A stretch of DNA of 64,000 nucleotides from positions 4,923-68,922 of the forward strand of contig JBBAEU010000003.1 in assembly GCA_041655765.1 (NCBI GenBank), given 5' to 3'. Both the position numbers and the translations under genes were made by a program. Source of the stretch: Brumimicrobium sp. Lineage in GTDB: Bacteria; Bacteroidota; Bacteroidia; Flavobacteriales_D; Crocinitomicaceae. The notes beneath the pieces are model-generated. The model did no database searches, had not been told where the DNA came from, and worked only from the letters and a program-made list of their open reading frames with translations. This document shows positions 1 through 64,000 of this stretch, one piece after another. Numbering within the stretch: the first letter of the stretch is position 1; each line of letters starts with the position of its first letter.

Positions 1-2
1 AA

Positions 3-314
3 ATTATCGTACGTTCCCAAGGAAATACCGAAAAAACACTTACAGACATACAGGCGACCCACCTTTTTCGTATTATACAAGAAGCTGTGAGTAATGCCTA
101 TAAATATGCCAAAGCCCAAAATATTTATATCAATTTAGAAGTAACAGACAAGATATGCTTTTCAATTACAGATGACGGAATTGGCTTTGAACCTTCCGCT
201 GTCCAAAACGGTAATGGCTTGAAAAATATGCAGTCGAGAATTACAGAACTAAAAGGCGTGTTGCAAATTAAAAGCGAGCCAAATAAAGGCACTAAAGTAA
301 GCGGTTGCTTTTAA
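3..314 (+). CDS. Sensor histidine kinase, NarX/DesK-like, C-terminal HATPase domain (5' partial, runs off window)
   Basis: Frame is open from base 3: HLFRIIQEAVSNAYKYA (N box), ITDDGIGF (G1), GNGLKNM (G2). Directly upstream of a NarL-type regulator. Confidence 0.9.
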   Translation: MIVRSQGNTEKTLTDIQATHLFRIIQEAVSNAYKYAKAQNIYINLEVTDKICFSITDDGIGFEPSAVQNGNGLKNMQSRITELKGVLQIKSEPNKGTKVSGCF

Positions 315-322
315 AATGAAAA

Positions 323-340
323 ATACGAATAACTGCGTAT
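323..340. promoter_or_regulatory. Inverted-repeat operator ATACG-N8-CGTAT, copy 1
   Basis: ATACGAATAACTGCGTAT. Near-identical copy at 1040-1057. Lies 22 nt upstream of a -7-like octamer TAATTTAG (363-370). Confidence 0.65.
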
Positions 341-393
341 GGTTAACAAAGCATTAAAAGAATAATTTAGTGGAAAATTATAATAAAAGACCA

Positions 394-1038
394 ATGCCCA
401 TTCATATTGCCATAGCGGAAGACAATAGCTTTGCCTTGCAAGGGTTGAAAAATCGCTTGGCAAAACATCCCGAAATTATCATTAAACATACTGCCAAAAC
501 CGGAGCGGAGTTATTAAAACAACTCAACAAAAATCATAACATCGACTTGGTTTTAATGGATTTGCAAATGCCTGAAATGGACGGTATTGAGGCAACCGCA
601 GCTGTAAAGACCAAATACCCGCAAATCAAAGTACTTATTCTCACCACTTTTGATGATGACGAAAGTCTCTTTAATGCAATATTGGCAGGTGCATCAGGAT
701 ATTTATTAAAAGAAGACAGCGGAACGGAAATTTTTCAAGCCATTATGGATACACTTTCGGGTGGAGCTGCAATGAGTCCCGTGATCGCACTGAAAACACT
801 CCAACTTATACGGCAACCTATTTCAAAAAATCAAAAAACCGAAGATTTTGGACTTACTGAACGGGAAACCGAACTTCTTACGCAACTTAAAAACGGGTTA
901 ACTTATGAAGAGGTAGCGACTAACTTACACATCAGCTATCATACCGTGCGCAAGCACATCGAGAACATTTACCGAAAACTACAGGTAAAAAACAAAGTAG
1001 AAGCCGTAAAAAAGGCGACTGATAATAGAATTGTCTAA
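394..1038 (+). CDS. NarL/FixJ family response regulator (REC + LuxR HTH)
   Basis: IAIAEDN, DLVLMDLQMPEMDG (phospho-Asp), ILTTFDD, GASGYLLK, LTERETELL...TVRKHIENIYRKL. ORF track start is 370; ATG at 394 preferred. Confidence 0.95.
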   Translation: MPIHIAIAEDNSFALQGLKNRLAKHPEIIIKHTAKTGAELLKQLNKNHNIDLVLMDLQMPEMDGIEATAAVKTKYPQIKVLILTTFDDDESLFNAILAGASGYLLKEDSGTEIFQAIMDTLSGGAAMSPVIALKTLQLIRQPISKNQKTEDFGLTERETELLTQLKNGLTYEEVATNLHISYHTVRKHIENIYRKLQVKNKVEAVKKATDNRIV

Positions 1039-1039
1039 A

Positions 1040-1057
1040 ATACGAAGAATTGCGTAT
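1040..1057. promoter_or_regulatory. Inverted-repeat operator ATACG-N8-CGTAT, copy 2
   Basis: ATACGAAGAATTGCGTAT. Lies 22 nt upstream of a -7-like octamer CAACTTTG (1080-1087), the same spacing as copy 1. Confidence 0.65.
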
Positions 1058-1112
1058 TGAATATCCTCTGTTAGATTCTCAACTTTGCAGAATACTAAAA
1101 AAATAAACAATT

Positions 1113-1367
1113 ATGAAAAAAATGATTCTATTATGCTGTATAACAGCAATGATGTTGGCTACTGGTTGTAGTAAGGACGATAATAACAATGGATCTGGCT
1201 GTATATCAGAATACTCCTGTTTTGAATGTACAAACTGCCAAGGTAATTACGGACACCTTATAGATGGAGAATATTGCGTGGACGGTTATGATAACTGTGA
1301 GGATTGGGAAACCGCAAAAGTCAATTACGAAACCAATGATGGATGCGATTGCGAATACACGCAATAG
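1113..1367 (+). CDS. Small acidic Cys-rich lipoprotein, unknown function
   Basis: MKK + hydrophobic stretch + lipobox LATG-C; 8 further Cys in the mature part including CFECTNC. Confidence 0.8.
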   Translation: MKKMILLCCITAMMLATGCSKDDNNNGSGCISEYSCFECTNCQGNYGHLIDGEYCVDGYDNCEDWETAKVNYETNDGCDCEYTQ

Positions 1368-1399
1368 GCCACTTATTTAACTTATAAAAACACAAAACA

Positions 1400-2345
1400 A
1401 TGAAAAAAACATTACTCACAATCGGAATAGCAATGTTGGTTTCCGCAGGTGCGTTTTCTCAACTTGGAACCATAGACCCAAACTTCAATCTTGGATCAGG
1501 CTTCGGTCCCGACATTTGGACGGGAAAATGTGAAACAGTAAAACAACAACAGAACGGAAAACTGTTGGTAGGAGGGTCATTCAAAACCTACGATGATAAA
1601 CGAAGCACTTTACATCATTAGATTAAATTTAGATGGCACGCGCGACAATGGTTTTACCAGCCCATTTAATGAAAAATGGGGAGCAACAATAAATCACATT
1701 GAGGTTTTATCTGATGGCAAGATTTTGGTGGGTGGCGCCTTCTTGGAATCGAGCGACACGACCTTACCGGGAATCATTCGACTCAATTCTGATGGGAGTA
1801 TTGACCAAAGCTTTACCGCTCCTTCTTCCGTAACCGGTGTTTCAACCTTTGCTGTGCAGGCGGATGGAAAAGTATTTGTTGCAAACCAAAATTTTGGAGC
1901 ACCAAGCGAAGCGTACGTGGTGGAACGATACAATGTGGATGGGTCTTTAGATACCATTTTCCCTAAAAAATACGTAAACAGAGAGGTAAAAGACCTTATC
2001 ATTCAAACCGATGGCAACATTACATTTGTGGGCTATTTCGACTACAACCCCACAGGAATTATGCGACTTATAGGAGATGCCCCGTTGAGCATTAACTCAA
2101 TGGAAGAAGATGAATTCAATATTAAAATGTATCCCAACCCTGCTTCAGGAATTGTAAACTTTGATAATATTCCACAAAATTCCATGCTTCGCATTATCGA
2201 CCTTACAGGAAAAGTAATGTATGAACAATTTGTATCGGATAATTTCGAATCGGTAAATATTTCAGATTTTACAAACGGTATATATTTAGTCCAAATTGAA
2301 AACAACGGAAGTATATCAAATAAGAAACTAATTGTAAACCAATAA
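1400..2345 (+). pseudogene. Frameshifted delta-60-repeat (DUF5122-like) protein with T9SS type A C-terminal sorting domain
   Basis: Signal peptide and NGKLLVGGSF in ORF 1400-1621 continue into IIRLNLDGTRD in ORF 1593-2345 if one A is removed from AAA at 1598-1600. Repeats DGKILVGG/RLNSDGSID; C-terminal MYPNP...NGIYLVQI...KKLIV. Confidence 0.8.
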
Positions 2346-2351
2346 AAACAC

Positions 2352-2392
2352 CACTAATGCACGAATAATGTTCCTTTATTCGTGCATTAGTG
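2352..2392 (+). terminator. Intrinsic terminator-like hairpin
   Basis: Perfect 17-bp stem CACTAATGCACGAATAA / TTATTCGTGCATTAGTG with 7-nt loop, 7 bp after the stop; short T tail. Confidence 0.75.
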
Positions 2393-2417
2393 TTTAAAAA
2401 AGAATATGAAGTACAAA

Positions 2418-2731
2418 CTTACAACTGAGTAATAGTCCTGAGTTTGCAGAACACCTTAAAATCACAGAAAAATTACAAACACCGATTTACTTTGCTCATC
2501 CATATTGTTCATGGGAAAAAGGCGCCATCGAGCATGGTAATAAGTTTATTAGACAATTTATACCGAAGGATGCCGACTTTAACGCAACATACCCAAGGGC
2601 ATTTGACTGATATACAACAGTTATTAAATATAAGACCTCAAAAAAACTACATTTTAAACCTCAAAAGAGAATATTTTATAACTTTATAGATGGAAATTAT
2701 GGTAGTGTATCATTTGAAACTTGTTTCTGCC
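2418..2731 (+). mobile_element. Degenerate IS30-family transposase 3' remnant
   Basis: Frameshifted pieces translate to TT(D)NSPEFAEH...IYFAHPYCSWEKGAIEHGNKFIRQFIPK...LNIRPQK, matching IS30 DNG.EFA / YFAHPY.SWERG.NE.N..IR / LN.RPRK motifs. Ends in CATTTGAAACTTG, resembling IS30 right ends. Confidence 0.8.
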
Positions 2732-2820
2732 GATGCTCATAAAGCCAGTGTTTTAAAGATGCTTAAAGTTTATTTTGTACTTTTATCGGACTGTAATGAT
2801 TTAATAACTTTAAATAAAAA

Positions 2821-3600
2821 ATGAAAAAAACATTAACCTTATTTTTTACTGGGGTTTTTATCCTTCAAACATCAGCTGTTTTAGCTTGGGGAGTGACGGG
2901 TCACCGTGTGGTTGGAGAAATTGCTGATAAACACATTACCGATAAAACAAAAAAAGCAATAAAAAGAGTTCTAGGAAATAGCTCCATGGCAGTCGAATCA
3001 AATTGGATGGATGATATTAAATCTGACCACCAAACAAAATACGATACGTTAAACGCATACCACTATGTTTCTATCCCAGATGGAATGAAATATGAAGAAA
3101 CCAATTTAAACCCTAAAGGAGATGCCATTCGCGGGATGCAAACTGCAATTTCTAAGCTGAAAAGTGGTCAACTCTCATCTGAAATGGAAGCTCATTATCT
3201 AAAAATGTTGATTCACATTGTGGGCGACTTACATCAGCCTTTACACGTTGGAAGATCCGATGATGCTGGAGGAAATGCTATCAAAGTTTCATGGTTTGGT
3301 GAAAGTTCAAACCTCCATAAAGTTTGGGATAGCGATATCATCAACGGAAAACTTTATAGTTATACTGAATTAACAAATATCATCAATCACCCAACACCCG
3401 AAGAGATTAAAAAATGGCAAGATGCAACCCTTGATGATTGGATAAAAGAAGCGCAAGATTTGCGACTGGGGATTTACGACTTCGAAGAAAAACGCTACTG
3501 GGAATACGAATATATGTATGCACATTGGGATACTATTCAGAATCAACTCCTAAAAGCAGGCGTTCGGTTGGCGGGTATTTTAAACGATATATATGGATAA
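2821..3600 (+). CDS. S1/P1 nuclease family protein (secreted)
   Basis: Signal peptide then WGVTGHRVVGEIA; WMDDIK, HYV, HIVGDLHQPLHVG, NLHKVWD zinc-ligand motifs. Confidence 0.93.
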   Translation: MKKTLTLFFTGVFILQTSAVLAWGVTGHRVVGEIADKHITDKTKKAIKRVLGNSSMAVESNWMDDIKSDHQTKYDTLNAYHYVSIPDGMKYEETNLNPKGDAIRGMQTAISKLKSGQLSSEMEAHYLKMLIHIVGDLHQPLHVGRSDDAGGNAIKVSWFGESSNLHKVWDSDIINGKLYSYTELTNIINHPTPEEIKKWQDATLDDWIKEAQDLRLGIYDFEEKRYWEYEYMYAHWDTIQNQLLKAGVRLAGILNDIYG

Positions 3601-3618
3601 AGTCTATCGAAATAATCT

Positions 3619-5115
3619 ATGAGCAATCCCATCAAAAAATTAGCAGGCCAAACAGCCATTTATGGACTCTCGAGCATCATCGGGAGGTTCTTAAATTATT
3701 TGCTTGTTCCACTATACGTTACGGTTTTTATACATACTGCAGATTATGGTGTGGTATCTGAACTTTATGCGTGGATTGCTTTTTTGATTGTTTTGTTGAC
3801 TTTTGGGATGGAAACGGCTTTTTTTAAATTCCTTTCTGATAGACCAGAAAGAAAAGAAAAAATCTTTAGAAACTCAATGTTGAGCGTGTTATCGGTTAAC
3901 TTTGTGTTTCTTTCATTGGTGCTTGTGTTTAATCAACAAATTGCCAATAAAATGTTGTTCCATGATAATCCTGAATACATCATATTATTAGGATTGGTGG
4001 TGTTTATCGATGCAGTTTCAGCCTTGCCAATGGCAAAGTTAAGGGCAGAGGAAAAAACCATTAAATTTGCTTCTATCCAACTTATTGGTATTGGAATTAA
4101 CATCGGATTAAACTTGTTCTTTATGCTGGTTCTTTTTGACCCAGAAACACAAAATCCAGAAGTCGGAGTTCGATATATTTTTATTGCCAACATTGCCGCA
4201 TCTTTGGTGAAACCCATCGTGCTTTATAAAGATTATACTTCTTTGCGCTGGATTTGGGACGGAAAACTTATCAAGGCAATGATAAAATATAGCTTGCCTT
4301 TAGCAATTGCAGGTTTTGCTTATGTTATCAATGAAACAGTTGACAGAATTTTATTAAAATACTTAACTTATCAATCCATGCTTGGAGAGATGACCCAAGA
4401 AGCTGCACTAACTTATGCAGAATCACAAGTGGGAATATATAGTGCAAGTTACAAATTAGCGATGCTCATCACCATTTTTTTACAGGCTTTTCGATATGCG
4501 GCAGAACCGTTCTTTTTTGCCCAAGCAAAGAATGAAAACAGAAACGAAATCTACGTAAAAGTAATGAACTACTTCGTAGGAATTGTTTTATTGTTCTTCC
4601 TTATCGTTTCTTTGAATCTTGACATATTCAAATATTTTATTCCCAATCCAAACTATTGGGAAGGATTAAAAATTGTTCCGATACTTTTACTGGCAAACGT
4701 TTGGTCGGGCGTCTATGTCAACCAAAGTATTTGGTACAAATTGTCTGGACAAACAAAATATGGCGCTCTAATTGCTGTCTGGGGAGCAATTTTCACAATA
4801 ACATTAAACTTCCTATTTATCCCAATTATTGGATATATGGCAGCGGCTTGGACAACTTTTGCGGTGTATGCAGGACAGATGATTGCTTCATATTTGTTGG
4901 GTCAAAAACATTATCCCATTCCATATAATCTCAAAAAATTCTTTTTATACATATCCACAGCTGTAGTGATTTTTTTAGTCCTCAAATGGATAAATATTGA
5001 AGATAATGTTTATCGATTTATTGTTCATAACACGTTGATTATCTTATACTTTATCTTGATTTATTGGGCTGAAAAAAGAACGGATGGCTCGTTAGATAAA
5101 AACACTACTGCTTAA
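3619..5115 (+). CDS. Wzx-like polysaccharide flippase (MOP/MATE superfamily)
   Basis: IKKLAGQTAIYGLSSIIGRFLNYLLVPLY, LTFGMETAFF, VGIYSASYKLA; about 12-14 hydrophobic segments. Confidence 0.88.
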   Translation: MSNPIKKLAGQTAIYGLSSIIGRFLNYLLVPLYVTVFIHTADYGVVSELYAWIAFLIVLLTFGMETAFFKFLSDRPERKEKIFRNSMLSVLSVNFVFLSLVLVFNQQIANKMLFHDNPEYIILLGLVVFIDAVSALPMAKLRAEEKTIKFASIQLIGIGINIGLNLFFMLVLFDPETQNPEVGVRYIFIANIAASLVKPIVLYKDYTSLRWIWDGKLIKAMIKYSLPLAIAGFAYVINETVDRILLKYLTYQSMLGEMTQEAALTYAESQVGIYSASYKLAMLITIFLQAFRYAAEPFFFAQAKNENRNEIYVKVMNYFVGIVLLFFLIVSLNLDIFKYFIPNPNYWEGLKIVPILLLANVWSGVYVNQSIWYKLSGQTKYGALIAVWGAIFTITLNFLFIPIIGYMAAAWTTFAVYAGQMIASYLLGQKHYPIPYNLKKFFLYISTAVVIFLVLKWINIEDNVYRFIVHNTLIILYFILIYWAEKRTDGSLDKNTTA

Positions 5116-5183
5116 TTTTTCGATACTTCGTATTGCCTTAACTATTGAAATCATCCCAACTCAGTTGAGAAAAACTTAAAACA

Positions 5184-5215
5184 ATTGGGGGTTATTAAAA
5201 GAAAACTTATCTTTG
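5184..5215 (+). promoter_or_regulatory. Bacteroidota sigma70-type promoter
   Basis: ATTG (5184-5187), 20-nt spacer, TATCTTTG (5208-5215), matching TTG-N19-21-TAnnTTTG. Confidence 0.65.
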
Positions 5216-5233
5216 ATAAGGAAAAGTATAAAA

Positions 5234-5974
5234 ATGAATTGTTTTTTAGCACCATTATATTATCTTTGGAAACTATATATTGGTTTGGTATTCGTCATTA
5301 CGCTCCTACTTTTTTATCCTTTATTGTTTGTAATCCTTCAGTTTGAACAACTAAAACCCCTTTCTTTTAAGGTCAATGTTGTATGGTCAAGATGTATCCG
5401 TATTTTTTGTTTTTACGCCATCGAAATAACAGGAAACACCAACATACAAAAAGAACCGTGTGTCATTGTTGGAAATCATACTTCATACCTTGATATTTTT
5501 CTTTTATACAGCTTTTTACCCAAAAATCGATTCTTATTTATGGGAAAAAGTGAACTGCTGGGCTATCCTTTTGTAAAAACCTTTTTTAAACGATTGAATA
5601 TTCCCGTTGATAGAAATAACGCAATGAAATCGGGGCGCGCATTTATAAAAGCAAGACAAGAACTTAACGAAGGATGGAGCATTGCGCTTTTTCCTGAAGG
5701 TGGAATTATGGATCCAACTTCTAAATTGTTTCCTTTTAAAGATGGAGCTTTTCAATTGGCCAAATCATCAAAAAGCGATATTGTACCCATGACTTTTATG
5801 AATAACTTTCGCTTGTTTTCTGATCCAGTTTATATGTTGTACCCTGCAATGCCTGGATTAGTTAAAGTGCACATTCACAATACAATCAAAAAAGAAGAAG
5901 TTATTCAATCTGACATTGAAACGCTAAAAAATAAAACTCATCGACTCATCAATGCTTATTTGCCACAAGAATAA
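5234..5974 (+). CDS. 1-acyl-sn-glycerol-3-phosphate acyltransferase family (PlsC-like)
   Basis: NHTSYLD (HX4D), IPVDR, FPEGG motifs. ATG at 5234 chosen because the track start overlaps the promoter. Confidence 0.9.
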   Translation: MNCFLAPLYYLWKLYIGLVFVITLLLFYPLLFVILQFEQLKPLSFKVNVVWSRCIRIFCFYAIEITGNTNIQKEPCVIVGNHTSYLDIFLLYSFLPKNRFLFMGKSELLGYPFVKTFFKRLNIPVDRNNAMKSGRAFIKARQELNEGWSIALFPEGGIMDPTSKLFPFKDGAFQLAKSSKSDIVPMTFMNNFRLFSDPVYMLYPAMPGLVKVHIHNTIKKEEVIQSDIETLKNKTHRLINAYLPQE

Positions 5975-6014
5975 TTACATTTATGGCTGACTTTGAACTG
6001 AAAAATTTTATGAA

Positions 6015-6290
6015 ATGAAAAAAATACTTCCATTATTTATTCTTCCTTTGTTTTTTGCCTGTAACAGCAATTCTAAAAACAATGAACTTTGTGATTGTGT
6101 AGCCGCAGGTGCAGAAGCTGATAGTATTTCTGCCTATTATTTGGTGAATGAACAAACATTAGAAGGCAAAGAAGCGTTGGAAAAAGCCATCGAAAAACGT
6201 GATAAAATCTGTTTGCAATTTGAAAATATGCTCGGACATGAATTACAAGAAATGGCACAAGATTGTGAGGAATTGAAAGTTAAAGAATAG
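6015..6290 (+). CDS. Hypothetical lipoprotein
   Basis: MKKILPLFILPLFFA-C lipoprotein signal; CDC and two further Cys. Confidence 0.75.
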   Translation: MKKILPLFILPLFFACNSNSKNNELCDCVAAGAEADSISAYYLVNEQTLEGKEALEKAIEKRDKICLQFENMLGHELQEMAQDCEELKVKE

Positions 6291-6309
6291 GGATGATTTG
6301 TTTTATCTC

Positions 6310-7320
6310 CTACTTTAAAGCATAAATCCTTTCGATAACGTCCACAACTTTCAAACCTTCAAGTGCATTGGTCGTTGCTGAATCTTTCCCGTGTAATGTA
6401 TCAATAACGTTTTGAATAACGAAGTGGTGATTGGCTGCGGAACCTTTGTATGCACCATAGTCATTTCCTGGACTTGTTGTTTCAAGTGTTGGCATTTCGT
6501 AGTTTTTAATATCACAAACTTCTACTTTATCCATATACTGACCACCAATTTTAACGGATCCTTTTTCAGCGATAATGGTTAACGAAGATTCTAAATTTTG
6601 ATGTGCTACGGAAGTTGAATAGTTAAAGTTTCCCATCCCTCCATTTACAAAGTCGAAACTTACGTTTCCAGAATCTTCAAATTCAGTCAGCGTTTGGTGA
6701 TTGAAGTCGGCAAACCTCGCTTGAATGTTATAAATATCACCAAATAACCATACCATCATATCGATAAAATGAGAAAATTGGGTAAATAATGTTCCTCCGT
6801 CTAACTCTTTGGTTCCGTGCCAATTTTTTCCTGTATAATAACGCTCATCACGATTCCAATAACAGTTGATTTGCACCATATATATTTCCCCAAGAATCCC
6901 TTTTTTTAGAACATCTTTTATCCACACTGAAGGAGGTGAATATCGGTTCTGCATTACGCAAAAAATGTGCTTATCAACTTCCTCTGCTTGTTTAATCATT
7001 GCCATACATTCTGCTCGGCTTAATCCCATGGGCTTTTCACAAACGACATGCTTTTTGTGTTTTAACATTTCGATACTGTGTTTAGCATGCAAACCGTTCG
7101 GGGTACAAATATTCGCAATATCAAAATCAATTCCCGAAGCGATTAATTCTTCAATGGAATTAAAAAAAGGAACATCATACGACTCCAACCCCAATTCTTC
7201 ATGTGGTTTTATATCTACTAAAGCAACCAAATTAGCTTCAGGGTTGGAAGCAACTTTAGCTGCATGGCGTTTCCCAATATGCCCACAGCCAATAATTACG
7301 AAATTGAATTTTTGTGACAT
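6310..7320 (-). CDS. Gfo/Idh/MocA oxidoreductase, WbpB/WlbA-like nucleotide-sugar 3-dehydrogenase
   Basis: IIGCGHIG, ICTPNGLH, VCEKPM, QNRYSP, WNRD..YY, DGGTLFTQFSHFID. Track start is 7368; ATG at 7320 preferred. Confidence 0.88.
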   Translation of the reverse strand: MSQKFNFVIIGCGHIGKRHAAKVASNPEANLVALVDIKPHEELGLESYDVPFFNSIEELIASGIDFDIANICTPNGLHAKHSIEMLKHKKHVVCEKPMGLSRAECMAMIKQAEEVDKHIFCVMQNRYSPPSVWIKDVLKKGILGEIYMVQINCYWNRDERYYTGKNWHGTKELDGGTLFTQFSHFIDMMVWLFGDIYNIQARFADFNHQTLTEFEDSGNVSFDFVNGGMGNFNYSTSVAHQNLESSLTIIAEKGSVKIGGQYMDKVEVCDIKNYEMPTLETTSPGNDYGAYKGSAANHHFVIQNVIDTLHGKDSATTNALEGLKVVDVIERIYALK

Positions 7321-7382
7321 GATGGCAAATGTATTAATTTTTAAATTAGGTTGATACGCTTTACTCACTTTATTTAATAGAA

Positions 7383-7520
7383 CTACTTCAACAAACTAAC
7401 ATGTCCTACAATCTCAACGTATCCATCGTTATGTTTTTTCTTGACTTTAATCTTATAAATATAGAGCCCTTCTTTCACATTGTTTAATTTTTCAAGCCCA
7501 TACGTACCGTCCCAACCAAT
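7383..7520 (-). pseudogene. Orphan 3' fragment of a gliding-motility (CHU_C, T9SS type B) C-terminal domain gene
   Basis: Manual translation IGWDGTYGLEKLNNVKEGLYIYKIKVKKKHNDGYVEIVGHVSLLK*; in-frame TAA immediately upstream and no start codon. Confidence 0.75.
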
Positions 7521-7573
7521 TTATCTGTGCAAATTGCTCGTGTCAAACAAATTGTACCTAAGAAAGGCAAGGA

Positions 7574-8929
7574 TCAATCTCTCTCCTCAATGAAATCTTT
7601 CCAATACAACACGACCGCAAAAAACATTAACAAAGGCGCTCTCAACCTTACCAATACGCCAAAAACAATTGATGTGAAACCAGTTGCAAACGCATAAATT
7701 AATACGAGAAGCAAGGCGTACAATAGAAACTTATTATTTAGCGATGCCCTGATAAATGCTATTGGTTTAAATGCAATTCGTTTAATAAAAACAAACAACA
7801 ACACACTGCTTTCTATTCCATTTAAAATCAACGTGGGTGTCAGTGCTTCCCAAATCCCAGGTCTGAAAATCCCAGTAAATATTGCCAAAGGACTTGCTAA
7901 AATCATACCTTGAGGAGTAAACGAGGTTGTTCCTAAACTATATTTTTTACCCGTATATAATTGATTCTGAATAAAATCCTGTTGAATAATTTGTCCTTCT
8001 GTGAGTAAGTTATTTACAGATTCATACATGCCAAATATATATAAACCAAATGCCATAAAGACTAACCCTACACTAACCACCCCTATTCGCAATAGACCAC
8101 GTAAAAAACGTTGTTCGACTGAGTTTACCAAGGTTAATATCCACATCAATAAGAAACTCACTAAAACAATCGCTAATACAACTCCTCTAACATTGTAAAG
8201 GATTAGGGCATAAAACAGAATGCCTAACGCATATTTGAATCTTCGCTTTTTGAGAGTCACCCATTTGATTAGATAGTAGGAAATTCCAAACAAAGTAAGC
8301 AGAACAATCGAGTCTTTGGAAATACCTGAGCACCAGAAAGCAGCAGAAGGAATATATAAGAAGAGCCAATAAAATTTAGAGTTCTTATTTTTAATTAATT
8401 TTTCATGTATAAGTTTGTATAGCCGCCATTGTACTAAGAAACCCAAAAAAGAAAAATATAAGCTGGTGAGTAAATATTGTTTCCCCGAGAAAAAGCCAAA
8501 AAACCATGTGATTTTAGAAATAAAATAACCCTCAGCATCAAAATAAATCCAACCTGGGTAGGTTATTCCTCTTTTATAGAAATTATTTTCATATACATTA
8601 AGGGCAGGGTTGTTCCACATTTCATGCAAAAAATCTTGGGGATAGCTGAAAAGTAAATCTGATAAGGCGTTTGACATATTCCAAAAAGCTCCACTATCTG
8701 CTCCCTTGTACAATATAGAATTGGCAAATCCAAAAAGAAAAACAGAAAACATTTTAAAAAGAAAAAAAGGCAGATAACTTTTATAAATGGGATTGTTCTG
8801 CTTTGAACGATAAAAGAATAGAATAACATAAACAACGAACACCCAAAAAACTGAGAGTACTATATCTATGACGCTCGGAAAGCTAATTCCTCCATAGTTA
8901 TAGTTGTTATAGGTTAATAATATATCCAT
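7574..8929 (-). CDS. Multi-pass membrane protein in glycan locus, possibly polymerase/ligase-like (GT-C fold)
   Basis: About 11-12 hydrophobic segments with two large loops; GADSGAFW near the N-terminus, LVRLRAP near the C-terminus; glycan-locus context. Confidence 0.6.
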   Translation of the reverse strand: MDILLTYNNYNYGGISFPSVIDIVLSVFWVFVVYVILFFYRSKQNNPIYKSYLPFFLFKMFSVFLFGFANSILYKGADSGAFWNMSNALSDLLFSYPQDFLHEMWNNPALNVYENNFYKRGITYPGWIYFDAEGYFISKITWFFGFFSGKQYLLTSLYFSFLGFLVQWRLYKLIHEKLIKNKNSKFYWLFLYIPSAAFWCSGISKDSIVLLTLFGISYYLIKWVTLKKRRFKYALGILFYALILYNVRGVVLAIVLVSFLLMWILTLVNSVEQRFLRGLLRIGVVSVGLVFMAFGLYIFGMYESVNNLLTEGQIIQQDFIQNQLYTGKKYSLGTTSFTPQGMILASPLAIFTGIFRPGIWEALTPTLILNGIESSVLLFVFIKRIAFKPIAFIRASLNNKFLLYALLLVLIYAFATGFTSIVFGVLVRLRAPLLMFFAVVLYWKDFIEERD

Positions 8930-9080
8930 TGCTTAAAACAATCACTTCGTAAAATTCTACACATATTACTCGCCTTTCTGGTAAATAAATAGTACCATTC
9001 ATATAATGTAAAAATCAAACGGTTGACAATCTACAAATTTATATATTATTTTACAGAGTTATTCGAAAAATATGAATAGG

Positions 9081-9088
9081 CAAAGATA
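9081..9088 (-). promoter_or_regulatory. -7 promoter box for the 8929 gene
   Basis: TATCTTTG on the minus strand just after the wzm stop; no clear -33 box at canonical spacing. Confidence 0.5.
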
Positions 9089-9114
9089 GTAAGCTACAAT
9101 CAAATAGAAGTTAA

Positions 9115-17700: not shown

Positions 17701-18924
17701 TTAAAGAGTATTTAATAATAGATTTTTTCCGCTTGGATCTTTAACTTTTAATGATTTATATATTACCGCTACTTTTATTTTTAATTCTTCCTCTGTTAAA
17801 GCAGAAATTAATAAGCCTACTGGTCGGTCAGAACTATCTATGTTATTCTTAATTATGCTTCCTTGCCTTTTATAAATAAAGTATTCGATTATTACTCCAT
17901 CTTCTTTAAGGGTGTCTAACCCTTCATATTCTTTTATTACTCCAGGTTTACAATAGATATAAATCATTTCTAACAAACAGCTGGATGGGTTTATTTTTAA
18001 TTCAACTGTTTCATTATGTAATTGCTTTATGGAAGCGTCTAGAAGATCAAAATCAGTTCCTTGTTTGATAAAAGAATATTTTGAACCTCCACCAAGTCTA
18101 GCACTGCATTCTATAACATACACTTCTTCATTAGTCATAATTAATTGTATAAGTAGCGGACTATTATTTAATGAAAAAGAAGTTGCGATTTTTTGTGCAA
18201 TTGAGTTTATTAAATCAGTTTGTTCCTTGCTTAATCCGACTGGATATTGACTTCCTATAATGGTAAAACCTAATTCTGCAGAACCGGTTTTTATGCTTTT
18301 TGAAATAAACAGAACATTTGCCTTCCCATTAATTACTATACAGTCAACAGAAATTTCGTCTCCTTCAATAAACTCTTCAATAATAATCTCCTTAGTTAAA
18401 CTGTAATTAATTGTATTCTCAAAATTGCTTATTAAATCTTTTTTGTGCCATATTTTAACTACTCCTTTTGAGCTGCTAGAATCTACAGGTTTTATAACAA
18501 GGGGAAATTTCAACTTTGAGATATCCATTACATCAACCGAATTCGTTATTATGTATTGAGCTGATGGAATATCATTGTCGAAAAAAACTTTTTTCATTTT
18601 TTTCTTATTTGTTATTTCTAAAGCCTTTTCATATGAAATGTGTTTGGGTAAATTCAGTTTGGATGAAACGTAGATTGCCGTAAGCAATGCTGATTCAATA
18701 GATGTAGCAACTACAAGGTCAACTTTATTCTCCTGTGCTACTTTAAGTACTAACTCTTTGTCCGTTGTACTTTCTCTAATATGTTTATCTGCATATTCTT
18801 TTGCTGGAGGATTTTCCAAATAGTCCAATAAAATAGTTTGATATCCTCTTAGTTTTAAAGATTTAATAAGTTGGATGTGGTCGGAGGTTCCACCTAAAAC
18901 GAGCGCTTTTCTTTTGTTAGTCAT
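17701..18924 (-). CDS. ATP-grasp ligase
   Basis: LVLGG, ITNKKKMK, LVIKPVDSSSSKGV, IIEEFIEG.EISVD, IECSARLGG. Confidence 0.9.
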   Translation of the reverse strand: MTNKRKALVLGGTSDHIQLIKSLKLRGYQTILLDYLENPPAKEYADKHIRESTTDKELVLKVAQENKVDLVVATSIESALLTAIYVSSKLNLPKHISYEKALEITNKKKMKKVFFDNDIPSAQYIITNSVDVMDISKLKFPLVIKPVDSSSSKGVVKIWHKKDLISNFENTINYSLTKEIIIEEFIEGDEISVDCIVINGKANVLFISKSIKTGSAELGFTIIGSQYPVGLSKEQTDLINSIAQKIATSFSLNNSPLLIQLIMTNEEVYVIECSARLGGGSKYSFIKQGTDFDLLDASIKQLHNETVELKINPSSCLLEMIYIYCKPGVIKEYEGLDTLKEDGVIIEYFIYKRQGSIIKNNIDSSDRPVGLLISALTEEELKIKVAVIYKSLKVKDPSGKNLLLNTL

Positions 18925-18985
18925 TTGTGTGTTTTACTTAAGTAATTTGAGATAATTTTATGTGATAAGAGCTAGTGATTAGTTT

Positions 18986-20071
18986 TCAATAATTCTTTCT
19001 TATCTCTAAAATCGATAAACATATTTTTTCTACTTCACCTTCAGATAAATCATAATAAAAAGGCAAGCACAACACTCTTTTTGCAACCTCATCTGTAATG
19101 GGCATTGTTGTACTTTCAAGATAGGGAAGTCCGTTCGCCAAGCTTGGATAAAAATACCTTCTCGTTTGGATGTTGTTTTCATCCAAAACTTGAACTAATT
19201 CTAATAGTTGTTTTTCAGAATTCAACAAGATAGGATAATACGCAAAGTTATTTGTGGCATCTTTATGCCAAACTTGTACTTGGTGCTTAAAATCTTTTAA
19301 TCCCATTGCGTACCATTGGGCAACTTGTTTTCGCTTATCATGTATTTTATCAATATACTTTAAGTTTGTCAATCCCATTGCCGCATGAAACTCTGAGTTT
19401 TTTCCATTGATACCCAATTCAGCAAAAGTACTAAAACCAGAAATTCCAAAATTGCGGATATACTTTAGTTTTTGATTTAATGCTTCATTATTACAGATTA
19501 CTAAACCGCCCTCTATCGAATGGTATAGCTTTGTTGCATGTAAACTGCATGTACTGATATCACCATATTCAAAAATAGATTTCCCATGTACTTGCACACC
19601 GAAAGCGTGTGCTCCATCGTAAATCACCTTTAAATGATGTTTTTTTGCAATTTCCGCTATCGCCACCACATCACATGGATTTCCATAAACGTGCGTTGCC
19701 AAAATAGCCGATGTTTTTTCTGTAATAGCCGCTTCGATTTTTTCAGGATCTATATTCAATGAATCCGCGTCAATATCCACAAACACTGGTTGACATCCTT
19801 CCCAAACAATACTACTGGTTGTTGCCACAAAAGAAAAAGGCGTCGTAATAATTTCTCCTGATAAATTCAAAGCCTTAATCGCCATTTGCAAAGCAATGGT
19901 TCCATTCGTAACAAACAATAAGTTGTCAACTTTAAGATGCTCCATCAACTTCACTTCCAACTCATTTGCTAAAGGTCCCATATTGGTCAGCCAATTGCGC
20001 TTCCAAATACCTTTTAAGTACTCATTATATTCTTCTTCAGGAGGAAGAAAGGGTTTTGTAATAGGAATCAT
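18986..20071 (-). CDS. vioA: DegT/DnrJ/EryC1/StrS aminotransferase, VioA-type (dTDP-4-amino-4,6-dideoxyglucose)
   Basis: IPITKPFLP...IWKRNWLTNMGP, TTPFSFVAT, DGAHAFG, SLHATK (PLP lysine), GINGKNSEFHAAMG. Confidence 0.82.
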   Translation of the reverse strand: MIPITKPFLPPEEEYNEYLKGIWKRNWLTNMGPLANELEVKLMEHLKVDNLLFVTNGTIALQMAIKALNLSGEIITTPFSFVATTSSIVWEGCQPVFVDIDADSLNIDPEKIEAAITEKTSAILATHVYGNPCDVVAIAEIAKKHHLKVIYDGAHAFGVQVHGKSIFEYGDISTCSLHATKLYHSIEGGLVICNNEALNQKLKYIRNFGISGFSTFAELGINGKNSEFHAAMGLTNLKYIDKIHDKRKQVAQWYAMGLKDFKHQVQVWHKDATNNFAYYPILLNSEKQLLELVQVLDENNIQTRRYFYPSLANGLPYLESTTMPITDEVAKRVLCLPFYYDLSEGEVEKICLSILEIRKNY

Positions 20072-20130
20072 TTTACTCAGTTCTATTAATCTTTATTCTA
20101 CTTTCTAAATGTGAAATTAAAGAAGAATTT

Positions 20131-21939
20131 CTATAATTCCTGTAATTCCACCATTCTTTTAAACTTTTCAGAACTTTTATACAGCTCTTCAAAGCTTCCT
20201 TCACCAATTACCTCTCCTTTGTCCATCATATATACTTTGTCTGCATTTCTAATGGTAGAAAGTCTATGGGCAATGATTAAAATGGTGTAATCTCCTTTAA
20301 TTTGGTCAATATTTGTTTGGATTTCCTTTTCTGTTTCAGAATCCAAGGCCGAAGTCGCTTCGTCTAATATAAGAATATCAATGTCTTTAAACAATTCCCT
20401 TGCAATGGATACACGTTGTTTTTGCCCTCCACTTAAGTTTACTCCATTGTTACCTAATAAAGTTTCTCCTTGTTGGGGAAGTTCCGAAATATACTGCAAG
20501 AGTGAGGCCTGTTGTAAGGCATTCTCGTAGCGTAGAATATTTTCTTGTGTTGGTGCTGCCCAAAGGGTGATGTTATTGTATATCGTATCATTAAAAATCA
20601 CGGGCTCTTGGGTAATATACCCTATTCTTGATTGATAAGTATCCATGTTTAATTCCTTAAAAGGGATATTATCAATAAAAACTTCTCCTTTGTTTGGCCT
20701 TAACAAGCCTCCTAATAAATTAACTAGGGTAGTCTTTCCACTTCCACTTTCTCCAACAAAAGCAATGGTTTTGTTTTTGGGAATCGTTAAGTTTAATTGT
20801 TTTAAAATACCATCAACTTCTTTATAACCAAAGTCTATGTTTTCAACTTTAATTTCCTTTTCGAATCGACTAATGGCAACCTCTCCTCTGATTTCGATGT
20901 TGTTTTTAAGTTCTTGTTCAAAATCGATAATGTTCTCCAAAGATCCTGAAACGGAGAGGTAATTATTGTAGCTGTCTTGAAAAATCATTAAGGCTGATAA
21001 AGCACGGTAAAAGAACAATAAACTAATCATAATACTGGCCAATTGTCCACCCAAAAACTCTACTTGAATAAGAATAACAATACAGACGATTCCAATTAAA
21101 ATTGGCTCCCTTAAAGCACTAATTTTGGCTCCTAAAAATCCAATTTGAGTGTTGTTTCCTTCTACATCTTTAATTTTCTCTTTTAGGCGTTGCGCATAGC
21201 TTTTAATAAACCCCGTAGCCTTTAAATATTTAAAGTTCGCTATATATTGGATGATTAAACCTTGAAAACCGCTGTTATTCTTTGATAATGCAACAGATTG
21301 TTCTTTGGTTTTTTTAAATAAACGACTAAAAAACAAATTAGACAAACCTCCTCCTACGCAAACCAAGAGCGCAAACTTCCAATCCACTAAAAACACAAAA
21401 CTAAGGTAAACCATTACCATAATAAGGTTTTGTACACTACTTGCAAAATAGCTATAAGCATTTGACACACGTGCTACTTCACCTGTCATGGCATTTTGTA
21501 TTCTTCCTACATCTGAACTTACAAAGCTTCGAAAGGAATAACGTGTAAAAAGATCGGTGAGCTTTATCCGCATTGAAGAAACAAAAAACTGTAAGATTCT
21601 AACATTAAATTTTAGAGAGGCATAATAAACAATCCCTTTGAGTGTAAAAAAACCAAACATGAAGAGTAATGCTGTTTTGATATTCAATTCGATGCCTAGG
21701 TTTACTATTCCATCTACTATAAAACTCATACTTCCCATTTCCTCACTGGAAACTCCTGAACTCCCGTCCGCCATCTGTAGCAATGGTAAAAACATCGCTA
21801 ATCCTAAACCATCAAGTACACCGATTAGAATACTTAAGCCTAACATAATGAAGATACGATTCTTCAAATAGGAATAGAAGTAACTAAAAGAAGAAAAATA
21901 CTTTTTAATAAAATTTTTAATGGTATTCATTATAGCCAA
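20131..21939 (-). CDS. ABC transporter TMD-NBD fusion, MsbA/PglK-like glycan flippase
   Basis: About 6 TM helices; GESGSGKT, LSGGQKQR, LILDEATSALD, IAHRLST. Confidence 0.92.
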   Translation of the reverse strand: MAIMNTIKNFIKKYFSSFSYFYSYLKNRIFIMLGLSILIGVLDGLGLAMFLPLLQMADGSSGVSSEEMGSMSFIVDGIVNLGIELNIKTALLFMFGFFTLKGIVYYASLKFNVRILQFFVSSMRIKLTDLFTRYSFRSFVSSDVGRIQNAMTGEVARVSNAYSYFASSVQNLIMVMVYLSFVFLVDWKFALLVCVGGGLSNLFFSRLFKKTKEQSVALSKNNSGFQGLIIQYIANFKYLKATGFIKSYAQRLKEKIKDVEGNNTQIGFLGAKISALREPILIGIVCIVILIQVEFLGGQLASIMISLLFFYRALSALMIFQDSYNNYLSVSGSLENIIDFEQELKNNIEIRGEVAISRFEKEIKVENIDFGYKEVDGILKQLNLTIPKNKTIAFVGESGSGKTTLVNLLGGLLRPNKGEVFIDNIPFKELNMDTYQSRIGYITQEPVIFNDTIYNNITLWAAPTQENILRYENALQQASLLQYISELPQQGETLLGNNGVNLSGGQKQRVSIARELFKDIDILILDEATSALDSETEKEIQTNIDQIKGDYTILIIAHRLSTIRNADKVYMMDKGEVIGEGSFEELYKSSEKFKRMVELQEL

Positions 21940-21952
21940 GTAAAATCAGTTG

Positions 21953-21960
21953 CGAAAGTA
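21953..21960 (-). promoter_or_regulatory. -7-like box for the glycan operon
   Basis: TACTTTCG on the minus strand, 13 nt upstream of the ABC gene. Confidence 0.45.
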
Positions 21961-22010
21961 ATGATTTTTTTACTATCTTAATGATAAGACAATTAACAAT
22001 TCTAAATCAA

Positions 22011-22298
22011 ATGCAGTATTACACCTATATCCTATTATGCAGTGATGACTCCTATTATGTAGGAGTTACCAATAACATTGAACGTCGTTTTGTTGAACAT
22101 ACTAACGGAGAAAACTCAACCTCCTACACCTACTCTCGTCGTCCATTAAAACTCGTTTATTTCGAAAGCTCGAAATATATAATTAACGCCATTGCTAGAG
22201 AGAAGCAACTCAAAGGTTGGACACGAAAGAAGAAGGAAGCTTTGATTAACGGGTGGGAAGGGGAGCTAAAAGAGTTAGCGAAGAAGAAGTTTGGATGA
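22011..22298 (+). CDS. Small stand-alone GIY-YIG nuclease (UPF0213/YhbQ-like)
   Basis: YTYILLC..YYVGVTNNIERRFVEH...RRPLKLVYFE...AIAREKQLKGWTRKKK; GIY/YIG tyrosines, Arg, His and Glu retained. Track start is 21981. Confidence 0.92.
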   Translation: MQYYTYILLCSDDSYYVGVTNNIERRFVEHTNGENSTSYTYSRRPLKLVYFESSKYIINAIAREKQLKGWTRKKKEALINGWEGELKELAKKKFG

Positions 22299-22312
22299 TA
22301 CGCTTTTGCCCG

Positions 22313-22360
22313 CCTTCGGTACATTTTTATGCTAAAGCATAAAAACACTCAGTCTGACAA
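22313..22360 (-). repeat. 48-bp REP-like element, inverted copy R1
   Basis: Minus strand reads TTGTCAGACTGAGTG-TTTTTATGC TTTA GCATAAAAA-TGTACCGAAGG; same arms as the forward copies. Confidence 0.9.
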
Positions 22361-22392
22361 AAGCTTGGAAGATCTGTATTCTTTTATAAATA

Positions 22393-22409
22393 TTCGGTAC
22401 ATTTTTATG
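22393..22409 (-). repeat. Truncated extra copy of R1
   Basis: TTCGGTACATTTTTATG is identical to 22315-22331. Confidence 0.8.
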
Positions 22410-22410
22410 G

Positions 22411-22622
22411 TTGTCAGACTGAGTGGTTTTCGACCCCAGGAGGAAACTGTACCGAAGGCTGACTACACTACGTAAATGCCACTCCATTTTCCTTGTCAGA
22501 CTGAGTGGTTTCCGACCCCAGACGGAAACTGTATCGAAGGCTGACTACACTACGTAAATGCCACTCCATTTTCCTTGTCAGACTGAGTGGTTTCCGACCC
22601 CAGACGGAAACTGTATCGAAGG
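22411..22622 (+). repeat. Three direct copies of the 48-bp REP-like element at 82-bp period
   Basis: Copies at 22411-22458, 22493-22540 and 22575-22622; F2 equals F3 and F1 differs at 4 positions; two identical 34-bp spacers. Confidence 0.95.
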
Positions 22623-22671
22623 CGGCAAGGAAAATTCTCCCGAAGGCTGACGCTTTTTCATCCTTTTTCCT

Positions 22672-22679
22672 TACTTTTG
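22672..22679 (+). promoter_or_regulatory. -7 promoter box for the adhesin gene
   Basis: TACTTTTG, 23 nt before the ATG at 22703. Confidence 0.5.
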
Positions 22680-22702
22680 ATTGAAAATTTTTCTACTTGA
22701 TT

Positions 22703-25700
22703 ATGGTGAATTTAAAACCAACTATTTTTTCGTTCTTACTTTGCCTTACAAGTACTTTATCCTTCGCTCAAGGATTGCTCGTATATCCAAAAGACAGTGC
22801 TGTTTTTGATGTTACAGAAATTCAATTTGAATGGAACAGTAAAAATGGGGCAAACGACTATCACTTACAAATAGCTGATGACCCCACTTTTACAAACCTC
22901 ATTGTAAACAATAGCAACTTAACTTCACTTTCCTATTTAGCACAAAACTTAAATCCCAATTCTGTTTATTATTGGAGAGTAAAACCCAACAATTTTTCTT
23001 GGTCTTCTATTTATTCTTTTACAATTGTAGACTTCAGAACTTGGCCGGAATTGGAGTTTATGCTCGACCCCGACAACGTGGTGCTAGACGCTAACGGAAA
23101 GGTAGAACAATGGACGGACTTAAGTGGAAATGGGCATCATTTTGGGCAAAATACAGAAAGTAATAGACCTAGTATTGGTATGGGAGAGGGAGTTAATCAA
23201 CAGAAAGTTATTAATTTTGAACCTAATTTAAATAATAATCTCTCGGGAGGAGATTTATCTAATCTAAGTGCAGGGGAAATTTTTGCATTTACTAAAAAAA
23301 ATAACGCAGTCCCATTACAAAATTCCTACTCTGGTATTTGGAGATTTGGTTCATCTGCTGATATTGAGTTTTATCCATATACGTCAGGTCATGCTAATTT
23401 AGCTTTTGGTAGAAGTTTACGCACTCCCATATTAGATATTAATGATCTTTTTAATCTCAAATCCCCTCATCTCCTAAATATAAGTTCACAAGATCTATTT
23501 AAAGTAAATATCAACAATACAAATATATTGACTAGTGGAACAGGAATAGTATCTTTCCCCTCTTCAACCAATATAGGAAAATCAAATGGAAATTATTATT
23601 TTGATGGTCAATTCGGACAAATTCTTCTTTTTAATACGGTTCTAAGTGACTCTTTAAGAAATCTTGTTTATGGTCAAATGCAATCTAAATACGCACCACC
23701 AGTAAACCTCGGTCACAACATATCGTATCAATACGGTTTTTGTAAAGACACCACCCTCTACGCTGGCAAACGCTTCACCTCCTATCTCTGGTCAGATGGT
23801 TCTACTGCAGATAGTCTTGTTGTTTCCGAACCTGGCACCTACTGGGTAGAAGTAGAAGACATCTTCGGTTTCATTTCTCGCGACACAATAGAAGTCGTTT
23901 CAGGTTTAAACTACCCCACCACCCAACTCTACTGCCAAAACGATTCCATAATTTGGCAAACAGGTTTAGGTCAACAATACTCCTACCTCTGGTCTGACGG
24001 TTCCACTGCCGATACTTTAGTCATCAATTCTCCAGGGAGTTACCATGTTACGGTCACCGACACCAATGGTTGTGTGTTTAAGTCTGACACTTTAAGTTTT
24101 CAAGAAGATTTATTCCCCACTTCTGCCACACTTGGTCCCGACCTTAATCTGTGTTCTGGAAACACGCTTTCGCTATCGACTGGTGCTTCGGAAGCAGTCT
24201 CCTACCTTTGGAATACGGGTTCTACAGATGCTTCAATTGTGATAGTAAACACGGGAGAATATAGCGTGGAAGTTGTCAACATAAACGGCTGTGTAGCAAA
24301 AGATACAGTACAAGTCAACATCATTGGTTCGGCTCCTAATATTGCTTTCTCCGTTCCTGAAACCATCTGTTTAAATGCCGAAGCAACATTCCAAGATATG
24401 AGTATCCCTACCGATGGCGCTACGATAAACGATTGGGAATGGGTGATATTGTCTGATACCATAACAAACAACATTGGAACTTGGCAGGCTGATAGCGTGG
24501 GTGTTTTTGATATTCAATACACCATCGGTACCACTTCGGGATGTTTTTCCGATACCACTTTTTCTATAACGGTAAGACCTTTACCAATTGTTTCCATGCA
24601 AACACAGGGTGTTTGTCAAGATGATGAAATACAATTTTATGCTGGTCAATTGACACCAACCTTTATTGATACTTGGGAATGGAACTATGGTGATGTGGCA
24701 AGTGGTGCAGAAAACACATCATTTTTACAAAATTCCACGCATAAATTCTCAATGTCTGGTGCGTATGATATCACATTAATAGGAACTGATATTTATGGTT
24801 GTGCTGATACCATAACAGAAGTGTTTTTTGTTCAGCCAAAACCTATTGCCAACTTTATAGGATTGGATATTTGTGCAGGAAATGTTGTTGATTTTGAAAA
24901 TACATCCACAATCGAAGTTGGAGGAACAATTGCAACCTACCAATGGGATTTTGGTGATGGAAATTATTCAGGCCAAACCAGTCCTAATAAGCCGTATGTT
25001 ACGCATGGAGATTACATGGTGAGTTTGGTCGCTATTTCAAATATGGGCTGTTCAGATACGACAAGTCGAATGGTGAAAGTACACGCTTTGCCACAAGTTG
25101 ATTATGTTGTTGAGCAAGCCTGTGCAAAAACAGCCACACGTCTAATTGACAACTCTTTTGTGCCAAATGGAAGTGTTGCCCTTGTAGATTGGTCGGTTAA
25201 CAACGCACCGCCTTTAACTGGATTTGTGGTAGAAAAAAACTTCCCGATTGGTGGAACATATAATTTAAAGCAAACCGTAAAATCGGCATTTGGCTGTAAT
25301 AACTCTTTAGAAACAACCTTCCAGATTTATAATGAAATAAGGGCTGATTTTGTTCATTTACCTACTGTTTTTGTTGCAAACGAGCCTGTTCAATTCCATA
25401 GTACAAGCATTGGCGCAAATAGTTATTTCTGGAAATTCGGAGATTTTGCTACTTCAACCCAAACAGATACGACAATTGTCTTTACGGAAAATCAAATTGG
25501 GGAGGAAATTGAGATTTCACTTACCGTTTCAAATAATTATGATTGTGTTGACTCAATAAGCCTTTCCAATGCTGTTATTGGTCGTGATACTGACTTAGCA
25601 TTAACACAAATTTTCTTGTCGGAAGACGATGGATTTACGACAATTGGTGTACGTATGGAAAATAATGGTTCTACACCCATAGAAAACGTAGAGTTTGCCA

Positions 25701-26161
25701 TTTCAGAAGCAGGAAAAGGTACTTTTAAAGAAATTTGGAGTGGATTTTTAGCAGGTGGAGAAAGTATTATCCACGTGTTAAGCTCACAACATACGACGGG
25801 TATTCCAGAAATGCAAAAAGAGCATCATTTCTTTTGTGTTAAAGGTCGATTACTCAACAGCCTTTTCGAAGAAGAAAACTTAGCCAATAACGAAGTTTGT
25901 TTATCCAAAACGGATGCAGATTTTGTTTTAATTCGCCCGTTCCCAAATCCAATAAACGACCTTATGACGGTACGCTTTATTGCAAATGTCAAAACTGAAA
26001 ATGATTTAGTTATATACGACGCACTCGGACAAGAAGTTTATCGTTATGATTCAGTTTCTTTAGAAGTTGGCATAACCGATATTGCAATAGACACTCAATC
26101 TTGGAGAACGGGTGTTTATGTTGTGAAATTTGGGATGAGTGAGGTGAATGTGGTAAAATAG
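22703..26161 (+). CDS. T9SS type A-sorted surface protein: Fn3-like + LamG/ConA-like + Ig/PKD repeats + CARDB-like + CTD
   Basis: Signal peptide; YHLQIADD...YYWRVK; VEQWTDLSGNGHH...GQILLFN; repeated YLWSDGST; PKD YQWDFGDG; RPFPNP...GVYVVK. Track start is 22697 (TTG). Confidence 0.85.
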   Translation: MVNLKPTIFSFLLCLTSTLSFAQGLLVYPKDSAVFDVTEIQFEWNSKNGANDYHLQIADDPTFTNLIVNNSNLTSLSYLAQNLNPNSVYYWRVKPNNFSWSSIYSFTIVDFRTWPELEFMLDPDNVVLDANGKVEQWTDLSGNGHHFGQNTESNRPSIGMGEGVNQQKVINFEPNLNNNLSGGDLSNLSAGEIFAFTKKNNAVPLQNSYSGIWRFGSSADIEFYPYTSGHANLAFGRSLRTPILDINDLFNLKSPHLLNISSQDLFKVNINNTNILTSGTGIVSFPSSTNIGKSNGNYYFDGQFGQILLFNTVLSDSLRNLVYGQMQSKYAPPVNLGHNISYQYGFCKDTTLYAGKRFTSYLWSDGSTADSLVVSEPGTYWVEVEDIFGFISRDTIEVVSGLNYPTTQLYCQNDSIIWQTGLGQQYSYLWSDGSTADTLVINSPGSYHVTVTDTNGCVFKSDTLSFQEDLFPTSATLGPDLNLCSGNTLSLSTGASEAVSYLWNTGSTDASIVIVNTGEYSVEVVNINGCVAKDTVQVNIIGSAPNIAFSVPETICLNAEATFQDMSIPTDGATINDWEWVILSDTITNNIGTWQADSVGVFDIQYTIGTTSGCFSDTTFSITVRPLPIVSMQTQGVCQDDEIQFYAGQLTPTFIDTWEWNYGDVASGAENTSFLQNSTHKFSMSGAYDITLIGTDIYGCADTITEVFFVQPKPIANFIGLDICAGNVVDFENTSTIEVGGTIATYQWDFGDGNYSGQTSPNKPYVTHGDYMVSLVAISNMGCSDTTSRMVKVHALPQVDYVVEQACAKTATRLIDNSFVPNGSVALVDWSVNNAPPLTGFVVEKNFPIGGTYNLKQTVKSAFGCNNSLETTFQIYNEIRADFVHLPTVFVANEPVQFHSTSIGANSYFWKFGDFATSTQTDTTIVFTENQIGEEIEISLTVSNNYDCVDSISLSNAVIGRDTDLALTQIFLSEDDGFTTIGVRMENNGSTPIENVEFAISEAGKGTFKEIWSGFLAGGESIIHVLSSQHTTGIPEMQKEHHFFCVKGRLLNSLFEEENLANNEVCLSKTDADFVLIRPFPNPINDLMTVRFIANVKTENDLVIYDALGQEVYRYDSVSLEVGITDIAIDTQSWRTGVYVVKFGMSEVNVVK

Positions 26162-26186
26162 CCTTCGGGTTGTTCCAAAGACACCG

Positions 26187-27440
26187 TTATATTATCATCC
26201 CAGCCGCTACGGTCTCATGCGTTGCATCATCAATCAAGATAATGCTTCCTGTTGTTCTGTTTTTACTGTAAGCATCAATAAACAACGGTTTTGCTGTACG
26301 AATAGAAACCCGTGCAATATCGTTCATGTTAAGTTGTTTGTCTTCAGAATTACGGTCCATCGTATTGATATCAAACTTGTAAACAACTTCTTTAATTAAT
26401 GCCTTTTGCTCGTTAGAAGTATGCATAATTGTATATTTTGCGCGTGGTTGTGGTGGCATATTGTTTAACCAACACAACATGACGTCAAATTCTTGAGAAA
26501 CAGAAGGCTTGTTGTTTGTTCGAACGATCATATCTCCACGACTTACATCAATATCGTCTTCTAATTGAATGTTTATCGACATTGGAGAAAATGCTTCATC
26601 TAACGAACCATTGTAGGTGTCTATTGACTTTACTTTTGAAGTAAATCCTGAAGGTAAAATAGTAACTTCATCACCTTTTCGTATGATTCCGCTTGCCAAT
26701 CTACCTGCATAACCTCTGTAATCGATAAAACCTTCGCGCTGTGGCCGAATGACGGTTTGCACAGGAAAACGGGTATCTATTTTATTGTCATCACTTCCGA
26801 TATATAGACTTTCTAATGTGTGAAGAAGTGGCGCACCTTGAAACCATGGCATATTTTCCGAACGATGAACCACGTTATCTCCTTGCAATGCACTAATTGG
26901 TATAAATTGAATGTCTTTAATCACCAACTTTGAAGATATATTTTCATAATCTTTCACGATTTTATTAAAAACCTCCTCCGAATAATCGACCAAATCCATT
27001 TTATTCACACAAATAATGAGGTGCGGGATATGAAGCAGTGAAGCTATAAAAGAATGTCGTTTTGTTTGTTCAACAATTCCGTTTCTTGCGTCAATCAAGA
27101 TAATAGAAGCATTCGCTGTTGATGCGCCTGTAATCATGTTTCGGGTATATTGAATATGCCCCGGTGTATCTGCAATAATAAATTTTCGTTTGGGCGTAGT
27201 GAAATAGCGATACGCAACATCAATTGTTATTCCTTGTTCCCTTTCTTCTCTCAAACCATCAGTAAACATGGCTAAATCAAGTTCATCATGACCTTTTCGC
27301 TTACTGATATTTTCGATAGACTCCAATTGGTCTTCAAAAATAGATTTTGAGTCATACAATAATCTTCCAATTAGTGTACTTTTTCCGTCATCTACACTTC
27401 CTGCAGTCGAAAATCTTAGTAATTGATTTTTTTCTAACAT
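26187..27440 (-). CDS. cysN: Sulfate adenylyltransferase subunit 1 (GTPase)
   Basis: LLRFSTAGSVDDGKSTLIGRLL, EREQGITIDVAYRYF, ADTPGH, NKMD, TVAAGMI. Confidence 0.97.
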   Translation of the reverse strand: MLEKNQLLRFSTAGSVDDGKSTLIGRLLYDSKSIFEDQLESIENISKRKGHDELDLAMFTDGLREEREQGITIDVAYRYFTTPKRKFIIADTPGHIQYTRNMITGASTANASIILIDARNGIVEQTKRHSFIASLLHIPHLIICVNKMDLVDYSEEVFNKIVKDYENISSKLVIKDIQFIPISALQGDNVVHRSENMPWFQGAPLLHTLESLYIGSDDNKIDTRFPVQTVIRPQREGFIDYRGYAGRLASGIIRKGDEVTILPSGFTSKVKSIDTYNGSLDEAFSPMSINIQLEDDIDVSRGDMIVRTNNKPSVSQEFDVMLCWLNNMPPQPRAKYTIMHTSNEQKALIKEVVYKFDINTMDRNSEDKQLNMNDIARVSIRTAKPLFIDAYSKNRTTGSIILIDDATHETVAAGMII

Positions 27441-27473
27441 CTTTTAATTCTTAATATTTTTCAATTTAAGTAT

Positions 27474-28379
27474 TTAGAAATACCCTAATTTTTTTCTGTC
27501 TTCCATTGCCGTTTCAGAACGTTTATCGTCTGCTCGGTTTCCGCGTTCAGTTTTTCGCATCATGGAAACCTCATCAACGATTTTATCCAATGTATCTGCT
27601 TCCGATTCAATTCCTCCAGTAATTGTAATATCTCCAAGTGTTCTAAATCGGATTTTTTTCTTGACAATTTCTTCGTTATCTCTAAGCACGAGGTATTCTG
27701 AATTAGGCAACCACGTATTGTCTCTCCACACAACATCACGTTCGTGAGCAAAATATAGAGATGGTAGCTTTATATTTTCTCTTAAAATATAATTCCAAAC
27801 ATCCATTTCTGTCCAGTTACTGATTGGGAAAGCCCTAAAATGTTCTCCCTGAAAATATTTTCCATTTAATAAGTTCCAAAGTTCTGGTCGTTGATTTTTT
27901 GGATCCCATTGACCAAAGTCGTCGCGGTGCGAGAAGAAACGTTCTTTTGCTCTTGCTTTTTCCTCATCCCTTCTTCCACCACCAATTGCGCAATCTACTT
28001 TAAATTCTTCAATAGCATCTAACAAAGTTGTGATTTGCAAAGCGTTTCTAGAAGCATTTCTTCCTTTTTCTTCAGCCACACGACCGTTATCAATTGATTT
28101 TTGCACAGAACCAACGAGTAAATCTACCCCAAGTTCTTCTACCAAATCATCGCGAAAACTAATCGTTTCAGGGAAATTATGTCCTGTATCTACATGAAGC
28201 AATGGAAAAGGAATTTTTCCTGGATAGAACGCTTTTCTAGCAAGGTGAGCTACAACCGTTGAGTCTTTCCCTCCTGAAAATAAGATTACAGGATTTTGGA
28301 ATTGTGCCCAAACTTCACGTAAAATAAAAATAGCTTCAGACTCCAATTCATCTAAATAGTTCAGATAATATTTACTCAT
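27474..28379 (-). CDS. cysD: Sulfate adenylyltransferase subunit 2
   Basis: LESEAIFILRE, LFSGGKDS, GGRRDEEKARAKER, QRPELW, FRTLGD, RKKLGYF. Confidence 0.97.
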   Translation of the reverse strand: MSKYYLNYLDELESEAIFILREVWAQFQNPVILFSGGKDSTVVAHLARKAFYPGKIPFPLLHVDTGHNFPETISFRDDLVEELGVDLLVGSVQKSIDNGRVAEEKGRNASRNALQITTLLDAIEEFKVDCAIGGGRRDEEKARAKERFFSHRDDFGQWDPKNQRPELWNLLNGKYFQGEHFRAFPISNWTEMDVWNYILRENIKLPSLYFAHERDVVWRDNTWLPNSEYLVLRDNEEIVKKKIRFRTLGDITITGGIESEADTLDKIVDEVSMMRKTERGNRADDKRSETAMEDRKKLGYF

Positions 28380-28966
28380 AATGAAATATTTTTAACAAAG
28401 TTAATTAATTTTCTAACAGCATCTTCTACGCTTTCCTTTTCTGTACGAATATGAACATCAGGGTTTTCAGGTTTTTCGTAAGGAGAATCAATTCCTGTAA
28501 AATTTTTAATTTCTCCTTTTCGCGCTTTTTGGTAAAGACCTTTTACATCTCTTTTTTCGCAAGTTTCTAAATCAGTATCAACAAAAATTTCAAAAAACTG
28601 GTCTTCCCCAACAATTTCTTCCACCATTTTTCTGTCCTTGATTGTTGGAGAGATAAAAGCCGCTAAAACGATTATTCCTGCATCAACAAAGAGCTTTGAA
28701 ACTTCAGCAATACGCCTTAAATTTTCATTTCTATCTTCCAAAGAAAAGCCCAATCCTTTATTAATTCCCATTCGGATATTGTCGCCATCAAGGACATAAA
28801 CTTTTTTATTTTCTTTAAACAATTCAACTTCTAAAGCATTGGCAATGGTTGATTTGCCAGAACCGGATAGCCCTGTAAACCACAAAACAAAAGAAGGATG
28901 TTTAAAAGCCTTGTTTCTGTCTTTTTGGGTGATTGAATAATTTTGATGAATGATATTTTCGTTCAT
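28376..28966 (-). CDS. cysC: Adenylyl-sulfate kinase
   Basis: WFTGLSGSGKSTIA, LDGDNIR, ENLRR, RDVKGLY, FTGIDSPYE. Confidence 0.97.
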   Translation of the reverse strand: MNENIIHQNYSITQKDRNKAFKHPSFVLWFTGLSGSGKSTIANALEVELFKENKKVYVLDGDNIRMGINKGLGFSLEDRNENLRRIAEVSKLFVDAGIIVLAAFISPTIKDRKMVEEIVGEDQFFEIFVDTDLETCEKRDVKGLYQKARKGEIKNFTGIDSPYEKPENPDVHIRTEKESVEDAVRKLINFVKNISL

Positions 28967-28975
28967 ATTATAATT

Positions 28976-29428
28976 TTAACTATGCCTATCATCTTTTGCT
29001 CTTTGTTCATTCTTTTGTGGAAGTCCAAATTTAATTTTATACCAAACACGTTCGTGTAAATAATACAATAGCATTTTTGTAAGCACTTCGGCAAAACCAA
29101 CTTTTAATCCAACCATCGGGTCGCCCGAAATAATCCATGCCAAAAACATTGTATCCATGGTTCCGACCAATCTCCATGAGACTGTTTTAGCTAAATGTCG
29201 CATCCTACTTTCGAGCGTTTTTCCATTTTTAGAAAGATTTACCTTAAACCATAATCTTTCGTGGAGGTAGTATAATATAATTTTTGTTAGAACCTCTGCA
29301 ACCCCAATTTTTACACCTGTAAGTGGATTTCCAGAAATAACCCAAGCCAAAATCATTGTATCTAAAGTCCCTACCATTCGCCATGTTAAGGCTTTGGCTA
29401 AGTGTCGCTTATGTGTTATATCTTTCAT
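28976..29428 (-). CDS. Tandem DUF2061 membrane protein
   Basis: Two internal repeats, RHLAKALTWRMVGTLDT...YYLHERLW and RHLAKTVSWRLVGTMDT...YYLHERVW. Confidence 0.85.
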   Translation of the reverse strand: MKDITHKRHLAKALTWRMVGTLDTMILAWVISGNPLTGVKIGVAEVLTKIILYYLHERLWFKVNLSKNGKTLESRMRHLAKTVSWRLVGTMDTMFLAWIISGDPMVGLKVGFAEVLTKMLLYYLHERVWYKIKFGLPQKNEQRAKDDRHS

Positions 29429-29467
29429 CGAATGCTAAAAAATCTATATTAAACGATTAATGCCGTT

Positions 29468-30385
29468 TTATTGAGCCGATATCCTTATGTTGGATTTAAA
29501 AAAATCAAAAACTTCGTTGAGTTCTGGAATATTTTCTTCTAACGATTTAATTCCTACAATTTCCTGCCCTTTGTATGAAATGTTTCTGTTGATGTAAGTA
29601 AACTCTAAGTCGGGTACTTGTTCATCGATTAACCAATCTTTTATTTGATTCAAATCTGCATTAAATTGCAGTGCATATTTCACTTGTTTTCCGTTCTTTT
29701 TATCATCGATACAATCCAAAAGTATTTTTGTACATGCTTCTATTGAAACAAAAGGCCGTTGCTGTGTTCCATCTCCATAAATTAACAACTTTTTATCAGT
29801 TAAAGCATGGAAAATAAAAGTATTCATCACAGAGTCTAATCGTACAGAAGTATTAAATCCAAAAACGTTTCCAGATCGGATAATATGCGTTTCACAATGA
29901 TTTTCTAACAGTAGGACATACTTTTCTCCTTCAAATTTAGAAGTTGCATACGCATTTGTTGGTTGTGGTACATCTTCTAGAGAAACCTCACCATGTAATC
30001 CCAAAACAGAAACAGAACTTAAATAAACAAACCTTTTAATTTTGTTTTTGCTTTGTTGAACACAACGCACCAAATTCAGTGTTCCCCACTGATTAATTTG
30101 CTCATATTGAACGTTTTGCGTATAATTGTACGGAGAAATCACAAATCCAGCCAAATGAAACACAACATCTACTTTATCGATTAATTGTTCAACTGTATAA
30201 GTATCTAAAATATCTCCTTTAACGAATTGTACTTTTTTATAAGGTTTTGCTCCAAAGAAAAAAGCATAGGAAGCATTTGATAAATTATCGAGTACATAAA
30301 TTGTTTCTACATCTTCTCTTTTCTCAAGTTCATCAACTAAGGATGAGCCAACATAACCTGCTCCACCAGTAACTAATATCTTCAT
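29468..30385 (-). CDS. Extended SDR, NAD-dependent epimerase/dehydratase family
   Basis: TGGAGYVG, YLSS, YATSK, YGDGTQQRPF. Confidence 0.9.
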   Translation of the reverse strand: MKILVTGGAGYVGSSLVDELEKREDVETIYVLDNLSNASYAFFFGAKPYKKVQFVKGDILDTYTVEQLIDKVDVVFHLAGFVISPYNYTQNVQYEQINQWGTLNLVRCVQQSKNKIKRFVYLSSVSVLGLHGEVSLEDVPQPTNAYATSKFEGEKYVLLLENHCETHIIRSGNVFGFNTSVRLDSVMNTFIFHALTDKKLLIYGDGTQQRPFVSIEACTKILLDCIDDKKNGKQVKYALQFNADLNQIKDWLIDEQVPDLEFTYINRNISYKGQEIVGIKSLEENIPELNEVFDFFKSNIRISAQ

Positions 30386-31057
30386 TTACTTTGTATTTGT
30401 ATGTAATCCACACTCTGTTTTATTACTTCCAACCCAACGTCCACCTCTTTTATCATCCGCATCTGTCCATTTATGCGTACAAGGAACACAACCAATGCTC
30501 ACATAACCCGCATCTTCCAATGGGTGTTTTGGGAGATTGTTTTCTCGGATATATTGATAAATCAAGCGATTTGTCCAATCTAACATTGGGTGAAACTTAA
30601 TGATTCCATTGTCTCTTTCTTCAATAATATCCAATTGCTTCCTTACGGCTGTTTGGTCACGTCGAACACCACTAATCCACACATCGTTGGATTGCAGAAA
30701 GTCATTTAAAGGTTTTACTTTATTGATGTAACAACAATAGTCTGGATTGACTGCATATTGAAATAAACCTGTTTCCTTATCTTTTTGTTGACTCAAAGGT
30801 ATTTCAGATTTAAGCGTAATAATGTTTAGGTTAAATTCTTCCTCTAACTTTTGTTTGAACGCATAGGTTTCGGGGAACAAAAAGTTAGTATCTAAAAATA
30901 AGATTGTGATTTCTGGAAAGTAATTTCCAATAATATGAAGTAGTGGAACACTTTGAGTTTGAAATGACGAAGTTGCATAAATTTTTCTACCATCATTTTT
31001 AAACTGTTGAATATATTTTGAAATGGTCTTTTTTGTTTGTTCTAAAACTGCTTCCAT
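30386..31057 (-). CDS. cysH: APS/PAPS reductase, [4Fe-4S]-type APS reductase signature
   Basis: TSSFQ, FLDT, DYCCYINKVKPL, SGVRRDQ, GYVSIGCVPCT, KTECGLH. ATG at 31057 preferred over the track start 31075. Confidence 0.93.
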   Translation of the reverse strand: MEAVLEQTKKTISKYIQQFKNDGRKIYATSSFQTQSVPLLHIIGNYFPEITILFLDTNFLFPETYAFKQKLEEEFNLNIITLKSEIPLSQQKDKETGLFQYAVNPDYCCYINKVKPLNDFLQSNDVWISGVRRDQTAVRKQLDIIEERDNGIIKFHPMLDWTNRLIYQYIRENNLPKHPLEDAGYVSIGCVPCTHKWTDADDKRGGRWVGSNKTECGLHTNTK

Positions 31058-31072
31058 ATTCTTATTTTTATG

Positions 31073-31080
31073 CAAATATA
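31073..31080 (-). promoter_or_regulatory. -7 promoter box for the cys operon
   Basis: TATATTTG on the minus strand, 15 nt before the ATG at 31057. Confidence 0.55.
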
Positions 31081-31130
31081 ACGTTGTTTTTCTGTAATGC
31101 CTCTATTTTGGACGTTTTAATCCATGTAGT

Positions 31131-31577
31131 TTATATTTTTCTAAAAACCAAAACCCAGCCTATCGTTGGATGTGGTTCGACGCTTGCTTCAATTTTATTG
31201 ACCTCACTTAGCATCCTCCAAACTTGGTAATCACCATCTTTTGCCACAAAACTTTCTTTAAAAACATCTAGTCGTAAAAAGGGTTTAAAAAATTCAATTT
31301 TTGTGGCAGAAAAAATAAAAGCATTGTTTTCAATGTTGTTTGTGTATGGATGATAGAATAAGGAGTCGTTAATCTCAGCGATTTTAAATCCTATGCTGTC
31401 AATTTTATCGTGATTATCGTGCTGAAACAAAAGAATTTCATCAATAAATTCGGGATAAAGGAATGCCGTTTCATCAATTTCATTTTCAGCAGCACCTTCT
31501 GATTGGAGGCTACATGAACCAAGCAAAAAAAGACTAAGAAAAATGGATATCCCCTTCAGAAACCAAATCATCTCCAC
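31131..31577 (-). CDS. Hypothetical lipoprotein
   Basis: Hydrophobic N-terminus ending LLGS-C; overlaps the exonuclease stop, so the start is uncertain. Confidence 0.6.
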   Translation of the reverse strand: MEMIWFLKGISIFLSLFLLGSCSLQSEGAAENEIDETAFLYPEFIDEILLFQHDNHDKIDSIGFKIAEINDSLFYHPYTNNIENNAFIFSATKIEFFKPFLRLDVFKESFVAKDGDYQVWRMLSEVNKIEASVEPHPTIGWVLVFRKI

Positions 31578-32253
31578 GCATTTTTAAAAACAACTGAATC
31601 AAGGCCACAACATCTTTTTCACAATATGCCTTGATGCGTTCAAGGTCATCTTCTTCATAATAAACACGTGCAACATCGGCTCCGTCGATATCGTCTTTCG
31701 GTGTTGGAATATTAAAAATATGACACAATAAAGCCAGAGATGTATAGTGCTTATAATCGCCAAACTTCCAAAGTTCAAGCGTGTCTAAATGTTGCACTTC
31801 CCACGGTTTTTTCCCAGCAATATCCAAAGCGTAGGGCAGTTTTATTCCATTAATAAGCATGCGCCTTGCAATGTATGGAAAGTCAAATTCCTTAGCATTA
31901 TGTCCACAAAGCAAATGGTATGGTGTGTTATAGTGTCCGTTCAACAATTCAGTAAATTTACGGAGTAACGTTTCTTCGTCTTTGTGGTAATACGATTTTA
32001 GTCGCACTTCTTTACCTGTACTTTTTTGATGTACAAATCCGACTGAGATACAGCAAATTTTTCCAAATTCGGATAAAATTCCAGCCCTTTCACCATAAAT
32101 TTCCTCTATGGTTTTGCCCTCTTTTTGTTGAAAACGTGTTTTTTGGTCAAATAATTCTGCTGTTTTCTCGTCTAATTCGTCAAATTGATATGCTTGTGGA
32201 ACGGTTTCAATATCCAAAAACAATACTTTTTCTAAGTTAATTTTCTCTAACAT
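31534..32253 (-). CDS. PolB-like 3'-5' exonuclease (DEDD, stand-alone)
   Basis: LFLDIETV, GKICCISVG, GHNAKEFDFPYI, KPWEV.HLDT, YCEKDV. Confidence 0.88.
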   Translation of the reverse strand: MLEKINLEKVLFLDIETVPQAYQFDELDEKTAELFDQKTRFQQKEGKTIEEIYGERAGILSEFGKICCISVGFVHQKSTGKEVRLKSYYHKDEETLLRKFTELLNGHYNTPYHLLCGHNAKEFDFPYIARRMLINGIKLPYALDIAGKKPWEVQHLDTLELWKFGDYKHYTSLALLCHIFNIPTPKDDIDGADVARVYYEEDDLERIKAYCEKDVVALIQLFLKMRGDDLVSEGDIHFS

Positions 32254-32356
32254 ATTTTAGGTTTTGTGCTTTATAAAGGTAGAAACATTTCTTTTATGTA
32301 GCTGACAAGTAAACGTTTTTTCTTAAAAAATCAACTCAAACCCACTAAAGTTCAAT

Positions 32357-32402
32357 AAAAAAGCAACCTTTTCTCCGACAGTTTTCGCAGGGTTGTTTTT
32401 TT
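32357..32402. terminator. Possible terminator downstream of the ALDH gene
   Basis: AAAAAAGCAACC ... GGTTGTTTTTT inverted repeat with A/T tails; large loop. Confidence 0.4.
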
Positions 32403-32424
32403 CTCTTAAGGAATAAGTATAATT

Positions 32425-33987
32425 TTACAAGTCGAATTTAATTCCTTGTGCCAATGGCAACTCAGTCGAATAATTTACTGTATTTGTTTGCCTTCTCATA
32501 TAAACTTTCCACGCATCAGAGCCAGACTCACGACCACCTCCAGTTTCTTTTTCACCACCAAACGCACCGCCAATTTCTGCGCCAGAAGTTCCAATGTTTG
32601 CGTTTGCGATTCCGCAATCAGACCCTTCGGCAGAAAGGAATTGTTCAACTTCACGCAGATTGTTCGACATGATTGAAGATGAAAGTCCTTGCACTACACC
32701 ATTTTGCATTTCGATGGCGTTAGTAACATCTCCTGAATATTTCATCACATATAAAATTGGCGCAAATGTTTCGTGTTGCACAATTTCATATTCATTTTTA
32801 GCCTCAATAATAACTGGTTTTACGTAGCATCCAGATTCATAACCTTCACCAGATAGTACGCCACCTTCGGCCAATATTTTTCCACCTTCTTTTTTTGCTT
32901 TTTCGATAGCATCCACATACATTTGAACGGCATCTTCATCAATTAATGGTCCCATGTGGTTGTTTTCATCCAAAGGATTTCCAATTTTAATTTGTTTATA
33001 TGCGTCTTTAATCGCGTTTACAACTTTATCATAAATACTATCGTGTATAATCAAACGACGAGTTGATGTACATCTTTGTCCTGCTGTTCCAACCGCACCA
33101 AAAACTGCACCTGGCACAACCATTTTCAAATCTGCAGAAGGGGTAACGATAATAGCATTGTTTCCACCTAATTCTAACAAAGATTTCCCTAGTCGAGCCG
33201 CCACGGCTTGTGCAACAGAGCGTCCCATTCTTGTAGAACCCGTTGCAGAAATTAATGCCATGTTTTTATCTGATGCCATTGCTTTTCCGATTGAAGCATC
33301 TCCAATTACAATTCCTGAAACTCCTGAAGGAACGTTATTTGCTTCAAATATTTTGGTGATGATGTTTTGGCAAGCAATCGCTGTAATCGGTGTCTTTTCT
33401 GAAGGTTTCCACACACAAGTATCTCCACATACCCAAGCCAAAGCTGTGTTCCAGCTCCATACAGCAACGGGGAAATTAAATGCAGAAATAATTCCAACAA
33501 CACCCAGTGGATGATATTGCTCCATCATTCTGTGTTGCGGACGTTCAGATGCAATGGTTTTACCGTATAGTTGACGTGATATCCCTACTGCAAAATCACA
33601 TATATCAATCATCTCTTGAACTTCACCCAAACCTTCTTGCAAAGATTTTCCCATTTCCCAAGAAACAAGTGCCCCTAAATCTTCTTTATTTTCTCTTAAT
33701 GCCTGACCAAATTGACGAACGACTTCTCCCCTTTGTGGAGCTGTCCATTTTCTCCATTCTATAAAACCTTTTTTGGCTTCTGCAACCACTTTATGATAAT
33801 CTTCTTCTGTAGCAAATTTAACACGCCCGATAGCAGATCCATCAACAGGAGTAACGGACGTTACAACACCTCCACTCGTTTCAATCCACTTTCCTGTAGA
33901 AGCCCCACTGTTTATATCTTTACTAATTCCTAACTTTGATAGAACTGACTCAATATCAATTCCTTTTTTTTCGGCAATATGTGACAT
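32425..33987 (-). CDS. Aldehyde dehydrogenase, ALDH7 type (piperideine-6-carboxylate / aminoadipate semialdehyde dehydrogenase)
   Basis: GEVQEMIDICDFAVG, ISAFNFPVAVW, KPSE, ATGS, LELGGNNA, GTAGQRCT, ETFAPI, GGEKETGGGRESGSD. ATG at 33987 preferred over the track start 34095. Confidence 0.93.
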   Translation of the reverse strand: MSHIAEKKGIDIESVLSKLGISKDINSGASTGKWIETSGGVVTSVTPVDGSAIGRVKFATEEDYHKVVAEAKKGFIEWRKWTAPQRGEVVRQFGQALRENKEDLGALVSWEMGKSLQEGLGEVQEMIDICDFAVGISRQLYGKTIASERPQHRMMEQYHPLGVVGIISAFNFPVAVWSWNTALAWVCGDTCVWKPSEKTPITAIACQNIITKIFEANNVPSGVSGIVIGDASIGKAMASDKNMALISATGSTRMGRSVAQAVAARLGKSLLELGGNNAIIVTPSADLKMVVPGAVFGAVGTAGQRCTSTRRLIIHDSIYDKVVNAIKDAYKQIKIGNPLDENNHMGPLIDEDAVQMYVDAIEKAKKEGGKILAEGGVLSGEGYESGCYVKPVIIEAKNEYEIVQHETFAPILYVMKYSGDVTNAIEMQNGVVQGLSSSIMSNNLREVEQFLSAEGSDCGIANANIGTSGAEIGGAFGGEKETGGGRESGSDAWKVYMRRQTNTVNYSTELPLAQGIKFDL

Positions 33988-34241
33988 TTTTCCAATTTTA
34001 AAATTCATCAACAAAAGTAATGAAGTTTTTGGGGAAGACCAAAAAAAGAGAAAATTATCGGTTGATAGTTTTCTAAAAAAATTTATCGAAAACATAATAA
34101 CTCACAAGGTAAAGTTCTAAGTGCATTTCCCCTTTGAATCCTTTGCACTCATTGTGATTTATTCCATGTCCTTTACCTCATCCTTTCATTTCAAAAAACA
34201 CAAATAATGAGAAAAGCGAATCCAACTTCATCACATTATAT

Positions 34242-34249
34242 TATTTTTG
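34242..34249 (+). promoter_or_regulatory. -7 promoter box for purC
   Basis: TATTTTTG, 19 nt before the ATG. Confidence 0.5.
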
Positions 34250-34268
34250 TACTATCAATACGCAGAAA

Positions 34269-34952
34269 ATGGAATTAAAATATAAAGGAAAAACCAAAGA
34301 TGTATATGCTTTACCCAACAACCAAGTGCTTTTGAAATTTAAAGACGACGTAACGGGAGAAGATGGTGTATTTGACCCAGGTGCAAACACCGTTGGACTG
34401 GCAATTGAAGGTGCAGGGAAAAGCGGACTAAAAATGACAAAACATTTCTTTGAAATTTTAGCGCAAAAAGGAATTCCAACACATTATGTTTCTGCTAATA
34501 TTGACGATGTATCTATGATTGTAAAAGAGGCAGTTCCTTTTGGAAATGGGCTTGAGGTAATTTGTAGATTCCGTGCAGTTGGCAGCTTTTACAGACGTTA
34601 TGGCGCATACCTAAAAGAAGGTCAAAAACTAGATAAATTTGTGGAAATCACCATCAAAGATGATGAAAAAGGAGACCCAACCATTTCAGAAGATGCTTTA
34701 AATATGTTGGGGATTTTATCCAAAGAAGAATATCAAATTTTAAAATCACGGACACAAGAAATTTGTCAAATTATTAAAGAAGAATTGGCAAAAAAAGATT
34801 TGGAGTTGTACGACATTAAATTGGAATTTGGTCGTGACAAAACAACCAACGACATTATCTTGATTGATGAAATTTCTGGAGGAAATATGCGCGTATATAA
34901 AAATGGCGAATATATCGAACCTTTGAAGTTAGAGAAATTGTTTTTCGCATAA
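34269..34952 (+). CDS. purC: SAICAR synthase
   Basis: YKGKTKDVY, FKDD, LEVICRFRAVGSF, IKDDEKGDP, DIKLEFG, LIDEIS. Confidence 0.93.
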   Translation: MELKYKGKTKDVYALPNNQVLLKFKDDVTGEDGVFDPGANTVGLAIEGAGKSGLKMTKHFFEILAQKGIPTHYVSANIDDVSMIVKEAVPFGNGLEVICRFRAVGSFYRRYGAYLKEGQKLDKFVEITIKDDEKGDPTISEDALNMLGILSKEEYQILKSRTQEICQIIKEELAKKDLELYDIKLEFGRDKTTNDIILIDEISGGNMRVYKNGEYIEPLKLEKLFFA

Positions 34953-35004
34953 AACCTTTCACAATCTTAATCTCTTAAAGACACAAATCCTTCTCTTTTT
35001 TTAC

Positions 35005-35012
35005 TATTTTTG
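35005..35012 (+). promoter_or_regulatory. -7 promoter box for trpS
   Basis: TATTTTTG, 17 nt before the ATG. Confidence 0.55.
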
Positions 35013-35029
35013 CCAAAATATCAATCAAT

Positions 35030-36001
35030 ATGGCGAGAGTTTTAACAGGAATACAAAGCACAGGTGTGCCACATTTAGGAAATCTTTTGGGTGCGCTTTT
35101 ACCAGCAATCAAGATGTCGAAAGAATCTAATAATGAATCTTTTTTCTTTATTGCTGATCTACATTCGCTTACTGCAATCAAGGATGGAGAGCAATTGCGA
35201 GAAAACACGTATGGTGTTGCTGCTGCTTGGCTGGCGTGTGGACTCGATCCTGAAAAGACTGTTTTTTATCGACAAAGTGATGTTACGGAAACCACGGAAC
35301 TTACATGGTATTTGTTGTGTTTTTTCCAATATCAACGATTAACTTTGGCTCATTCATTTAAGGATAAAGCAGATCGAACCGCTGATATAAATGGTGGGTT
35401 ATTTACTTATCCGATGTTGATGGCAGCAGATATTTTATTATATGATTCGCAGGAAATTCCCGTGGGGAAAGATCAATTACAACACATCGAAATGACAAGA
35501 GATGTAGCACAACGCATCAATACTCATACTGGAAAAGAAATTTTTGTAATTCCAGAAGCAAGAATTGAAGAAAATGTGATGATTATTCCTGGTACAGACG
35601 GCGAAAAAATGAGTAAATCTCGTGGAAACTTTATTAATATCTTTCTTCCAGATAAAGAGCTGAGAAAACAAGTGATGAAAATTGAAACAGATAGTACGCC
35701 GATGGAAGAACCTAAAAATCCAAATACTTGTAATGTATTTAGTCTTTATAAATTAATAGCAACAGAGGAAATGACTGAAGCATTAGCACAAAAATATCAC
35801 AGCGGAAACTTTGGATATGGTCATGCAAAACAAGAACTTTACGAATTGATTATTGATAAATTTAAGTCTGAAAGAGAGGACTTTAATTACTATATGAGTC
35901 ACCGTGATGAAATGGATAAAATTCTATCAATTGGTGCCGAAAAAGCTAAAGAAATTGCAAAAAATACACTCTTACGTGTAAGAAAAGAGCTTGGATATTA
36001 G
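35030..36001 (+). CDS. trpS: Tryptophan--tRNA ligase
   Basis: TGIQSTG..HLGN, YPMLMAADILLY, PVGKDQLQH, GTDGEKMSKS. Confidence 0.97.
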   Translation: MARVLTGIQSTGVPHLGNLLGALLPAIKMSKESNNESFFFIADLHSLTAIKDGEQLRENTYGVAAAWLACGLDPEKTVFYRQSDVTETTELTWYLLCFFQYQRLTLAHSFKDKADRTADINGGLFTYPMLMAADILLYDSQEIPVGKDQLQHIEMTRDVAQRINTHTGKEIFVIPEARIEENVMIIPGTDGEKMSKSRGNFINIFLPDKELRKQVMKIETDSTPMEEPKNPNTCNVFSLYKLIATEEMTEALAQKYHSGNFGYGHAKQELYELIIDKFKSEREDFNYYMSHRDEMDKILSIGAEKAKEIAKNTLLRVRKELGY

Positions 36002-36020
36002 AATTTTCGAATAAAAATGA

Positions 36021-36028
36021 TAAATTTG
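36021..36028 (+). promoter_or_regulatory. -7 promoter box for the solute-binding protein gene
   Basis: TAAATTTG upstream of 36079. Confidence 0.45.
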
Positions 36029-36078
36029 AAGTATAATTTAACAATATTATTTATTGACATTACATAAAATTTAAACCA

Positions 36079-37773
36079 ATGTTTAAAAAAATTTTAACAC
36101 TATTATTTATCTCTACTCTATTCTTAGGATGTAGAACAGATGAAAAGCAACAAGTAATCAACGCTAAAGGAGGAGTTAGATATGGCGGCGAATTCCGTTT
36201 TATGTCAAGCGAGAAAGTGCAAACACTATTTCCTCTTTCAACAACAAATGTTTATACCAACAGGGTTGTTTATCAAATTTTTCAACGATTGGTAGGATTT
36301 GACCCCGAAACAAAGGAGTTAGTGCCAGAAATTGCTTTGTCAACAGATGTAAATGAAAATTCTACTGTTTTCACTTTCCATTTAAGAAAAGATGTTTATT
36401 TCCATGATGACCCATGTTTTGAGAAAGGTAAAGGACGATTGGTTACAGCCCACGATTTTAAATATTCATTAGAGTTTGCTTGTTCAAACCATCCATTAAA
36501 TCATAACTCTTACCTTTTAAGAGATAAGGTTTTGGGTGCAGATAAGTTTTACAGAGGAGAAGTTGATGCCGTAGAAGGAATTCGTGTAATTGATGACCAT
36601 ACCTTAGAAATTGAACTAAAAAGTCCGTCTGCTGCGTTTAAAAAAATTATGACACACACTGGATTAAGTGTTTTTCCTCGTGAAGCGTATGAGAAATATG
36701 GAAACGATATCGGACTTCATCCTGTCGGAACGGGTGCTTTCGTATTGGGAGAATATACAGACGATAAAATTATTTTAAATAGAAATAACAACTATTGGGA
36801 AACAGATGAGTTTGGGAATCCACTTCCTTTTCTTGATAAAGTAGTCATGACATACAGCAAAGATAAAACAGATGAACTTTTATCTTTCCGTGCAGAAAAG
36901 ATAGATTTGGTACTTGATATTCCAGTAGAAGAAATTAAAAATGTATTGGGCACTTTAGCTCAGGCAAAAGCGGGTGAAAACGTAAAACACAGGGTATATT
37001 CTTTATCAAGTATGAGCATAACTTATTATGGTTTTTCTAATCAAAGTGAACCTTTTTCCAATAAAAACGTTCGTTTAGCATTCAATCATGCTGTCAATAG
37101 AGAAGCTATAATTAACAACTGGCTAGAGGGCGAAGGTTGGCCAGCTTTAAATGGATTCGTACCTAAAATCATTGGCTATCCAAACGAGAAAATTAAAGGA
37201 TATACTTACGATGTTAATAAGGCACAAAGCCTATTAGCCGAAGCAGGTTATCCAGAAGGTGAAGGATTTCCAACTGTAAAATTATACGTAAATACTTTGC
37301 AAGGTTCAGGACAACATAGATTGGCAGAGGCAGTACAAAAATCATTGAAGGAAAACCTAAATGTAAATATAGAAATTGAGTTGATAACCATCGAAGAAAG
37401 AGAGAAATTGGTTCAAAGTCAAGATGCTATATTTTGGAGAACAGGTTGGGTTGCAGACTATCCAGATCCAGAGAATTTCTTAAACTTATTCTATAGTGGA
37501 AACATTGACGAGAGCAATCCAACAATCAATCCGTTTAAGTATAATAACCCTGAGTTTGATGCATTATTTGAAAAAGCAATGGGCGAAACAAATGAAGAAA
37601 AACGATTTGAATTGTTAGCTCAATGCGACCAAATTATCATTGATGATGCGGTTGTTATGCCACTTATGAATGATGACTTTATCACCATGGTAAATTTAAA
37701 GGTTCGTAAATTTGTTACTAATGAAATCGAACAATTAGATTTTTCAACGATTTACATCAAAGAAGTTAAATAA
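36079..37773 (+). CDS. ABC transporter substrate-binding lipoprotein, family 5 (OppA/DppA-like)
   Basis: Lipobox FLG-C; FHLRKDVYFHDD, TAHDFKYS, PVGTGAF, VRLAFNHAVNR, GWVADYPDPENFL. Confidence 0.92.
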   Translation: MFKKILTLLFISTLFLGCRTDEKQQVINAKGGVRYGGEFRFMSSEKVQTLFPLSTTNVYTNRVVYQIFQRLVGFDPETKELVPEIALSTDVNENSTVFTFHLRKDVYFHDDPCFEKGKGRLVTAHDFKYSLEFACSNHPLNHNSYLLRDKVLGADKFYRGEVDAVEGIRVIDDHTLEIELKSPSAAFKKIMTHTGLSVFPREAYEKYGNDIGLHPVGTGAFVLGEYTDDKIILNRNNNYWETDEFGNPLPFLDKVVMTYSKDKTDELLSFRAEKIDLVLDIPVEEIKNVLGTLAQAKAGENVKHRVYSLSSMSITYYGFSNQSEPFSNKNVRLAFNHAVNREAIINNWLEGEGWPALNGFVPKIIGYPNEKIKGYTYDVNKAQSLLAEAGYPEGEGFPTVKLYVNTLQGSGQHRLAEAVQKSLKENLNVNIEIELITIEEREKLVQSQDAIFWRTGWVADYPDPENFLNLFYSGNIDESNPTINPFKYNNPEFDALFEKAMGETNEEKRFELLAQCDQIIIDDAVVMPLMNDDFITMVNLKVRKFVTNEIEQLDFSTIYIKEVK

Positions 37774-37777
37774 AAAA

Positions 37778-38713
37778 CTATTCAAACAATGGGCAAGCTG
37801 AACGCGTAGGCTTTCCTTTTCTACAACCGCTAAATTGGATTGAAATTTCATGTGTATGGAAGTTTCCCCCGCGGATGGATGAGGTAATAAAATCAAAACT
37901 GTATCCAATGGTGAATTGTCGGATGTTGACTTTGAATAATCCGATTACAGCATCACGGTTTCTATATCCCAATCCAACACTGAATATATTTTGATAATCA
38001 AACATTAAGTTGACATCAAAGCTCATTGGTCCAGCTGGTGGAATTCTAAATAAAATTCCTGGTAGCAATGAGTTTTCTTTTGGTAATCCGATTCTTGTTC
38101 CTGCTTGTATTTTTGTGTGCAAACGGAATCGAGAAGCATACCCTACATCTTTCCAATTATTCATTGCCAACTGGTCAACCGCTGCACCCAAATAGAATAA
38201 ATCAGAATAGTACCAACCACCAAAAGTTATCAATGGGAATAGTAAATTGTTCGCCGACTGTGAAACTGATGGGTCGGGGTCAATTGTTGTTGTTTTTGTT
38301 TGGTCAAAACCAAATTGTTGAATTCCTGCTCCCACTCCAAAACTAAGTCGATGGTTAGTTTCTGTTTTACCCAACGGGATGTGAATTGCATAAGCCAAGC
38401 TCATAGAAAAATTATTGAACGGTCCAAATTGGTCTCTTTCAATTTTTCCTCCAATACCATGAAAGAAATCTTTAAATTTTTTCTTGTTTTTTATAAGCGG
38501 TGCGTTAATTGTTAACATACCACTTACTGGTGCATCGTCAAATCCTGCCCATTGTGCGCGAGCACCTAATTTCACCTCCAAGCATCTTTTTATCCCAGCC
38601 AACGCAGGGTTAATCGAAAATTGATTATAAGACCATTGCGAGTACTGAGATACCTGCTGTCCAAATGTTAAGGTTGGAATAAAAAATAATATGAGAAACA
38701 ACCACTTTTTCAT
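37778..38713 (-). CDS. PorP/SprF family T9SS membrane beta-barrel protein
   Basis: QYSQWSYNQFSINPALAG, RAQWAGFDDAP, GLGYR, IGYSFDF, THEISI. Confidence 0.92.
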   Translation of the reverse strand: MKKWLFLILFFIPTLTFGQQVSQYSQWSYNQFSINPALAGIKRCLEVKLGARAQWAGFDDAPVSGMLTINAPLIKNKKKFKDFFHGIGGKIERDQFGPFNNFSMSLAYAIHIPLGKTETNHRLSFGVGAGIQQFGFDQTKTTTIDPDPSVSQSANNLLFPLITFGGWYYSDLFYLGAAVDQLAMNNWKDVGYASRFRLHTKIQAGTRIGLPKENSLLPGILFRIPPAGPMSFDVNLMFDYQNIFSVGLGYRNRDAVIGLFKVNIRQFTIGYSFDFITSSIRGGNFHTHEISIQFSGCRKGKPTRSACPLFE

Positions 38714-40002
38714 CTTATAATTGAAACTGTTCCTTTTAGTGGTTCTTCAAATGCTTTGTCTCTTAAATTAATGACATAATAATAGGTGCCTTCGGTGAGT
38801 TCATTCCCTCCTTTTGTTGTCCCTGTCCAACGTTTTTCACTGTTATATCCAGTTGTTTCAAACACCAATTGTCCCCATCTTGTAAAAATCTGAATATGAC
38901 AATCCGGGAAAGCCTCAATTCCAAGGATTTCCCATGTTTCATTAATTCCGTCTCCATTAGGCGAAAAAGTGTTTGGGATTTCTAAAGCGTCTTTGATATA
39001 GACGGTAACCTCATCAACGATTGAACAAATTCCATTGTCAACAATTAAATAGTATGTTGTGGTTTCATTTGGTGACACAATTGGACGAATCGAATTTGTA
39101 TCACTAATAAAATAATCAGGTGTCCACAAAATATCCGTTTCTGTTGTTGCGCCATCTAACTGTATGCTTTCTCCTAAGAATATGGTTTTATCTGATCCTG
39201 CATCTACTAAAAAATCAAGAACTGTTAGCGTTAACGGGTTGCTTTGAAGAGTATCCCGACAACTATCAAAACAAGATATTTCTGCGGTAACAACATCTTG
39301 ATCGCTAATCGTTCCTTCGTACACGAAAAAACCTTCTGTCCTTCCAACTTCTTCTCCATTCAAATACCAAACTACTGGAGAAGGGTCGTCACATCCTTGT
39401 AAATCAATATCAAAAACTGTTGAATTTCCCCTGCAAATGGTCAACGATTCTGTTCCGATAAAAAAAGTTGGATTTCTGTCAACTGCAAGTCCTGAAATTT
39501 GCACATCAAACGTAGCCTCTGCGTATGAAGTTGTTCCAAAAGCACCATTTACAATGATGTAATACGTAGTATTTGCAGGTAAGTTGGTTGCTATTAACTG
39601 AAAGTCGGTTGTTGCATTGGAAACACAATTGGAAACTTCTGTAAAGGTCGAAGGGATACATGGAATTACAGCTTCAACAATAACAGCTTGCAACGCATTT
39701 CCTTGCCCCACAAGATTTTCAAAAACAATTTGACTAAAATCCACCAATACATCACCTCCATCGTCGTTGGTTGTAAAAGTCAACCAAATAGAGTTTTGTC
39801 CTGTAAAGCAAAAATTAAAATCATCCTCACAATCTGGACAAACTGTTGAATTTGCATCTATATTATTAATGCTAAAAACCTCGTTTGGACAAAGTTCTAA
39901 AGCGTTATCACAATGGTTATAAATTTCTTGGCAATGGACAAACCAAACCCCAAAAGCCATGAAAAACGCCAATATAAATTGATTAAACTGTATCTTCATC
40001 AT
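38710..40002 (-). CDS. Secreted protein with gliding-motility (CHU_C, T9SS type B) C-terminal domain
   Basis: IPNTFSPNGDGINETW, IFTRWGQLVF, WTGT, GTYYYVI, GTVSIIR; 4-bp overlap with the PorP/SprF gene. Confidence 0.92.
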   Translation of the reverse strand: MMKIQFNQFILAFFMAFGVWFVHCQEIYNHCDNALELCPNEVFSINNIDANSTVCPDCEDDFNFCFTGQNSIWLTFTTNDDGGDVLVDFSQIVFENLVGQGNALQAVIVEAVIPCIPSTFTEVSNCVSNATTDFQLIATNLPANTTYYIIVNGAFGTTSYAEATFDVQISGLAVDRNPTFFIGTESLTICRGNSTVFDIDLQGCDDPSPVVWYLNGEEVGRTEGFFVYEGTISDQDVVTAEISCFDSCRDTLQSNPLTLTVLDFLVDAGSDKTIFLGESIQLDGATTETDILWTPDYFISDTNSIRPIVSPNETTTYYLIVDNGICSIVDEVTVYIKDALEIPNTFSPNGDGINETWEILGIEAFPDCHIQIFTRWGQLVFETTGYNSEKRWTGTTKGGNELTEGTYYYVINLRDKAFEEPLKGTVSIIR

Positions 40003-40141
40003 TATTAGATAACGAAGATAAGATTAATTTATGTTTTTTTTATAATGGAAGTTTTATTGTTTTTCTTTTTCAGTAAGAATTCAATGTAAAAACAAGAGTT
40101 ATTCTATTATTTTTGTATTATACAATTCAAAACAAATCAAT

Positions 40142-41407
40142 ATGGCGAAAATTCTCATCAAAAACATAAAAGGACTTTTTCAAACAGGAAACAACCTTCC
40201 AAAATTTAAGTCGGGAAAACAAATGGACGAAGCAGACATGATTGACAATGCGTTTTTGGCTATAGAAGATGAAGAAATTATCGCTTTTGGGAGCATGGAC
40301 GATTGGAGAGGAATTGACGATTGGAGGGACTTAACAGTAATTGATGCACAAGGTAAATATGTGCTTCCTACTTTTTGCGATTCTCATACACATGCTATTT
40401 TTGCTGCAACAAGAGAAGCAGAGTTTGAGGATAGAATCAGGGGACTTACTTACGAGGAAATTGCATTGAAAGGAGGAGGGATTCTTAACTCAGCTGAAAA
40501 ATTAAGAAGCATGGGTGAAGACCAACTTTTTGAAGAAGCATTGCAAAGGATTCACGAATTGGCAAAATTAGGAACAGGAGCCATCGAAATTAAATCGGGC
40601 TATGGACTTTCTGTCGAAGGTGAAATAAAAATGCTCCGAGTTATCAAGCGACTTAAAGAAGTTTCGCCAATGACAATAAAATCAACTTTTTTAGGGGCAC
40701 ATGCTTTTCCAAAAGAATTTAAAGACAATCATCAAGGATATGTTGATCTAATCATCAAAGAAATGTTGCCACAAATTGCGAAGGAGAATCTAGCTGACTA
40801 TATCGACTGTTTTTGTGAAAGGAATTATTTCACATTGGAACAGATGAACGCAATTATAGAAGCAGGCACAAAATATAATTTGCCAGCAAAAGTACACGTC
40901 AACCAGTTTTCAATTATGGGAGGCGTTCAAGCGGCAGTTGAGAGAGGAGCCGTTTCTGTTGATCATTTAGAAGAGTTAGATGCAAAAGACATCCAAGCAT
41001 TGAAAAAAGGTAAAACAATGCCCACATTTTTACCAGGTTGTTCTTTTTTCTTGTCAATTCCATTTGGTAAAGCTAGGGAAGTAATTGCAGAAGACTTACC
41101 TGTTGCATTGGCTTCAGATTTTAATCCTGGTTCTTCACCAAGTGGAAATATGCAATTCATCACCTCTTTGGGTTGTACAAAAATGAATATGACTCCGACA
41201 GAAGTTTTGAATGCTACTACGCTAAACACAGCTTACGCAATGGGCATTTCCGATACACATGGTTCTATCACAGAAGGAAAAAAAGCCAATGTTATGATTA
41301 CAAAAGAAATTTCGTCCTTAGCACGTATTCCTTATTCTTTTGGAGAAAATTCGATTGAAACAGTAATTCTGAACGGATATATTTTTTATTCAGAAGAGAA
41401 TGTTTAA
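40142..41407 (+). CDS. hutI: Imidazolonepropionase
   Basis: PTFCDSHTH, TYEEIA.KGGGILNS, EIKSGYGL, FLGAHA, DCFCE, SVDHLE, ASDFNPGSSP. Confidence 0.96.
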   Translation: MAKILIKNIKGLFQTGNNLPKFKSGKQMDEADMIDNAFLAIEDEEIIAFGSMDDWRGIDDWRDLTVIDAQGKYVLPTFCDSHTHAIFAATREAEFEDRIRGLTYEEIALKGGGILNSAEKLRSMGEDQLFEEALQRIHELAKLGTGAIEIKSGYGLSVEGEIKMLRVIKRLKEVSPMTIKSTFLGAHAFPKEFKDNHQGYVDLIIKEMLPQIAKENLADYIDCFCERNYFTLEQMNAIIEAGTKYNLPAKVHVNQFSIMGGVQAAVERGAVSVDHLEELDAKDIQALKKGKTMPTFLPGCSFFLSIPFGKAREVIAEDLPVALASDFNPGSSPSGNMQFITSLGCTKMNMTPTEVLNATTLNTAYAMGISDTHGSITEGKKANVMITKEISSLARIPYSFGENSIETVILNGYIFYSEENV

Positions 41408-41418
41408 ATGAACGCAGG

Positions 41419-42012
41419 TTATAAAATTATTTCATCAATAATTCGCGCCTGAATATACTCGTTCACCACTTTTGGAAAATATTGATGTTCAATTTTTAAA
41501 ACCTTTTGGCGAATATCTTGTGGACTATCTTTTTGAGTTAATGCAGTTTCAACCTGTACAAGGATTCGCCCTTTATCATATTGATTATTCACAAGGTGAA
41601 TGGTGATTCCAGATTTTGTTTCTCTGTTTTCAAAAACTGCTTCATGAACATTCATACCATACATTCCTTTCCCTCCATACTTGGGTAAAAGCGCAGGATG
41701 AATGTTAATAATTCTATCAGGAAAAGCATCAATCAGTTCATCAGGAATCTTCCTTAGGTAACCAGCCAAAACAATATAATCAATTTTGTGAGCGTCCATG
41801 ATTTTCTTTAAAAGCATTCCGTTACTTGCCTCCTCATTTGAAATAACTACTTGTTCTACCAAGCCAGCTGACTTTTTAAGGATTCCTGCATCTTGATTGT
41901 TTGTAAGAATCAAAGCAACATCAATGATTTGAGAATCGTGAAAAAACTCTATCAATTTCATTGCATTACTACCCGAGCCAGATGCAAAGATTGCTATTTT
42001 CTTCTTTTCCAT
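41419..42012 (-). CDS. purN: Phosphoribosylglycinamide formyltransferase
   Basis: IAIFASGSGSN, LAGYL, INIHPALLPKYGG.GMYG, SGITIHLV..YDKG, EH. Confidence 0.95.
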   Translation of the reverse strand: MEKKKIAIFASGSGSNAMKLIEFFHDSQIIDVALILTNNQDAGILKKSAGLVEQVVISNEEASNGMLLKKIMDAHKIDYIVLAGYLRKIPDELIDAFPDRIINIHPALLPKYGGKGMYGMNVHEAVFENRETKSGITIHLVNNQYDKGRILVQVETALTQKDSPQDIRQKVLKIEHQYFPKVVNEYIQARIIDEIIL

Positions 42013-42016
42013 AAAA

Positions 42017-42024
42017 CAAAGGTA
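42017..42024 (-). promoter_or_regulatory. -7 promoter box for purN
   Basis: TACCTTTG on the minus strand, 4 nt before the ATG (very short leader). Confidence 0.45.
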
Positions 42025-42177
42025 AGAAGGTTAAGTCAAAATTTAGAATAAATGAAGATAATTGATATGATTTTTATCTGACACTGATGTTAAAAACCAA
42101 ATTTAAAATGTTTGAAACATAGATTTAAACAAGGAAATTAGATAAGAAATTCGAGTTAAAATCTATATCTTTACACA

Positions 42178-42804
42178 ATGCTTCATACAGAAATTCGAAA
42201 ATATGGGTCTGTAACTGTTCATCTTTTGTATTATGATGGATTTGTGATGAATGATCATCTAAACAAACTTCTTCCTCACGAATGGGAAACATTATCAAAA
42301 ATTAATCACCCAAATAAAAAGAGGGAATTTGTGGCAATGCGTACTTTGAGAACGTTGATTTTTGGGAATGAAAAAATTTTGTACAACGAAATTGGCGCAC
42401 CATACATCGAAAATCATGGTTTTATATCTATTTCTCATGCCGATTGTGTTGTAGGCTTGGCATTTTGCGAAGATTTTCGCGTAGGATTAGATTTAGAGCC
42501 TATCCGAGAGATGGTTCTACGGGTAAAACATAAATTTTTAAGCCAAAAAGAAAAAGAATCTTTCGACCTCAACTCAACCGAAGAAATGATTAAAATCTGG
42601 TCTGGAAAAGAAGCCTTGTATAAATTATCGGGAAGAAAAAAAATCATATTTGCCAAACAACTCCTTTTAACCCGAATTGATGAGTTAAGATGGAAAGGAG
42701 AAATGGTTTTTCCAGACACACATAAAGAAGTAGAAATGGTGATAGAAAAAATAGATAATTTTGTGATTTCTATTAACACACAAGCAATTTATGAATCAAA
42801 ATAA
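42178..42804 (+). CDS. 4'-phosphopantetheinyl transferase family protein
   Basis: GAPYI, ISISHA, VGLDLE, WSGKEALYK. Confidence 0.88.
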   Translation: MLHTEIRKYGSVTVHLLYYDGFVMNDHLNKLLPHEWETLSKINHPNKKREFVAMRTLRTLIFGNEKILYNEIGAPYIENHGFISISHADCVVGLAFCEDFRVGLDLEPIREMVLRVKHKFLSQKEKESFDLNSTEEMIKIWSGKEALYKLSGRKKIIFAKQLLLTRIDELRWKGEMVFPDTHKEVEMVIEKIDNFVISINTQAIYESK

Positions 42805-43537
42805 TAAGATATATCAAAAATTTGGAGCAACAACGGGGCAAATTGCTGTTTTAATCGACCCAGACGTTACAAACAAAAAGGATAGTATTCGGTCGGTTGT
42901 AGAAAAAGCTGAGTTTGCACAAATTGACTATATTTTTGTTGGTGGGAGTTCAGTCACAAAAGGCGATTTTGAAGCTTGCATGCAGCATTTGAAAGAATTG
43001 ACCAAGCTACCGATTGTGATTTTCCCGGGTGACTTACATCTCGTTTCAGAACAGGCTGATGCAGTTTTGTATTTGAGTTTATTGTCTGGCAGAAATCCTG
43101 AATATTTAATCAGTCAACATGTAAAAACTGCTCAAGATATTTTTGCTATGGATATAGAGGTTATACCTACTGGATATATTTTAGTTGACGGTGGAAGTCC
43201 TGCTTCTGTGGCATCGATAAGTCAAACAATCCCGATTGCTAGAGAAAACTTTTCGGCAATAATGAACACAGCAATCGCAGGTGTTTTACAAGGTAAAAAA
43301 GCAATCTATTTTGAAGCTGGAAGTGGGGCAAAAAAGAGCATTCCTTCGGCAATCATCAAAGAAGCAAAAGAGAAGCTGAATACAATTATTTTAGTTGGAG
43401 GAGGAATAAGAAGTGTAGAGCAAATAGAAGTGTTTAAAAATCAAGGTGCAAACATTGTTGTGATTGGAACGAAAATAGAAGAAGATACCGATTTTCTTTT
43501 AGATATTCGAGGTTATAAAAACGCTTTACACTCATGA
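42791..43537 (+). CDS. Geranylgeranylglyceryl/heptaprenylglyceryl phosphate synthase (PcrB/GGGPS family)
   Basis: AVLIDPD, FVGGS, IFPG, SLLSGRNPEYLI, PTGYILVDGG, YFEAGSGA, VGGGIRS. Confidence 0.93.
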   Translation: MNQNNKIYQKFGATTGQIAVLIDPDVTNKKDSIRSVVEKAEFAQIDYIFVGGSSVTKGDFEACMQHLKELTKLPIVIFPGDLHLVSEQADAVLYLSLLSGRNPEYLISQHVKTAQDIFAMDIEVIPTGYILVDGGSPASVASISQTIPIARENFSAIMNTAIAGVLQGKKAIYFEAGSGAKKSIPSAIIKEAKEKLNTIILVGGGIRSVEQIEVFKNQGANIVVIGTKIEEDTDFLLDIRGYKNALHS

Positions 43538-44493
43538 GGTTTGTAAGTATTAGACAGATTTTAAATCAACTAAAGGTTGAGTTTACAACAATCGATGAAA
43601 CAGTTGTTAAATCAGCTCAAACTCTTGCAAAACAGCATTTTCTACAGAATAAAAAATTAAAAATTAATCAGTTTGAATATACTAAAGATGAAATTGACTT
43701 TGTTTTAAATTCTTTGGACGACAAAACCTTAGTTTTCCACGATTGGGTTCAGCAAGATTCTTCCTTATCTCAATACCTCATCAGCCTTGGTGAAATTAGA
43801 AATAAACCAAAACCCAATCAATATGAGGGGCACCAATTAGAAAAAGTGTTTCAGTCATATTTGGCACCATTTTTAAAACCCATTTTAGAAGAATCATTTA
43901 GTAAAAATCTTGCAATTCCGAATCTACAAATACTATCAGAGCACATAGTTTTTTCCAACTATCTGGAGGAAGGCGATCGTATCGAAGTTCAGCAACCAAT
44001 CAGTGATTTTGTGAGAGAATTAATGGAGAATAAAGAAATTGACTTTTTTGAGCTCATTTACACAGCAACCTTTGTAGATGTTTTAAATAAGTTGGATAAG
44101 CATTTCTATAGCAATTCTGTTCTGTTCATTGATAAAACCAAGAAATTTATTATATCAGAATCATTGATAGACACACAAAAAGGAAAAATTAGGAAATTAT
44201 TGTTGCAGCTTAAATTAACAGAAAGGCACCAAAAAGAGGTTGCCCATTTTGCAAATTCCGAACATTTTAAAGCACAATCTTCAGCATCTAAAAAAGGGTT
44301 AATCAAATTTTTACAACCCTATATAATTTATATTCTGGGAGGAATTCTAATTGTTTCTCTAACCTATTTTTATCTGAATAAACCTAGTCCAAATAAGGAA
44401 AAAGAAATTGCAACTGGAGCGGAAGAACTGACTGATGAAGAGTTGTTGGAGCTTGATTCTTTGATAAAGGTTAACGGAGAGAAATTTAATTAA
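43534..44493 (+). CDS. Hypothetical protein with one C-terminal TM helix
   Basis: 319-aa ORF; ATGA overlap with the GGGPS gene; hydrophobic YIIYILGGILIVSLTYFYL. Confidence 0.7.
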   Translation: MRFVSIRQILNQLKVEFTTIDETVVKSAQTLAKQHFLQNKKLKINQFEYTKDEIDFVLNSLDDKTLVFHDWVQQDSSLSQYLISLGEIRNKPKPNQYEGHQLEKVFQSYLAPFLKPILEESFSKNLAIPNLQILSEHIVFSNYLEEGDRIEVQQPISDFVRELMENKEIDFFELIYTATFVDVLNKLDKHFYSNSVLFIDKTKKFIISESLIDTQKGKIRKLLLQLKLTERHQKEVAHFANSEHFKAQSSASKKGLIKFLQPYIIYILGGILIVSLTYFYLNKPSPNKEKEIATGAEELTDEELLELDSLIKVNGEKFN

Positions 44494-44520
44494 TTATATT
44501 TGAAACAAAAATATCAACAA

Positions 44521-45378
44521 ATGAAAATTTTCCTTTTTTTCACTTTCATATTAACCATCCAAATTGGATTTACACAATCGGTTGAACCATTTCAAATCTA
44601 CAATAGTAAAGGTAGAAAAGTTTCAACAAAAAAATTTTTTAGAAGCATAGAGAAGTCTGACATTATTCTTTTTGGAGAGTTTCACGACAATCCCATTATA
44701 CATTGGCTGCAATTAAAAACTGCTCAATACCTCAACGTAAAAAGGGGAGTTGTAATCGGTGCTGAAATGATAGAATCAGACCAACAAGAAGTTATCAATA
44801 AATATTTGGCTGGAGAGATTGACCAAAAAGGGTTGGATTCAAGTGTTTTGTTGTGGACAAATTATAAAACTGATTACAAACCCATCGTCGATTTTGCGAA
44901 AGAAGAAAAAATCTCCTTTTACGGAACGAATGTGCCACGTGTTCATGCAAGTTTTGTTTATCGCCATGGATTGGATGAACTCCATGCAAGTTTAGATAGC
45001 GAAGAGAAACAGTTTGTTGCTCCATTACCCATTCCTTATGATGAGAATCTTCCAAGTTATCAAGCGATGTTAAAAATGATGGGAGATCACAAACCAAATC
45101 CATATTTTCCTATGGCTCAAGCAATCAAAGATGCAACAATGGCATATTTTATCTTAAAATATTATGATGAAAACAAATGTTTTTTGCATTTGAATGGTGC
45201 ATATCACAGCAATCATTATGAAGGAATTTATTGGTATTTAAAAGAATATCAGTTTCAAGGTGATATCACAACAATTTCTACCGTGCAACAATCAAACGTC
45301 AAGCAGTTTGAAAATGAATACAAAGGTATTGCCGATTTTATAATTGTGGTAGATGAAGAAATGACAAAAACACATTAA
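44521..45378 (+). CDS. ChaN-family (haem-uptake/Tiki superfamily) exported protein
   Basis: IILFGEFHD, GAEMIESDQQ, YKTDYKPIV, AQAIKDATM, HLNGAYHS. Track start is 44500. Confidence 0.85.
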   Translation: MKIFLFFTFILTIQIGFTQSVEPFQIYNSKGRKVSTKKFFRSIEKSDIILFGEFHDNPIIHWLQLKTAQYLNVKRGVVIGAEMIESDQQEVINKYLAGEIDQKGLDSSVLLWTNYKTDYKPIVDFAKEEKISFYGTNVPRVHASFVYRHGLDELHASLDSEEKQFVAPLPIPYDENLPSYQAMLKMMGDHKPNPYFPMAQAIKDATMAYFILKYYDENKCFLHLNGAYHSNHYEGIYWYLKEYQFQGDITTISTVQQSNVKQFENEYKGIADFIIVVDEEMTKTH

Positions 45379-46284
45379 ATGAAACCTATTTCACTTCAAA
45401 AAGGCGATACAATTTTAATCATAGCTCCTGCAAAACGCATCGAGAAAGAACTCGTAGATTTTGCCGTAAAGACAATCGAGTCTAACGGATTTAGAGTCAT
45501 CGTTTCAGAAAATTGTTTGGGTAAAAATAATTACTTCTCAGGAACATTAGAAGAACGACAAAAAGATTTGCAATGGGCAATTAATCATCCAACGGCGAAA
45601 GCAATTTTATGTGCAAGAGGTGGATATGGAAGTGTGCAAATTGTAGAAAAAGTAGATTGGTCTGCCTTTATTAAAAATCCTAAATGGATAATTGGATTTT
45701 CTGATATCACTATTTTTCATCAATTTCTCTCTAAAATAGGAATTGCGTCTTTACACGCTACCGTTCCTTTAAATTTTCCAGAGAACACACCTGAATCTTT
45801 GGCTAGTCTTTTTTATTCTCTCGAAAATGCTCAATTGGAATATGGTTGGAAAAGCAAAACAGAAAATATAACTGGAGAAACAAATGGCAGATTAATCGGT
45901 GGAAATTTAACGGTTTTAACAAGTTTAATTGGAACGAATTTGATGCCAGATTATAACAATACAATTCTGTTTATTGAAGACATTGGAGAAGCTTTGTATG
46001 CTGTCGATCGTTGTTTCCAACAGTTAAGTAAAGCTGGTATTTTAAAGCAAATTAATGGGCTAATTGTTGGTGGGTTCAGCAGTATGAAAGACTCAGAACC
46101 GCCTTATGGCAATAGTTTAGAGGAAATTATAAAGTCTCACTTTTTAGATAGAAACATTCCTGTTGCTTTTGAATTCCCAGCTGGACATTGTGATGATAAT
46201 CGTGCGTTGATTATGAGAGAAAAAGTTGAGTTTAAGGTTCAGAGCGACTTTGCTTGGGTTGGTAGCTTGGAAAAGAAAGTTTAA
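45379..46284 (+). CDS. LD-carboxypeptidase (peptidase S66)
   Basis: CARGGYG, IGFSDIT (Ser), GGNL, FIEDIGE (Glu), PAGH (His). Confidence 0.93.
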   Translation: MKPISLQKGDTILIIAPAKRIEKELVDFAVKTIESNGFRVIVSENCLGKNNYFSGTLEERQKDLQWAINHPTAKAILCARGGYGSVQIVEKVDWSAFIKNPKWIIGFSDITIFHQFLSKIGIASLHATVPLNFPENTPESLASLFYSLENAQLEYGWKSKTENITGETNGRLIGGNLTVLTSLIGTNLMPDYNNTILFIEDIGEALYAVDRCFQQLSKAGILKQINGLIVGGFSSMKDSEPPYGNSLEEIIKSHFLDRNIPVAFEFPAGHCDDNRALIMREKVEFKVQSDFAWVGSLEKKV

Positions 46285-46298
46285 TGGAAAAAACTTCT

Positions 46299-47489
46299 TT
46301 AATACAAAAAGCCAAATAACCAAACAGGAATAATGTTGTCAGAACCAATTTCAATTTGGTCTTCTGTAACAAAGCCAGTTATACTATTTTGATTTCGATT
46401 TTTGGGCTTCCTTTTTTCTGCAATTTCTAATGGTATTCTTTCGTCAATGATTAAATCTCCTTTTTGATGTAATTGTATCTTGTGCAATCCTTTTAATTGA
46501 TTGATGATAAATGTTTCTCTTACGCTTTCATTGCTCGTATTTTCTTTAGCTAATGCATAAAGTATGCTTGCGTTATTTAGATAGAGTTTTTCAGGTTTTG
46601 TAAGCAAACCAATTTCTGTTGTGGGCCTATAAAGTTCATTGATTAACCCTGCTCTTTCCAGCATTTTTAAAGCGGTAACAACGCTATTTCTTGAGAGTCC
46701 AACCAATTGACTTAAATCACTAATATTCGGTGTAAAAGGAACATTCTCAGCAATGTTTTTTAATAATATTTTGAGTTTGATTATTGTCGTATAATTCACA
46801 TTTTCCACCGCATTTATGTCATTCTCGATAGCGAAATTTATGGCGTTTAGTAGCTTTTGATAATCGAACTCTTCATTTGCCAGACGATGGGGATAAGCAC
46901 CACATTTTAAATATTTTTCAAAAAGCGGGATTGGTCTAATTTTTTGTATTAACTCTCTCGCAATCGAAACGTGGTTTTGTAAAATATTCAACAACGAATA
47001 AAAAGGAAGCAGTTGGTTGGTTTCAGATTCAATAAACTCTCTAAAAGACATTTCTTTTAAATTATAACTTTTTGTCTTTCTGCATAAATCGTCTTCTGAT
47101 ATGTGCTTATTAAGTATTGACGAAGCAGCAAAAATTATACAAAGATTTGGAAAGCTATCATGTATGAATTTGATTTCTTTCGACCAATTAGGATATTTAT
47201 GTGTTTCATCTAACAAAAGATGTGTTCCTCCAAATTGCACAAATTTTTTAGCTAAATCGAATAAACTATTTGCAGAAAAATAAATGTGATCTAAACTTAT
47301 ATAAAGTGTTTTTTTGTCTGCTAATTTTATTTTAGCAATTTGCAATAAGAGTTTTGTTTTGCCAGTCCCTCTTGCCCCTGTTATGGAAATTAATCGGTTA
47401 CTTAAATCAATGGAATTGAACAGATAGCGTTTAAAATGTGTATCTGTTTGCGTAATATTTTTTTGATTTTCTAAAAGTAAATTTTCCAT
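46299..47489 (-). CDS. AAA_14/DUF4143-type ATPase
   Basis: GARGTGKT, LLLDETHKYPNW, MSFREF, KPEKLYLNN, RETFIINQL, IPVWLFGFLY. Confidence 0.88.
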   Translation of the reverse strand: MENLLLENQKNITQTDTHFKRYLFNSIDLSNRLISITGARGTGKTKLLLQIAKIKLADKKTLYISLDHIYFSANSLFDLAKKFVQFGGTHLLLDETHKYPNWSKEIKFIHDSFPNLCIIFAASSILNKHISEDDLCRKTKSYNLKEMSFREFIESETNQLLPFYSLLNILQNHVSIARELIQKIRPIPLFEKYLKCGAYPHRLANEEFDYQKLLNAINFAIENDINAVENVNYTTIIKLKILLKNIAENVPFTPNISDLSQLVGLSRNSVVTALKMLERAGLINELYRPTTEIGLLTKPEKLYLNNASILYALAKENTSNESVRETFIINQLKGLHKIQLHQKGDLIIDERIPLEIAEKRKPKNRNQNSITGFVTEDQIEIGSDNIIPVWLFGFLY

Positions 47490-47509
47490 AAATTGCTGTT
47501 TATATTAAG

Positions 47510-47517
47510 CAAATATA
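47510..47517 (-). promoter_or_regulatory. -7 promoter box for the AAA ATPase
   Basis: TATATTTG on the minus strand, 20 nt before the ATG. Confidence 0.5.
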
Positions 47518-47708
47518 AAAGTTTTTTGTTAAATACATAAAGCAAGAATTGATCATTTAAAAGAAAGATGAGTATATGTCTTTTTCGAAAAGAGTTCTTT
47601 GAATTTTGAAGAGTTTAAGCCACTTTGAAGTAATTCAACAACCTTTCCAAATGATATATCATAACTTTGTTCAATAAAATAATTATTTTTGTTCCAAGTA
47701 AATTAAAA

Positions 47709-48938
47709 GTGAAACAAAACGTACTATATATTTCTTATGATGGCATGACAGACCCGTTGGGGCAATCTCAAGTTTTGCCCTATATAGCAGGACTTTCAAA
47801 AACATATCAGTTTCATTTAATCAGTTTTGAGAAAGCTGGTAACTTCACAAAAAACAAAAGGTTAATAGAAGATATTTGCGAAAAGCATAATATTGTATGG
47901 CATCCTTTAAAATACACGAAGAATCCCCCAATATTTTCTACATTGAGTGACATCAATAAAATGAAAAAATTAACAATAAAGTTAGACGAAAAATTTAACT
48001 TTAAAATCATTCATTGCCGTAGCTATATAGCTTCATTAATCGGACTTTATATGAAACAAAAATATCAAAAGAAATTCATCTTTGATATGCGTGGTTTCTG
48101 GGCAGATGAAAGGGTTGATGGGAAGTTATGGAATCTTAAAAACCCTGTTTACAAATTTATCTACAACTATTTTAAAAAGAAAGAAAAGCAATTCTTACAA
48201 GTTTCAGATTCAATTGTCTCATTGACAAAAAATGGGAAAAACGAAATTTTAAGTTGGAATATTTTAGGGGTAACTGAAAACAAAATAACAGTTATTCCAT
48301 GCTGTGTTGATTTAAACATATTTGACCCAGAAAAAATTGACATTCAACAACAGATGGCGTTAAAATCCCACCTTAGAATTTCAGACAACGATTATGTTTT
48401 GGGTTATGTTGGTTCTCTAGGGACATGGTATATGTTAGACGAAATGCTTCATTATTTTAAGGTCTTTTCTTCCACAAATGCCAACACCAAATTTCTTTTT
48501 ATATCTGGTGAAAATCCGCAAGACATATACAACAAAGCTACTCAATACAACATCCCACGAGATAAAATTGTTGTAACAAAATGTCTTCACAAAGACGTTC
48601 CTTTACATATTTCATTGTTTGATGCTTCGATTTTCTTTATTCTTCCAGCTTATTCAAAGAAAGCATCTTCTCCTACCAAGCAAGGAGAATTAATGGCAAT
48701 GGGAATTCCTGTAATTTGTAATTCTGGTATTGGCGATACCGGTTTTGTAATAAAAACTTATGAGTCAGGTATTTTAATAAACCAGTTTATAGAGGACGAT
48801 TACAAAGAAGGAAGTATTAAGCTAAATAACGATACATTCGATATTTTAAAAATAAAAGAAGGTGCTAAGGATTTCTATGGGTTGGAAAATGGGTTGGAAA
48901 ACTATTTTAAAGTTTATAATCAATTAAGTCATGCCTAA
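47709..48938 (+). CDS. Glycosyltransferase, GT4 family
   Basis: LYISYDGMTDPLGQSQVLPY, IHCRSY, FDMRGFWADER, YVGSLG, SPTKQGELMAMGIP. GTG at 47709 preferred because the track start 47667 overlaps the TAACTTTG box at 47662-47669. Confidence 0.92.
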   Translation: MKQNVLYISYDGMTDPLGQSQVLPYIAGLSKTYQFHLISFEKAGNFTKNKRLIEDICEKHNIVWHPLKYTKNPPIFSTLSDINKMKKLTIKLDEKFNFKIIHCRSYIASLIGLYMKQKYQKKFIFDMRGFWADERVDGKLWNLKNPVYKFIYNYFKKKEKQFLQVSDSIVSLTKNGKNEILSWNILGVTENKITVIPCCVDLNIFDPEKIDIQQQMALKSHLRISDNDYVLGYVGSLGTWYMLDEMLHYFKVFSSTNANTKFLFISGENPQDIYNKATQYNIPRDKIVVTKCLHKDVPLHISLFDASIFFILPAYSKKASSPTKQGELMAMGIPVICNSGIGDTGFVIKTYESGILINQFIEDDYKEGSIKLNNDTFDILKIKEGAKDFYGLENGLENYFKVYNQLSHA

Positions 48939-49998
48939 GATTCTCTTTATCGCTCCTTATCCTTTTGGCGAAGCTCCTTCTCAGCGATTTCGTTTTGAGC
49001 AGTATAAAACGATTCTTGAAGAAGAGCATGATGTGGAATATTCACCTTTTTACAGTTTAAAGATTTGGGAAATTTTATACCAAAAAGGTAAAAACACACA
49101 AAAAACTTTCCTTCTTCTATCAGCATATTGTAGAAGATTTATTTTGCTGTTTAAGTTAAGAAAATACGATTACATTTTTGTTCATAGAGAAATAGCTCCC
49201 ATGGGACCTCCAATTTTTGAATTTCTTTTAGCTAAAATTTGTAAACGAAAATATATTTATGACTTTGATGATGCAATTTGGCTCCCAAATTATAGTAAAG
49301 CCAATTCCAAATTTCAATTTCTTAAATCTTATTGGAAAGTAAAATATATTATTAAATGGGCAGACAAAGTAACGGTTGGTAATGAATACTTAGCCAATTA
49401 TGCTCGACAATTTAATAAAAACGTAGAAGTTATACCAACAACCATCGATACCGAAAATTATCATACCGTTTTAACAGACCATACACAAGAAAAAGTAGTG
49501 ATTGGTTGGACAGGCTCACACTCCACCATGAAGTATTTGGACTTTTTCTATCCTATTATCGCAGAATTAGAGCAAAAATATGATTTTACGTTTCGGATTA
49601 TCTCAGACAAGAATCCAGAAGTTAAATTAAAATCACTTGAATTTGTCAAATGGAACAAAGCAACAGAAATTGAAGACTTATCAAAAATACATATTGGCGT
49701 AATGCCTTTGGTCGATAATCAGTGGGCAAGAGGAAAATGTGGATTTAAAGGGCTTCAATATATGGCTTTAGAAGTTGTTTCAGTTATGTCGCCCGTCGGA
49801 GTTAACCAAACAATTGTTCAAAACGGTAAAAATGGATTTCTTGCTAACACGCCTGAAGAATGGAAAGATATTCTAATAGATTTACTAAAAGATGCTGAAA
49901 AACGTAAAGAAATAGGTAAAAACGGAAGAATACGTGTAATTGAAGCCTATTCCGTACTTTCTCAAAAGGAGAAGTATTTACGTCTTTTTAAAGCATAA
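48931..49998 (+). CDS. Glycosyltransferase, GT4 family
   Basis: APSQRFR, YDFDDAIW, IGWTGS, GKCGFKGLQYMA, SPVGVN. Confidence 0.92.
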   Translation: MPKILFIAPYPFGEAPSQRFRFEQYKTILEEEHDVEYSPFYSLKIWEILYQKGKNTQKTFLLLSAYCRRFILLFKLRKYDYIFVHREIAPMGPPIFEFLLAKICKRKYIYDFDDAIWLPNYSKANSKFQFLKSYWKVKYIIKWADKVTVGNEYLANYARQFNKNVEVIPTTIDTENYHTVLTDHTQEKVVIGWTGSHSTMKYLDFFYPIIAELEQKYDFTFRIISDKNPEVKLKSLEFVKWNKATEIEDLSKIHIGVMPLVDNQWARGKCGFKGLQYMALEVVSVMSPVGVNQTIVQNGKNGFLANTPEEWKDILIDLLKDAEKRKEIGKNGRIRVIEAYSVLSQKEKYLRLFKA

Positions 49999-50038
49999 TT
50001 ACTTCCCTTTACAAATTACAAATTAAATTAATTCCAAT

Positions 50039-53000
50039 TTAATCTATTTTTATAACATGTAAAACCTTTGTTATGGCATCATTCTGTATAACAACCTGAT
50101 AGCTTCCAGCATTATATCTTGAAAATTCTAAATGAATGAAATCACTAGCAATGGTTCGAATTTCTTCAATTTTTCTGCCTAACCTATCATGAATCGAAAT
50201 GTTTACTTTTTGTCCAAACAAATTACCGTTCAAAGCGATTGTATAATTGTTGGAGGTAGGATTTGGATAGCCTTGAATTGTCTCCAAATCCTCTAAATCT
50301 TTAACCCCTAAAATTTCAATATATTCTTCAGGTGACATTATCGGGCATCCTCCTTCAAATGTTACCTCTACACTATAATTCCCTCCAGTTGTTGCGATAT
50401 ATGTTGAATTAACAGCCCCTGGAATTGCCAATCCATTCAAATACCATTGGTAGCTAACATTTGCAGAAGTTATATTTGTGGACAATAGATTGTCATCATA
50501 AATTATAAATACATCTTGTACTGGGTGAACAGTGATGTCGGTAACACTCGTTGTAATACATGAAGCGCTAACACCAAAAACAAAGTGACTTGATTTTTCT
50601 GAAACATTGATATATGTTGCTCCTTCTACTTTATCTATGTGCTCAACTGTGTTGATAGCTGTAACTCCACTTTCTGATAACTGATTGTATTCATTATTTC
50701 CAAATCCGAAAACATTATTGTCTCCTTTTAATAATAAAGAAGTGTTTTTTCTTGCTGATAAAGTCGCTACCCCTCCAATATTTACTTTAATAGGAGATAA
50801 GTGGTTAGTAAAATCTCCTGTTCCTAATTGACCAAAAGAATTATCTCCAGAAGCATAGACTTGATTCCCTTCTACTAAAAATAACGAATGTTTGGAACCT
50901 CCTACTGCTTGTTTCACTCTTTTAAAAGAATTAACTATTGGAGTAGTTTGGCTGGTCGTATTTCCAAGTCCTAATTGTCCTGCCTCATTTCCACCCCAAA
51001 CATAAAGAATTCCTGTATTATCAATGGCAAAGCTACTACTTTTTCCTGCGCCTACAGAAACAATGTTTGAAAGTGTTGACACCTGTACAGGTACTGAAGA
51101 GTTAGTTAAGCCTCCGTTACCTAATTGACCTGCTGTGTTAGCCCCCATTGTCCACACAGTGCCATCATTTTTAAGGATTACAAAATGATTTTCTCCAGCC
51201 GCTATCGTATCTACGTCAGTTATGTTTGTATTCAAAAATGGGAAATTAATGACCATATTGCTGCCCGTACCAAGTTGCCCCAAATCATTTTTTCCCCAAA
51301 CGTAAATCTCTCCACCATTCGTAATCGCAATATTTGATTGATAAGCAGTAGCAACACTTTTTATATTAGACAACGAAGCCACCTGTTTTGGGTAATTTTT
51401 ATTAGAATAAGTTCCATCACCTAATTGTCCATTGTCGTTTTTACCCCATGTATAAACATCTCCTGAATTTGTTAATGCAATAACATGAGAGCTTCCTCCT
51501 AAAACTTGCTTATAAGATTCATTTGATATTGCTCTCACTGGTGATAATTGATTTAGATTCGTACTGTCTCCATAAACTCCACTACCGTTGTCACCTCGCG
51601 TCCAAACATTTCCATCTCCTCCATGGGTAACTTCCAAAGAATAATTACCATCCAAAAATGCAATGAAAATAGAATCTGTAGCTCCAGAAATTGGACTTCC
51701 ATTATAATACCATTGATTTCCATAGTGAGAATTGCTGTATAGAATCACAGAATCTCTTTCACAAAACTCGTAAGGAGAATTAGCAGAGATTATTGGTTCT
51801 TCAATGATATTAATCGTGATGATATTGTCATGTTCTTGTTCACACAATGTTGAATTAGACTGACCTATAAATGTAACTTCATCTAAATTCACACCATCAT
51901 TTAGCGTAAAGGAGTTGTTACTTGAAAATGCTCCTTGAGCAACTCCGTTCACATAAAACTGATAGGCATCAGCTCCATTTGCTGTAAAGCTAATAGGTGT
52001 GCCATTACAAACCATATTAGAAGGTGAAGCGTTAAGTTGCAAATCCATACTGTTCACTGTGAAAGTATAAGGCACAGGCGCTGATGAACAATGAGCATTA
52101 TAACCAATTATTGTTATTTCATCACCATTTTCTAAAGATTCAATTTCAAAATCAGGATTTGTTCCAGATTGCATTAAATTATTATTTAGATAATATCCAT
52201 AAGTCATTGCTCCAGTTGTATTAAACGTAACCATTTCATCTTTACAAATAATTGCTGTCGGAGATGAAGTTGTAACATTTAGTATAGGATATTGGTAAAC
52301 AGTAAAATTAATAGATTGACTTGCTGTTGAAGCACAGTCATTTAATTTCCCAGAAACTGAAACCACATCATTATCACTTAAGCTAGAAGTAAAATGAGGG
52401 TTAGAAGAATAAGCTCCAACAGGTACTCCGTTAATAGAGAATTGATATTCGTCTGCTCCCGTAGCTGTTAAATCTGTAAGTTCTCCCTCACATAGTTCAG
52501 TGGAATTATTATTTATAAGATTAACAATTGGATATTGGTTAACATTTATTGTTATGGCAGAAGATGTGCTTAGACATCCGTTTAAATCACCTTTTACTTT
52601 TATTTCATCACCATTTTCTAGTACGTTTGAAGTAAAAATAGGATTTGTAGTTGTTCCTTGTGAAATTCCATTCACAAAAAACTCATAATTGTTTGCTCCC
52701 GAACCAATAAGCTCTACCTGTTCTCCAGTACATATCGTATTGTTTCCAGTATTTGTTAATGTAACAATAGGAACTTGATTAACAGTTATGGGAGTTGCTA
52801 CGGCTGACTCAGTACAGCCCTGAGAAGAAGAAACCACTACTGAAACAACATCTCCATCTTGCAAAGAATTGGAAGCAAATGAATTAAATGTAGTAGGCGT
52901 TCCTTGTGATACTCCATTTACAAAAAACTCATATAAAGAACCTCCACCAGCAAAGTAAGTAACATTGTCACCAGCACAAACTACATTGTCTGATGCTTGA

Positions 53001-56000
53001 AGACTGACTACGACTGAAGGGTTAACAGTAACGTAAACTTCTGTACTGTCAACACAGTTGTTAAGTTCACCAACAACTTTTATAGGGTATGTTCCTACCG
53101 CGAATCCATTGGTTGAAATGTTATCGTTTGGAGACAATGGTCCTTGTGATATATTGTTTACAAAAAACTCATAATTGTTTGCTCCAGTTGCTTGGTATGT
53201 TTCTACGACATCTTCACAAAAAGTATTATTAGTTGCTGTACCTACAAGGGTCATTACAGGTTTTGGCTTAACAATAAAAGTGTGGTCAAATGGATTACTT
53301 ATACAACCCAAAGTATTTCCAACTACTGAAGCCGTTTGTCCATTCTGAAGTTGATTCAATGTAAAATTATTTGAAGTAGTATATCCACCTTGAGCGATAT
53401 TATCTATGAATAATTGATATTGATCAGCTCCCGAAACATTTAATATTACAGTTTCGCCTTCACAAATCTCATTGGTAGGAACAGAGCTTATAACATTAAT
53501 TGTAGGAATTGGGTTGACCGTTACTGTCAGCGTGTCATTACTTACACTTGAACAACCATTTGCTCCAGTACCCACAATCTTTACTTGATACGAGCCACTT
53601 GCTAATGTCTCAGTAAAGAAGGCGCTTGTTTGTGGTGTTCCCTGTGAAACATCATCAATAAATAGTTCATAAAAAGCAGAGTTGGTACCTGTAAAAGTTA
53701 TGCTTTCACCTTCACAAACTGTATTGGAAGTAACGCTTGAAAATATGTTTACCGATGGAGTTGGTAATACCTGAGTGGTTACCGATTTCGAAAGTTCACA
53801 TGTACCATTGGCTCCCATAACCGTTACTGTTTGACCATTTAATAATGAATCAGTTGTATAAATATTATTTGAAGAAGGACTTCCTAACGAAACACCATTC
53901 AGAAAAAACTCATATTGGAATGCGCCAGAAGCGGTAAAAGTTACTGGTGTATTTCTACATACAGTATTGCCTGAAGCATCTGAAACTAAGTCTGTTGTTG
54001 GCGCATCGAGAACTGTAAATTCAATCGGTGCAGAGGTGTTATTACAACCACTAAATATTCCTACCACATATACGTTATCTTGGTCAATTAAACTACTTGA
54101 TGAATATGTGTTTGTAGGTGAAGGACCTTGAACAGATACTCCATTAATAAAAAACTCATATTGAGATGAACCACTTGCTGAAAAATTTACAGTTGTACCA
54201 CTACACAGAACAGTCGATTGGTCTGCTGATAAATTAACCGTAGGAAGCGGATTAACATAATAAGAAAAACTTTCTGGTGCTGATGCTGAACAACCAAAGT
54301 TAGATGTTCCAATTACTGTCACTACATCTCCACTACTTAAACTTGACGTTGAAAATGTATTTAATGTTGATGGGGCAGATTGAGAAGCTCCATTCACAAA
54401 AAACTCATATTCATTTGCACCTGAAGCTGTGAAATTAACTAAATCTCCCTGACAAATGGTATTCGTAGTGATTGAAGACGACAATGATACTGCAGGAAGA
54501 GGTGAAACAGTAAAAATTTGAGAAATTGTATCTCTACAGTTTTTTTGATCTCTCGCAACCAAAGAAATTAAATCATTATCATTTAATTGATTTGTTGTAT
54601 AAGTTGCTCCTACAGAAACAGGAGAACCATTTTTAAGGTATTGAAAAATATAATCAGTAGCTGTTCCAATAATTTGTGCTTCAAAAGTAAACGCATCTGA
54701 TTCACAAAGTATAGCGTTAGAAGGGGTAACATTCCATTCAAATGTAGGTAAATCATTAACCACAAATTCTAATTGAGGAATAGAAGTGCTTGGACAATTA
54801 TCAAAAAATGATTGTACACTTATGATATCTCCATCATTAATGTTCGTAGTTTCAAAAACGTTATTGGACGATAGAGGTCCCACAGGATTATTATTAACAT
54901 AAAACTGAAATTCAGCAACTGAAGTATCGCTAGAAACGACAAACTCTACTAGCTCTCCTTGACAAATTTCTTGATTTAAACTAGAGCTGGTTAAGAATGT
55001 ACTCGGATTTTTAACATAAAATAATTCAGAGTGTTGTGTTGTACAAAAATTTAAATTATTAGTCACCTCAAGTGTTACGTTAAAACTTCCACTGCTTGCG
55101 AATACATATTTGTTGGTGTCTGCTATATATTCAATCCAGGTGGAGTCAGTAGGGTTTATTGGGTCATTATATTCAAAATAGCCAGAACCATCATTAAAAT
55201 ACCATTTGATAGTCATATCGTCTGGATCTCCTGTGTGAACGGTAGATAAATTTTGAATATGCACTGTATCTCCATAACAATCATCATTAGAAAGTGTAAA
55301 GAAAGATGTAATTGTTGGAGCTGGTGAAAAGTCCCAACCTGTTTCAATACCAGTATTACTAGAATGTTGAAGCGGAGGTGTTATTCCAGTAGCATTAACA
55401 CCGTTTAGATGAACTGCAAAAATATCTGTTGTTGCTGTCGGCTCAAAATTTATGGTTACGGGTAATGAAGAATCAGTAGAGGAAATAAAAATTGAATCTG
55501 CACAGTTTCCTAACATTTCCAAAGAGCTTATTACTTTCTGGATTGTTGTTGAGTCTATCGTTATATCATTGTCTTTTAATATAGTTAGCTTATTGAAAAC
55601 ATTATTCCCGGATATTTTTTGCACATCCCCATTATTTTTAAAGTTCAATGTAACTTCATTAAATGAAAGGTCTTTTGTTAATAGTTGATTGCTGTTAATT
55701 GAATCTCCAATAAAAAGAGAAGATGTACCTGCGTTGAATGAAAAGTTTTCAGCAATTCCTGCATTAAATTCGCCAGATAGAACGACGCTGGAACTTGTAA
55801 AGTCTAATACTTTAGAACTTAAATCGGGTGATGCAAAAATAAAGTTTGATTTAAGGTCAAAATTATTTAGATTAAATTCTCCACTTCTTATGAACACTCC
55901 CAAACTATCTCCTTGTATCAAATCGGACCCTAAATGTACTACATCATCTGAATCTACAGTATTAATAAAAATATTACAGTTCACTGTAGCTCCTTGTATA

Positions 56001-57136
56001 TCAACAATAGAAACACCTGTTATCTCAATAGCATCAATAAATTCTGTTGGAGAAATTGTTAAGTCTTGATTTAAAATAATATCTCCATTGATATACAACA
56101 TCGTATCTAAATTCAGAACGGCATTAAATGAAATATCGTTCCAGCTCATATAGGAGGCAAACGCTTCCTCATTTACAACGACAATTTGGCTATCGATAGA
56201 AAAAGAATTGTGATCAAATATTACGCTATCTCCATATTTTGGTATGCAAGAAGCATCGGGAACACCTCCTGATGTGAGTGACCAATGGTTTAAATCTGTC
56301 CAGTTTCCACCATCTCCAATCCAGAATAATTTTCTTCCTTTGATTGTCCAACCAGTGGCATTCGTTACATCTCCACTCAAAGTAGTGTATGTATATCCAC
56401 CTGTATTTATCGCGTTTACATTGTCAATATCTAAAAATGATACATGAAGTTGATTGTAGCCTGTTTTTCGGATAGACGCAGCCACTCCAGTAGGATTCAC
56501 GGTTTTAATGATTGAATGGCTGTTACAATTTGTATTGATATTAAGTGAATCTATGGTAAGAGTTTCAGCATTAGAAATAAGAATTTCAGCTCCTAGTTCA
56601 TTAGTTTTTAGCAAATCAAAGGTACTACCATCGATTGTTAATTGAGTTGAAAAAGAAATTAAATCATTGTATATTTCATTATGACCATTAAAAGTGAATG
56701 GCAGTGTATTTGTAGTTGTAATTGGAGCGTTGGTAAAGTTGAGGGTTGAGATATTTTGGATATCCCACGTGTCGCCAGCTATGGTTATGTTGCTGTTGAG
56801 TATTTCTAATTCTTCTGCATCTATAACTACGAAGTTGTCACAAGAAATATTATTACCATCAACATGAATACTTGCAGATGCGTTTTCCACAGTAATATTC
56901 AAAACGGTTATGTCTATATCTATAGAAACAATAAATGATGCGGCACCAGAGTTTGCATCAATAATTATGTTGTCCGAGACCCCTGGCATTGTCGTAGTAG
57001 CTGTCCCGCCAGAAGTTAAAGACCAATGACTTTGTTCAGACCAACTTCCTGAACCACCAATCCAATAATAATCAACTGAAAGTGAAAAGAATGCTATACT
57101 ACAAAAAAGTAGTGATAAAAATATTTTTGTCTTCAT
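50039..57136 (-). CDS. Large T9SS type A-sorted surface protein with Ig-like repeats and an RCC1/BLIP-II propeller
   Basis: Signal peptide; two copies of YWIG..G.W....HWSLTSGG; many FTASG...YEFFVNG repeats; RCC1 repeats HVIALTNSGDVYTWGKNDNGQLG; C-terminal GYPNP...GSYQVVI. Confidence 0.9.
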   Translation of the reverse strand: MKTKIFLSLLFCSIAFFSLSVDYYWIGGSGSWSEQSHWSLTSGGTATTTMPGVSDNIIIDANSGAASFIVSIDIDITVLNITVENASASIHVDGNNISCDNFVVIDAEELEILNSNITIAGDTWDIQNISTLNFTNAPITTTNTLPFTFNGHNEIYNDLISFSTQLTIDGSTFDLLKTNELGAEILISNAETLTIDSLNINTNCNSHSIIKTVNPTGVAASIRKTGYNQLHVSFLDIDNVNAINTGGYTYTTLSGDVTNATGWTIKGRKLFWIGDGGNWTDLNHWSLTSGGVPDASCIPKYGDSVIFDHNSFSIDSQIVVVNEEAFASYMSWNDISFNAVLNLDTMLYINGDIILNQDLTISPTEFIDAIEITGVSIVDIQGATVNCNIFINTVDSDDVVHLGSDLIQGDSLGVFIRSGEFNLNNFDLKSNFIFASPDLSSKVLDFTSSSVVLSGEFNAGIAENFSFNAGTSSLFIGDSINSNQLLTKDLSFNEVTLNFKNNGDVQKISGNNVFNKLTILKDNDITIDSTTIQKVISSLEMLGNCADSIFISSTDSSLPVTINFEPTATTDIFAVHLNGVNATGITPPLQHSSNTGIETGWDFSPAPTITSFFTLSNDDCYGDTVHIQNLSTVHTGDPDDMTIKWYFNDGSGYFEYNDPINPTDSTWIEYIADTNKYVFASSGSFNVTLEVTNNLNFCTTQHSELFYVKNPSTFLTSSSLNQEICQGELVEFVVSSDTSVAEFQFYVNNNPVGPLSSNNVFETTNINDGDIISVQSFFDNCPSTSIPQLEFVVNDLPTFEWNVTPSNAILCESDAFTFEAQIIGTATDYIFQYLKNGSPVSVGATYTTNQLNDNDLISLVARDQKNCRDTISQIFTVSPLPAVSLSSSITTNTICQGDLVNFTASGANEYEFFVNGASQSAPSTLNTFSTSSLSSGDVVTVIGTSNFGCSASAPESFSYYVNPLPTVNLSADQSTVLCSGTTVNFSASGSSQYEFFINGVSVQGPSPTNTYSSSSLIDQDNVYVVGIFSGCNNTSAPIEFTVLDAPTTDLVSDASGNTVCRNTPVTFTASGAFQYEFFLNGVSLGSPSSNNIYTTDSLLNGQTVTVMGANGTCELSKSVTTQVLPTPSVNIFSSVTSNTVCEGESITFTGTNSAFYELFIDDVSQGTPQTSAFFTETLASGSYQVKIVGTGANGCSSVSNDTLTVTVNPIPTINVISSVPTNEICEGETVILNVSGADQYQLFIDNIAQGGYTTSNNFTLNQLQNGQTASVVGNTLGCISNPFDHTFIVKPKPVMTLVGTATNNTFCEDVVETYQATGANNYEFFVNNISQGPLSPNDNISTNGFAVGTYPIKVVGELNNCVDSTEVYVTVNPSVVVSLQASDNVVCAGDNVTYFAGGGSLYEFFVNGVSQGTPTTFNSFASNSLQDGDVVSVVVSSSQGCTESAVATPITVNQVPIVTLTNTGNNTICTGEQVELIGSGANNYEFFVNGISQGTTTNPIFTSNVLENGDEIKVKGDLNGCLSTSSAITINVNQYPIVNLINNNSTELCEGELTDLTATGADEYQFSINGVPVGAYSSNPHFTSSLSDNDVVSVSGKLNDCASTASQSINFTVYQYPILNVTTSSPTAIICKDEMVTFNTTGAMTYGYYLNNNLMQSGTNPDFEIESLENGDEITIIGYNAHCSSAPVPYTFTVNSMDLQLNASPSNMVCNGTPISFTANGADAYQFYVNGVAQGAFSSNNSFTLNDGVNLDEVTFIGQSNSTLCEQEHDNIITINIIEEPIISANSPYEFCERDSVILYSNSHYGNQWYYNGSPISGATDSIFIAFLDGNYSLEVTHGGDGNVWTRGDNGSGVYGDSTNLNQLSPVRAISNESYKQVLGGSSHVIALTNSGDVYTWGKNDNGQLGDGTYSNKNYPKQVASLSNIKSVATAYQSNIAITNGGEIYVWGKNDLGQLGTGSNMVINFPFLNTNITDVDTIAAGENHFVILKNDGTVWTMGANTAGQLGNGGLTNSSVPVQVSTLSNIVSVGAGKSSSFAIDNTGILYVWGGNEAGQLGLGNTTSQTTPIVNSFKRVKQAVGGSKHSLFLVEGNQVYASGDNSFGQLGTGDFTNHLSPIKVNIGGVATLSARKNTSLLLKGDNNVFGFGNNEYNQLSESGVTAINTVEHIDKVEGATYINVSEKSSHFVFGVSASCITTSVTDITVHPVQDVFIIYDDNLLSTNITSANVSYQWYLNGLAIPGAVNSTYIATTGGNYSVEVTFEGGCPIMSPEEYIEILGVKDLEDLETIQGYPNPTSNNYTIALNGNLFGQKVNISIHDRLGRKIEEIRTIASDFIHLEFSRYNAGSYQVVIQNDAITKVLHVIKID

Positions 57137-57154
57137 AATAATATAATATAGAGG

Positions 57155-57784
57155 CTATTGTTTGACTATTTCATAACCATCAGGGACTTCAACAGAAAAC
57201 ACCTCATCAGGATTTTCAACTTTTTTCTTAATGTTGGTTAATTGAAAAATCATTTCAACTCCATTTTCAACCTTAGAAAATTGAACAGGGAAGCCAGGTA
57301 GATTGTGGTTTAAGATTCTTTGGCTTTCTTTATCAATCTTGATTTCATCAGTTAACCAATAATCAGATTTATCCCCTTCTGGAGTTGTTACTTCAACCTG
57401 ATAACAGTTATAACCCAAAATCACTTTACGATTATTACTTTTCTTGATATCTTGATTCTGAACTTGAGTGTCTTCTACTTTATCCGTTAAAATAGCTTGT
57501 TTCCCGAAAAAGCTATCACTCAGTGATAACGTCACGTTATTTTTTCTATCAACAATAACAGAGGTATTGCTAAATTGTCCCATTATAAAATTCAATCTTG
57601 TTTTATACGGAACAAAATACATTTCCATTTTACTATTTCGAAGCATGGCAATTGTTTGTCTTGCTTCAGGTGAATCTTCTATTGCCTGTAATTCAATATT
57701 ATATTGAAAATAGCCTTCTTTGAGTTGGCCATAAGCAACAAAAACATTCATTACCAAACTTATAATAATTATTACTGATTTCAT
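57155..57784 (-). CDS. Exported DUF4412/GLPGLI-like protein
   Basis: Signal peptide; ILGYNCYQVEV, YWLTDEI, NLPGFPVQF, FSVEVPDGYE. Confidence 0.65.
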   Translation of the reverse strand: MKSVIIIISLVMNVFVAYGQLKEGYFQYNIELQAIEDSPEARQTIAMLRNSKMEMYFVPYKTRLNFIMGQFSNTSVIVDRKNNVTLSLSDSFFGKQAILTDKVEDTQVQNQDIKKSNNRKVILGYNCYQVEVTTPEGDKSDYWLTDEIKIDKESQRILNHNLPGFPVQFSKVENGVEMIFQLTNIKKKVENPDEVFSVEVPDGYEIVKQ

Positions 57785-57788
57785 TTTA

Positions 57789-59416
<1,628 letters not shown>

Positions 59417-59420
<4 letters not shown>

Positions 59421-60379
59421 AGACTTGGTGCATAAATTCGGTTTCTTTTCAACCATGGTGTTCTTCCTTGACTCTCGCTATTTTTCTTGTTGAGTAGTCT
59501 AAGTTGAAGGAATATTTCGTGTGAACCGTACGAATATTTTCCAATATCTGATAATGTATAGTCGTAAGAATAACCAACACTAAACATTTTTATGTTCACT
59601 CCAGCAATTCCGCTAACAGCATCATTTAGTCTATACGAAGCTCCTATCCAAAAAATATCATTCCACTCATAAAGTGCTGTTAAATCAATTTGAAAAGTTC
59701 CTGTTTCAATTATCTGGAATAATGTAGATAATTTAACCCTAGATTTCGACTCTCTTTTAAAATTGATATTATATCCTCCATAGATGTTGTATGTTCTTGC
59801 TAAAGGATTGTATAACTTGTAGTCAAAGTCAAATAAATCACGTCTAGATTCCACCAAATTATTAGCTGAAATACCCGCGAATCCTATATCCGAAAAGTAA
59901 TAGAACACACCAAAATTAACATCAGGTACAAGTTTGTTATTGTATCCCTGAAGAACAGCTGGATCGTTAGGAAGGTACGTAGTAATTCTATCCGCATCAA
60001 TATAATGTTGAGATAAGTTTGCGCCTATTCCGATACCTAAACGGTGTTTTTTTGTGTTATCTAAACGAAGGTGGTATGCTGCATTAATATTTCCCCCTGT
60101 AATTCGACTTGGACCAGCGACATCGTTGTAAATTACTCCACCGAAACCAAAATTAGGTGCAATTTTCCCATTTGCAGACAACATTTGTGTTGTTGGAGAG
60201 CCAGGAAAATTAGTCCATTGTTTTCTAAAATTCAAATTGATTGGAATATAATCTTTACTACCTGTTGCTCCTGCATTTACCATCATATTATCAAATAAAT
60301 ACTGGGTACGTAGTGAAACTTGTTGTGCATATAACGAACAAGTAAAAAAACCGAATATAATTAATATAATTTTCTTCAT
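59417..60379 (-). CDS. PorP/SprF family T9SS membrane beta-barrel protein
   Basis: TQYLFDNMMVNAGATG, RKQWTNFPGSP, IGASYR, VGYSYDY, GSHEIFL. Confidence 0.92.
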
Positions 60380-60383
60380 TGCT

Positions 60384-63300
60384 TTATCTTATTATTGTAA
60401 TGTTTCCCGTAAGCGGTTCTCTATTTTCTTTGTTTAAGTTAATAATGTAATAATATACTCCTGACGGCAAATCAGCTCCATTTGTTTTACCATCCCAAGG
60501 TTCATAAATTCCTGTTTGATTATGTACTAAGTTCCCCCATTTGTTAAAGACTTTCATTGTTGCATCTGGGTAAAGGTACATATTGTCAATTTCCCATTTA
60601 TCGTTATAATTATCTCCGTTAGGGGTGAAAGCTGAAACTGGATTAATACAATCCGAATCACTGCGTGGAATACTTACAGATTCCATAGTATGACATCCAA
60701 AAACATCGACAACATCTACATAATATGTTTCAGCATTAAGGTTTTGGGCAAAACTTGAACTTTCGCCTGTTGACCATGCGTATAAATATCCGCCATTCCC
60801 CCCTTGTGCGTAAGCTAATGCCGTTCCATCGTGTTGGTCGATACAAGATACTGCTGTTACATCAAATGTAACTGTAATTGGGTCGGGCTGAGTCATATTC
60901 ACTTCAATAGAATCTTTACACCCTTTTTGATCAATAACAGATAAATTATAAGTCCCTGCTATAACATTTAATAAGTCTTGGGTTGTAGCTCCATTTGACC
61001 ATAATGTGTTATAATCTGGGTTTCCTCCTTGAATATCTACAAATATGTTTCCACTTGATTCACCATTACATTTTACAACATCCGTTGTGTACGAAACTGT
61101 TAAAAGATCGGGTTGTAAGACTTCAATAAAGACTTCATTGAAGCAGTTGTTAGAATCAATTATTTCCAATTGATATATGTCAGCCGGTAGGTTTTGTAAG
61201 TCTTCTGTTTGTGCTGCTAAGACATAGTCTGAATTAAACCATTTAAATTCAAAGGGAGATGTTCCTCCTGTTGGTGTGATATCAATTGCGCCGTCATATC
61301 TGCCAAAGCAAGTTACCGCAGTTACAACTTCATTGAGCATTAACTCATCCGGTTCATTTACGAAGATTGAATCAGTTAAAATACAATCGTTATTATCTGT
61401 CACGATAAAAACATATAACCCTGAATGTAAATTAGTAGCTGTCTTTAATGTATCTCCGTTTGACCATTGGTATAAATAAGGAAATGTCCCTCCAGCAACA
61501 TCAATTGTGATTTCTCCATCATTTCCGTCATAACAAAGCACATCTTTTACTTCAAAATTATAACTAAGACTATCCGATGGCTCAGACAATGTAATGTTAT
61601 TGGTAGCAATACAACCGTGTGCGTCAGTAATTTCAACCTCATAGTATCCTGCCGTTAAATTACTGATACTTTCTGTAACTTGAGAGTTGTTCCAAGCAAA
61701 CTGATACGGTGTAACTCCACCATAAGTATTCAGTGTAACAGAACCATTGTTTCCTCCTTTACAAAGAATATCAACACCTGAAATATCGCTTTGAAGCAAA
61801 GGAGGTTCTGTAATTTGTAATGTATCAGTCAATTTACAGTTATTTGCATCCGTTACTCTGTAAGCATAAAAATCTGCAGGATAATTTTGTAATTGAGGGG
61901 TAACGTTACTTAAATCATAAAGACTGTTATTCCATTCATAAGAATAAGGTGTTGTTCCGCCAACAACTGTCAAGTTAATTGAGCCATTTGATTCTCCGTA
62001 GCAATTTACATCCGTTATTAAATATGTTGCAGAAAGCGGAGCAGAAGGTTGTGTTATGGTCAATTGATTCGAAAAAACACAAAGATTTGCATCCGTTATT
62101 TGGTAAGTATAAACACCTGCTGGTAAATTTGAAATTGTTTCTGTCGTCTCTCCTGTTGACCATAAGTAATCATAAGGTTCTGTTCCACCAGTAACATGTA
62201 TCGCTAAACTCCCTGTGTTATCCCCATAACATTTTACATTATTAATCGTTTCTATTACTTCAATGGGTAAAGAAGGCTGAGTTAATTCTTGTGTTAATAC
62301 TGCTTGACAATTATTATCATCTGTCACTGTAACCGTATAGACATCAGCTACTTGATTTGAAAGGTTTTGACTATTCCCTACAACTATATTTGCACTATTT
62401 TGCCATATATAATTGTAATTGGGTACACCTCCTGAAACTACTAAGTTAATATATCCGTCGTTTCCTCCGTGACAATTAACATCTTGATAAGTATGAGAAA
62501 TTGTCAGTTTAGTAGGTTCAAAAACCGATACTTGGTCAGTATATTCACAACCATTGTTATCTGTAACAACAACATTATAGACACTTGCTGGAATATTATT
62601 GAGTGTGGGACTATTACTAGCAAAAACTGTTGTTGTATTATTCCATTGAAAATTGTATGGCAATGTTCCCCCTTGCATTTCTATATGAACCTTCCCACTA
62701 TTGTCTCCATTACAAAGAACATCGTCGGCAGAAATTGTACCAGTTAACACCGAAGGCTGTGTGATAAGAAAACTAAGGTTAAGATTACAACCATTTAAAT
62801 CTGTAACTTCAACAGTATAATTACTACTTGTTACGTTTTTAAGATCCTCAGAGGTAGCCCCGTTATTCCACAAAAAATTATAGGATGGCGTTCCTCCCCA
62901 AATTTCTAAGTCGATTTCTCCATCAGCTTCTGAAAAACAGGAAACGTTTGTTATAACTCCCGATCCAGAAAGAGGTTCATTTGGTTCATTAATTGTAAAA
63001 CTCCTAGAATAAGTACAGTTTTTTGAGTCTGTTATAATAAGTGTATATTCATCTGCCACTACATTAGTTAATGACTGACCGACTCCCACTTCAGAAGAAG
63101 AACTATTTAACCAAGAGTAAGAATATGGAGTTGAACCACCCTTAGGTGTAATGCTTATGCTTCCTGTACTTTCTCCATGACAGCTAACATCTTGTACGTT
63201 AAAGTCTATTAGGCTAATTGGGTCTGGAGAAGTTACAACATAAGCACCTGTAACAGTACAGCCAGACACATTGTCTTTTACTGTAACTGTATAAGTCCCT

Positions 63301-63545
63301 ACAACTAATCCACTTATACTTCCTGTGTTTTCTCCATTAGACCAATTATAACTATAATTACCACTTCCGTTGGCAACCGTGACTGATGCTGATCCCGTGT
63401 TTTGTCCATAACAATCCAAATTAGTCCCAGACACGACGATATCGGGACATGGTTGTGCGTCATTGTTTTTTACTGCAAACCCAATTAACGGGTAAAGAAG
63501 TAATAAAGTAACTCCTATTTGTTTGAATATATTCATTTTTATCAT
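60384..63545 (-). CDS. SprB-repeat protein with CHU_C (T9SS type B) C-terminal domain
   Basis: Many V.C.G..G.I...GGT.PY.Y.W...G.Y.V.VTD.N.C repeats; FTPNGDNYNDKW...GVYYYII...GNITIIR. Confidence 0.93.
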   Translation of the reverse strand: MIKMNIFKQIGVTLLLLYPLIGFAVKNNDAQPCPDIVVSGTNLDCYGQNTGSASVTVANGSGNYSYNWSNGENTGSISGLVVGTYTVTVKDNVSGCTVTGAYVVTSPDPISLIDFNVQDVSCHGESTGSISITPKGGSTPYSYSWLNSSSSEVGVGQSLTNVVADEYTLIITDSKNCTYSRSFTINEPNEPLSGSGVITNVSCFSEADGEIDLEIWGGTPSYNFLWNNGATSEDLKNVTSSNYTVEVTDLNGCNLNLSFLITQPSVLTGTISADDVLCNGDNSGKVHIEMQGGTLPYNFQWNNTTTVFASNSPTLNNIPASVYNVVVTDNNGCEYTDQVSVFEPTKLTISHTYQDVNCHGGNDGYINLVVSGGVPNYNYIWQNSANIVVGNSQNLSNQVADVYTVTVTDDNNCQAVLTQELTQPSLPIEVIETINNVKCYGDNTGSLAIHVTGGTEPYDYLWSTGETTETISNLPAGVYTYQITDANLCVFSNQLTITQPSAPLSATYLITDVNCYGESNGSINLTVVGGTTPYSYEWNNSLYDLSNVTPQLQNYPADFYAYRVTDANNCKLTDTLQITEPPLLQSDISGVDILCKGGNNGSVTLNTYGGVTPYQFAWNNSQVTESISNLTAGYYEVEITDAHGCIATNNITLSEPSDSLSYNFEVKDVLCYDGNDGEITIDVAGGTFPYLYQWSNGDTLKTATNLHSGLYVFIVTDNNDCILTDSIFVNEPDELMLNEVVTAVTCFGRYDGAIDITPTGGTSPFEFKWFNSDYVLAAQTEDLQNLPADIYQLEIIDSNNCFNEVFIEVLQPDLLTVSYTTDVVKCNGESSGNIFVDIQGGNPDYNTLWSNGATTQDLLNVIAGTYNLSVIDQKGCKDSIEVNMTQPDPITVTFDVTAVSCIDQHDGTALAYAQGGNGGYLYAWSTGESSSFAQNLNAETYYVDVVDVFGCHTMESVSIPRSDSDCINPVSAFTPNGDNYNDKWEIDNMYLYPDATMKVFNKWGNLVHNQTGIYEPWDGKTNGADLPSGVYYYIINLNKENREPLTGNITIIR

Positions 63546-64000
63546 CTTATAATAGTGATTGTTCCGGTATAAGACTCACCGTTGTTTGTTCCTAAATCAA
63601 TTATATAGTAATAAACTGCCGAAGGCAAAGGTCTTCCGTTATGAGTCCCTCCCCAAGGTATATATTCACCTATGGTTTCATAAACTAAGTTCCCCCATTT
63701 ATTAAATATTTTTACTGAAGCATTTGGATATAGGTCTATATCATCTATAATCCATGTGTCATTATAATTGTCACCGTTTGGTGTAATTGTATTTGGTACA
63801 TCAATACAAACATCTTTGCTTTCTTCAATATAAAAAGTGTAAGAACTTTCACATAGATTCTCATCTTGTATTGTTAATTGATATTCACCTTGTACCAAAC
63901 CATTAATCTCGACATCTGTGCTTCCTGTACTCCACCAATAAGTATATGGTTGAATACCGCCATACGCTTGTGTCGTGATAATGGCATCTGATTGGTCTTT
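63542..64000 (-). CDS. SprB-repeat / CHU_C protein, 3' end (5' partial, runs off window)
   Basis: Frame is open from 64000: KDQSDAIITTQAYGGIQPYTYWWSTG...VPNTITPNGDNYNDTW...AVYYYII...GTITIIR; ATGA overlap with the next gene. Confidence 0.9.
   Translation of the reverse strand, partial: KDQSDAIITTQAYGGIQPYTYWWSTGSTDVEINGLVQGEYQLTIQDENLCESSYTFYIEESKDVCIDVPNTITPNGDNYNDTWIIDDIDLYPNASVKIFNKWGNLVYETIGEYIPWGGTHNGRPLPSAVYYYIIDLGTNNGESYTGTITIIR

Follow-up and report, generated by a model that had tools for sequence, protein, structure and literature searches.

The intergenic region studied here probably holds an Ssn-type cassette, that is, a minimal GIY-YIG nuclease gene accompanied by DNA hairpin repeats that would be its recognition sites. 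Ssn proteins are single-domain GIY-YIG proteins of about 94 amino acids whose genes are flanked by hairpin repeats, known as NTS in Neisseria and, more generally, as Ssn-related motifs (SRM) (Chenal et al., Nat Commun 2025, PMC11893778). The same architecture is already in print for Ssn and NTS/SRM (PMC11893778), so the pairing cannot count as a novel type of system; the novelty that an earlier sequence-only reading of this DNA had seen in a nuclease-repeat pairing without RAYT was thus overtaken by that publication. For its part, the coupling between the nuclease gene and the repeats, which the same reading had proposed, proved to be real, general and not due to chance, since repeats flank the homologues of the gene far above the control level and keep the same skeleton across phyla.

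The window, meaning the whole 64,000-nucleotide stretch of DNA analysed, corresponds to positions 4923 to 68922 of contig C3 in a 2.6-Mb Bacteroidota genome with 34% G+C.

The nuclease gene and its hairpin repeats

The nuclease gene and all the repeats are contained in a 757-bp spacer between the divergent genes for an ABC transporter and for a PKD/T9SS surface protein (Table 1). The repeats lie on one side only of the nuclease gene, downstream of it, and comprise four full units, one truncated copy and one half-site. The order previously read from the sequence, a 95-amino-acid GIY-YIG gene followed 14 nt past its stop codon by one inverted, one truncated and three direct copies, was found exactly as described, with the inverted-repeat arms of R1 spanning 22312-22360. 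With a surface-protein gene and a glycan cluster as neighbours, the cassette recalls the Neisseria clusters located around surface-protein genes.

Table 1. Coordinates of the cassette, its components and the neighbouring genes in the window
Feature	Position	Strand	Basis or remark
ABC transporter gene	20131-21939	-	Left neighbour of the cassette
Whole cassette (gene and all repeats)	21968-22653	.	Alignment with congener G001 (L278)
Ssn-like single-domain GIY-YIG nuclease gene, 95 aa	22011-22298	+	Pfam PF01541
R1, full hairpin repeat, inverted	22300-22365	-	Covariance model, 67.2 bits, E 1.5e-16
Truncated copy, 17 nt, from the 3' arm of the inverted unit	22393-22409	-	Exact direct repeat of 22315-22331
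F1, full hairpin repeat	22406-22471	+	Covariance model, 76.5 bits, E 2.7e-19; first unit of the 82-bp tandem family
F2, full hairpin repeat	22488-22553	+	Covariance model, 74.4 bits; 95% identical to F1
F3, full hairpin repeat	22570-22635	+	Covariance model, 69.5 bits
Terminal 3' half-site CCGAAGGCTGAC	22640-22651	+	Read from the sequence; right end of the cassette
PKD/type IX secretion (T9SS) sorting-domain surface-protein gene	22697-26161	+	Right neighbour of the cassette

The PF01541 (GIY-YIG) domain covered residues 2 to 75 of the 95-amino-acid protein (E 9.6e-18), and the Pfam search revealed neither a second domain nor an added DNA-binding domain. An alternative ATG at 21981 would extend the protein to 105 amino acids. 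Residues Y6, Y16, R25/R26, H30 and E64, assigned by eye, occupy the GIY, YIG, Arg, His and Glu positions. The best matches in the PDB were the UPF0213 proteins BH0048 (E 7e-11) and EF2693 (E 2e-10), and on these sequence matches the fold can be regarded as already established. The genome encodes just two small GIY-YIG genes, the one in the window and another located 3' of a tRNA on contig C2, and no repeat of this type was found near the latter.

To define the anatomy of the repeat, the four copies of the window were aligned with seven others dispersed through the genome. The element had been described from the sequence as a 48-bp palindrome; the repeat is indeed present, but it is better described as an imperfect nested hairpin of about 66 nt, with the plan (TT)GTCA-nn-CTGAG-TG-[variable hairpin]-TGTAY-CGAAG-n'n'-TGAC(AA) on the tagged strand. 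Thus, (TT)GTCA-nn-CTGAG and CGAAG-n'n'-TGAC(AA) form a basal helix of about 11 bp, next to which there is a small bulge, with the nested hairpin at the tip. The nn/n'n' positions covary (GA/GC or TC, TA/TG, TG/CA, TC/GA and GT/AC), and the base pair preceding the core alternates between T-A and C-G. Within the CTGAG/CGAAG core, the G-A opposite A-G is likely to form a tandem G·A step. The sequence of the tip hairpin varies freely among copies while its pairing is retained, and the tip module is missing altogether from some copies of other genomes (L044, L075 and L076); these short forms fit the published finding that the loop of the Ssn hairpin can be removed or extended (PMC11893778).

Pairing was quantified on a covariance-model alignment of 68 copies from this and other genomes. 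The expected pairs were present in 93.8% of the cells, compared with 82.1% after shuffling and 35 to 59% when the partners were slid by 1 to 3 columns, and both-sided changes occurred at 11 of the 17 pairs, all of these counts being biased towards the structure to which the alignment was fitted. As single-stranded DNA, the 52-nt core of F2 gave a predicted fold of -9.0 kcal/mol (z -2.2). K-turn and sarcin-ricin readings of the internal loop were set aside, since the covariation backs an uninterrupted helix that includes a tandem G·A step. A ribozyme was also considered, owing to the resemblance of CTGAG...CGAAG to the hammerhead core CUGAUGA...GAAA, and rejected because required residues are missing and Rfam gave nothing; none of the Rfam 15 covariance models matched positions 21000-24000 meaningfully, even at E values up to 10.

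The three direct units of the window are spaced with a period of 82 bp. The sequence of F3 departs from those of F1 and F2 after the core, and F3 is closed by an alternative outer stem, CCTTG(T)C/G(G)CAAGG. The extension CGAAGG-CGG(G)CAA, previously noticed as common to R1 and F3, is present at the end of both units and corresponds to the 3' half of this alternative stem, which pairs with the 5' TTG(T)C. For its part, R1 has an apex hairpin, TTTTTATGC/GCATAAAAA, unlike that of F1 to F3. The boxes GTCAGACTGAGTG and TGTAYCGAAGGC each occurred four times in the window, while only 0.67 and 0.20 occurrences, respectively, were expected from shuffled sequence, and no shuffle reached four in either case.

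Repeats and nuclease genes in other genomes

The genome contained 11 strong and 2 weak copies of the repeat, all of them intergenic and mostly situated just 3' of genes. Five of the seven dispersed copies were found 19 to 137 nt downstream of a same-strand gene, and the C35 copy preceded a hairpin with a T-run that resembles a terminator. The dispersed copies differed from one another by about 30%.

Among 40 relatives, the copy number was patchy, reaching 32 in G002 and 14 in G014, with 0 to 3 copies in other congeners. Three near-identical repeat subtypes were distributed over at least seven contigs of G002, yet this genome has a single linked nuclease gene. The nearest homologue of the window protein in G002 sits within a 10-copy cluster on contig C11, with six copies upstream (in the order -,+,+,-,+,-) and four downstream (-,-,+,+). 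The syntenic locus of G003 consists of the nuclease gene plus two copies, and at the position orthologous to R1 a different tip hairpin was found, which shows turnover of the units. G009 contained a more distant GIY-YIG homologue, with copies 90 nt from its start and further half-sites on both sides. None of the 14 copies in G014 adjoined a GIY-YIG gene, and among the relatives surveyed gene-less clusters were more numerous than gene-bearing ones. The GIY-YIG genes of G011 and G015, which belong to another subfamily, were surrounded by a repeat variant of their own, AGCCTGAGGC.CTCGAAGGCT, with optional tip inserts. Such correspondence between each protein subfamily of the genus and its own repeat variant points to enzyme-site pairs that would have co-evolved.

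To examine the linkage at a larger scale, 80 loci containing the closest homologues of the protein (43 to 67% identity) were taken from species-representative genomes of Bacteroidota, Pseudomonadota, Nitrospirota, Bacillota, candidate phyla and others. The same covariance model gave matches at most a few hundred base pairs from the gene in seven Bacteroidota loci (L045, L052, L047, L044, L075, L076 and L063), and the repeats flanked the homologous gene on both sides in G002, L045, L052 and L075. When the 49 full-length loci were compared with 98 control windows located 2.5 kb away in the same loci, repeated 11-mers filled the ±450-bp flanks in 67% of the homologue loci and 3% of the controls, and repeats common to both sides of the gene were observed in 69% and 1%, respectively, which supports the pairing of gene and repeats proposed from the window alone as genuine and evolutionarily conserved.

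The generic hairpin nnnCTGAG..CGAAGn'n'n' adjoined 50 of the 80 homologue genes. An enrichment of repeats near GIY-YIG genes, proposed as a check in the sequence-only reading, was likewise borne out in the 80 loci: the generic CTGAG..CGAAG pattern reached a density of 1.76 per kb near the gene and 0.15 per kb further out, compared with 0.037 per kb throughout the genome studied here. The flanking repeats of very different phyla keep one plan, as in TGTCACCCTGAGCGCAGCGAAGGGTC and TTGTCATGCTGAGC...GCGAAGCATC, and the linkage to one protein family spans more than ten phyla. Plasmid-borne homologues from Sphingomonas and Methylobacterium were accompanied by repeats of the CTGAG/CGAAG type instead of canonical SRMs.

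The gene and its repeats also behave as a single insertion/deletion block. In the congener G001, the orthologues of the ABC-transporter and surface-protein (adhesin) genes are just 115 bp apart. The flanks of the cassette align to this genome at 21887-21967 (65 of 81 positions identical) and at 22654-22698, so that 686 bp of the window (21968-22653) correspond to 29 bp in G001, and the right boundary, at 22653/22654, falls directly past the last half-site. The direction of the event, insertion here or deletion in G001, may be either. The empty sites in relatives that the sequence-only reading had envisaged were therefore found in part: G001 lacks the 686-bp cassette at the corresponding intergenic position, whereas the dispersed copies yielded no clean empty site, the copy between eno and pgk having been compared with eight congeners that are 70 to 80% identical and non-syntenic there. 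Between G000 and G003, identity reached 92% in the cassette and 94% at the start of the surface-protein gene, in contrast to 56 to 80% for the adjacent ABC-transporter gene and 73 to 76% for an unrelated housekeeping locus. Such a high identity of the cassette would fit either a recent exchange of this stretch or an unusually strong constraint on it.

Relation to Ssn and other GIY-YIG proteins

Ssn enzymes bind the hairpin in ssDNA only and in a strand-specific manner, the cut falling a few nucleotides upstream, and neither RNA nor dsDNA is a substrate; deletion or extension of the hairpin loop is tolerated, and in N. meningitidis the system reduces transformation by repeat-carrying DNA (PMC11893778). 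The authors likened the NTS-ssnA-NTS arrangement to REP/RAYT and raised the idea of a mobile element; what biochemistry has demonstrated for the family is strand-specific cutting of ssDNA beside the hairpin rather than mobilisation of the repeats (PMC11893778). A search of the literature beyond this paper yielded nothing closer to the cassette.

The window protein, like those of the Ssn family, is a single-domain GIY-YIG protein (95 amino acids compared with about 94), and its gene is flanked by oriented hairpin repeats that also occur, dispersed or clustered, in intergenic positions without the gene. Both types of repeat combine a 5' GTCA tag beside the stem with the overall plan of tag, stem and free loop, the loop being dispensable or extendable; both form clusters beside surface-protein genes, and both systems are comparable with REP/RAYT without having a Y1 transposase. 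The hairpin differs in being AT-rich and about 66 nt long instead of about 28 nt. It has a CTGAG/CGAAG core, in which a tandem G·A step is likely, as well as a bulge and, nested within it, a hairpin of variable sequence. In addition, the closing stem is followed by G here and by a critical C in NTS, and the host is a Bacteroidota genome.

The hairpin class and, probably, the protein subclade lie outside the published operational definitions, and the element is filed as an Ssn variant. The published SRM consensus, HGTCWYN(0-2)YYVSBRHN(0-5)WNVSBRGN(0-2)RNCYNB (PMC11893778), found no match in the entire 2.6-Mb genome; the 80 homologue loci yielded only four. CTGAG/CGAAG hairpins accompany related nucleases in many phyla and escape the SRM pattern; the reported distribution of the family and its repeats is therefore probably an underestimate. 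As for the protein, Ssn homologues were delimited in the paper by membership of the cd10448 clade or by homology to SsnA of N. meningitidis, at a tblastn E value below 1e-10 (PMC11893778). As a proxy for SsnA, we used 80 metagenome contigs with exact NTS repeats, two of which contained an adjacent GIY-YIG gene. The window protein shared 37% identity with these two NTS-linked proteins (E 1.6e-9 and 3.5e-9, obtained with a small database) and would probably fail the tblastn criterion.

A maximum-likelihood tree of 87 small GIY-YIG proteins (102 columns), which serves only as a guide, placed the window protein and the NTS-linked proxies within one clade (99/93), in different subclades. CTGAG/CGAAG hairpins flank the other members of the 100/100 clade within which the NTS-linked pair was nested. 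The UPF0213 proteins BH0048 and EF2693 and the tRNA-linked paralogue of contig C2 fell on the opposite side of a moderately supported split (88/90) from the window protein and the NTS-linked pair. UPF0213 proteins (B. halodurans BH0048, PDB 1ZG2; E. faecalis EF2693, PDB 1YWL; E. coli YhbQ type) resemble the window protein in size and fold class, and it matches those in the PDB about as well as the NTS-linked homologues; in the tree, however, they group with the tRNA-linked protein and not with that of the window. We know of no repeat partner described for UPF0213 proteins.

Free-standing GIY-YIG homing endonucleases, such as the Seg proteins of phage T4 and I-TevI, have in common with the window protein the GIY-YIG catalytic domain and a presence/absence pattern like that of a selfish gene. 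They exceed 200 amino acids, bind DNA through domains distinct from the catalytic one and cleave dsDNA at long, asymmetric target sequences, whereas the window protein, with 95 amino acids, consists of the catalytic domain alone. It scored 16 bits against the NCBIfam group I intron endonuclease model, the cut-off of which is 56.

Alternative explanations and proposed mode of action

The repeats resemble REP/BIME and REPIN-RAYT elements in being short, imperfect intergenic palindromes, often just 3' of genes, in forming clusters of alternating orientation (one minus and three plus copies in the window), in having one linked enzyme gene embedded among them and in their patchy copy number in relatives. 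They differ in the enzyme, a GIY-YIG nuclease and not a Y1 transposase, and in the tag, TGTCA here and GTAG in REP. That they are ordinary REP/BIME elements driven by a RAYT, next to a GIY-YIG gene by coincidence, is suggested by their BIME-like arrangement and by the one Y1 transposase gene of the genome (C1:189099-189440), but this reading is effectively refuted. No Y1/HUH transposase was found within the 64-kb window, as had already been noticed from its sequence, the sole PF01797 gene of the genome being the one on that other contig. The palindromes beside it belong to a different family, GAACTCCTACGGAGTTC, and a RAYT gene flanked by the repeats of the window was looked for in the rest of the genome with a negative result. 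Moreover, G002, with the highest copy number of all, had no PF01797 match, G014 had only a sub-threshold one, and in many genomes the repeats again adjoin GIY-YIG genes. RAYT is thus not involved with these repeats. It is also highly improbable that the repeats act at the RNA level, as 3'-UTR stabilisers, terminators or small RNAs, with a functionally meaningless nuclease nearby. The five dispersed copies shortly downstream of same-strand genes, the terminator-like hairpin after the C35 copy and the structure kept through covariation would agree with such a role, but there was no Rfam match even at E 10, the clusters mix orientations head to head, characterised Ssn enzymes do not bind RNA (PMC11893778), and the linkage to one protein family in more than ten phyla would be left unexplained.

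Two further readings take the gene or the whole cassette to be selfish. According to one of them, which we regard as very unlikely, a homing-type GIY-YIG gene landed in pre-existing hairpin repeats. In G002 and L045 the gene does lie inside clusters that look pre-existing, clusters without the gene outnumber those with it, and the repeats of G014 have no linked gene. Free-standing homing endonucleases of this type, however, carry DNA-binding domains and are more than twice the size of the window protein, in which no such domain was found, and the subfamily-specific repeats, such as those at G011 and G015, point to co-evolving pairs and not to opportunistic insertion. According to the other, the nuclease acts like RAYT on REP, copying or moving the repeats together with its own cassette, and the dispersed copies are non-autonomous. 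This is the idea raised by the authors of the Ssn paper (PMC11893778), and the variation in copy number from 0 to 32 among congeners, the near-identical subtypes of G002 with one linked gene, the indel of the whole cassette relative to G001, the different tip hairpin at the R1 position of G003 and the 92% identity of the cassette between G000 and G003, compared with about 75% for the neighbouring genes, are all compatible with it. Against it, neither a target-site duplication nor defined ends were seen, the divergence of about 30% among the dispersed copies indicates no recent burst in this genome, their comparison with relatives only 70 to 80% identical gave no clean empty sites, local tandem copies are explicable by slippage, and a nuclease of 95 amino acids has no known strand-transfer activity. 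On balance we consider such mobility unlikely, and the spreading of the repeats by the nuclease, as suggested in the sequence-only reading, is unproven. More speculative still, the CTGAG/CGAAG hairpins and their GIY-YIG subclade might constitute a separate, many-phyla branch of hairpin-directed ssDNA nucleases missed by the SRM definition; in the boldest form of this proposal, which we find decidedly doubtful as a whole, the nuclease would drive the spread of the repeats and of the cassette of about 0.7 kb, outside the DDE, HUH, serine and tyrosine classes.

Besides the mismatch with the SRM consensus and the low identity to the NTS-linked proteins, the one-sided position of the repeats in the window and the 14 copies of G014 with no GIY-YIG gene beside them count against the Ssn-type reading. 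If the element is an Ssn-type cassette, as we favour, its mode of action can be proposed by analogy with the characterised Ssn enzymes. The protein would bind the hairpin only when the DNA is single-stranded and folded, a state that would arise in replication, in repair and in the entry of conjugative or transforming DNA. Recognition would depend on the 5' GTCA tag together with the stem base and its putative G·A step, any tip being tolerated, and the tagged strand would be nicked a few nucleotides upstream. Following the proposal made for Neisseria, the system might restrict how often ssDNA entering the cell recombines close to the adjacent genes for surface proteins and glycans.

To our knowledge, exclusive cutting of ssDNA by a site-specific nuclease is known for Ssn enzymes only. 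These are under development as ssDNA tools, and any further pair of enzyme and hairpin could offer a new specificity. The cassette offers a well-defined Bacteroidota pair, with a predicted recognition structure unlike those published, in which the basal helix contains the putative G·A step and the tip appears to accept arbitrary inserts. For the biology of the organism itself the finding is modest. The presence or absence of the 686-bp block between two conserved genes, together with its high identity between species, provides a concrete place to study the movement of the cassette.

Sequence identity of the cassette between congeners

In window 21915-22830, the GIY-YIG cassette together with the initial ∼200 bp of the adjoining surface-protein gene showed 92 to 94% identity to contig C1 of the congener genome G003 (locus L033). 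By comparison, the same species pair shared 56 to 80% identity in the adjoining ABC-transporter gene and about 75% at a housekeeping locus. This pattern suggests a recent exchange or gene conversion of the cassette and the surface-gene start.

Hairpin repeats in other congeners and in metagenomes

In the congener G002, several clusters of the GTCA-tagged hairpin lay 0.1 to 2.4 kb from contig starts (C5, C9, C66, and C59; loci L039 to L041 and L043), one of them (C5:80-425) adjoining the orthologue of the window ABC transporter. Near-identical units probably break this assembly, so the count of 32 copies in G002 is a lower bound. Another congener, G014, contained 14 copies (e.g., L036 4713-4838), and none of its five GIY-YIG matches lay beside a repeat. 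The best G014 homologue of the window GIY-YIG protein showed only 51% identity; the G014 copies are perhaps orphans, or an unlinked enzyme may act on them.

The exact consensus of NTS, the hairpin repeat of the Neisseria Ssn system (PMC11893778), CGTCATTCCCGCGMAVGCGGGAATCYRG, was common in metagenome contigs (at least 120 stretches); the contig names point to soil, freshwater, and marine samples. Among the 80 loci kept from these stretches (L134 to L213), only two carried a GIY-YIG gene adjoining the exact match.

Other elements elsewhere in the same assembly

Two further loci of interest were found in the genome that carries the window.

Loci outside the window in the Brumimicrobium sp. assembly
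Feature	Position	Locus
RAYT-like gene and palindrome region	C1:188700-189500	L001
Second small GIY-YIG gene and tRNA	C2:1-610	

The RAYT-like gene encodes a Y1 transposase (PF01797, E = 8e-22). Downstream of it lie several GAACTCCTACGGAGTTC palindromes, which differ from the cassette repeat, together with CCTCGAACGAAGKTCRGAAACC units, and the gene and its palindromes look like a separate REP/RAYT-type pair within the same genome.

The second small GIY-YIG protein, of 82 aa, is UPF0213-like by its position in the maximum-likelihood tree. Its gene is immediately preceded by a tRNA gene, assigned by eye to tRNA-Leu, and upstream there is a duplication of ∼170 bp in which the 5' half of the tRNA is fused to a TCCCG...CGGGA hairpin.

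Follow-up and report, generated by a model that had tools for sequence, protein, structure and literature searches.

The question raised by this locus is what a cluster of hairpin-forming repeats with fixed arms and interchangeable tips is for, and which protein might read it. The window analysed here, the whole stretch of 64,000 nucleotides from Brumimicrobium sp. contig JBBAEU010000003.1, houses the entire repeat cluster in a single intergenic stretch (22299–22696). The features of this region, in window coordinates, are as follows:

22011–22298, plus strand: small single-domain GIY-YIG nuclease gene, 95 aa, with its ATG at 22011 (the mechanical open reading frame starts at 21981)
22304–22360, minus strand: R1, full hairpin repeat, inverted, core TTTTTATGC-TTTA-GCATAAAAA (covariance model, 57.6–60.6 bits)
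22393–22409, minus strand: truncated copy, a 3′ arm plus half of an R-type core (TTCGGTACATTTTTATG), found by repeat search as an exact duplicate of 22315–22331 (17 nt)
22411–22467, plus strand: F1, full hairpin repeat, core GTTTTCGACCCCAGGAGGAAAC (covariance model, 64–66 bits)
22460–22492, plus strand: 33-nt spacer TGACTACACTACGTAAATGCCACTCCATTTTCC, found by repeat search and identical again at 22542–22574 (82-nt spacing)
22493–22549, plus strand: F2, full hairpin repeat, core GTTTCCGACCCCAGACGGAAAC (covariance model, 66 bits; ssDNA fold −10.8 kcal/mol, z = −3.0)
22575–22630, plus strand: F3, full hairpin repeat with the core of F2 and a degenerate closing stem (covariance model, 50–55 bits)
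22639–22651, plus strand: solo 3′-arm fragment CCCGAAGGCTGAC, read directly from the sequence

The first-pass annotation had described each full copy as a 15-nt arm, a 22-nt core and an 11-nt arm, and this is confirmed for the four full copies of the window, each of which reads TTGTCAGACTGAGTG + 22 nt + TGTA(C/T)CGAAGG. R1 (22312–22360 within the intergenic stretch) lies on the minus strand, and F1, F2 and F3 follow on the plus strand with a period of 82 nt, starting at 22411, 22493 and 22575. When recounted, the R1 core and the F2/F3 core (GTTTCCG-ACCCCAGA-CGGAAAC) indeed agree at 9 of 22 positions, and both are perfect hairpins as claimed, of 9 bp in R1 and 7 bp in F2/F3; the core hairpin of F1 is slightly imperfect, with one G-T pair followed by a mismatch. 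A feature absent from the first description is that the arms run outward into a closing stem, GTCAG/CTGAC, so that the whole repeat unit is predicted to form one long hairpin; that description likewise lacks the truncated copy, the solo 3′ arm and the extra stem around F3. In the 2.6-Mb source genome (34% G+C) there are five exact occurrences of the 15-nt arm, and arm patterns with mismatches allowed gave 5 and 6 matches in the window, compared with 1.3 and 1.2 expected from shuffles.

The 33-nt spacer and the repeat together make up the 82-nt tandem unit, and the truncated copy at 22393–22409, which abuts F1, resembles the nested copies found in other genomes. F3 is enclosed by an extra 7-bp stem formed by complementarity of its flanks (ATTTTCC at 22568–22574 with GGAAAAT at 22629–22635), and with these flanks its ssDNA fold reaches −15.3 kcal/mol (z = −4.0). 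In a cluster of another genome (G002, L051 3850–3900 and 4495–4620), solo 3′ arms (TGTATCGAAGGCTGACAA) recur straight after full copies, like the window fragment at 22639–22651, and the 3′ arm seems to have undergone duplication on its own. A CRISPR array was ruled out because both spacers are identical; in addition, one repeat copy is inverted.

To follow the fold beyond the window we used a structural alignment of 84 copies, 79 of them distinct. Pairing in the core was said to be kept while its sequence changes, and this holds in the alignment, where 89% of cells form standard pairs, compared with 27–52% when the partners are slid. Cells changed on both sides of a pair number 166 against 57 ± 6 in shuffles of the 84 aligned copies, and such double changes are seen at 14 of the 19 pairs among the distinct copies. 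Equally well founded was the claim that the GA/GA positions are conserved, the four G and A positions being kept in 76–78 of the 79 distinct copies. The pair beside the G-A dinucleotides covaries (U-A in 50 copies and C-G in 24, n = 79), and that on their other side is G-C in 74 and G-U in five, and both strands present a pyrimidine-GA-purine context. Nearest-neighbour and NMR work has established that this context favours sheared tandem pairs in DNA and RNA, and we infer such a sheared geometry for the G-A pairs of the repeats.

The repeat was also compared with known RNA motifs. A kink-turn was rejected, as there is no three-nucleotide bulge beside the G-A pairs and standard pairs bracket them on both sides (the covarying Y-R pair, and G-C in 74 of 79), the unpaired nucleotides of the repeat sitting farther in than the G-A pairs and the pairs that bracket them. 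Hammerhead and other small ribozyme cores and the sarcin-ricin loop were set aside after comparison by eye, their conserved nucleotides and helix count not fitting.

The core itself proved freer than first thought. It had been taken to be always a hairpin and always of the same length; the hairpin part is largely upheld (128 of 138 cores with at least four predicted pairs), but the constant length is not, cores being typically 14–33 nt and sometimes a complete nested copy. They carry many unrelated stems, and six of them consist of a whole copy in inverted orientation. Similarly, of the proposal that selection acts on a folded single strand and not on simple sequence, the folded, one-polarity part stands and the sequence-free part does not, since the arms are nearly invariant across orders of Bacteroidota. 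Apparent arm conservation in the alignment is inflated by the 32 loci (about a third of the aligned copies) that were gathered with an exact-arm pattern; an unbiased check comes from an orthologous site in B. aurantiacum, where the arms are identical to those of R1 and the core is only about 58% identical, forming a perfect hairpin in both. Plain sequence is thus under selection along with structure, and the first-pass interpretation is partly supported. As to polarity, the covariance model scored one strand at 66 bits and its complement at 8.6; in a second comparison of strands the scores were 59 and 14.6 bits. Folded as ssDNA, four of five copies beat their shuffles (z −2.8 to −4.0), F1 being the exception (z = −0.6).

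A covariance model built from ten copies found 13–15 copies in the source genome, most of them solo and far from any GIY-YIG gene, including more diverged solo copies in which a closing stem, TTGTCAGAC...GTCTGACAA, is evident. Within Brumimicrobium the repeat is patchy, with copies in six of the 19 sampled genomes (32, 16, 13, 3, 2 and 2) and none in the others. In an even sample of Bacteroidia, 42 of 401 genomes and 22 of 200 genera had matches, and a pattern scan of one genome per species found the exact arms also in assemblies of Chryseobacterium, Fluviicola, other Flavobacteriales, Sphingobacteriales and Bacteroidales. Together they make up a family of short DNA hairpins in Bacteroidota whose arms are fixed and whose tip varies freely, henceforth referred to as GA-type repeats. 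The element had no match in a scan of viral contigs, and an Rfam scan of the window copies and six other genomic copies returned matches at chance level only (best 27.7 bits against a gathering score of 139.7). For a copy between enolase and pgk, an empty-site comparison was uninformative, as gene order differs and the species share only about 75% identity. One site is shared between genomes: upstream of a gene resembling, by eye, quinolinate synthase (nadA), there is one copy in the source genome (G000, contig C37, 7973–8028) and an inverted pair in G014 (L053 3217–3334), which could represent either an old insertion or a shared hot spot.

The first-pass annotation postulated a protein that recognises the fold, and a candidate partner is now at hand in the adjacent GIY-YIG gene, which it had not listed and whose stop codon lies 14 nt before R1. 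The only Pfam match of the window protein is GIY-YIG (E 1.3e-17, residues 12–85 of the 105-aa open reading frame), no NCBIfam model matches it, and its translated sequence carries Y6, Y16, R25, H30 and E64. In the window the repeats lie only on the 3′ side of the gene. Compared with B. aurantiacum N62 (L054 2722–3009), the gene at 22011–22298 shows 91.7% DNA identity, while its neighbours, an ABC-transporter gene and a large secreted-protein gene, show 76% and 67.5%; the high identity could reflect recent cassette exchange or unusual constraint.

The association of gene and repeat was assessed with the best homologue of the window protein in each repeat-bearing genome (n = 30), searching 1.5 kb on each side. 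The same repeats flank the gene in 18 of these 30 Bacteroidia genomes, about 14 of them on both sides, the homologues being 46–61% identical. Altogether, the covariance model found 66 matches in the 94.9 kb around GIY-YIG homologues of the 30 genomes, and none in 71.9 kb of control loci (Y1 transposases, enolase and other GIY-YIG types). The copies are also oriented with respect to the gene: the nearest one at its 5′ end is plus-oriented in 11 of 16 loci, and the nearest at its 3′ end is minus-oriented, as R1 is, in 10 of 16. Further independent cases of a gene with repeats are G002, in which the gene sits inside a cluster of ten copies, G009, SMAG_U2273 and SMAG_U15444, and an unrelated Bacteroidia assembly has nine or more copies around the gene, on either side of it.

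Some other loci are worth recording on their own account. An open reading frame resembling, by eye, a DUF559-type endonuclease adjoins a four-copy cluster without a GIY-YIG gene in G002 (contig C9, L056 835–1209). Sphingomonas (L096) and Methylobacterium (L097) have GIY-YIG homologues of 46% identity flanked by GC-rich palindromes with the same CTGAG...CGAAG motif, so the GA-type class of sites reaches beyond Bacteroidota. At two other loci (L149 in G244 and L151 in G295) the GIY-YIG domain is part of longer open frames, of 417 and 589 aa, which could represent either fusions with larger proteins or frames that simply run on.

The form of the repeat goes with the end of the protein. Cognate-matching groups were defined by simple patterns, independently of the covariance model. 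Loci of proteins with a ...LPxLSKKKF tail, a group in which we placed the window protein by its ...LAKKKF tail, have the long form of the repeat (with the apical hairpin) in 17 of 19 cases. Those with a ...ECxNxxSH tail have a short form, YGAGCGNAGYCGARG between short stems, in eight of about 14 loci and never the long form, and those with an NPxW tail have neither. A GTCA lies a few nucleotides 5′ of YGAG in both the long and the short form. Placed on the protein tree, repeat type is clustered, requiring three changes against 16.2 in shuffles, and from these sequences nuclease and repeat appear to diversify together. One exception to the pairing is G014, where 16 long-form copies were found and no long-form-type nuclease gene was found beside them. 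The same genome has a GIY-YIG homologue with an NPxW-like tail (L123 1–1500) that is preceded by an unrelated tandem array of units of about 48 nt (GAATCTAACTTCCTTTCTATAAAGGTGATTGAGTCTCCAAAGCGAACG).

The closest described parallel is SsnA of Neisseria meningitidis, a 94-aa GIY-YIG nuclease that binds the hairpin flanking its gene (NTS) only as ssDNA and on one strand only, cuts just upstream of it, with the nucleotides 5′ of the palindrome governing cleavage, and does not bind RNA (Chenal et al., Nat Commun 2025, PMC11893778). The system described here shares with Ssn a single-domain GIY-YIG protein of about 95 aa whose gene is flanked by oriented hairpin repeats of 20–50 nt (on the 3′ side only in the window, in 18 of 30 loci among relatives), many further extragenic copies and clusters, a GTCA-type tag 5′ of the hairpin, and a repeat that is directional, on one strand only. 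The catalytic Tyr/Tyr/Glu are at nearly equal positions too, Y6, Y16 and E64 in the window protein and Y6, Y17 and E64 in SsnA, the latter being the residues that were mutated there (PMC11893778). The repeats themselves differ: GA-type repeats have the tandem G-A interruption and an expandable apical hairpin, and their tag is paired with a 3′ TGAC, whereas the Ssn repeat is a plain 8–9-bp stem with a 4–5-nt loop. The published SRM pattern, HGTCWYN(0-2)YYVSBRHN(0-5)WNVSBRGN(0-2)RNCYNB, which in our implementation does match the NTS consensus, has no match in the copies or anywhere in the genome.

An Ssn nuclease would belong to the cd10448 clade or give a tblastn E value below 1e-10 against N. 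meningitidis SsnA; for the protein comparison here, SsnA was represented by a proxy, a Sinorhizobium (S. meliloti) homologue that carries Y6/Y17/E64 and has NTS-like palindromes on either side. With this proxy the window protein shares 38% identity (E 7e-15), and it is equally close to UPF0213 YazA (38%); in the protein tree it is placed outside the clade of the proxy, which has 100/100 support. Given that the SRM pattern finds no match and that the protein lies outside the proxy clade, we call the system a putative sister-clade variant of the Ssn nuclease–repeat pairing, rather than a proven member of that family. On S. meliloti pSymB (L154, about 2180–2520 and 2830–2960), the dRS3/NTS-like palindromes on both sides of the GIY-YIG homologue read CCTC-ATTCCTGTG-CTCGT-CACAGGAAT-CCAG, and they are missed by the SRM pattern because their tag is CCTC.

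A second group of known repeats, the CGTC-tagged REPs, has no known dedicated transposase, includes the Neisseria dRS3, sometimes has a TGTC tag and also occurs in Bacteroidetes (Di Nocera et al., BMC Genomics 2013, PMC3733652). These are likewise tagged extragenic palindromes whose tag may read TGTC, and they too form clusters and head-to-head dimers, with some copies inside other palindromes. However, their unpaired tag, 8–9-bp stem starting with AT, 4–5-nt loop and CCA tail all fail to fit the GA-type repeats, in which the TGTC (sometimes CGTC) tag faces a complementary 3′ GACA, and no G-A interruption has been described for them (PMC3733652).

On balance, we give a probability of about 60% to the reading that GA-type repeats are the cognate sites of the adjacent small GIY-YIG nuclease, read as folded ssDNA of one polarity. 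It rests on what was observed of the repeat (its anatomy, covariation and polarity), on its association with the gene and on the correspondence between protein subclade and hairpin form. By analogy with SsnA and NTS, the nuclease would probably bind the repeat as ssDNA and cleave a few nucleotides 5′ of the tag, and the pair may have a role in mobility or in the control of recombination. What the protein would read is a fixed module of three parts: the 5′ GTCA tag within TTGTCAG; the stem interrupted by 5′-YGAG-3′/5′-CGAR-3′, that is, by two G-A mismatches with a covarying Y-R pair on one side and a G-C pair on the other; and the conserved GTG and GTA(Y) nucleotides beside the interrupted stem. 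At the tip, any hairpin would suffice, so that the apical hairpin could drift, be replaced or take in a nested copy. The gene with its flanking inverted copies resembles an IS or a REP-RAYT unit. Solo copies would scatter into intergenic DNA and multiply on the spot, giving tandem or inverted arrays, of which the 82-nt F1–F3 array is one.

A bolder proposal would be that the GA-type hairpin, together with GIY-YIG proteins of the ...LPxLSKKKF clade, makes up a self-propagating element of its own kind, mobilised by a bare ssDNA nuclease, with copies landing in DNA hairpin loops. Several signs of mobility are suggestive in this regard. Nested copies invariably have the orientation opposite to that of the outer copy, and flank stems of 6–10 bp, like that around F3, enclose nine of 84 copies against 0.6 expected; moreover, the gene is 92% identical where its neighbours are 68–76% identical, and a patchy distribution within the genus goes together with near-identical arms across orders. 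Even so, we regard this proposal as tentative and rather improbable.

An element acting as RNA, i.e. a transcribed 3′-UTR hairpin involved in mRNA stability, termination or binding of a protein, with the GIY-YIG adjacency being secondary, would account for the position of the solo copies, which follow stop codons at distances between a few and about 130 nt (mostly under 45), some seven of nine in the direction of the upstream gene, and for a copy on contig C35 (514–569) that is followed by a canonical intrinsic terminator. Tandem G-A pairs are stable in RNA too, the copies folded as RNA do slightly better than their shuffles (z −1.1 to −4.2), and many REPs are considered transcribed in published surveys (PMC3733652). 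Yet the clusters mix both orientations, nested copies are inverted, no Rfam family matches, and a strong tie to one nuclease clade with matching hairpin forms would be unexpected of a UTR element; nor does SsnA bind RNA (PMC11893778). We consider it unlikely that this is the main role of the repeats, although an RNA role and a nuclease-site role do not exclude each other.

Could the repeats, alternatively, be selfish palindromic DNA without a dedicated protein, spread by recombination or replication slippage and merely sharing intergenic landing spots with GIY-YIG cassettes? The tandem arrays with identical spacers (the 82-nt unit) do look like local duplication, and both the many solo copies and the patchy distribution within the genus are in keeping with such an origin. 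Shared landing spots, however, leave unexplained why hairpin form matches protein subclade, why about 14 loci, belonging to many families, have copies on either side of the gene, and why the arms are near-invariant across orders, where neutral sequence has diverged, all of which makes this explanation decidedly unlikely.

Finally, REP/BIME elements with their RAYT proteins (Nunvar 2010; Ton-Hoang 2012), as far as they are covered where cited in PMC11893778, are also extragenic hairpin repeats in mosaic clusters, with inverted copies flanking a small nuclease gene and folded single-strand recognition expected; here the partner is GIY-YIG and not an HUH/Y1 transposase, RAYT genes do not co-occur with the repeats, and there is no GTAG tag, the GA-type arm reading TTGTCAGAC. 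That GA-type repeats are themselves classical REP/BIME elements mobilised by a RAYT (an IS200/IS605-type Y1 transposase) was already disfavoured and is highly improbable, for although they are short extragenic palindromes in BIME-like mosaic clusters of alternating orientation, and the source genome has one Y1_Tnp gene, the association was rejected on co-occurrence and on the control search: the richest genome, G002 with its 32 copies, lacks a Y1_Tnp gene; in G014, with 16 copies, no such gene exceeds the family cut-off; several genomes rich in Y1_Tnp genes have no copies of the repeat; and the covariance model found no copies at six Y1_Tnp loci.

At a practical level, this repeat fragments Bacteroidota assemblies and produces spurious open reading frames, and the present analysis gives it a name. 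The wider interest lies in the nuclease, preferably read as the partner of the repeat. No site-specific nucleases other than the Ssn proteins have been described as cutting ssDNA exclusively, and the rules by which these recognise their sites derive from a single class of repeat. Another, widely distributed architecture, with a G-A-interrupted stem, a tip that may be any hairpin and an apparent match to a distinct protein tail, would offer natural material for testing how a protein of 95 residues recognises a folded DNA strand, and would widen the choice of enzyme–site pairs for ssDNA tools.
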